NCBI GenBank assembly: GCA_965644265.1
Contig: OZ286463.1
Location: forward strand, 68,634,001-68,698,000
From: Glycera tridactyla
Lineage: Eukaryota
Length of the DNA: 64,000 nt
Direction: 5' to 3'
Positions 1-64,000 of the stretch are shown here, piece after piece; within the stretch, counting starts at the first letter, position 1, and every line of letters begins with the position of its first letter. The notes beneath the pieces are model-generated. The model ran no database searches. It was given only the letters and a program-made list of their open reading frames with translations, and was not told the origin of the DNA. A program made the position numbers and the translations under genes.

Positions 1-11575: not shown

Positions 11576-13671
11576 TAGACAAAGTATAGTTAGATGAATA
11601 TGTTGATATGATATTTTAAATCATTTGGCAAGAGTCAAAAGACCCTTCTGTCCACCGATACATATTTTCACCCAGAATCGGGCAATAGGATCCATCAATT
11701 AAGTGAGCCCACAATTGAATGCAAGCTATCCATTGTGAGCTCACAGTTGTATAAGTCAGATATGTCACCTTTTGATGAACAAGAATAGTGATACAGACAG
11801 TAATGGCAGTATCCATCGACCTCTTGGCACGGTATAATCTACAGGAATCGATAAATCAATCAACCGAACATTACCTTTGGATCTAGGGAAGATGGGAGCA
11901 TCAACAGATGATTGCTTATTATGGAATAACTGAAAATGCCACAATCCAGAAAGTCAATGTCTGATCGAAGTCACATGACTCAAATGATCACCACGAGGAA
12001 GAGTCAGAGTTTTGGCTGGATATGAGTGAGTGAACATCAAGTGTGGTGAGTGAGTGAGTGAGTGACAATTCTGAATATATACATGTTCGTTTAGTTCGGG
12101 GGCATGTATAATTTATTATTCTGTATCATTGCTGTCTTATGTTAAATATTTTGTTTAGTGTTAATCCTTTTGCTTTTTCAGGACTAATGAATGCCATAGA
12201 AAACCAATAGGCTAATCGCGTACGAGGTTAAAGGATGCTTATTGAATTAAATTTTTAAAACTGTCCACTTAAAATGCTCATTCACGATTTTGAAAGTATG
12301 GTTGATCGAGAGATTGTCATTTCTCGTATATCTGGTCGGGAAGCTGTCATTTAGGTTTATGCAACTCAGCTTCATTCGAGGTTATTGGTCAAGGACAGAC
12401 TACGGACCACTAAGGCATCACAGTTCACATACACGGAAAGAAAAGTTCTGATCCTCGATACATTGCATTTTGACAACACGGAAAAAAATCTCAGCATTAT
12501 GAATGACAGATTTCGTTGAACATATGCTGTTATACATCGACCCTGCACAACCCACCACGATTATCATGAAGCCAAGTGAAAGCTCCACCCAAACCCTCAT
12601 TTGTGGAATTAATCAGGGTCAACACTGATTCTAATCTACCAAAGTTTGAATAGGTCTCATTGCTGATCTCAGTTTCCCTAAATTACAGCAAATAGACAAA
12701 CATCCCGTGAAGATCCATTCGAAAGCATGAGCCTGAACTTACCTCATACATCCTATCCTAAGGGGAAAAATATTGAGGGAATATCACACCTCGTTGCCTT
12801 TCCATCTGAGCAGAAACATGGACATTGAACTGACTTATACACTCTGTATCAAGGGAGAAAGATTCACCACATAGTCAACCAGTCGCGAGAGATGAGCAGT
12901 CATTTATTTATCAAATAATCCGTGAATTGGTAGTTATTGCCCTGATGCAGGCGTGATTGCAATACCATATTGAAACATAGAATCTGCCCTCCTACCAGGT
13001 AAGCAGCAATCATGATTATTTGCTGGTTGTTTTCAATGTAGATGAGAGTTGGTGTGTTGTTGCAACAGATCTAAGTTCACCAGTAGCGGATATGCTTGAC
13101 AATCGATCGGTCATTCGATTCATTGATATCTGACCTGGCACAACTCACCATATCCCATTTAACGATTGTAAGATCACAGTTCATCTAAGCAGGCTGCACC
13201 ATTGTTCATCAATAAGACTTGACGTCAATCTTTCGTCTCGGTAATCCCTTTCGCAGATATGTAAAACCACGCAGAAAACATGAGAACATGAGAATACATG
13301 ACACAGCGTGACTATCGTTGTGGTGTGCCAGGGAAACTCTAGGAATTATAAATAGGAGAAGAGTAGATGACGACTATGATGCGGCTCTATTAGTAAACAT
13401 TGATACTTCAACAATTTCCTACTTGCATCAATACGTAGAACCACATATAAGGAACACTTCTCACGGATAAATACGACACGTTAATGAAGGACTGTGAAGG
13501 TATGGAAAGGATGGATGAGTGTAGGAGTAGCAGTCAGTGCTGGATATTTTCTTAGAATCAATAAAGTAGGACTAGTATTCTCGAACAATGGCTGTCAGAT
13601 GAATCTCCATCAGAATCTCCATCAGATCAGCACCTCCTAGGCATGATTGCCTTTTGTTCGGCTGAGGGTTA

Positions 13672-13832
13672 ATGTATCAACCCAGAGGATTATGAATGCT
13701 GTATATTCCTGGTCGATGAAAGCTAGATGTTCTCTATCCTGCTGACGTCACTCTCACAAACCCTGACCACGATATGATGGGAACCTGAAATGTTGTCAGG
13801 TTGAAATCGCTGACAGTTCAGACACACCTCTA
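13672..13832 (+). repeat. Dispersed repeat family B, copy 2
   Basis: Aligns to 10212-10372 with scattered substitutions and small indels. Confidence 0.85.
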
Positions 13833-15005
13833 CGTCGTTAACATGAACATAATGAACGTGATGGTGGAATCTCTAGCTATATAATTGGCATGAAGCTGAT
13901 ATCCACGCTTTCTTTTCAAGCAATGCTCAGCACTCGAAACAAGGCAAAGCTCCAGGTTCGGAGAATACCCAACCGATTACGGATTGTCAAATTAGAACAA
14001 GCTTTACTGTTATCAGGGCAGCGTGAGTGATAAAATGGTGTGCTTGCCGGAAGCTATTGCCCTAGTACGAGCGTATCTGAATTCGAGCGGATATACTTGA
14101 ACGTTGTTCTCAAAGCTACCTAGTGTCATGTGTTTCTGAGAAAATCATGGCAGCTCAGGACACCCATCCCAAATCAAGAGGCACCTATCTGTCTTGAGAT
14201 AAGACCGACGGGATGGTGTGGTTGGGTGATAAATCGGGTCATGAAATGCGAAGAGTAAACAAACCAACCATGGGCACTACCGGGTAGAAGAGAGCCTCTG
14301 TCCACACATTTCGTATTGAAGACTTGCGTGGATTTCTTTCAAAGCTGGCAGTAAACTACTTCATGTCCGAACCTACAAATCTTGATTGGCCCTTTTTCGA
14401 AGTATCAATCATACTTGAAGCATCTAAGGACAACACTTCTAAGAGATATTTCGGAACTCGTATATTATATGTGTATGAAATAGGTATTTGTTGGTTGGCC
14501 GATCATTCCAGAGGCTCCGCATGAACGGATCATTACTGCTGGTAGAGACACCCAGCGGTCGCATGTTCACGTTCAAATGCAGTTGCCGCGAGATGGCACT
14601 AATCCGCCATTCGATATCTGATGCCGAATTCGAGGCACGGCCAATTCGATTGAACCTCGTGCTGTATACTAGGAAAACTCCACATATTTATTCGCTGAAG
14701 AAGAGATATAATCAGAATTTCTTTCGCACTCGTGAGCCTTATTTTATTCCGGAAAAGTTGATACAGGGGCACGCCTATTTGTAAAAATATGGATATCCAT
14801 ATGATAATCGGTCAGTATTTCGTCATCAGGATGGTGACATCTACCTGTGTGTAGGTATCTCAAANNNNNNNNNNNNNNNNNNNNNNNNNNNNNNNNNNNN
14901 NNNNNNNNNNNNNNNNNNNNNNNNNNNNNNNNNNNNNNNNNNNNNNNNNNNNNNNNNNNNNNNNNNNNNNNNNNNNNNNNNNNNNNNNNNNNNNNNNNNN
15001 NNNNN

Positions 15006-15215
15006 TTCGATGGTGATCCTGAGGGCCTTTCGATCGTCAATCTCGGATCCTATAATTAATGGTTCGGGAACAAACTCGTTTTGAGCAAGATCATGTCGAG
15101 GCCAGCAGTGTTTCAAGGCGTCTTGTCAATTATCGATAACAGATCTTACATTCCTGTGCTGCCTAGTAATCTGGAATCTTCAGGCTACGCGGATGATATA
15201 CACCCTTTCTCCCCT
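15006..15215 (+). mobile_element. Repeat fragment shared with 44827-44911, continuing into a possible decayed RT segment
   Basis: 15006-15090 is 81/85 identical to 44827-44911; the frame downstream reads VFQGVLS...SYI..LP...GYADD, loosely like non-LTR RT motifs. Confidence 0.4.
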
Positions 15216-15419
15216 AATCCATCTTGTTGTATACCAAATCAACTACATAAATTGAGATGTGACAAACCCGAGTGTTTATGATATGCTCCATGCTCACGAG
15301 AAAAGGAGCTCAATGTCGTGGTGTTCCGGATCAGCGGAGAATATCAGATAAGGGACATGGTAATTACAGTGGCTCATATGACAGAGGTAGTGACACTGTT
15401 ACGTGGTTGATGTTAGTGC

Positions 15420-15623
15420 AACACCATACTAGGTGTTATCAATTGGTGTCCAAACACCTGCAGCCCTGGTGTAAGCAGGACACCTCATACCTGGTGTTGG
15501 GATCACACCTGCATGCAGGTGGTGGAAACACCTAATTTGGTGTTGAGTAAAGTGCAGTGACATAGTATTCCAACACCTTATTTGGTATAATGGTTGTACT
15601 CTGGTTGAGTGTAAACAACACTC
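15420..15623. repeat. Array of short inverted repeats ACACC-N6-9-GGTGT
   Basis: Hairpins at 15420-15437, 15454-15472, 15480-15497, 15506-15521 (perfect 16-bp palindrome), 15527-15544, 15573-15588 and a reversed one at 15607-15623. Confidence 0.8.
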
Positions 15624-16070
15624 GCAGGTCGGTGTGGACTGGTCATCTTGAAACTGGCAGTGAGAACACCATGTGTGCTGTTTGACTTCCGCACCCTTGA
15701 GTGCCTGGGCATCGTGAGGTTAACACTTGATTCTTATCCATCACTGGGTGAGAATAGATACACATTGATCTTGTTCTGCTTGTGATATATCCCCTATGTG
15801 ATTATACTGAAGCACTGAGCAAGGCAGCTGAACTATTCACATGTCCACCAGTTGCCAGGTGATTCTGTATGATGCAAGTAATCAGGTTCTGCCAGGAGTT
15901 ACCGGCCAACAACATCCGAGTTTGCCCTTCTTAGCCTGATGCGGTGACATACAATTTCCTACGACAGCGTAGCGGTGTTGACAATGGTTTCTGTTGGTCC
16001 AACATATGATACACTAGGAAAATCACATACAACATAAATAGAAGCTGCTCTGTGTAGTGTAGAGCTCGTA

Positions 16071-16212
16071 CTAGAATCCTCGAGGTGGTTTACCTATGTC
16101 GACAAGAATATGGGTGTATAGAGGTCGCTTTCTGATCTTCACCATCTTGTACTGTAGACTGTTGAGGCCATCGAACTGGAAACGCCGAGTACCCGTGTAT
16201 AACAACTTTGCT
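16071..16212 (-). CDS. B4GALT: GT7 beta-1,4-Gal/GalNAc-transferase, last coding exon (AKLLYTGTRRFQFDGLNSLQY...LYTHILVDIGKPPRGF*)
   Basis: Acceptor ttttgttggcag|, phase 2 as required; DGLNSLxY and LYTxIxVD family motifs; TAG at 16071-16073. Not in the ORF track because it has no ATG. Confidence 0.95.
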
Positions 16213-16272
16213 CTGCCAACAAAACAAATCATGCATGGATCAGACAGGCATATAGGACTGGCTGCTGCTGCT

Positions 16273-16369
16273 GATGATGACGATTATGATGATGAGGATC
16301 ACTATGATGATGATGAAGATGATCAGGAGGATAATTATGATGACGACGACGACGACGACGACGACGACG
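16273..16369 (+). repeat. (GAT/GAC)n trinucleotide tract in the last B4GALT intron
   Basis: Direct reading; source of the poly-D and poly-R ORFs. Confidence 0.9.
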
Positions 16370-16628
16370 GGGCGGCAATATTGCTGACGTTGTGCCTCTG
16401 CCCTTCTTTTCCACTAATCACTGNNNNNNNNNNNNNNNNNNNNNNNNNNNNNNNNNNNNNNNNNNNNNNNNNNNNNNNNNNNNNNNNNNNNNNNNNNNNN
16501 NNNNNNNNNNNNNNNNNNNNNNNNNNNNNNNNNNNNNNNNNNNNNNNNNNNNNNNNNNNNNNNNNNNNNNNNNNNNNNNCTAAAGCGTCAATATTTTGTG
16601 TGTAAGATCAGACTCGTTCGCCACATAC

Positions 16629-16730
16629 CTCTTCCTCCAATCTGCAGGTTTACGTTTGGCATGACGAATCATCTTGTATCGAGCAACAATCTCTGGTGGT
16701 CGTGTGATTTTCAGCCCCACGTGCATTATC
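16629..16730 (-). CDS. B4GALT: GT7 transferase exon (IMHVGLKITRPPEIVARYKMIRHAKRKPADWRK)
   Basis: ctgtttcag| acceptor, AG|GTATGT donor, 102 nt, phase 2-2; the RYxMIRH metal-binding motif is intact. Confidence 0.95.
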
Positions 16731-17827
16731 CTGAAACAGATGACAGGCAGATTAACGAAGGACTCAGTTGGTTTGGCGATTGGAGTTTATTTTCAAGTAA
16801 CAACCCCGTAGTAAGCATGTCGTGTGTCCCATATCTATGACAACTGGATGATTTGACCCATGTCAGCACCACCCTCAACAACCCTGGTGATTGGTAACCG
16901 TGAATGTTGTCAAGTAAAATGAAACATCAAACCTTAACCAACCAACCAACCAACAACCACCAGCACGTTGCGAACCTGTAGAATTAGGCTGGCAATTTCC
17001 GCAGGCAAATTTGGCGGAGAAATCTCAGAGGTCTAAGATGGCGATGTCGAGGAATAAGAAAGCAGGTGTTACTGAAGTGGGTGCTTATTGGAGATGAAAG
17101 CCAGTCAACACTAGACCATCACATTCCATAAACATCTTGTCAGCGGCCTCCTGTATGCATTTTCTCAACCACCACATGACCTATGAGTCCTTTTTTCCTA
17201 CAAACACCATTCTTTCGTTGCTCATATTCGAGCACAAATATCATTTATACGAGATAGGTCAAGGTATAATAGCATACTATTGTGATGCCTATCATGCAGT
17301 CATGTTGATGTGTAAATAATCACGTTTGAAGCTTACCAACTACTTGCAAACCCGGGAATATCATTTCTGAAAATACCTGGATACTATGTATGATTGACTA
17401 ATCCTGTGCGAGTTGCTGGTATCACCTCGAGAAATGGGAATGTCTTCAATAAACTGTGCTACATAATCATTAACTGCAGATGGGAAAATTGTGATCACCA
17501 ACTCATCATTTTGGAGTTTAGAAAGATTATAGTCAACAGGAACATGTCCATATGTCCTGTATATCTAACCATCCACAGTATACTTTTGAAGATGTAAGCA
17601 AATCGTTATATAATACTGATGTATATTTTGGTAAATATTATGGGCTAGGTGAAAATCAGGGTATCACAGAGAAGGATTCATGTGATACAATGAATTCATC
17701 TGCATGAGAGGACGGGTTGATATTTAGAGTTAGGTGATTCGAAGCTTGGACTCGACTTCATTTTACACCATGTTGCCTCTATCTCCTGAAATATGCATAT
17801 TCATTCAATACTGAAGAATTACATTAT

Positions 17828-18084
17828 CAGGGATGTGATTGGCTTACAAACAGAACCCTGAGAATCCGAACGGAGGCGCTTTTTACGGAACTTTTGTGAA
17901 CAAAGGATCCCCAACATCTGCCAACTGATAGCTGCAAAAACTGCATATAACCTCTGTGCTATATCCCAATCAATTCTGGTCCGATTTTCATGATCTAGAA
18001 TCCCAAATATTCAGCATGAAGTGTTCTCTGCATTATGCATGTATTGGTACATTTCTGATAAAAACAGGAACAATCACATCCCTG
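17828..18084. mobile_element. 257-bp MITE
   Basis: Perfect 14-bp TIRs cagggatgtgattg (17828-17841) / caatcacatccctg (18071-18084); flanks cattat / cattgt may be a decayed TSD. Confidence 0.75.
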
Positions 18085-18912
18085 CATTGTGTTCAATATG
18101 CCAGGATATGTTGAGCATGAGGCACTGAGGTGGTAAGTTGAGGGCAGCGGAAATGTTTAGATGGAGCGTACATAGAGGAGACAGACATTTGGCTTCTATC
18201 AGCGGGCCTGGGCCATACTCGCTTCCTCATCCATATTGGTATGGCTTCGTCATTTACCACCAGTGCATTGATCGGATGAACCACCTAATTGGCGATGTAC
18301 GATCACCCTAACTTCATAGAAACGAACTCTTTTTCTGCCACAGGATCGAAAGCTATAGATTATTGCAGGGGACGTTCGCCATCGAGCAGCAAACCAGCCA
18401 TTTTACCGAGAGAATGATACGTATAAAACGTATAAACGAGAAATGGGTCACTTCATTTGGCAATTCATCAGTCTATACATTAAGTAGAACTTCCTCACGA
18501 CATTCTCATATACACTTTTGGTGACGGTGAACCCGTACAATATCGCCAACATAAAACCCCAAGCACAACTTGACGATTGGAGTTTTGCTTACAATTCGCG
18601 AACTTGAATACGTGGGTTTGCAAACTTTATATCCACTGCTACAAAAGCATCTTGCGATGAAACATATCGGGGCATCAGAATGTATTCGATTGTACTGTTT
18701 CGTATCGTATTATATCATATAGTATTGTATTCGATTGTGCTGCATTGGATTTCCTTTCTACACGAAGTTGGCCAAGCATTGGAATGGTTGATCCTGTAGG
18801 AACTACTGAGCATTTCCCTAAGAGATTGACAGCAAGTGGTGTTCCAATGCCGAGTGCAGCCGTAGATATCAGACATCCTTAAAGTCACCAACATGTCTCT
18901 CTTGACACTCAC

Positions 18913-19035
18913 CTATAGGCCATGTCATCATCCTCTGCGCCCCATCCCCAGTAAAGGTTCGAGTAGCCGTTCACACGTTGGAAGTGCTCAGTACGCATGT
19001 TCAACACGCCACCAACCAACTCTTGGTAGGCCAAT
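18913..19035 (-). CDS. B4GALT: GT7 transferase exon (LAYQELVGGVLNMRTEHFQRVNGYSNLYWGWGAEDDDMAY)
   Basis: gttacag| acceptor, AG|GTGAGT donor, 123 nt (same size as human B4GALT1 exon 4); WGWGxEDDD motif. Confidence 0.97.
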
Positions 19036-21221
19036 CTGTAACATTCCAAACAAGGCACATGTCTCTGAATACCATTGTGAAGCAATGACAACGAGGGGAC
19101 TCGCCCAGCCTTTCTGCATAAAGTGGAGCAAGAGACGTACAGAAAAGGAAGCAACAAAATACTATTTGGATGAGAAAGCAATCCATCCATACTCCAAAAT
19201 TCGCCCAGGAGTGTTGATTGCGACGCGGGTCATGGTGGATGATCGCTATGAGCTTTGTATTATTTTATGCTGCCAACAACTCAGAAGTCGTATTAGCACA
19301 TCTTGTCAATAATGTGTTCACTCATGAATTGCCCTCTTCAAACCATATGGGAGGTCAAGTGGCATCAGGGTTTGCCACCGCGAGTCAAGTCAGATGAAGC
19401 ACAGTTTTATCAAAGAGGATAATAGGAGTAGTTTTCCCTCCGAATCGAATTCTGAAATAATAGGTCGAATTCAATGAGATATCAGAAGTAATTCCACAAG
19501 TGACAGTTCACACAAATCTTTCGGAACTCTAGTTTTTATCAGGATTCCCATGATTCCTACCCCTTTGTTATTTATCGCCACTCAGTGTCAATTCAAGCCG
19601 AACAATATTGACTGCTCATCTGGGAAAAATTAGATATCCACCACAGGACTCTCAAGAATGCCTTCAGACAGAGAAGAAAAATTATCATACATGAGTTGAT
19701 TTCGAAGACAGACTCAACCACCCATGACACGAGGCGATGTTTTCGTCGTATGGCATGAATACAGAGACTAATCTTGATGGTGATCATGTGACTCTCTGCC
19801 AACTAATGGATTAGTAAACAACATGGCAATTAACATCTCGCCGATGACAGCTGACTTCCCCCCGCATGCGCCATCCATTATCCCATTATGAAATTTGTTC
19901 TTCCATCACATAAAACCACCCCATTTTTGGACATCCATCTTTGTTCGGAGAATGCTGAATAAAAAGTTTTGAAATGATCTGCTTGGAAGATTCATTCCTC
20001 CAACCCAGTGTTACGATTGTCTACTCGAACATATCCCCTGTAGAGTGATATCTATATAAGTCTTTTTGTATGCGAGTAGTGTGAGCTGGAGGGTGCCTCA
20101 CTCGAATGTAATACAAGTGTATCTGAATTTGAATTCATGCAACATAATGGCCATGATCCGAACTCACTTTAGTGAATTATCTTCAATTGTGCTCACTTCA
20201 TAATCAGGATACAAAACTGGACATGCCTGTGACTCACGGCACGTTACCCGGATATCCCTTATTCGTTTTCAATTTTTTTCGTCAGGCAAGGTATAGGGAT
20301 CTCCTATATCAGAGCGCATGACAGCATTCAGTAGTACCACCAAAGAGCATTATTCCGCATAAGGAGATACCTAAGAAATTACTTCAAACTGTTTTATCCA
20401 CCTCACTTATGCCATCTGCAGGCAAGACACATGTGCCCGGGATACACGTCATTTTAGCATGTGTTAACGCTTAATGCACACACCTGGGTGAGTCACATGT
20501 ACGCCCAGCGATGGCACATTCGAGAGGCTGAAAGCATATATAATTTTTTTCACTAGATCTAACTGTAGGCTGGGACGCCCTCCAGTGGCGACATCATTGC
20601 TGCTAGGAACATGTGCATTCTAATTCGTTATATTGTGTCTTATCCAAATTTATTTCTGCTTTGGGCAGTCCCAATTTTCATCTTCAATCACCACCAACAC
20701 CAGCTTCGACAATCGCCATCAATACCAATTTATCTTTTGGTTTCAATTACAGTGTTTTGTGCGAGAGCGCCATATCCGATTTAAACAGTTCAATTACACA
20801 GGATTGATCCCTGAACATGACGATGCATGGTCTTCACATACTTTATCTAGGGCTAAATGTAAACTGCTATCGGATGCAGGCCATGACCCAACGCTTGGGA
20901 GACTTTGTTTGAGTTCCCACGTGAACTGCGATATCGGAACTGAAAGCAGGGCGAGCCTGATGGGACTTCACAGGTGAAGTATCACTGTGTGGAAGAGACC
21001 GGAGAAGCTCGACACGCCTTGCACGAGTTCAGATTTTAACAGTCTTTGGATGGAAGCTACCAGTGAAAGCTTGACGAGGCTTGTCTGAGTTCACGGATGA
21101 ACTGACAATAGGTGGAAGCCACGACTCGGAGCTTTTAGAGCATTTACGCCACCCAAAGTAATTGTTTAGTAGTTGCTGTCGACAACACTCAGCTGCACGA
21201 TGATGAAGAATGCAAGAGATG

Positions 21222-21225
<4 letters not shown>

Positions 21226-21300
<75 letters not shown>
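21226..21300 (+). repeat. (GA)n microsatellite
   Basis: Direct reading. Confidence 0.95.
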
Positions 21301-24300
21301 TAACGGTGTGTGAAAAGAGAGAGAAAGAATCGGGACTGAGATGAGAGGGTGATTGCCACGAAGAACGCCTTGAATGAGCCAAAGTGATAGCATTCTGATT
21401 TGCGAGACTTATATTTGTGCACAGTATTTTGCACATAACATATGGACATCCTGGTGGAAGGGGTTATTGGGGGGGGGGGGGGAGGTATAAACCAGATTGA
21501 ATATGTTCTGATATCCTGGACATATTAGTCGGCTAGCGAACATGTGGAATAGGCTTACTGATGTGAGACTGTTTGAAGAAATAATAGACAGGTAGATGTC
21601 AAATAACCTGTAGGAATGACTCTGGTCCCACAGTTTGTATTTACTTAGCCCATCTGACAAAAACCTACGCAGGTGTGGACACAATATCGGAGGTACACAC
21701 TGCAACATATCGGGCAACAGGAGCAAATGAGTTACAGGAGCTATTTGACCGAGCCAATCCAGCCTCATTTACTTGATCACGTCACACAGTAATTGGCCAG
21801 TTTTCAGCTAGGGGCAGTTCTCCCTTGATAGGCATTAAAAAGAATGTCAATACAGTGAGGCATTAGGTCGATTTACAGACAGTGTCATTGAATTCAATGT
21901 TGAGAAATTTTCTAACACCTCATAACTAATCATTGTCATCTAATGAACCTTCATCTGGCCCCAATGACCTTCGTCACATCGTCTTCGCCTAAAAGGACTC
22001 TTTGGCACACTCATTTTCTGAGAGCATGAAGCCGAGGTATATAGTTTAGATGTTGAACATTCAAAACTGTAGTACACAGCTTTGGCGGCAGTATTCTTCG
22101 TTTGGAGTGTTATTGAGATAAATGTCCACTCAGACAGAAATCTGTTCACCGGGCAACACTATGGTGAACATCCCTGTTACCACTGTCCATAAATTTTATG
22201 AATCTTCACCCCCCCCCCGTTTGGGACCGATATACAGTCTTGAGTGACCCATTGATGGCTGATGCATGGGCATTCCAATATAGCGCAAATGATGCACACT
22301 CGGTGTTAAACAAGCGGCCTACTAACCAGCCAACCAGCCAACCAACGACCATCCCACCATTGCGGCGAACAATTAGTATGAAGGAACCCCTTGCTGAGCG
22401 GGTGTCAATAGTCGAAACAAGGAAATCACATGAGGTTTAGTACATGGAAGTCGAGGGTCCTATGAGGCCTGGTATGACTGCCATCAAGTCAGGTTGGTAG
22501 ATGGTCAGCCATCTTTCTTCAGTCTAGATGGTATGGCAGTGACCCTTACGATTGTGAGTGAGGCAATGTGAAGATGATTAGTTGTGTAGGATGAGGGTTT
22601 ATTGGATATATGGTATATGATTGAGTTCCCACGTGAACTGCGATATCGGAACTAAAAGCAGGGTGATAAGGTATTAGAACAGCACAATGTCGAATAATTT
22701 ATGATATCTGATATAACTTTACATCCCCGAATCCATTGTTAGTTGTATATATAGGATGTCGAATCAATATTGAAGTAGGGTGCACAGAGAGTCTGTTTTG
22801 TATCCTCTTTGTTTATGGGTCAATCAATGAGACAGATCAGGCCTTATTGACAAGCATTGATTGTCAGCCAAATCCTGGATCAAGCATCTCCAAGAGATGG
22901 TTTCGCCACCGAATATCCCGCGAAATCATATTGTCGGTCAATTGCCATTACTCGCCTGGTCACAGATGCATTATGCATGGCAGGTTATGTTCATCCAAGC
23001 CATTGGCGACATGACGGATGGAATGGTTCTGCCATGTCTGGCCGCTATGTTATTATTGTCCGGTACCTGTCCAGCATGCTGCCCAGGTTGAAGGGGATAT
23101 TCTTCGGGTAATGATGATTATTTATGAGATGATATTTTTCATAACGGACATTCAGTTGCGATGATACGCCAAACATATTGCTGAAAAGCTCGATACAAAT
23201 TTTGTACCTTAATTCTTATACTACTCAGCATAAAATTGTGTTCACCATCATATGCATGGCATTTTTCATTTTTGATCAAAAACATATCACTTGCAGCACA
23301 TTCATCATAGCCACAACCACCTGCGAATGCACCAGTATCATCATCTCTGAATGTGTCGACAAGAGTGGCCCGCTAGGTTCATATCCATCTTGGTGATGGA
23401 AGTAGTTGACTGGAAGCAAGAGCCAGGGTTATATCTTGGGATTTTTATCAGTATGTTATTTGCCAACAACAAGCCGAGCTCGACACCTGCTTGTCTACTT
23501 CCTCTTTATCTTCTTCCACCTACCAAAATAAATCAATCAGCGTAGCATCCACACCTGCTCACTCTGACCCTCCTCCTATTCATCATCTGGATACTCATTC
23601 CTTCACAAAGAGAGTGTGTATTGGAAACTAGGTGCCTTCGCCCCCCCCCCCCCTCCTGTATACTGTGGTCATGAAGGCCGCAAAATCCTTGTGTGAATTT
23701 CAACTTTTCTAAAACCACCTGTCGTCAGCATCTGCCTTTTTGCCTCACAGAGCTTGGTCGCCTGATACATTGGCGGCTGTGCGTGTGAGCGTTGGCAAAA
23801 TATCAAAGCAGTAACATAAATGATGATGAGATTGATGGTGTTTACAGGCTTTATGCTAAGCTTTCCATATATCAACACCGTGGCTGAGTCACCCACATCG
23901 AATAAATGTCGACCTGTCAGATACCTGTCGTGTATGAAGGTCGCAGGTGTCAATAGATGGAAACTATGGTATGTATGGATGTACCCTGTGCACCAGGTTT
24001 GCTATCTGGTGAAAAACATCTCTGTTATTACCCTGTACCTTCGCATATTGTTTTTCAAACTTCGCTAGGATTTTCACATTTGGAGAACACCTCATGGTGG
24101 ACGTTCTTGTCAGTAGACTCGGAATTACAATTGTGCCAGTAATCTGAGATAATCTACTGATATATAGAGAATACCCCCTGAGGCATCTGGTCAGGAAACA
24201 TCAAAGATCCCAGGAAAATTGGGAATGCAACATCTATGAATGTCTTCTGAACCAACAGCACTGGGTTCAGAACCACTACATCTCCATCGTTGTTTGAGCT

Positions 24301-26232
24301 ACGGTTATGAGTGATCATTCCACTTACAAAAGTGAAATTGTAGTGCTTTAAATCGTGGTTTCTCCGGAAAAGATCAGCAAATTCGATAATCACATTCCAT
24401 GGCAGGTCTGATCAAGCTCAGAATGCCGGCCAGTGGAGCTGGCAACTGGTGTAGTGACTAATTTGTACAAATTTACTCAAAATGTTTCACATCCTTTAGC
24501 AACCATCCATGAATTCTGACGATCCTGATCACCTCAGTTGGTTGCCATTGTTATTTGGACGTGCATTAGCATCACGCCTTGCCTCATGTTACTATGTAAA
24601 GTATTTGTGCCCCTTCACTGATAGGTTAGTCATCATAAAGACCGTTGCAACCCTCCTATCAGATTTTATGCTGTTCAGTTGTCGCTCAAATATGAAAGTG
24701 ACAGGTTTCAAAAATGCTTGTCGAGCGTGCACCACCTTCAATGCAGCGGAGCAAAAAAGATTATACATCACCAAAGGGATAATCTACTCGATCAGGCGAG
24801 TTGATACCTCCCAATACCTGTGCATTACGCGATTCATTCATATTTCTATCAGATGAGAAGTGAACGGAAATAGTGGTGCTGGGTGTTCCAGCACTCCAAA
24901 TGCAGCACAATAGGAAGAAACTAATTTTAGTCATCAAGTTTCGATTGTGAAATATGTGCGGGCAGTGGGTTGCAGATTGGACGTGAGGAGGATAGAGTTG
25001 CCGCCATGACAGTTAAATCCAATACAATTATTCTAGTTGCATATTGCCTTCGCCCGAGATTGCGCTCAGCCATATTCTAGCTTGCCTCCTCAATCATCAT
25101 CGCACTCAACAAATGTCAACATTTTTCATAATACATCTCGCCATAGTCAATGGGTAGCGGCATCCAACCCTCCTCCCGGAAGTTAGAGTTGTTTCTATCA
25201 ATTCCATACTTCGGGCTTGAAAGATAGAACCAAAATCAGACCTTAACACTGGGAACGCATCCATGTCGGATGTGATATCTTCATTTTCCGTGCAAAATGT
25301 ATTGGGAATGTAGTGAACACAAGAAGCCATCACCTCCTCCCCTCCGGGAATTTGAAATGCCTTTCCATTACAAAAGTTCCTCCTCCCCACAAAATACACG
25401 TTCTGTGGCGCAGACACAGGCTATCCCAAATGACACTAACTCTGACAAAATGGAGGAGTTCGGAGTTGGTTTCCCTAGGGTCTTCTTTTGATTAGTCTTA
25501 CTCATTGACACTCCATCCATGGCACAGGAGAGCTTGACTGATTTGGGCCTACCACAGAATCAATTGTATTTTTGTCGGTCTGTAATGAGTGTGTCCGTTT
25601 GCTGGAGGGTACGGACAGGCGCAGCCTTGGCAGAGTAAAATAAAGCTCCAGGGGAACGGTGACGTAAGGAACTTGACCATTCACTGAGCGATTAGGCCAA
25701 TAGATTCCGCAACTCTTTCCGGGGCCGGGAAGTTCTTCATCGACAGAAAATATACTCCGCTAATTTCCGCCATTCTAAATACATGCAGTAAAGGATATCT
25801 TGTGTGAAAACAGACCCGGTATTTCTCTACTCGTGTCAGTCGTATATCACCACATGCATATTCTTCTCGACTGGCGGCATTCACAGTTCAACAGTTGTGA
25901 GATCCTCAATTTTTCACTAGCCCAGTGGGACAGTGAGATGATATTCACTGATCGGTGGTGACCCCCCCGCACACACACACTTTAACTTGAGAGTTAATTT
26001 GACACATTGCAAACGCTGCCCACCGAGAGATGACCAGGAAATGGAAACAAAAATGAGTGCTGAGGCATAAATCAATGATGGAGATGTTCAGAATCCCAAG
26101 GCAAAAATACGAGTTCTGCACGACGTTAATTCTTCTTTTTTTAAAGTACACTCTATTTCACGGTGGTGCCTATTCTATGGAGAGCGGATGATCTGTCCCC
26201 CGCAGCCATCACCTGAAAAGCCCCAACACACG

Positions 26233-26292
26233 ATGATGGGGAATCTGAATGAATGTCAAGTGGAAGTAGCTGCCAGTTCAGACACAACTCTG
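26233..26292 (+). repeat. Dispersed repeat family B, copy 3 (partial)
   Basis: atgatggggaatctgaatgaatgtcaagtggaagtagctgccagttcagacacaactctg aligns with the 3' halves of copies 1 and 2. Confidence 0.7.
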
Positions 26293-27012
26293 CATGCCTG
26301 ACAACATGCCTGTGGGAGATGCTGAGGAGGAGGATGCTGTTCGTGTCTGGATGTGTCACCATGACTACAACAATCCTGATGAAGCCTATCCTCACATTCA
26401 TTCATACATTTTCGCATTTATCTTTTCGTTAATCAATTAATTAATTCATTCATACATCCTTTCACCCATCCACTTGATGGTGTTGGTCTTGTGATCCTGA
26501 TTCGATATATCTTGTTCCTTTTCAGGGACTCTATGAACATCCACATCATAATGAATATTCAAACCACTCATTCCCATCATAATAACCGTAAAACATATCT
26601 TATCATCATCAACATATTCACATCAATCACCAATGGATCAAAATCCGTCATCGAACACCGAAATTCACATACAAATGTTCATGCAGATCTTGTAGAGATA
26701 CCATACCATGGAATTACAAGAGCCATGGCAATATGGATATTTTTATTTGGATAAAACACCTGGGACTTATGGACATTTCAGAACACCATCTATACCAATG
26801 TTGACAGTACAGTGCCTTTACGAATTTGTCCTAAGCATGAAGCTGCGGGACATGAAAATGTATGTGCTTGGAGCGAGTTCATGCTTAGTATAGGTCAATT
26901 AGAGTGAAAAATACTCTGGAATTCTCTTACTTGGGACAAGTTCAACTGTATCCGACCAAAGGCTGAAGTTAGATTAACGTTTAACAGGTAAATTGCAGTG
27001 ATTTGGACTTAC

Positions 27013-27200
27013 TTGTATCCCATCTCATCGATGGCGACGGACATGTGTCGAGGCTGTGCAGGGCACGAATACATATTGCGGTCGTCTTCTGGTACCAGGT
27101 CGACGTCGTGGAAGACGAAGCACTGCCACCGGAATTGTTTGAGGGCCTCTACGAAGGCGATATTCATAATGCGGGCCTTGTTGAACGTATCCATTCCTTG
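27013..27200 (-). CDS. B4GALT: GT7 transferase exon (QGMDTFNKARIMNIAFVEALK...FHDVDLVPEDDRNMYSCPAQPRHMSVAIDEMGY)
   Basis: gtttacag| acceptor, AA|GTAAGT donor, 188 nt (same size as human B4GALT1 exon 3); FNKA and DVD motifs. Confidence 0.97.
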
Positions 27201-28149
27201 CTGTAAACACACCAAGATGAATCGTGATCATGGAGTACCACTAAGTCAACATCACTTGATGGTTCGCACACGAAAATCAACCACTGTCAGGCTAAGCCAC
27301 ATATCTTCCTTCTTCTCCCCCTCTCTNNNNNNNNNNNNNNNNNNNNNNNNNNNNNNNNNNNNNNNNNNNNNNNNNNNNNNNNNNNNNNNNNNNNNNNNNN
27401 NNNNNNNNNNNNNNNNNNNNNNNNNNNNNNNNNNNNNNNNNNNNNNNNNNNNNNNNNNNNNNNNNNNNNNNNNNNNNNNNNNNNNNNNNNNNNNNNNNNN
27501 NNNNNNNNNNNNNNNNNNNNNNNNNNNNNNNNNNNNNNNNNNNNNNNNNNNNNNNNNNNNNNNNNNNNNNNNNNNNNNNNNNNNNNNNNNNNNNNNNNNN
27601 NNNNNNNNNNNNNNNNNNNNNNNNNNNNNNNNNNNNCCTAACCAATCAATTACTCACTTCAAACATCGAACATCAAACATCTATTCATCAATCCTCTTCA
27701 CATGCACTCGTCGAGAAGGCATACATGAGAGAATATCGCGAAAATCCGTGCGCCTTCCAGGACAATGGGCGACAATGCATTCAGTCGTCCACGTATGCCA
27801 TACTGAATTATTATTATTGGCCATATGTCTCTGTCAAACACAGATGAATTAGCTCCAGATCGACAACTCACAGGGGAGCGCTGCCTGTATGCAAATGTGC
27901 TAGGATTGGTGTTCTGTAATACATAAATATATATAATAGAATCATGACGTGGGCATATACACTCAAACGGATATCAGTGGTGTCCTAAGAGGATTCACCA
28001 CCGAATCTGCATCTGACTTTTCAAGATGAGAGGCAAACTTCACCCACTCCCCTACTCTGATCCTTGAAACCCCAGCTCTGCACCACAATCGCACATGTGG
28101 GATGATGATCATGATACTGGTGTAGGTGGTGAAATTGAATGGAAATGGT

Positions 28150-28316
28150 GTTGTTTTAGGTCCACTTTCTGCACTTTAGTAGGCTAAATCGGACCACCTG
28201 CCAAGGAGGAGCGAAGATGAAGGGTGAAACATTCCTGCATGGTAGGCCCTGGGATTGAACCCTGGACCCATTGCATGCCAGCCCAGTACGCTACCACTGA
28301 GCCACCGAGGCAGGCT
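28150..28316 (-). mobile_element. tRNA(Ala-like)-derived SINE
   Basis: A-box TGGCTCAGTGG (28294-28304) and B-box GGTTCAATCCC (28251-28261) with tRNA-like spacing, but the acceptor and T stems do not pair, and a non-tRNA body follows. Confidence 0.7.
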
Positions 28317-28769
28317 GTAGGTGGTGGACGTGGTGGTGATGATGATGATGATGATGATGATTGATTGATTGATTTGATTTGATTGATTTAACTTTATTTT
28401 AATTCGTACAAGAAACAATTACATTCAATATGAACACTTTTTCAGTACGACGAACAAGGAAAGAAAGCAAAGAAACAAAAACATTCGTAATTGGTCACAA
28501 CAAAAAATAAGAAGACATTTACATACAAATTGTTGATATTCTAGATGTCATGATTGTTGATGGTAATATGATGAAAATGTAGGATGAAATGAATGAATAA
28601 GATGCAGTGGGGATTACTCAGCAGTTACTCAATTGCATTAAAATAATCATCACACAGATCATGTAATCCTACTATATCATACATAGTATGCCTTTGTGGA
28701 TATCATCCCGTTAAATTGTTGATAGAGAAAAGTGACGTGCATACTATTGCATACTTAATTTACATATTT

Positions 28770-30217
28770 TCAATTTTTCACAGTCTTCAACCACTTTTTG
28801 AATTTATTTGGTTCAGATATTTCCACTTCTTGATGCTTATCCACAAAGGAATTCCAAGTACGAGCAGCCCTATATCTAAAGTTTCTTTCAGTGAGTCTAT
28901 ACCTCAGCTTTTCTGTAGTTAGATATGGTTTCTCTTTCGAGCGAGTTGCATGCGTATGAGTTGCCTCTGCAAGACAACATACAGGGGTCCCAGAAATATG
29001 ACCACATAAATAGTTATTAACCATGATAATTTCATGATTATCCCTTCTACTTTTTAACATCGGCATATTCAATTCATCATGCAATGCTACGGTGCTATAT
29101 CTATTTGGTACTCGAGCAACATGCCGAAGAGCCTTATTCTGTAAACGTTGTAGAGTATCATTATCTCGTTGAGACAGACAATTATAGACTACATCAGCAT
29201 AGTCAAACAAAGGCATAACTAGGGTCTTGTAGAGCATCAGACTAGTGCTTTGGCTCAGCACAGGTCTGATCCTCCCCAGGACCCCAATTCTGCCTATTGC
29301 CTTAGCTCGTATGTGTGTCACGTGATGTTTAAATGTCAAAGTGGAGTCCAGGACAACTCCAAGATACTTCATTTTATCTGTAAATTCTACTCCAGTACCA
29401 TCAATCTCTAGCTTAATATTCTCGAAAGCTTTCAACTTGCTTGGTATTCCAAATAACATTGCTTTGGTCTTACTGAGATTGAGAGACAGGCGATTATACC
29501 TCATCCACTGTGACACACATGCTAATATATTACTTAAATGCTGTTGCATTTGTTGTACATTATCACAGCTGTAACATATCGCAGTGTCATCTGCGTACAA
29601 GAATGTGCGAGTATTGATTGTGGCGCCCCTCAAGAAACAAGGCAGATCATTAATATAAATACTAAACAAAAGCGGTCCGAGTATCGATCCCTGAGGGACG
29701 CCACATCTTATAGGTAATGTGTTGGAGACATGCCCTCCAACTCTCGTCTCACACCTCCTCTCCCCTAGGTAACTACTTAGCCAGCATATCGCATTGTTAT
29801 CAAGACCGTATCTCGACAGCTTGCGAAGCAAGAGCGCATGGTCCACCGTGTCGAAAGCCTTCTTTAGGTCCAGGAACAGAGTCCCACTGACAGCACCTTG
29901 TTCAATGTTATGATAAACATTATCTAAAAATTCTAGAAGACAGCTGCCAGTGGAACGCCCGCTCCTGAACCCTGACTGCTCCCGACACAGCAAATCCATG
30001 CGCTCTATATAGCTATACAATTGTCTATGGACCAAGCGTTCTAACAACTTACTCGAAACAGATAGCAAACTAATGGGTCTATAATTATTAGTCAGAGATC
30101 TATCCCCTTCTTTATATAAAGGAATGACTGTAGCGGTTTTCCAGATTGCTGGAAATTTACCTTGGGCAATTGATAGATTGAACACTTCACACAACATTGG
30201 TGATATACATTCAACAC
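28770..30217 (-). pseudogene. LINE ORF2, reverse transcriptase and C-terminal part
   Basis: NYRPISLL, QSGFR, FLDLKKAFDTVDH, GVPQGSILGPLLF, YADDT, KYLGV, HxxxTRS and FRYRAARTWN. Joined to the upstream part by a 1-bp frameshift near 30218. Confidence 0.95.
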
Positions 30218-31768
30218 AATTTTGATCACAGTAGAAGGTAGTCCATCATTTCTGCCTGATTTGCTTACATTTAAAAGTTGGATTGCCTCAGATACATCCT
30301 CTATACATATCATTTTCAATGAAAAAGTCTCATCCAACGTATATGGAAAATGTTCCAGAGGATCACCGTCGCCTTCTCGACTTATTATTCGTGACGATAA
30401 ATCAACACCCACTTCTGCAAAATGCTTGTTCATTAGTTCAGGGATTAGAGTAGGATCAGTACAGCTTCCAATTTTCAAGATCGAAGTGTTTTCTTTCCCA
30501 TTACTCCAAAATTTACGAATCTCTCTCCAGAGTTTCTTCTTATCATCTGAATAACGGGACATTTTGTCGTCCAAGAACTCTTTTTGTAATTTTAGTTTTA
30601 GTTTCTTACAATCCTTCTGAAGATCTGTCTTAGTTTTATGTGTTTCAGGTGTTGGGTTTTTCCTATACTTGCTACTGGCAAGCTCACGCATGCGTACTAA
30701 GTCGAGAAAGTCACCGGTGATCCACTCCGGACTATCCTCATAGACCTTGTAGCGTTTGAGTGGTATACATGAATTCACAATATCAGATATTTTCTCAAAT
30801 AGGACATCAGTGCATCTATCCAGGTCACCAGTATTTCCATACAGAATATCCTTCCAATGAAGATCAGAGAGTTTTTCTCTTAATGCCTCGTAATCAGTTT
30901 TCATGTAATTCCGCAGGAAAACCCATGTGCTCCTTTTGTTTATCTTCTCCTTTTTCCTTGTCACAAAAACTAGGCAATGATCAGATAGCCCTGGATCAAT
31001 GACTCCTGACACCCTGTACATATCACAATTAGACACGAAGATATGATCTATACATGATGCTGAAACGTTTGACACCCTTGTGGGCTGGTCAATCAGTTGA
31101 TGTAGCTGATTTGATTTACAGAAACCATTGATTGTTCTTTTAGAGGGACCAATTTTATAGGTGTCTTGATTCGTATCACCAAGAATTACAATATCGCAAT
31201 TTTCATCAATAATATCCAAGATCTTGTTATCCAGTATCTCAAAGGCGTGCTTTACATTACCCTTAGGTGGTCTGTACATGATACATATGTATGTCGGTTT
31301 GGTTTCAGGGAGATGCATTTTAACCCACATCAGTTCAACGTCATTGTTGCATACACACCATTCACTCACAAGCTCGACTATTCTATCTTCACGAAAGTAA
31401 AGTACCAATCCCCCTCCTCCTCTCAAGCCAACTCCTCCATCCCGATCAAAACGAATCAATTTGTATCCCTTGATATTCAGTTCACTTGATTCTATACAAG
31501 AGTTTAAAAATGTTTCACCGAGGGCCAATATGTTGAGTTTACTCTCTTTAAGAAGAATTCGGATATCACTTAATTTTCGAACTAGACTGCGTATATTCAG
31601 AAAGCCCATACTTACGCCTTTGAGATTGGATAGATCTTTGGACAGATCAAATTTGGATAAATTATTAGTCCCAGGAATAGATGTATTTATGCTTGCATGA
31701 CCTGATTGATCATTTTCGTAATCTACTGCAGTTGTAAATGAGATGCGATGAGATGGATGAGATGACAT
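30218..31768 (-). pseudogene. LINE ORF2, apurinic-like endonuclease and linker
   Basis: NIRSL, LGETF, RFDR..GGG, YRPP, LGDTN, PTR...SCIDH and SDH; first ATG at 31768. Confidence 0.95.
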
Positions 31769-32697
31769 CAAGTGTTATTGCCAACTTAGTTGGACAAAAT
31801 CAAAATAAAAATAATATGAAAAGAACAAAAAAGCAGCAATCACTGATTGCGGGTAGGAGCACTTGTTAACAAGTTATGTATCGAGCAGATTAATAGCGTA
31901 ATGTTGTAGGGGGGGGGGTTATGCTATATGCATATATTCATAATTGTATGAGGTATGCTGCTCCACTAGACTCCATTTGAGAAGATCCCGTAGGTACGAT
32001 TGGTCCCATGTGACTTGTCGAATAGAAAAGTAGAGAACATGTTAAATGATTAAAGTCAATACTCCACTCGTTATATATAAAAAGAGGGGGGGGGGCGGGG
32101 GACAACTCAAATAAAGCATACAACTCAAATAAAGCATACGAGTTTCCAGAATTTATATAAAAAACAATACATAGGTCGTGCCAAATCTGGTTATGTACAC
32201 ATCTTCCCACAAAGTATATCTCCCTTGGGGTGAACAGGTATCCCTGCACTTCCTTCAGAGTAGACAACCTCATCGGGGAATTTGTTTACATAGATTTTCA
32301 AACTGAGGAGAGAGCATATGAGTTGTTCGGGTGTCCCCTAACTTCCTGTCTATGTCACTCTCCACAGCTTCTGAGACTCTTTGGAATTTTTAAGTTTGGT
32401 TTGTAATCATAGATTTGATCCCCTTAATGATTTCCCTGATCACACAGTGTAGACATGTTTTTAGAGTGACCTTTCCAATTGTTTTGATCATCACACATAC
32501 CTCACCATCCGTCATTCTCAGTTTCATGGATGGGACTCCTTCAATTCCTTATCGAACACCTCGCATCATTCTTAGACAATCACAAAATCTGAATCAGTTT
32601 CAATAGCAGAAACACAATACATGCAAATAATCCCTATCAGAAACATACATGTAGTCCCCTCATCCCTTAATCAAGTTTCATCTGACTCTCTGCTCTT

Positions 32698-33717
32698 TTA
32701 ACATGATTTTTTTGCCTTTGCTAGTTCAGATTGTGGGATACAGATTTCACGTAGAATTTCAGAGATTACAGATCTTTCAGCATTATCTGCCTTTCGCTTT
32801 CTGGCCCTGTTAGACCTTGGAAGGATTTCATTCAAGACCTCTTCATGCTCGCTAATCCAATGGTCCAAGGGGGCCCCAATCACTTCATATCCTAGAGCAT
32901 TATACCCTTTTATACTCAGATGGATTTTGTCCTCACTCAAATATCCAGGTATGATCTCACCATGAAGTCGGGGATCTCTCCTCTCAGCATTGGCACCAAT
33001 CTTGAAACCATGTTTGAGTGCATGTTTGTAATGCATGGTGTGGAATAACCTTTAAACAAAGATATAACGTATTGTATCATGTACCATGGAATTACATTCA
33101 TGTCGGATAAAACTGTCAATACTAATTGCCACCTGTTTAGTGGCTTCCTCCCATGTGGGTCTCCATAAGATCGGGATATGAAAAAGGTGGGCATTCGGGA
33201 AAAGACCCCTCAATAACCAAACTGCGTTTCTAATTGCTGGAAATAGGTTACATAAGAAGGTCTGTTGAAGATTTGTGAGAAGTTGTTTGCGTATACGAGG
33301 GTCTTTATGTTGTGCCTTCCATAGATTTTTATGGAATATATGCACATCATTGGACCCCAAGATTACTATTACATAATGTGGGTCAATTTTTTTATGATCC
33401 TGTCCATCAGTAGCCTTATCATCGTGCAGGTAACCTCTCTCCTTGGGATCGAATTTTTCAATAAATTCGCGATGAAATGTCTCCCATTTCCCGCCACTTA
33501 TCCCGAAAAATGTCCATTTCGACAGCAGAGTTTTAGATTTCCCTTCAGGCATCAATTTAATATTATTACCGAATCTTCGTGCATGACTTGATCCTACTAC
33601 AAGGACTTCCGGCTCTCCAATGAGATCGAGTTTATGTTGTCGACGTTCAATCGGACACATGTGAACTGGTAGCTTCATTCGCTCACTGGCTTGCCTCGAC
33701 TGTTCCCACCGGTTTTT
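32698..33717 (-). pseudogene. SGNH/GDSL-type esterase ORF of the LINE, interrupted by one in-frame TAA (33052-33054)
   Basis: Blocks VLVVGSSH, GISGG, ILGSND and DKIHLS are all present. Track ORFs 33052-33678 and 32698-33036 are in the same frame, separated by TAA plus 5 codons. Confidence 0.85.
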
Positions 33718-33952
33718 CTAGCAACACACAAATCAAACTGGTAATATACATCATGTATAATTCTGCACAACTAAGCATTATTTATCATTTATCATGTATT
33801 ATTCGTTCGGTATCAGGGTATCAATCAGACAAATCTACCGTAGGTAACATTCGTTTTACCGAGATCTATTTTTACGTGTGCGCTCACGCATTGCGATGAG
33901 TCTATTGTTTACCAATTCTTGACGAGTGTAGAGAGCTTTAATGTTGACTTAC

Positions 33953-33967
33953 CGGCATATCGCTCAT
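33953..33967 (-). CDS. Candidate 5-codon first exon (MSDMP) of the esterase ORF
   Basis: caatATG with A at -3, then a CCG|GTAAGT donor; joins in frame to the acceptor at 33718. Confidence 0.5.
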
Positions 33968-34014
33968 ATTGTCCTTTGGGAGGACGCGTACCTCATTGAC
34001 ATAACGTATTTGAT

Positions 34015-34800
34015 TCATGTCTGACTCGTTAAAGAATCAAAATTCTGAAATCTGTTCGACACGTCAACAACCGTCTGTGCAAATGGCGTTCTGTTCTTTT
34101 TGAAAAACCGTTTAGGTCGCGTAAACTCGCGTGGTTTAGAGCCGCCCTCTAGGAGATCAATTTGTTCTGCTTTTCTAGCTTTACCGCCAGATGGTGGGTT
34201 CTTAACAGATTCGTTCCCGCTGCCCCCAGAGAGGACACCTGCACTGCGATACCTAGCCAACCAATTTTCTAGGAAATCACTTTGTTTGCCTGATTTACTG
34301 GTTTTGGATCCGTCCTTGTTTCCAATATCTCCTTCCTTCGACATGTCAGTTGCCTGACTACCAGTTACCAGACTCGCAATACTAGGTTTCATATGCTCAT
34401 CTACTGATCCAACCCCTACGTTCATGGTGTGTGTGGGTTGGGACTGCATGTGAGATTTGGACATTGTTTGTGAGATTCCCTCGGCATCTTTCTGAATTGG
34501 GACAGGGGGATTTCCTTTCTGTGAGTCTCTAACTCCGCGATCCTTCCCACATATTTCATGTAGCCTGTCAAGAGAAAATAGTGGGATACGGTCCTTTTTC
34601 TTATCTTTTGCAGCATAGACCTTGCCATCTCTGGTCCAGACGCTGTCGAGGGTACCCTTTAACCTCGCTTCCTTCGCATTTCGTAGAATCACATTCTCGC
34701 GTTCAGTCAACTGTTCACGAAAGAAGATATCAGATCCTTTGACATTCACCTTGCGGATAAGGATTTCCTTTCTAATATTGCTATGAGCAAATCTCACTTT
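34015..34800 (-). pseudogene. LINE ORF1, 5'-truncated (end of RRM plus CTD, then a long disordered tail)
   Basis: VRF..SNIRKEIL..K..KGSDIFFREQLT...AKEARLKG..DSVWTRDGKVY is the typical LINE ORF1 CTD pattern. The poly-His N-terminus in the track is only the flanking (CAT)n. Confidence 0.85.
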
Positions 34801-34836
<36 letters not shown>

Positions 34837-35584
34837 CAAATGCTATTAGGGGAGAATCAGGGTTATGGTGGCTGGGTAGGAGTGAAGGTCAGTGTAGGCT
34901 CGGATGGACATATATGTTTTATTGATGCCATTTAGTGAGTGTCAGCCCAGGATTATGGATGGCCATGGTCATTTGATGCATTACATGAATTACATACAGA
35001 ATGGTCGACTGTGGTCTGCTACTGGCTGGCAGTCACACGTAAGCACACACAATCAGGTGTGCTTGCACAGAATACAACACCAACATGCACATAATCATTC
35101 TTCCTCAGACATTGATACACAAAACTCCACATATATGAATACAGTCCCTCTCTCACACACAAATACATGATATGCACATAAATACTGCCTTGCACATGAA
35201 CATACACACACAGACACAATCATGCATGATAGGCATTTCTCACCTTATATGCAGGGTCCACCTCTCGATATGAAAGCGAGACTACACTCGCAAGCAACTC
35301 TCACCTGTACCTGGTCGGTCAGTAACATAGTATTTGTATGATGCTGGACCTTGATGGAACTTTGATTATATTACATGTATTATGACAATCTGACAAAATG
35401 ATGTATTTGGAGAATTCTGCGCTGGATAAAGATGTTTGTTGTCGAAATTCAAGTCTTCACTCAGAAGGACACAGGTTCTGACTAGAATGACACCTGCTAC
35501 ACATATATGTGATACCATCTCAACTAAGAGTAGAAGGGCCACGTTTCACAAACTTTTGATTGCCACTTGCTTGGAATGAACCAG

Positions 35585-35585
<1 letters not shown>

Positions 35586-35627
<42 letters not shown>

Positions 35628-35669
35628 ATGTGTGTGTGTGAGTGTGCGTGTGTGTGTGTGTGTGTTTGT
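35586..35669 (+). repeat. (GT)n microsatellite
   Basis: Direct reading. Confidence 0.95.
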
Positions 35670-35756
35670 GACTATGTACTAAAAAGGTGAGAAGAACCAT
35701 CAATAGTGTATGCTGGAGAGTTGTACTTCATGAAAAATAGCCCCTCAGAATCACTA

Positions 35757-36031
35757 TATAGTGGAACTAGGACAAGAGTTCCTTGGTGAGAGACCTCTGC
35801 CTTGAGGGACCACTACTTGAGAGCCCCTTCTCTATTTTACATACAGACTTTTAGTGATATGCAATTGAACCTGTCTATGAAGGCCACCTTCTGTTGTATC
35901 GAAAAGTGGCCTCTATAAGCAGGTGGTCTTATATATGGAGAGGTGAATTACTGTTGAAAATACCATCATAGTCGCAGCTCAGGGTGGCCGCTATGGGCAG
36001 GAGGTCTTCTTTTGAGCAGGTTTGCCTGTAT
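35757..36031. mobile_element. pogo/Tc1-mariner-type MITE (decayed), with related fragments to about 36310
   Basis: Ends tatagtggaac... / ...caggtttgcctgtata; internal gaacctgtctatgaaggccacc and gtggtc/gaccac blocks; shares sequence with 6236-6330. Confidence 0.6.
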
Positions 36032-38458
36032 ATAGGATGGTCTCTTGTCACTGATTTCATTGTGTTCTCACACATTGATTCATACAATTAAACGTGCAAT
36101 CAGACCACAGACACATCAACAAAACGGGTCTTTCAAAAGAGGTGGTCTCATATTTGAGATATATCGGACATTTCAGCAACATCTGTATTCAGCAACCACC
36201 TGTATCAAGCAGCCACTTCTCAATATCCCACCAGAGTAATTATCACTGTAATCTACCTGTATCAAGCATCCACTTTTCCATTTCCCAAGGGTGATTGCTG
36301 AAACAGCTTATATTGAATATCAAATAGGGATGACACATTTTGAGAATGGTCACTTGTGGGATGTTGTCTCTCTAGGTCTCACTAAAATATTGAACCTACC
36401 AAAAGCATGATTCACCCTATGGGGAACTGGGTTAACCCTAACCAATGGCACATCAGACATACACTAAACTTCTATTCTTTTTTCTAATGAAATTTACTTT
36501 GTTCAAATTATCCGAGTATCTCCTGGTCCACTGTACTGAGCTGCTCTGGCACCCTTGACCATAGATGATTAATATCTGAGGCCAGATTCTGGCCACTTTG
36601 AGCCCTCAAATTTTGCTTGGAACTCTGAAATCTTATGTCTGCACATGAGATTCACTCAATTGTGTGATCCTCCAGTTTTGTATAAAAACGAAATGGACAA
36701 AATCTTCAACTGATTAACACTTAATCTACACAAGTTGCACAAAATGGAAGGATCACAGAATGATTCAAACTACTCATATTTGGTTTCCTATGAGAGTATT
36801 GAAAAAATTGAACTCATATTGTGAGCACTCCAGCATGTAGTGTATATCAGGGTGAAGAAAACATGGGAAATTTCTCATCAGCGGATGACATATACGGGGT
36901 GAGACAGGCAGAACCTATGGCCATGACTGTCAGGTGCCGGGTGCTTGTGAGTGTAGCCTCGTTCTCGCTTCCAACGATATATTAAAGAGACGATATTACG
37001 AATCCCCTATACTCTGCCCACACTCTCTCAAATAACCACACTTAGACAAACAGACACAGTCTCACATACACACACAGAAACATACACCCCAAAAAACAAA
37101 CCACAAATACACCTACGTTCGAACAAACTCCCACTCAATAACACAAAACATCGGTCAGACATAAATGCCTGAGAATGTCCATCTCAAAATCCTTGGTGTC
37201 ATATGAGGCGACACGCTCGAATCCATATAAGACATCCTGCCTCTCGATCACATGATCCGGGATGTCAGTCGTCATCTCGGCTATGTTGGATGGGATTTTG
37301 GCAAGTCAGATTGTGTCATCGTGTGGGAGAGTTTTTTTTTCTGAATGACATTACTGAATCGTCACCGAATTGATCACTTGATTATTGGATATTCGAATTA
37401 GCGAAGTGTCACATTCTTGATAGCTCTGATCTCTTTGGTTCCACAGTTCCTGCCACAAAGACTTCTGTCTGTCTATCTGTCTGTTTGTCTGTTTGACTTT
37501 CTGCCTGCCTGCCTGCCTGCCTGTCTGTACGTTTGGCTCATCTGCCCATCTTTCTGTATGCCAATTCTGCTTTTTTTATAGATCTTAAAGGATCAATGAA
37601 TCGAATAATTAACCAACCAACTAATCAACCAAGAGATCAATCGAACTATGAATCGACATAAAAACTAGATCGAACGAGTATCCAACTGATGGCAGTTCAG
37701 CTATCCTCATTCCATTCATTCAATTATTCGATCAATCGATCATTTGCTCAATCTCCAAATCCACCCATACATCCAATCCCCATTCGGTCTTGTCGATTCC
37801 TCTACCTGTCGGCCGGTTTGTCCGTCCATCTGTCTGTATGTCCATCTGTGGGTCGGTTTGTCCGTCTGTCTGTATGACTGTCTTTCTCTCCCACCCTCCT
37901 CACCTCTCTCTGTTTCTGTCTGTCTGTCGGTTTCCGTTTGTCTGTTTGGCTCTGTATCTCTCTCCCCTCCTCTCTTCCTTTCTCTCTCTCACGCTCTGCA
38001 TGGCATACGTGACAAAAGGGCTGACATCAAAGCTGTGCCTGCAGTTGGGCGGTGAGAGCAGTAGCTGATGAGAGGTGACATTCAATGTCAATGTCGATGA
38101 ATGTCGATATCACACCAGTATACATTCAGCACCAGGAGGCAAGATGACAACGTGATACATTCAAGATCGATTACCAGTCCGCGTCATCATCACGCCTGAA
38201 AAATAACGGCCAGCCTCATTTAGTTATCTTGCACTTGGCTGGGTATCACAGCGTGTCTGAGTCTATTTGTGCTTCATCTGTGTTCGATGCACTGACATTT
38301 ACATTACTGCTGTCATAACTGAGATCCAGTCCCCCTAGGCTTCCTTGAATGTAGCAATCATGATAAGCATCACTCGACTCGATCGGCTTAATCTCCATGT
38401 GACGCACAACCCCTCATATGTCCTCCCACGCAAACATATGCACACACAGATAATTGAA

Positions 38459-38484
38459 AATACACATACACACACATACACCCA

Positions 38485-38544
<60 letters not shown>

Positions 38545-38555
38545 ACTCACACACA
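38459..38555 (+). repeat. (CA)n microsatellite
   Basis: Direct reading. Confidence 0.95.
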
Positions 38556-41500
38556 TGCACAACATATTCAATGACTCTCCTGAATCATGATATCATTTGC
38601 CGTCTCCTACAGGAGATATTGTACCAAGAGAGGAGAGGCTTTTGCCACTTCACCCAACAACAAAAGCTAATATTTTCCTTCAAACAGTGTCTTCTTCTTT
38701 TGGATTTTCACTGAATAGCAATGGTCTCCCTGATATGTGCATATCGAATTTCTTCCTGATATGCGCATGTCGAATTTGAAGTTCAAAGTGAAGAACTGAC
38801 AGGGCTGGAGGTTGTTGTAGACATTTGAGAGGCTAATTGGACACTCTTTGCCAGAGGCAGTAATCGCAACTAGAACCTTATATGACTATCGGTAAACCAC
38901 AACCTTTACAGAGACATCGACCAGGATCACCCGAACATCAGTAGATAGTTAGCCATCTTGTGCGATGCTAAATCCGATGAGCAGAGGCTTTGTGTTTGTT
39001 CCCACCCGAGGCGAAAGTGGTCAGACTTCGTGAGTAGACAAGGAAATCACTCGTGCCTCACCCTTTGGGGATTTAACTCTCGGAATTTGGAGAAATGTCT
39101 TGTAAACCTGAGTGATCTGAATTTTTGTGTCATAGGTGACATAACGACACAGGAAAGGCTAGTTGAATATATGCCCTGCCATTGACTTTATCCTGAACGA
39201 TTATGGAAAGATCACTGCCCCGCAGGTAGCCCAAGCATGTACGCATGATTGATCAATGCCAAGCGCAATCGACATCATCAATAACGTCGAATTCAAATGT
39301 GATGAACATGTTCCGTAGGTTACTTACGTAATTTCTGTTCCAACCAGAGATTTCATGGAATGAACGGATGGTGTTGAAATTCTGACGATCATTGCAAATG
39401 CCTTTGAATGCCACCGTTCTTCAGCTTCGAATTCAGCCTGTGGTGTGAGGTTCAGGATTTTGTGATTTGGTGAAAAACTGAGAAGCATATGTGTTCTCCT
39501 CCGTCTGTGAATGACAGTTCTCCTGATGAAGAGCTTAATGATTTCCTGTGCAGAGCGTGGCCGGGTACACTGAATATCTAGTCTCTGTCAATTAAAAGGT
39601 GACTGCAGGTGTGGATTTCACCAGTATGTTTACTACATCCGACAAGTTGCCTTTTGTGTCAGGGGCAGATTGTGCATACCGTAGTGCTTAACAAATGTCC
39701 TGCCGAGCCAGTTGTTAAATTCTTAACTGTTCACCCCAGATAGCTGGCAAAACTGGAGAGGAACGTCATCAGCATGAGTTCATTTGTTTCAGATGCTGCC
39801 TGTCTCATCGTCAGAACAAAAATACTGTAATGAGACAATTTTCAGAAGTCGATGTGAGATATATATTCATTCCAATCTATAGATTTTCCAACGAATCGAA
39901 ATTAGTCTTCATACATATCACACCATCAGATCCTTGGTGGAGAAATCATGAAATATAGGTCCTACTGATATTAACTCCCATCCTATGATTGGCAATCAGG
40001 AATCATTGTTTATTGCTTGGATCGCTTCCCGATTGGGCAGCGGGTTCAGCATAACGAGTACACCCATAAAGCGTAGCATAGTGCACACAAAAGCAGTCAG
40101 CCAACATAAGACCACACAAGTGAGCACCACCTTGATGTACTAATGGTCCATGATATTGTGATGAAAGCAGTGCAGACTTGAAAGTCTGATTGGACTGCAA
40201 CACATGTTTTTGGATATGTCACACACAAGTTTATCACTTTTTTGTAACATGGGTGGATCTATGTCTGAGTTGGCAGCTACTTCCTCTCGACAATTGTTCT
40301 GGCTGTGCTTCATATCAAGTTGGTCATGCATGTCAGTGATGATTGCAGAGAACAAAGCATCCAACCCTCATATTCTAAGAGCACATAGATTCATACATGC
40401 TGATATGCTCCGACCGTCCAACCCAGTAATCTAGTGATAGCGGATCTTGTTCAGACATGACAACATTCGCATGTAGCACGCATGCAGAAATGGAAGCGAC
40501 CTGTGTTGTGCATGTCCTCACCAGAGGCACTTGATATAAGCTTACATAGCCGTGAGGCGGCTATAGACCCCCGTGATGTCATCAGGTATGCCTCATGTCT
40601 TCAATCCTTTATCTCATCTACGTATCAGTTGAGCAGTTCGCCTGACGTGAGTGTTGGATCTTCTGATGTAAAACTAGGATTGATCTTATGAGATGGACGT
40701 TAGACACGCTCAACGAGCGAGTGAAGGTGTCTGTCTCATCCTCTGATTGGATTAGTTAGTCGAGAAATTCTGACGACTGACGACATAGACAAGACACGGA
40801 TGACGGAGAGCTTCAGAGCCTACGATAACTAATGTGCCAATGATGAAGCAAATGATGTATCACTGATGCAGATCTGTTATGTTTCTGACATGCGCCATCG
40901 TTAAGGTTCTATTCGCTAACCTACCTCCTTCTCTTGCGACTGAAGCAAATGAGTGTTCTTCAATTTTGAATGAACCATGAGCAGTTCACCTGTATTTGCC
41001 ATTGCCTGCAGGGCTGGAAGGGGTGAATATCCCTACTTACCTCAAGCAAGAACTGGAGGATGCTGTCCGTAGAATAAACTTGTTGTTTAGGTTTGTCGTG
41101 ATGGTATTGTTGTTGTTGTTGTCGGTGGTTTCTCAATAGGAATTATCTATTTGCAAAAGAAAAGGAAATGCAAGAGGCGTGTTTGGTGTTTTCCGTTGGC
41201 AACACTCCTGAATAAGAGCGAAATCCTAGTGATAGAATGAAGACATTGCAGGAGATGCAGGGCATGATTACTGGAACAGGATGACTCTGGATTACAACAC
41301 GTAAATCAATTAGGTGAGTCGGTGGAAAGAGATGTCAGCACCTCAGATTTATGACGACAGTCATTCGATCAAAGTCGGCAGTGATGCAGCATAATGCAAT
41401 CAGGCAGCCAGGCTTGGATTTTTCATTGCTGTAATCGTTATCAGGCATGCGCCATGGGTATGCTGCATCTCATCCGAGATGATGAGTGCTGTCTCGTATT

Positions 41501-42299
41501 TTCGGCGTCACTGAGATCACACCGTATTCAATTCAGGTTAAACAGGACAAATTAGGATACGAATATCTTCGTGATCCCCAGAATACTGAAGACCAGGCTT
41601 GGTAAAGAAGTGGACATTCATATGCGATTCAGGACATGAGATGTCCCATAATTTTTGGTACCCTGGCTCTTTTACCGCCATGAATTCTCCCGTGGTCCAT
41701 TGTTGGAATTCATTCCACCTGATCCTTGTCTATGAATCAGGATACATCTGGTATTTAGACTGAATTGGAGTAGGCTTTGGAGAGGCCTTTTAGCTGTATA
41801 CTCTTTCACACAATTCCAGTTCTCTCATGCCATTTCGATGCAATACAGCACGGCACCAATATACTGTTCTATCCAATATCCATTGTAACAGAGCCAGACA
41901 TCTATGTGGAGAGAACTGGCCAGAATCACTCCATCCAATTGTGAGGGTGTATGTAGACAATAGTCTAGTTTATAGAGGACATAGTCCACTCTGATCTGGG
42001 TTGAATACCATAAGAAGTCTGAAACGTCGGGGGTCAGACAGAGGATGTGACTGCCGGAGGATGTGATTGACATGCAAGAATGGGAGTGCAGCAACAGCCC
42101 CATAAGCCTGCAGATATCCTGAATAATTCTCCCCCATGAGCGGCCATCTCATGAGTTATAGATGAATGTCCATTTTGTTATCGCCGCACACATGAATGCT
42201 GAATGTATTCAACTATGATATTCACTCTCAATAATGCATGATCCAATCAACGATTTCTCCGCATTTCAGAGAAGAACGCAGCAACATAGATAGACTGGG

Positions 42300-43280
42300 C
42301 TATGGAGGGGATCAAGTGGAGCCCGTTTGCAGTTTGGGTCAAGGCTCAGCTTCAGTCAAGATATGATCCATCGTTCATCCTAAGCTTTTCATTTCCCTGA
42401 AAATGCTCGTTGATGCTGGATAAGCTACAATATGAAATGTATGGATAGAGTTTAGAATGATGATTGCCTCCAGATCTCTCAGAATTGACCAGCCAGGAGG
42501 AGGTTGAAGTCTGATTCGAACACTCCATGAGGCATCTGGATTTGGTAAATTCTAAACGTTCCTTCTTCCTGTATGGATCAACACTGACAGTTCGGCACCG
42601 GATCGAGAGCCACTTGTTACTATCAACTAATGATATTTCACAGTCATTCATAAGCCAAGTGAACTTTTCCAAACCATGGCTAATCGGGCAGCAGACTATG
42701 TTTGCCACATCTCTCACAGGTAATCCAGCAGCACCAAAAATTGGAATTCGATAAGTCCTGTTCATAATGAGGCTACCTAGGTCAGTGTATTCCCCATACG
42801 TCAGACCAAAGTGACATCTTCGCAGCACATGGTAACACACATAGATATCCGTAATATTGATGGTCAATTGCAAACAGGCAATCAAACCGTGCATGTAAGG
42901 CTGAAATGGTCTGGAAGTAAGGGACCCATTATGAAGGCAACAAGAATCAAAGATGAGTGCAGTGAGTATATTTCTATTACATTAAACTTCAATCCCCGTG
43001 TTTCGCTCTTGCAGGCCAATTGTGGGAATTGAAACATATTAAACTGCCCCATCATCCGATGCGAGACACATCCTGCCAAAAGAGCGCCAAGGCGCATATT
43101 GGAGAATCAGCTTGATCAGTCTTCTCAAACAACTGCATTTCTACACATCCAAATATGTTCACAATGAAGCTGCTTCACCTGCAAACTGAGACACGCTGTC
43201 AATGGACGAACATTTTGAGGACTCTGTCACGAGAGAACGTGTACTGTGTCGAATCCTTTGCAGATGGGGAATAAAACAAG
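42300..43280 (-). mobile_element. Heavily decayed non-LTR retrotransposon RT region
   Basis: Ordered remnants KGFDTVH (about 43240-43260), ASDD (about 43050), GLKFNV..Y.LH (about 42980), EYTDLGSLI (about 42780) and DPYRKK..LE. Confidence 0.5.
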
Positions 43281-44618
43281 TAGTTTCTGTATTATCACAC
43301 CCCTTGTAAGCGATATTTCCAATCAGTCAAAGAATGCCAAATATTGGCCACACACAACTCACATATAGAATAGATACATGTGAGACGAAGATCATTTCAC
43401 ATTCAAACAATGTTCAAAAACACGCTCAGATGCTGCAAATTTTGCAAAGCACAGATGTGTTGATGATGGCATGAGAGAATTTAAGAACAAGTTATCCAGG
43501 AAGAATATCGCATTCAGCCCTTTTTGAATGAATTTCAACATGACTCTACTTCAACTTCAGTCAGGTGTGAATGGCCGATAGACAGTGACACTTTTCACTA
43601 TCTACAATGCATGCTTAAATCACATCATATTTGGTGTATATCGAGGCTGAAATTCAAACCATTTTGTATCGATACATGAATTTGTGTCTCAACCATCTAA
43701 TTCCTCGATAATTCACCTGCTACCATCAGTCCATGAGCAGGGTCGTGAATGGGTTTCTCCCAAAGCCTCATCCTATATCCATCACAATATGGTTCATACG
43801 GGTCTGAACGAGCAGAAAATCACAAACAAGCGAAACGCTGCACTCGAGCAGGTCGCTCTGTGCAAAGTCTGCATTAAATAGAGCATAGCTCAGTAATCTT
43901 TCATCACTCACAGTGACACAAAGATGAAATAGATTGCCACTAATCCGACAGATATGCAAATGATATCCCTTTATCGTTATTGTTGGATAGGAAATTCACC
44001 CAGCCGAGAATCACGTGTGTAACAGCTGTACCAAAATAAATCAATAGGCCCTGTACACATTACGGTGATGAAAACAATGGCGCATTGTGGTACAGGCGAT
44101 GTTCAAGACCGGCTATGGACATGTAATACAGTCTTGTTAATCAACCGATAGGATCGATACAATAACACCGTAGATATTAGATCAAGGAATCATCACAGTA
44201 GGCCCTGGGAGCCATCTCATTCATTAGTAATGACGATATTCAAATTGTTCAAGTTGATAAGGATTATCACTATGATTGACTTCCCGGAAATGAGGAAGTT
44301 TCTTCTTGGCTATGGCTGCTTGTCAGCTGTTAACCAGAGCCCACGATACTAAGGGAGTTGCCGAGCCTCAAACCCGACGATACAATGGCATGCTGTTATA
44401 AATTCAAATGAACACACCTTCATCGCACCCATGTCATGCATATTACAATAACTATTTGTGTTAGGCTCCCTATTATGGATCCTAAGACACTTTTTTATTC
44501 GGCCATATTCATTGTTCAGTCTCTCGTGTGATCGTGATCGTGAGTGTGTATGTGTGTGAGTGAGTTGGGCGGGGATTGAAATCTCCACACCCACCATCAG
44601 AAAAAAATCCACACCTTT

Positions 44619-45022
44619 ACTGGAATCCCCGATTGGTATGATGTATTGTAGTTGAAAGGAAATGTCTCAGTGTGTGGATATTGCGGTGTCGGACAGAGAG
44701 ACGGAAAGGAGGAGAGAGCGAGAGCAAGAAAGGGAGAAAGAGAGAAAGAGAGAGAGAGGGGGAGGGAGAGAGAGAGAGGGGGAGAGAAGGAGAGAGAGAG
44801 AGAGAGAGAGAGGGGCGGAGAGAGATTTCGATGGTGATCCTGAGGGCCTTTCGATCGATAATCTTGGATCCTATAATTGATGGTTCGGGAACAAACTCGT
44901 TTTGAGCAAGACTGGAATCCCCGATTGGTATGATGTATCGTAGTTGGAAGGAAATGTCTCAGTGTGTGGATGTCGCGGTGTCGGACAGAGAGACGGAAAG
45001 GAGGAGAGAGCGAGAGCAAGAA

Positions 45023-45054
<32 letters not shown>

Positions 45055-45120
45055 GGGGGAGGGAGAGAGAGAGAGAGGGGAGAGAGAAGGAGAGAGAGGG
45101 CGAGAGAGTGAGAGAGAGTA
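44619..45120 (+). repeat. Local tandem duplication with a 292-bp period and AG-rich arrays
   Basis: actggaatccccgattggtatgatgtat...gcgagagcaagaaag at 44619 and again at 44911, each followed by (GA)-rich sequence. Confidence 0.9.
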
Positions 45121-46447
45121 AGGGATACTTGAGGTGAGAGGTTACATGCGAACAGGGCTATTAAGTTTGATTCAGAAGGATTGAACAAGTAGACCCTATT
45201 ACCAGCCTGGCCTCTCAATTACGACGAGTGCCAGTCTCTCATACCTGATCACAAGCACGTGCAGTCACGCCGCCACCCCTAGCAACTGGCAGCAGTCAAT
45301 TATATGGCCACAAGACACAACCCAGGATTTTTCTCATCTCCAATGGGCAATATTGACTGGAATGAGATGACCAGCTTAATGCTTACACGTGGTTGATATT
45401 TAGTATTCTGCCGAATTTAAGACAGCTTATGATTTGGAACTTCTCAGCCAGCTTGCAGTGAATGGTTGGTGTTGAAAAGAGAATGTGGTGTAACAGTATT
45501 GAGGAAGTGGATGCATAATCCTCGTAGGAGGTGTGAGGGAAATGAATATAAACAATGCGGATGGGAAGATTTGATGGAATGGGAGGAATGATTATGAATT
45601 GCAAGCTCAGTAGGAGAATCACGATATTACAGAATGAAATGAATGAACTGACCATGGGTATCAGAGTTAGGTCAGGCCTTCAAGCAATCTCGCCGACCAT
45701 TGCATGTGACTTGTCACCCAAATCGTTATCTAGTTGACTCGCAACACAGCAGTTAACTCACCACACAGAAATGAATGGCCCATTCTAACCTGCCAACTAT
45801 GTGCACTGGGGGAGTGGTAAAGCTGAAGAATCACGTAGGAGCTCTTCATCTCGAGTAAGCCAGCGATATTACAGAGGGAAAGCACGAGAGCCAATACGGC
45901 GATATCCAAGAAAGAAGAGAATGTCATGAGGTATTCACCATTTTCAGACAATTTCAATCTCCTCATTCATAAGTTCAGAAGATGAATTGTGATGGGATGC
46001 AGGGGCCACGCAAAGTAAAGCCACTCAGTGGCTATACAAACCCCCACTCAGCTCACTTTGAGTTACTCGAGAATGTAATTGACTCGGGATAACCAACATA
46101 GAGGCAGGACCTGATGCCAATTTGTGAGATTACTGCTTCAGCATTTCGCCTGACTCTAGGATGGAATTGTCTGAGGAGAACTAACATACAGGCCGGATCC
46201 GATGCCATTTGTTGGATTACTATATCCGCTTGCCTTGGACCTCCTACCTCACTCATTTGGTTTGCTTCGACCAGGTGGATGCAATGGTTTAATACTGGAC
46301 CATCACTATTTCCTATTCATGCTCAGATCAGTTCTCAGACATGAGGCTCTCGCAGTGAGATGCGTTTCTATCGCTTATGTTCTCAACAGAAATGACAGCT
46401 TGAGTGCCAGTGAAATTCATAATTTTTTACCATCCAATGAGTACTCT

Positions 46448-46540
46448 GGAGGAGGAGTAGTGAATGATCCAATCAATTCCCATTGCATGGGCGTCACAAT
46501 ATAGCACATATACCGCTGATGTGACTGAACCAGAACTCAC
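46448..46540 (+). mobile_element. SINE-like family A, copy 3 (partial)
   Basis: cccattgcatgggcgtcacaatatagc is identical to copy 2. Confidence 0.65.
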
Positions 46541-46668
46541 CAGTCGCCACCTGATGACACTTTTTTTTATATTCTGAACAATTTCTTGTTTGATTTATCT
46601 GCCGACCATTGAATGGACGGTGGCTTAGAGTGAAGAAAATTCGATCGAGTGACCAATGAGTTACTCAC

Positions 46669-46910
46669 CTGTTCCACAACAAAGATGGTGTATTGAAGCT
46701 GTTGTCTCTGTAGCATGGGATGAAGATGGGCGAGCAGGATGATGAGATGATGTTCACGGTCCCGATATGGAATGATAACAGCGACCCGATGTCGGGCCCG
46801 GCAGTCACTAGGCTGCCACGTACCACCGGAGTTGACGTAAGGGTTGTCGGCCACGATGCCCGCCTCCGTCACGTTATGCGTGTGGTTGACGTTCGTAAAT
46901 ACCCGGCCCA
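46669..46910 (-). CDS. B4GALT: GT7 transferase exon (stem end plus catalytic N-part: GRVFTN...GGTWQPSDCRARHRVAVIIPYRDR...QYTIFVVEQ)
   Basis: tttgtag| acceptor (phase 1), CAG|GTGAGT donor (phase 0), 242 nt; GGxWxPxxC, VAxIIPYRDR and LHPxLQRQQL motifs. The symbol is family-level; orthology was not established. Confidence 0.96.
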
Positions 46911-49900
46911 CTACAAACATACAAGACATGGAAAAGATTAAGCATCCGGAAAATCATTGTCATTCTCATCCTATTCAGAATTCGGCATCCCGTTCAACAG
47001 AATAAAAAATGAATTGGTCAGTTTTGGCATCCTGTTTCACTGAATGAAAGAATTTGAATGGTAAATCTCTACGCATTGGTATGGAAGGTACCATTGCATT
47101 GATAAGAGAGCAAAACGAATTCCCTACCAGCATAGCAATCATACTCCTACAATTCGAAAAGAGATGAGGCGGGATGTTTCTTGCGATAGTCTTGGAACGA
47201 CATTTATCAAAGTTGCAGCTAGGGATTTTTGAGTTACCAGAATGTGCCTACGAGCACCGAAGAGGACTAGCGTCATCCTTGCTCAACAGAGAACCCTGCC
47301 TATATCTGGATTCAGATATTTCCCTTTCATTGAGATAAGACCTCGACCATACTTTGGTTGGATAGAATGTAATGAATTCTATCCATCCATGTGATTATGG
47401 ATGTCATGGATATTTTCTTCTTGAAAACATCTCTCTCGCATTCCCTGCGCACAAGTTGATTGGGAGCCAGTCGGGTAATCAGGTGGCCGGAAGTAGATGT
47501 CGATTGCGCCTCAACCAAGAGAACATGAAAAAACACGATAAAACCCATATGTTGTATACTCATCTCATTGACTGAAAGCTGACACCGGTCTTCCAGAAAA
47601 CATGTCAATCAATGCTATGCGTGGGACTAGCATAATATCCCTGTCCCATTGACGATAACAGGGCAAGCGAAAGAGAACGGGAAAGGGGAGAGAAAAGTGT
47701 TAAGGGAGTGAATAGAGAAAGAGGGTTGGATTGATAATGTTTTCTTTATGTTGGCATCAACGTCGCATGGCTGTGGGTGAATCAGTGCGTTCGTTTGAAG
47801 ACGGGCCTGTGACATTTATTGGGGCAGTCGCTCAATCTATGCCCAGTGGATGGGAGAGATGAGTCCGGTAATGCACCTTAAATTGATTGAAATTAGGGGC
47901 AGTGTGATGGATGACTGATAGATGCGTGTTCTGGTGGTCACGGTCAGCTGTCTTCGACGCCGACAAACAGATAAAACTGTCTCTGTGATTCAGAACAGGC
48001 ACGGACTCGGTACGCATTTCCGCCCAGTTCTCCACCATATTAGCCTACCACACTCATGAATGCCGAACTCCTGACCTGTCTTACCATATCTAACACTCGG
48101 TAGTACGCGAGACCGATATGCGGGTGCAGCAAAATTGTATTGATCTCAATCTTGGTCTCGTATCTTCATCATCAATAGTGATACAAAATTTCGAGCGCAT
48201 GATAATTGGGAAGAGGCTTCAGCCTTTCATCTGTCAACCAGGATGTTGGAGAATTACGATGCGTTCCTCTCACACTTGACGAATACAAATATTCTTTCCC
48301 AATCAATTTAATCACGGCTGCTAACATCGGCCTCGGATCAGCTGGTGTCAGATACTCAATGGTGATATTTAATACAGCGTATTAACAATGATGATCTCGG
48401 GCCACATGCGAAATCCTTGCTTGGTGATTGCAGTATGGGATTAGAATTGGTGTCAAATGTTTGCTGAGAAGTGTCTGCACCAACCTGGAACTAGCTAGTC
48501 TCAAATATGTAGTGATACCAAACATGTGCAGGGTTACTACTGCGATGAACTTGGGCTACTTGGTAAAATGTTCGCTGGGTAATTGCTGCATCGGATGTGG
48601 ATAAGTGTCAAAAGTTTGTTGGGTGGTTTCTACATCGGCCTCGGACTAGCTGGTTCAAACTTTTTGCTGAGTGATTCCTACATTAACCAGGATTACAATT
48701 ATGTCAAATATGTGCAGGGTTACCACTGCAATGACCTCACGCTACTCAATGATAATATGTTTGCCGGGTAATTGCTGCATCCCTTGTGAATAGGTGTTGA
48801 ATGTGATCTGTACATTAGGCTGGAAAAGGCTAGTCTCGAATGTTTGCAGTGTAATCATTCCATCGATCAGAAACTTACCGATGTATAATGCTTGCCTGTG
48901 AGCTACCATGCCAGCTGCGCATCAGATGGAATCAATTGGGTAATTGAGTGGCATCTGTTTAATGCTTGCTCAGTGATATACAGATGAACCATAGATTAAC
49001 TGTTGTCAACTGATGTCACAGATATCTCTACAGTAACCAGTAATTGGTTGCTGTTGAATGCTGACTGGGTAAATTCCACCATCAAACACTCGTAATCGAA
49101 GACAGCATGCAATTCGTCATCTGCTCACATCCACTGACCTACTCGTTTTAGTAGTTCAAACGAGGTGCTGGAAATGAAGTTGTTCATGGTGTCTAATTGT
49201 AACCATCACTTTAGAATAAAGTAGTAAATCACATACATTATATACTACACCCACCAATGGTTGACAGATCACTCCCCACGAGGACTCAAGTACAATGGAT
49301 TCCGGTATGTTCCTTCCGTTCTAATTGTCTGTGTCACTAAAAGTTATTGATCAAATAGGCGTGTGCATAACCGGTGCTGTGGTGGTGTGATTTATTGTAT
49401 TTATCAAGATCCTGAACTCATTGTAGTATACCATCTTGAGGTCATTAGGGCAGACTCCCGAGCAAATGGAATCATATGTTGGCTGGTTCTTTCTCATGGT
49501 TAGCTTTTGAGTGTGATGAAACGTCGACAGCACAGGCCAGTCTGCATCGGGACCGGTGGCCGCTGTAGTGTGCCTGTTGATTGGTGTCGCCTTTGCGTAA
49601 TGGAAACATTAGCCAAATCAGGATAATTGCTTCCGTCGGCTGGTTCCTGTGATGGTTGTTCATCCGCGACAGCGAGAACGAAAATGTCTAGTGTTTTGAT
49701 ACACATCTCTATTGTTAACCGAGACCAGATGTACATGTCTGCTTAAACTTCTACAGGCGATGTACATCGCTCTGTCACATATAAGCGAGCATTGATATCA
49801 ATCGCAGTATTCTTGGAACCTCAGAGACACTGAAGAATCTTTGCCTGTCACCTGAATATAATTTAAGTCCGGCATGCTTGACATGCTTGCTTCTGAAATG

Positions 49901-52319
49901 AAGTTGAGCAACTGATGAACATAAGTGGCATATCTCCTGTGTCCCGTGTACTCGATTATTGCTTCTCGAGATATGGCCAGGTTAGAGCTAGATGATAGAT
50001 ATTCAAATTGAATATGTTCAGACCTGTGGCGGTTACCCATCGGAATTTTCAATCTGTGCAAATGCTTAGTCGACGATCATATTTTGATCCCTAATGATTT
50101 TTATCAGTTTACCCATTTTCGTTCATCATGATTAAATGCTTGAAAACGTTTTTTCATCACCGCTCAGCCTGATGGATATATCGGATCTGTCCACACGAGG
50201 TTTTTGGATGATCTTGCACATCTGATGGATGAGTGACATACATATTATATACCCATCTTCACATATCAACATGGGCAAATCCGTGCAGGTACAGTGAAAC
50301 AAGTTAATGGATGTGTATAAGCCACAAAAGAGAGATTCCCAGTCGTTTCTCTGTCGACAGCATGACAATCGCAACTGAGCTGTGCTCGTGATAGTAATTG
50401 ATACTCTTATACAGCGTGATCCCAACTAAACCTGTTCAATTTTTGATGCATTATCAACAGCTATGCTATCGACTGGGTGAAGATCATGAGAATGTGATAT
50501 CAATTAACCTCTGAGTTGGAAAAGATTGTCATCGATCGTTCGACCCATCAGCTGTAATATGAGTCGACGTTTAAAGATGGTTGGTTGATGTTTGAATCAA
50601 CTGAATATTATTTTGATGATGACACGATGCAAACAGACAATCATAGTGAACAATTATCATTAAAAGATGACTGAACGATCCATACAAAACAAACATTTGG
50701 TCACTTTTCTTATAATGGTGATTGTATTGTTAGGTCCAGTTTGATATGAGATGCAAGATTGAGGCCATATCAGTTGCCAGGAATAGTATTGCACCAAGAC
50801 TGATCAATATGATGACCATGATATCCAAAAGTAGCCAGCATAACATGAGAAAGAGACGAGGACTAGGCAATTGGTCTGAACTGGCCAAGCCAGCAATCAG
50901 TCAATGCAATAGAGTCACTGTGTTGAGAGCCATTACGTGTATTGCAGATGTTTATATCTGCTGATAGGCTGACAGAGGAGTCACCTGTTTGCCTTTGGTC
51001 AGATTTGGTTGATGGAGACAAGCAGCATGTACCTCTGTAGTTCACAATCTGAGTATGCGGACACTGAAGCGGATAAACGTTCTTGACAGGGTCAGATAAG
51101 GATCCGTGGTAAATTGAGCAAGCATCATCGTATTAAAGAAATATAGTTAGCGCATCCACATCCGCTTCAGCGGCCAAGAGGCTGAGTGGGGGGTGGTAAT
51201 CAGTATAAGTGTAGTCAATTATTTGTGACAGCCACCTAACTTCAATCACCATTAGCCGCCTAAGACACTCGATTAACACCAGATATAAACATGACGTACC
51301 TACCAACACGCTTTCTCTTAGAAGATGTTCATTTAGTGAAAAAAGAATTTCACCGAGTTTGTTTTCTGTGTCTTATCATCGCACACTGTTCCTGCATGTC
51401 GCCCATCATTCATCCGCCCAACCGCAGGGCTCACATATTGCAAAGGTGTTCGTTGTATGATGTAATATTCAAAGAAGTACATCTCGAGAAATCTTGCGTC
51501 AGTGATCATTTGTTTCTTAATTCACCACGCTCTTTCCATTACTCACTTGATGGGTCCCACGAAGGCAGGTGCCTGTTCCATAATTTTTTTCTTGTGTCCA
51601 TTTTAGAGTTCAAGTACAATTCTGGCATGAATATGCTGAGGCATTCCCGACCCCATTAATCATCGCATGGGTCTTTTCGTGGTCCCTCCTCAAAGACAAG
51701 TGTCACAGGTTGAAAGACAATACATACCAGCTGGGGAAAGGGTTGAGTCAGCCATCACCTTGAAGCTCTTTCATTCCGTCCCAAAATGCCATTTATTGGT
51801 GCATAATTGTTTGTTTGTTTGACTCTACTGCTACCAAGGACCACTGTCGGAGCCATAAGTTCCGTTCCTCCCAGTGCTGATTTAGCTATCCATAGGTGAT
51901 AGTTATCAACTTGGTAGAGTGCACCCCTCTGCCTGAATATTGGAACTCTCCTCACTTGCTTACATTTGCATGTAAACTAGGACCATCGTTTCCAGAGCTC
52001 AGATTGGCGACATTGATTGAGCACTGAAGAATACTGGGCAGCCGATGAGAGTGAATTCACCTGAAACCGATTCTTCATGCTAACAAATCATTTTGTTGAG
52101 AATCGCGGTGTGCTAAGGATCCATCAAAGCCCCGTCTATAAAATCGACACAATCCGTATTTGTGGAGTCCTGACGGGTTGCACAATGTAATCCTGCGCAT
52201 GTGTTACCGGGCTTTATGATATAAGAGCGACATGAAAGTCATGACGTCGAAATCGATCATGCATTACAATGGGATAGCTATGTTTGAAGTACTCATAGGG
52301 GATTGTGTTGTCATACATA

Positions 52320-52720
52320 TATTACCGCCGATTGCTTAAACCGATACATCCAGATGTACTGAATCTTATTCATCAACCGAGAATACAATGTAAACAATGT
52401 CCACCACAAGAGTAGCAGCGACCATATCTACACAGACGAGTCACGAACGATGTCTCATCACATTACTACTGCCGTGATAATGATATCAACAGATGCAAAC
52501 TAGATGACAGCATCACCACCGTAGAACCGGTACAGGTCTTGACAAGGCAAGATAAAGATGCCGCTAATGTCATATCCTCATGATAAACATATCTTCCGTA
52601 GTATGATGGAAATCTCGGCAATGCGGATACTACTGGGCCATGACTGTGATAGAAGGAAGACCTATTGATGAAGTGAATTTGAGTGGGAATACCACGAGGC
52701 TGTCTTACTTGGTTTCAGAT
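52320..52720 (+). mobile_element. Possible decayed RNase H domain of an I/Nimb-type LINE
   Basis: LPP...HIYTDESR (52426-52446; cf. IYTDGSK) followed by KLDDSITTVE in another frame; many lesions. Confidence 0.35.
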
Positions 52721-54302
52721 TATGTTTACCTACCTTTGACAAAAACGGACTGAATTGACTTGATTTCATCTGCTTTCAGAAGAATTACACAAAACCTTAA
52801 ATTACTCTAATATAATAGTAAAACGGGTGCAACAGTTAGCACCTCCATAATTATCATATACGCAATATTATTTCCAGGTTAATGTGTGCCTTTCTTATAT
52901 GGGCGAGATGACGATGATCCCATTGCGGCTATCGAATTTTGAAACACCACCCTCACTTGTGTAATGGGGCTAGCCCAGGAATATCACATGGTGGTTTGGT
53001 TTGGGCGAGATTTCAGTATGAAAATCAAGAAGTGGGAGAGAGATTATTCAGACACAGTTGTGATCAGTTGCACGGACTGATAACGATGGTCCTGATAGAA
53101 CAGACCATCGACCTATTTCATAAACCATATATTCAATGAAATATATCAAACCAGGTTCGATATCATCTTTTATCTGAGGATAATGTAATGCCAGGCGAAC
53201 TTGAAACGGATGTAGCTGATGATAATATGAATATTATATGGAACTCCCACATCAAGGCCGTAGGTTGGGATGAGGTAGTTGTGTGCTCTGCACGAGATCA
53301 GCGAATATACAGGAAATGATTCATCAAATCCGTCAGTTATTGCGTACTCAGGAAATTGCTAGAAACATTCCTACAAACAGTCTATAATATGTACCATATA
53401 AAGCATCAGGATTGGATTCAGTATGGCAGGTTCGATTGAACAATCTCAGGTGTCTGCATGATCAATCTCATTGTAGTCCGATGCAGATAATTATGGCATG
53501 TTGGTCGTGCCATTAGATGGCTCACGGATGTGGAAAAAGATAAATGATGGTGTTATCTGTGTAGGCGGAGGAAGAGGAGCTTGTCAGATGCCTTATCAGA
53601 GAGACGCAGGTTGCCACCAAGGCAACAGAAATATCATCCCTCTGCTAACGTCGCCCACACAACACTGACACTCACCTGACATCATCTCCTGTCAACCGCT
53701 CAAGTCAGTCAACAGCTACAGTTCTTCCTGTTTATCACACTCCATACATTTATTACAACCGATTCAGGCGTTCAATCAATCACTGTTACGTCGTAATGAA
53801 GTTGCGAGTGAGAAAAGAGCACCAGCAATGTCAATGGGAAATTGTGCATGTTCAGGGTTAATCCATGGGGATGTGGGGGCCATGGGTTGCGGATATAGAA
53901 GGTGGATGCTTCGCCCAGCGCGGGGATCACCTCCACAAACATTGACCAGATAGAATGAGAAGCCAGAGTGTTTGGCAAACATTGTTGCATCATTCCATTC
54001 CCAAGATGGACACTGCATATATTGGGTTTCACTTTCGTCCCCCACAATAAGGAACTACTTCTTTAGGGTTCACCAAATCAGGAGAATTGCCGTGAATGCA
54101 ACTCGCAACATCAATGACCCAAAAGCGTATGTTCAACTATTCTGAACGACATACCTCATCTCACCCGAGTAGCACCATCATAGCCTGGAAGGTTCTGATC
54201 TCCAGTATACTGCTCGTGTCGGGAATTGTTTAACCCTCAAGACCAAACTTGAATTTGTCCAGCATTTTCTTCATAAGATGATTGATGGCTTGGTAGTTCG
54301 TT

Positions 54303-54410
54303 TTTCGTCCAGTGAGCACCACCCGAGCTAGGTTTCGAAACCCATGTAATTGGCATGGGTGGGATCATTCGCGACTCCTGTTCCTGGGTTCCCAATGGAA
54401 GGTGAACATT
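54303..54410 (-). mobile_element. SINE-like family A, diverged copy 4
   Basis: The reverse complement reads ttcaccttccattgggaaccca...gatcccacccatgccaattacatggg...ggtggtgct. Confidence 0.6.
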
Positions 54411-54479
54411 TACTGAATCCACAGACAACCGAAGCTGACAGTTTTTTCAACATTGATGGACCATTGTCATAGAACTGTC

Positions 54480-55120
54480 ATTTCAAGCGGTAATTTGAAC
54501 AGCATGAATGATCATCGGGAAGAACGCGTAGCATATAGAGATGAAATTTACACCTTGTAGCACTTAGTAACAATCTGGTTGTTTGTGGAAGCTCGGTGGC
54601 AGGTACATTATTGACTGAAGGCAAACAGGTGGCATCCTTGATCGACTTGAAGGGTGTTAGACAAGGAATGTACAGCATGTCTCCTTCTGTGGACTTATGC
54701 TGGCCGTGTGTTCCAGATCTATGAGAAGTTGTGGCACGCAGCAGAGGGCGGGGATGTGCAGAATGACGTCCATGCAGACATTACGTGTCTACTGACATTC
54801 ATTGATTTGGTTGTGTCTCTCAATTGCTTCCATAATTGGTATTGATTTTCCGCGTGGATTTTATGTCCATATTATGTTTGGCAGTATTGGTGGCGATGGC
54901 ACAGCGAGTTTCCGCTGCTAGTTAGTAGCTACCGAACCCCACCTAATTCTAGTATGGCCTGACATTGCAGAACACAGTTGCTGGAGTGTCTGATGGCATC
55001 TCAGTGTCAGAATATTGTTCATTTTGGTCACGTAAGATGCCTGTCGCGTAATGAAAAACAACCGAGGTCGACCGCCTGCCTCTCATCTTCAAAGTAACAT
55101 CGACACTCCCTGGAAGCCAG
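54480..55120 (+). mobile_element. Decayed RTE-like retrotransposon RT fragment with internal deletion
   Basis: HLVALSNNL...LLTEGK....LKGVRQG..SMSP (GVRQG at 54653-54667) and later HFGHVR (cf. WFGHVxR). Confidence 0.55.
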
Positions 55121-56949
55121 GTCCACAGTAAATTGATTGGATGGAGCTGGCTGGCAGGCCTATCTGCGGTATATTTTCAGTCGAGTATATTGCAGTGCAG
55201 AGTCGGATGACCTTTATCAGCATATATATGTCAATGAAAACATGATGGCAATTGCAACGTCTGCAAGCCAAAGCTCTCTATGTCTCTATATCTTTGTCAA
55301 TCTTTTTCTATAAATATTCATTTAATCACGACACCTTTCTTGCTCTCTCGCCCTCTATTCTAGCCCGATCCTCCTTTTGCCCTTCCATCATTTCGGCTGT
55401 TAGAAAGAAGCAGAGTAATGTCAGCAAAAATTACAAGACTATGTTCATCTTTGTGGATCAGATCACTTGTACTCTTTGTATAGTCTAGTCGATCGCGAAC
55501 CGATCGATTGATTGGAGGCTAAACTCGGTGGCAGAAGGACAGACCTGTGAGGAGAGGGATGCCATGATCTATGAGCACAAGAGCAGCCCGATCATCATGC
55601 ATTATTACAACAATAGAACCATCAATGATTCTAGTCTGATAAGCAAGGCGGAGATGGGACATGGAAACTGGCGTGGAGAGCTGCCGCTCGATAATGCCTG
55701 ATAGTAGCCGGCCTGGCACTTGGGTGCTTCCACCTTCTGATAGCGGCCATGGTGATAGAAAGAAACCGACTCTCATCCATCAATGGTGGCGCTTAGCATC
55801 ATGACAGTTTGCCATCATATATGATCCCTTGATGTATGCTATAGCGCGACCTCTATAGTACCCTGTCAGCATGTCCCTATTACTCTCCTGATTCATTGAG
55901 GAGGATCATCAGGTTACAGTGGAAATTACCAGATAGCTGTCTGAACACGAGAAAAAAACCAAAAAAGACTTGCCTTCACTATATGATGAAGGTAATCCCC
56001 AGCAATCAGCCGTCAGGGACGATGTACCTAGCCTGGATTATTTGATTGACAGGAATAATGGCGAGAATCTATTCGACACAAGAACACAGGAGATCTCAGC
56101 GGAAACGAGTGAAAATCTGTGTAGATGCACTTGAGGGCTTCAAAGGCCTAGGACAGTGACTGATGCGTTTCACTCATCTCGTACCCCATGTCAGTTAAAT
56201 TTGGAGACTACAGGATATGACATTCACCTTAACTTTGACCTTCTTGAAAGTCATTTATGCATCAAGACAAAATTTCAGTCAATGTTGCATTCTCAGGGCT
56301 GTCCTGTTCCAAATGTGACATTCAATTGTTTAATGAAGCATTCAATGCTACATACTCACACAACGTAAGAGGATTGCCTTTTATATACCACAGATGGATA
56401 CAGTGACTGGTGTTCCGGAGGGTATTGTGGGACAACCTGAAACGGGCCAGCTACATCACCTGTCAGATGACAGGTCACTGGATTGCAACTTTCCGTTTTC
56501 CATCGAAAATCGAGCTGAATTTCTCTCAAAATATTCCTATTATATTCCAAATCAGAAAGTATTTGCACTTGTACTGCTCTCGATGCTTCCACAGAAAGCA
56601 ACGCATTATACGCTAGTCTATCTAACCATAACCGCTTCAAACGGATTGGAATGGATTGATTTGTATATTCCTGCGAGATTGTCAGAAAACAGGTTGCCCA
56701 AAACAGTTTTATCATTTTCAATTTTGTATTGTGCATAAGATATACTCAGTAGGGAAGAAGATGGTTCGCTAGCAGATTCCTTCTCGAGTAGATTTTTCAA
56801 TCCAGGTGGCATCTAAATGTACAACTCAAATTAATGACGGAACGTGCCAGCTATCCCATATGCTGCCTGACGAAGCTTTCCCTATCTATATCCTTGTTCT
56901 CCGTAAGCCTGAATGGGACCAGAGAAAGAGAGTGATGTGTAGGTATCGA

Positions 56950-56975
56950 TGGTAGTAGTTGTAGTAGTAGTTGTT

Positions 56976-57028
<53 letters not shown>
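56950..57028 (+). repeat. (TAG)n microsatellite
   Basis: Direct reading. Confidence 0.95.
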
Positions 57029-57032
<4 letters not shown>

Positions 57033-59354
57033 TCACACGAATTAGGGCATTAGTCATAGCTCACTTCCATTTGTGAGCCACATGCACTATCATGTGGGAG
57101 TGATAATTAGGTGCTAATTTTGTTGATAGAATGCTAATAGGACGAGTGGACAACTGTACAACAGTTTGTAATGTCCCACTATCAACCCCACAAGTGACAG
57201 TATAGCTCACAGAGGACCAGGCTTCTGACTAGGTAGATTCCAATTAAGAGAGAGAGTTGCTTCCGTTCAGTTACCAATGTGTTTGGTGTTGATTGTTCCT
57301 CAGTCTTCTCTTTATATTTGTGGCTCTTTCCAAAGGCGGCTAAGGTATCTTGTTTTTCGGTGTCCTGGTTTCCTGGAGCGACCAGCTGTATCTCTGTTGT
57401 GAGTTTTGACAGAAGTCTGATTCATTAGCTCCGTAAGCCGGGTTGATGTTTGGTTCCAGCCTAATGGTTTTGATATCGATATCCATTTCTTGGATATTTG
57501 TAAGAAAATAGAGGTGGTTTAGTAAGCTCGATTCCCTTGACTACCAATATCAACGCTAGATGTGCTCATGCTAGCGATTGCTGTATCTAGTACCACCATT
57601 GTGGTACAGTTTGGCATGGTCGGCGTCGATCATGCTTGCTTTCTGCTATAGCCCATCGCCGCCAGTGGTAGACATCAGAAGTACCAGTACTCCAGACAAA
57701 TGCACGAAGGCCGATAGACAGGAGACAGGTGGCACCGACCCTTTCCAATGTTCAAGGGATGTGTGAAGGATGTGTTCCGCAGGCTTTACTTGGTGGAATA
57801 TCTGCCAAACCATTTGTCTGACTAGTTCCATGCATTTCGAGGCTACATCAGAGACTGTGCATTAGGTTATGTAGAGGCATACACGTACAAGGGTGATCAA
57901 TATTGTATGTTTTCCTGTCTTCGGTGAGATAATCACATACGCATATTCAGTTGGATATATACGCATGCAGTCTGAAGGGAATGGCCAATACCTTCTTTCA
58001 CATGAGCTGGTCGCGGCAGATTGCTGACAAATGCCTTGCTAGCATATTTTCACCTGAATGTCAGGGGTAAATACAAAACTTATCACACTACTTTTATCCC
58101 TAAAAAACGATTTTTGATATGATCAGAAAGGTTGTACGTATGCAATAGCGGACGATCCGCTTCCATAAGCATTTGGTTTATAACGAAATGAATTTTTAAT
58201 GATGCTATTGCGATGATAATGAGGGTGATATTGGAGGTGACATGGGTCGATACTCAAAGCAAGGAGAATAGCATCAGGGAGTTGGTTGAATGAGTGGCGT
58301 CGACGGAAGCTAGCGCTTCAAGAGTCTACTAGCATCCTGTAGATGCACTCTCACCAGCTGCTCGCCAGCCAATCAAGAAGCAGGAGATTGATGAGTGCCG
58401 AACAACTAGTGGACCGGAAATGAGCTTGGAGTAGGCGGCAACACTTGGCCAAAAATAGTTTCCTCTCAAGAGCAGGTCTTTTTATTTGGCAGCCAGACTA
58501 TAATCCAATCTCAGATAGTTGTTGATCGAGGGCCAGCGATCAATAGTGAGTGGATGAATAATGTAGCGAAGTTTATAGTCCTGAGTGTATCTGCACGAGA
58601 GTCGCTACCATCACCACCATCACTAACCGACACACCCCAGCCATCAACACCACAACCCAACAGACCAAAGCCATAAATGCCAGACAGACAGACGGAGGGA
58701 CGGACGGACGAACAGACAGGTATGCAGACAGAGAGACAGATAGGANNNNNNNNNNNNNNNNNNNNNNNNNNNNNNNNNNNNNNNNNNNNNNNNNNNNNNN
58801 NNNNNNNNNNNNNNNNNNNNNNNNNNNNNNNNNNNNNNNNNNNNNNNNNNNNNNNNNNNNNNNNNNNNNNNNNNNNNNNNNNNNNNNNNNNNNNNNNNNN
58901 NNNNNNNNNNNNNNNNNNNNNACCAGAGGCAGGGTATGAAAACATCTAAAGACTGGCGGACAGACAAACAGACCAGCAGACAGACAGATGGATAGTCAGA
59001 CAAATAGAGACATTCATTGTATGGGACAGCAGTTGTTGTGTGCCAGCAAACATCCTGAAGCAGACTTGATAGAAGCGCGATCCTTGCCAATGTAGCGACT
59101 GATTGTTGGATGGCGGCCAGAATGAGGATGAGCATCATTCTCTCTACCCTCAGCTGGCAGACAGGCGGAGTACGAGCAGCTAATTCAGTCTGTCCTCGCC
59201 CGCATCTTTACAATTTGCCCGGTCGTTTTCACACACCACATTTTTCATCACTCCCACTTCTAACAACTGAAGGTGTGAACATGGTAGCAATTTACATGAG
59301 ATACCTCGTTAAACACCACAGGCCAACTTGTTGGACAATCAACACGTGGGTAGT

Positions 59355-59400
59355 GAATGAATGAATGAATGAATGAATGAATGAATGAATGAATGAATGA
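59355..59400 (+). repeat. (GAAT)n microsatellite
   Basis: Direct reading. Confidence 0.95.
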
Positions 59401-62229
59401 ATGGAAGATTGACTGGGTAGGAGAATGACGAACTGAACGTCTTAACAAATGAACGAATAAATGGATGAATCAATGAATGTAACCAGGTATGGAAATGAGA
59501 GGGTCCGTCACTATTCATTGTTTACTTACCTGAGTATGAATGAATATATTTGAGAAGTTGTCTTCAGGACACCCGGCCAGATCTAGGTACAAATTACCCA
59601 CTAAAGTGTACTAAGGCCGTTGTGAAGATATAGGCGAGGATTGCCTGCCTAGCACCATCTCCTCTCTTGACGACATAATCTATGACCGCTATTAATCCAC
59701 AATCTTCCATGTGAATTACCCGCCGTCAGCTACATCCACTAAATATAAATTCCCATGTTCATTCCGCACAGTGTAGTACAGCGACACAATGGAATTGACC
59801 GAGCCAGACCACAAACTTGAGATATATGAAGTGGCCTGACTATCCGAGATTCCTGCCAAATCCTTGTATTGGCCAAGCCAATTGACTACAGAACAAGGCG
59901 AGCAAGGCAAACTTGGTCTGGATTTATCAGCCCCTTAATGACTGCCTCATACTGAATTTGAAATGTACGGCACGTTATTGAGAAACACAGCGATTGCTGC
60001 TTCAACAGAGGAAGGAAAGTGCTAGGTGATGAGGCGACTGACTATACCCTCGGGGGTGGAACCAATGGGTGGCATGATTTTAATACGTACTCAGAATTAT
60101 TATTCTTCAGCATCGCAAAAGCAATTGATAGTCTTTTCTACTGACACCTNNNNNNNNNNNNNNNNNNNNNNNNNNNNNNNNNNNNNNNNNNNNNNNNNNN
60201 NNNNNNNNNNNNNNNNNNNNNNNNNNNNNNNNNNNNNNNNNNNNNNNNNNNNNNNNNNNNNNNNNNNNNNNNNNNNNNNNNNNNNNNNNNNNNNNNNNNN
60301 NNNNNNNNNNNNNNNNNNNNNNNNNNNNNNNNNNNNNNNNNNNNNNNNNNNNNNNNNNNNNNNNNNNNNNNNNNNNNNNNNNNNNNNNNNNNNAACACAA
60401 CTTCGACAGTGTCATCACCCCTATCCATCAGCGAAACAAATGTAATCATTGGTATCATATTGAGCGCCAGTGCAGACATTCACAATCGTAGTTGTAACAA
60501 AAGCACATGGATGCTGTTTGGTATTACCAACAAAGGGTGGGCATGATATCATAGATGCGCCGGCAAAGATGAGCTAAGTGATCCACGGAGACTGACTTCA
60601 GATGCCCGGCGGCTTTTTCATTTTTAAAAGCGAATATGCTGCTGTATTCTCACATGATCTTTTTGTTAAGTGCATCAGGCACTTTCATGTTCAAAGCGAT
60701 GAGTGGGCAGGCTGCACCTCCTTCCACCTTTTTCCAACACATCAGGTAGAAGGCCTGTCTAGTGAAAAGGTAATTGTGTGCAAAATAATGAAGTAGATTA
60801 CCGATGAAAAAATCCCTACTCTAACTTACGCTAAAACACAGACACGCCTTGAATGTCAGCTTTTAATCCATTCGTGCATACGCCAGTGCATCATGAGGTG
60901 CATGTCAGTTGATAGAACACATGGCCCCTGTGTGCATAGAGAATACGATTTTTGATGCATTCTACCACGGTACTTCGTCAGTTCATTTTGCTATATTGCT
61001 TATAGCCTTATAGTATATAGCCTTATTTCCATGCCATTCATTCGAACCCTGGATCACGCTCATAAGCATTGGGACTGATGATGTCCCCTAAAGCCACAAC
61101 CAAAAAATTGGCAAGAAATTCACAGCCTGACGTTGGTTGTCACCATCCTTAGGAGACTTGTTATTGGACCCCACCTCCCTCATTCAGCATAATCGCTGGG
61201 CTTGGGGAAGGATGGGCTTGTTTACTTGTTTGAGTTCTATTATGTCTGCATTGGCCCGTGGGTCATATTACATGCATACATAAAGTAACGCATAACTCTT
61301 TACTGAAAACACTACATTCCAAAATGGCATGCGGGCGAAAGGAAGAATTAGAAGTATGATCACATAACATACTCTAGGTAAAGAATGGGAAATAGAGAAG
61401 GAGATATGCGATCAAATGACCATTGAGAAGCAAGAAGGGGGGATATAGAAGGAGCTTGATGAGAGAATGATGAAATAGAGACCACCACAATAGAAGGATC
61501 AGGATAATCAGGTTCTACATAATCTAGTTTTATCTCTATCAGGAAGAAAATAGAAAATGTGGAATATATAGAGGCTGCATGGCTTTCTCAGTGCTCTACT
61601 AATATATATTGACACGTAGATACAAATATGGCGACGGTATACTTGGAGGTAGTATAGTAATAGGTAGACGTACAATACATACATCACGTCATCAGTAGTG
61701 CAGAAAATGATCATCAAAGAGATATGGTGGTTTTCAACAAATGCAATTTACATCTCGTCATCACCCGCGATAATGTTGAGTACTGACACACTTGGTGGCT
61801 TTGTATGACCACATCAGTTTAATCCAATGATTCACTAATTTTACGGGAGGATTTTCTCCTCATTCCATTGACGGCTGCATCACATGGAGATAGAATCCGC
61901 CAATCAAATTCGATCGATTGTTCGTAAGGTCAGATCAACCTTGGGATCCACAGTCGTTTGAAAATCTATCAATCATAACTCGTGGAAGGATCTAATCTGA
62001 CGACCGAATTTCCGACACGTTGAAAGATTTTCCTAATGTCAACATTGGTTTGAAAAGTGCAAGACAAGTTTTTGTACGAATACATTCATACTTGTACAAA
62101 CGAAGTATGTCGGGAAGATCACTATGTGAGAGTGGTTTAAGGAAGTTATTGAAGAAGGATTTCTAACGACGTGAGGTGAGGACGAATCATATCGGGGTGT
62201 TGAGGGAACACTTTGATGATCGCCTGAAG

Positions 62230-62450
62230 TCTAAATTATGTCCAATTTACACAACCCAATCACCACATGGTGTCAGCGAATTCGAAGACAGTGAACCGTC
62301 CACTTCTCATACCCACACCAGCCAATGGCACAGACTTGACCAGAACGTACCGTCGGTCGGCCTTTATCTCTGCCCTCTTGAGAATAGATCATCTGAAATT
62401 GACCATGATGCGAGATTCTAAAACTGTGAAAGAGTTAATAGATGATATCC
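62230..62450 (+). mobile_element. Possible decayed 3' end of an L2/CR1 ORF2
   Basis: PLLIP...TYRRSAF.SA....L....RDSKTV resembles the LxIPxxRTxxYGxRAFSxAAPxLWNxLPxxIRxSxTV tail. Confidence 0.35.
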
Positions 62451-62949
62451 CTCGCCAATCTGTGATGGCATGTACAGCATGCCTGTGCGGGTGGCTGGAT
62501 AAATCTATGGATGTATGGATGGATTGTTTGATGGGTGATAATGGATCGAATAATGGCGAGTGGAGGAAGCCTGATGACAGGTGGAGGTATCTCTCTGTTC
62601 AGACACGCCTCCATCCACATCTTCTGTAGAGGTCCAGCTGACCGGGCTATGTGGGAATGTGAGATGGACACAGGCAAGGGGGTACATAATTTGAGTCACA
62701 GTTACGAGCAATGGCAACTCGATGTCTGAAAGAACACACATATGCCAAGATGATTTGATGAATAGAAAATATCTGCTCCTGAGAAGGGATCAGGAGAGAT
62801 GCAAATATCACACATCGAAAATGAAAGCCTTTGTGAACTATGGCATAATGTTGATAGGAGTATCTACCAGAAGGAGGGGTTATCAGATATGTGTTGCAAA
62901 CTTTGAAAAGTTACACAAAGTCTCAATACTCTGACCACATAAACCGTCT

Positions 62950-63260
62950 CCTCCGATCACCCCGTAGCCACCTGGACATTTAGCTCAGGGACTAAACACC
63001 AAGCTTTTCAAATTTCGAAACATTTCCTTGAGCGATCGCTGCAATAGGCTATGCAATCCCTGAAAGGACCCCCCAAGAGGATGTTCCATTTGCCATAACG
63101 TAGTGAACTCATTATCATTTCAAATTCTTTGAACAATCGTACCGATAAATTACTGATCAAGTGGACCAATTGCACCCCGGAAGATGTCTGTTGATAGAAT
63201 GCAACAGTAGCAGACATGATCATCTCCTGATGCATTTGGATTATACTGCAGCTAGATTAC
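62950..63260 (-). mobile_element. Possible decayed LINE RT N-terminal region
   Basis: NASGDDHVCY..L...GPL...F...........F.TLWQ...SLLQRSLKEMF resembles KAPGPDxIxYxxL...FPxxWK...PISL..KxFE. Confidence 0.4.
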
Positions 63261-64000
63261 CATTAATCAGATATGTGTAATCCTCTGAAAGCAATCTCCA
63301 TGATTAATAAAGGTATTGATTGTCTCTGCGTTGTTATCAGGTTGTGGCAGTTGTACTGGCATTTCTGATCGCCTTTCTTTATCGATCCCTGGAGATGCTG
63401 GTCTGCTTTGTCTTAAAAGAGCTCAGTGATGCGAATAACGTTCCCGCTGCATGGACACTCCTTGATTCCTGGTCCGTGGATGAATTTAACCCATTATATG
63501 CGATCCAAGTTGGACTGCTAACTCGATATAGACAATTGAAGCCAATAAAGCTTCCATGTTCATGACATAAGGTATGACTTGATTCTTATGACTATGTAAT
63601 TGACAATCCGTCACCTTCGCCTGTATGGATAGGCTACGAGAATCAATAGGGCATCTCACACAGGTCTCGTGAGACATAATTTTTACGGCTGACATGCATA
63701 AGTATCTCATCTTAACTGAGAGGTTTGAATTCAATGTATATTATATGTATCCAAGAGACAATTGGGTCACGTCTAGATATGAACGTTGCTCGAACGTATG
63801 CTAGCATGAGTCTGTTCTCCTGGCCAGGACACCAATGACTGTGGGGGTGGTGATTATGTTTATGGTAATACTGTCGTTCATGATATTGTTGGTTTGATTC
63901 CGTTGGTGGCGCTGTCAGTGGTAGTGCTAGATATGGTCATAAGGTGGTGATGGTGATATTGGTGATATTGGTACTGCTCTGATTGCTGGCCGATTTGTCG

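What the first reader, a model, noticed from the sequence alone, without database searches (positions are those of the whole stretch)
33718..33967. Apparent spliceosomal intron inside the retrotransposon that builds the esterase start
ATG AGC GAT ATG CCG|GTAAGT (donor at 33952) ... tttgatttgtgtgttgctAG|AAA AAC CGG TGG GAA (acceptor at 33718) defines a 235-bp phase-0 intron. The esterase frame is open exactly back to the acceptor AG, whose TAG is the upstream in-frame stop, and removing the intron gives MSDMP-KNRWEQSRQASER-MKLPVH..., a 344-aa product. An element copied through RNA that keeps an intron must retrotranspose the unspliced RNA while using a spliced RNA for the accessory protein, a retrovirus-like strategy that is unusual for LINEs. 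Together with the acceptor before ORF2, this is the best candidate for a novel system in the window.
Basis: partly seen in the sequence, partly recalled or inferred. Interest (0 to 1): 0.75.

Follow-up and report, generated by a model that had tools for sequence, protein, structure and literature searches.

The report
LINE retrotransposon that keeps an intron
This is a broken copy of a jumping-gene family that copies itself through RNA yet keeps an intron in an extra enzyme gene in nearly all copies checked; two copies elsewhere in the genome lack it exactly at the splice site, so the intron is likely cut out to make the enzyme while the uncut RNA likely serves as the template for jumping.

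Summary
The 235-nt GTAAGT…TAG intron is present as described and is conserved in a large three-gene LINE lineage (L1-like ORF1, SGNH esterase, EN-RT). A phase-0 YAG sits at the same codon in 73 of 87 copies while the intron body diverges. Among 155 copies with both ORF1 and esterase, 152 keep normal spacing. One full-length insertion lacks exactly the intron (98–99% identical to an intron-bearing sibling), one lost a GT…AG stretch ending at the same acceptor, and one has a plain deletion. That is genomic evidence of splicing; no RNA run was listed.

Its ATG (33967) occurs in 1 of 77 copies. The conserved start is the ATG at ORF1's stop (34018), giving a 22-codon exon (60 of 77). This copy is dead: 5'-truncated, premature stop in the esterase, frameshifted ORF2. 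The 'acceptor before ORF2' looks more like a conserved hairpin.

Likely mechanism: unspliced RNA is the usual template, and spliced full-length RNA makes the esterase by reinitiation after ORF1. Nine literature searches found no such LINE; Repbase was not searchable. The scan noted this family before on other DNA (e1-8617868, e1-9557680; a similar case in another genome, e1-8591544).

The parts
34015..34800 (-). 3' part of ORF1 (copy is 5'-truncated, abuts a (CAT)n run); L1-type coiled coil-RRM-CTD protein in full-length relatives; stop TGA 34017-34015
   Evidence: model of relatives' ORF1 matches human L1 ORF1p (2yko, E 9e-8)
33953..34018 (-). Exon 1 of the esterase, 22 codons; its ATG overlaps the ORF1 stop (ATGA)
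   Evidence: ATG at -66 in 60 of 77; frame stop-free in 52 of 52 cluster representatives vs 44 and 40 with stops in the other frames; codon-position identity 0.70/0.77/0.44
33718..33952 (-). 235-nt phase-0 GT-AG intron
   Evidence: 20-48% identity to the 7 nearest relatives vs 64-85% for exon 1 and 64-82% for exon 2
32698..33717 (-). Exon 2 of the SGNH/GDSL esterase (339 codons); broken in this copy by an in-frame TAA at 33054-33052
31780..31794 (-).
28770..31768 (-). ORF2, APE endonuclease + reverse transcriptase; frameshifted in this copy near 30225-30275
   Evidence: about 1000 aa in intact relatives with Exo_endo_phos and RVT_1 only
28340..28400 (-). AATAAA and (AATC/ATC)n tail running into a (CAT)n repeat: 3' end of the element
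   Evidence: (AAATC)n-like tails in L124 and L129
27014..27200 (-). Host exon of a glycosyltransferase family 7 (beta-1,4-galactosyltransferase-like) gene downstream on the same strand; the element probably lies in one of its introns
   Evidence: PF13733, E 6e-20; the upstream exon was not located

Best explanation
The stretch is an intron conserved across a three-gene LINE family (ORF1, split esterase, EN-RT) that is likely spliced by the spliceosome to join a 22-codon first exon to the esterase, while the unspliced RNA is likely the usual template for new insertions. Shown: conserved donor, acceptor and phase; a coding 22-codon exon whose ATG lies at or just after the ORF1 stop; 152 of 155 copies with normal spacing; two copies lacking sequence exactly up to the acceptor. 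Inferred: ribosomes ending ORF1 restart at that ATG. On spliced RNA they make a ~340-360-aa esterase; on unspliced RNA they hit a stop 3-66 codons into the intron, so splicing is an on/off switch for the esterase. Inferred: spliced RNA is scarce or a poor template (the junction lies mostly 62-97 nt behind the ORF1 stop, which could expose it to nonsense-mediated decay), and intron-less offspring do not found lineages. ORF2 must start some other way, likely internally at the conserved hairpin. The esterase likely acts on membrane lipids, by analogy with ZfL2-1. The window's own copy is dead.
For: Acceptor at a fixed codon, phase 0, 73 of 87; TAG and CAG alternate there, so it is not a protein constraint. 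First ATG after the ORF1 stop is in phase with the next donor-like site in 58 of 68 rows (9 of 77 rows fell outside the distance filter). ATG at -66 in 60 of 77; intron 228-1051 nt with free length mod 3; exon-1 frame unrelated to ORF1 frame, 28/25/22. L124 is 98-99% identical to L129 and lacks exactly the 409-nt GTGAGT...GCAG intron; it is a separate full-length insertion with its own flanks and tail and nests among intron-bearing copies. L278 lacks 554 nt from a GT inside ORF1 to the same acceptor. Independent ORF1-picked sample: 98 of 103 have the esterase downstream, none goes straight from ORF1 to EN. Distant relatives from another record (L292-L294) have no intron and start the esterase 1-2 nt after the upstream stop; L293 shows the full ORF1-esterase-EN-RT order. 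SGNH fold with S, G, N invariant and D, H in at least 90% of 51 sequences.
Against: No RNA evidence is in hand: splicing is inferred from genomic copies, and the exact-loss copy belongs to a distant subfamily (esterase 43% identical to the window's), not the window's own. L278's junction has a 2-nt AG repeat, so a microhomology deletion is possible, and it is out of frame. The stop-to-ATG distance is not fixed (about 20 nt upstream to 30 nt downstream in most, about 170 nt in one subfamily), which fits reinitiation less well than a strict overlap. The exon-1 frame is absent or broken in a few copies (L218, L238, L103). No branch point is conserved. How ORF2 is translated is unexplained: 44-164 ATGs lie between the donor and the ORF2 ATG. 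The intron-less relatives L292-L294 show that the layout can exist without the intron, so why it is kept here is not shown.
Confidence: 0.75

Rival explanations
1. The intron is real, but the esterase is made from its own capped, spliced subgenomic RNA started at a promoter near the end of ORF1, not by reinitiation on the full-length RNA.
For: Variable stop-to-ATG distance, up to about 170 nt; LTR-element ORF3s are typically separate spliced units (PMC5408684, passage). It would also explain why spliced RNA is rarely copied with ORF1.
Against: L124 shows a spliced RNA that began at the element's own 5' end; the ATG hugs the ORF1 stop in most copies and in the intron-less relatives.
Confidence: 0.15
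2. The intron is a passenger from a captured host gene, kept only because splicing is inefficient; it has no regulatory role.
For: Esterase genes with the same acceptor and no ORF1 or ORF2 nearby stand in tandem on C18 and could be a source; intron bodies are not conserved.
Against: Each copying round of spliced RNA loses the intron for good, yet no intron-less subfamily was seen among 59 clusters, which points to selection or template bias. The direction between array and LINE is unresolved (unrooted, unfinished tree).
Confidence: 0.07
3. One reading: a 5-codon exon from ATG 33967 supplies the start.
For: The ATG is in frame and 15 nt before the donor in this copy.
Against: Present in 1 of 77 copies; the upstream 17 codons are conserved as coding.
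Confidence: 0.01
4. No splicing: the stretch is an inter-ORF spacer and the esterase starts at a Met in exon 2 on unspliced RNA.
For: 19 of 57 cluster representatives have ATG as the first codon after the AG and 8 have one at codon 13.
Against: 12 of 57 have no Met before the catalytic serine; it does not explain the donor, the coding exon 1, or L124 and L278.
Confidence: 0.02

Closest known systems
Esterase-encoding LINEs (zebrafish ZfL2-1; vertebrate CR1/L2; RTEX). PMC3905857, PMC4120745, PMC13343379 (passages seen)
   Same: APE-RT LINE with an SGNH hydrolase keeping its catalytic residues
   Different: There the esterase is ORF1; PMC3905857 says no esterase-containing ORF1p in Repbase had an RRM. 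Here an L1-type RRM ORF1 is kept and the esterase is a separate middle gene split by an intron. Word searches of those three main texts found no splicing. Homology to the ZfL2-1 esterase was not shown (not among listed PDB hits).
Penelope-like elements. PMC8557442 (passages)
   Same: Retroelements that keep introns after retrotransposition, called highly unusual there, with significance unknown
   Different: GIY-YIG or no endonuclease and a different integration route; the characterised introns lie in the 5' UTR over the promoter. Here an ordinary APE LINE has the intron inside a coding gene.
Spliced L1 insertions (SpIREs). PMC5860796 (abstract and outline)
   Same: Spliced LINE RNA is occasionally retrotransposed and gives dead-end copies, like L124 and L278
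   Different: In L1, splicing damages the promoter or ORF1; here it is needed to build an ORF, and the sites are conserved across deep subfamilies.
Spliced messages of LTR elements: plant Ty1/copia short GAG RNA (PMC5580714, abstract) and ORF3/env (PMC5408684, passage)
   Same: Unspliced genomic RNA beside a spliced RNA for another protein
   Different: Those are LTR elements with subgenomic RNAs; here only a small intron is removed and the RNA stays full-length.
Termination-reinitiation in SART1 and L1 ORF2. PMC5972666 (passages)
   Same: Downstream ORF starts at or near the ORF1 stop (AUGA or UAAUG overlaps occur here too)
   Different: There the downstream ORF is EN-RT; here it is the esterase, and ORF2 lies 1.9-6 kb further on.

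Membership tests
APE-type non-LTR retrotransposon (LINE) | ORF2 with N-terminal APE endonuclease and RT | tested here: met
   Pfam Exo_endo_phos + RVT_1; best PDB hit L1 ORF2p
APE-type non-LTR retrotransposon (LINE) | Dispersed copies with own flanks, 5' truncation, simple-repeat 3' tail | tested here: met
   target-site duplications were not resolved
CR1 group (CR1/L2/Crack/Daphne/Kiri) | RT phylogeny with named reference elements | not testable with these tools
   No named reference set available; placement rests on recall (tandem-repeat tail, no RNase H hit)
Type IV (esterase) ORF1 LINEs | Esterase is ORF1, without RRM | tested here: not met
   ORF1 is L1-like RRM-CTD; the esterase is a separate downstream ORF
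SGNH/GDSL hydrolase | Fold and catalytic S, G, N, D-x-x-H | tested here: met
   pLDDT 92; GDSL lipases, PAF-AH, E about 5e-5; Pfam hits lie below the curated cut-off; activity untested
U2-type spliceosomal intron | G|GTnAGT donor, pyrimidine-rich YAG acceptor, frame restored on removal | tested here: met
   (the logos are partly circular; searches are not)
U2-type spliceosomal intron | Exact removal seen in a product of RNA | tested here: met
   Homologous intron only: processed copy L124; acceptor use in L278
U2-type spliceosomal intron | Junction reads in RNA; branch point | tested here: inconclusive
   No reads could be laid; no fixed branch-point position
Penelope-like elements | GIY-YIG or no endonuclease, single ORF | tested here: not met
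   APE endonuclease and three ORFs

The most novel reading that the evidence does not exclude
An ancient lineage of three-gene LINEs uses intron retention as a built-in switch: unspliced RNA is selected as the genome, spliced RNA makes a lipid esterase by reinitiation and is kept out of retrotransposition, and ORF2 starts internally at a conserved hairpin. This would be a genome-versus-message split so far known from LTR elements and retroviruses, in an element copied by target-primed reverse transcription. Distant homologues from other data sets with Gln at the acceptor position (6 of 22) suggest it reaches beyond this species.
Probability: 0.5. Interest if true: 0.87.

Novelty: new variant of a known kind. 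Interest (0 to 1): 0.77.

Why it matters
LINE copying removes introns; that is why processed pseudogenes and intron-based retrotransposition reporters work (established knowledge). A LINE lineage that has kept a required intron through deep diversification must choose unspliced RNA as its template or be selected to do so. It gives a natural system for testing how LINE proteins pick their RNA, how intron-bearing RNA is exported and escapes decay, and what retrotransposon esterases do, since here the esterase sits beside a normal ORF1 and can be switched off separately. It also means automated repeat annotation misses a gene in such families.

Tried and rejected
RNA runs: no RNA holder listed, so no reads were laid; this is no evidence either way. 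Word-index protein search with the esterase: none of 463 candidates scored; the profile search later found 123 unnamed homologues, and look-ups of 10 gave no names. RT homologue search gave unnamed hits, no clade label. ESM Atlas gave GDSL-like clusters only. Second intron or ORF1-to-ORF2 splice: none in L124, no conserved donor in the spacer, no ORF1-to-EN copy among 103 ORF1-picked loci (5 had no esterase or EN in the fetched stretch), and none of the 13 close copies of one subfamily began at the hairpin AG. Candidate intron-less copies L164, L165, L287 and L303 were a probable 5' truncation, a normal intron and two non-splice deletions. Fixed frameshift fusion of ORF1 to exon 1 rejected: relative frame is 28/25/22. 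The donor tally was too permissive (it scored L124 and L278 as having donors) and is not used; one search replaces it. The careful esterase tree did not finish; the quick tree was used. PMC10294476 and PMC2911113 (passages) held nothing on LINE introns.

Full report
Observation. The minus strand shows donor CCG|GTAAGT at 33952 and acceptor GTTGCTAG| at 33718, 235 nt apart. It lies in a LINE: the 3' part of ORF1 (34800-34015), an esterase-like frame (33717-32698) and EN-RT (31768-28770; Pfam). The copy is 5'-truncated, has an in-frame TAA at 33054-33052 in the esterase and a frameshift in ORF2, so the 344-aa product cannot come from it.

Family. The window's esterase found 150 scored matches of 3069 candidates in the 2-Gb genome. 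I fetched 87 loci of about 10 kb (7, 80 picked from the 150) and added the window. Most show ORF1, esterase and EN-RT in that order, with RT 52-84% identical to the window's. The 88 fall into 59 clusters at 80% nucleotide identity. ORF1 is about 740-970 aa in full-length copies, and its model matches human L1 ORF1p. The esterase has an SGNH fold with S, G and N invariant and D and H nearly so in 51 sequences.

Acceptor. Anchored on the GSSH motif, a phase-0 YAG precedes codon -41 in 73 of 87 copies, against 0-4 at positions -60 to -42; TAG and CAG alternate. Most of the other 14 are 5' truncations, 1-nt shifts or subfamilies with a shifted boundary, plus one exact intron loss.

Donor and true start. 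The ORF1 end was found in 77 of 88. The first ATG after it is in phase with the next donor-like site in 58 of 68 rows passing a distance filter. The exon-1 frame has no stop in 52 of 52 cluster representatives, against 44 and 40 in the other frames, and third positions diverge most (0.70/0.77/0.44 over 99 pairs). Against its 7 nearest relatives the window's exon 1 is 64-85% identical, exon 2 64-82%, the intron 20-48%. Intron length runs from 228 to about 1050 nt, with free length mod 3. In the window the ATG overlaps the ORF1 stop (ATGA, 34018-34015); in other copies it lies from about 20 nt before to 30 nt after the stop, and about 170 nt after in one subfamily.

Evidence of splicing. L124 is 98-99% identical to L129 over the whole element but lacks exactly the 409-nt GTGAGT...GCAG intron and reads as one 337-aa ORF from the ATG at -66. 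Both share the same 5' end and tail type and have different flanks. L278 lacks 554 nt from a GT inside ORF1 to the same acceptor (98.5% identical to L254); this junction is out of frame and carries a 2-nt repeat, so it is weaker. To avoid bias I drew a second sample by ORF1 (103 of 150 hits): 98 have the esterase, 5 had neither esterase nor EN in the fetched stretch, none joins ORF1 to EN. Of 183 loci, 155 held both the ORF1 motif and GSSH; 3 are short outliers (L124, L278, and L287, a deletion that keeps the acceptor) and 152 keep normal spacing. In one young subfamily 11 of 12 close copies span the intron whole and the twelfth has a plain deletion. No RNA data could be tested.

Outside this genome. 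A profile search found 123 homologues. Of 22 long enough to score, 6 have Gln at the codon before position -41, mostly after hydrophobic residues, against at most 2 at other positions; this fits a CAG acceptor but their DNA was not seen. Three loci from another record are distant relatives without the intron: the esterase ATG follows the upstream stop by 1-2 nt, and L293 has ORF1, esterase, EN and RT in order. They support the start at the ORF1 stop and show that the intron is lineage-specific; gain or loss is open.

The site before ORF2. It is a 6-bp stem with a 3-nt loop just upstream of the ORF2 ATG (0-11 nt in 48 of 55 clusters), found in 81 loci. Pairs switch together (A-T 43 / G-C 11; T-A 36 / C-G 10), above shuffles that ignore relatedness; the search pattern favoured pairing, so this is partly circular. 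Its AG is kept in 54 of 55 and follows a T-rich tract, but is AAG in 36, the phase to the ATG varies, and L124 did not use it. I read it as an RNA structure; a double role as acceptor is not excluded.

Mechanism. Shown: the split gene and rare processed copies. Inferred: reinitiation after ORF1, known for SART1 and L1 (PMC5972666, passages), gives the esterase on spliced RNA and a short peptide on unspliced RNA (stop 3-66 codons into the intron). L124 shows that spliced RNA can be full-length and copied, so retention needs either rare splicing or a bias against spliced RNA. The junction lies mostly 62-97 nt after the ORF1 stop, beyond the 50-55-nt rule for nonsense-mediated decay (recalled; not tested, and not universal in invertebrates). 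ORF2 cannot be reached by scanning (44-164 ATGs); internal initiation at the hairpin is a guess.

What is known. Esterases are described as ORF1 of CR1, L2 and RTEX (PMC3905857, PMC4120745, PMC13343379; passages). Intron retention is described for Penelope-like elements (PMC8557442, passages). L1 splicing gives dead-end copies (PMC5860796, abstract). Spliced messages are normal in LTR elements (PMC5580714, abstract; PMC5408684, passages). Nine searches (most results seen as listings only) showed no APE-type LINE with a conserved intron or a separate middle esterase gene. Repbase, subscription journals and supplements were not seen and may hold a prior annotation. The CR1-group label is recalled, not tested. 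The scan had noted this family twice in this genome and a similar case in another; my reading was formed before that look-up.

Verdict.

Noticed in passing
L088, L090, L171, L172 (G000:C18, about 95.88-95.90 Mb and 96.88-96.90 Mb): Two clusters of tandem esterase genes (4 and 3 copies seen, 4.3-4.4 kb apart where measured) with open frames and the same acceptor but no ORF1 or ORF2 hit nearby; two have a candidate 17-codon first exon about 1.2 kb upstream. One clade in the tree. Domesticated from the LINE, or its source.
   Followed up: partly
L167:4247-4864 and 5320-5961: One element carries a second, diverged esterase-like match (30% identity) between the first esterase and ORF2.
   Followed up: no
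window 31780-31794 and 81 related loci: Conserved triloop hairpin with compensatory changes just upstream of the ORF2 ATG, followed by a conserved TCATC-rich start of ORF2; candidate translation element.
   Followed up: partly
L056, L057, L060, L071, L080, L100; L064, L081, L082; L244, L248, L251, L254, L266, L284: Subfamilies with altered exon 1: 31-32 codons starting inside the ORF1 end; 25 codons; or the ATG about 170 nt after the ORF1 stop.
   Followed up: partly
L292-L294: Distant intron-less relatives from another record; L293 has ORF1, esterase, EN and RT in order, so three-gene LINEs are wider than this genome.
   Followed up: partly
window 27014-27200 (-): Glycosyltransferase family 7 exon on the same strand as the element; the element's splice sites could be used by host transcripts.
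   Followed up: no
L164, upstream of about 3600: A probably 5'-truncated copy sits behind DNA that looks by eye like an integrase of a Polinton-type element (label recalled, not tested).
   Followed up: no
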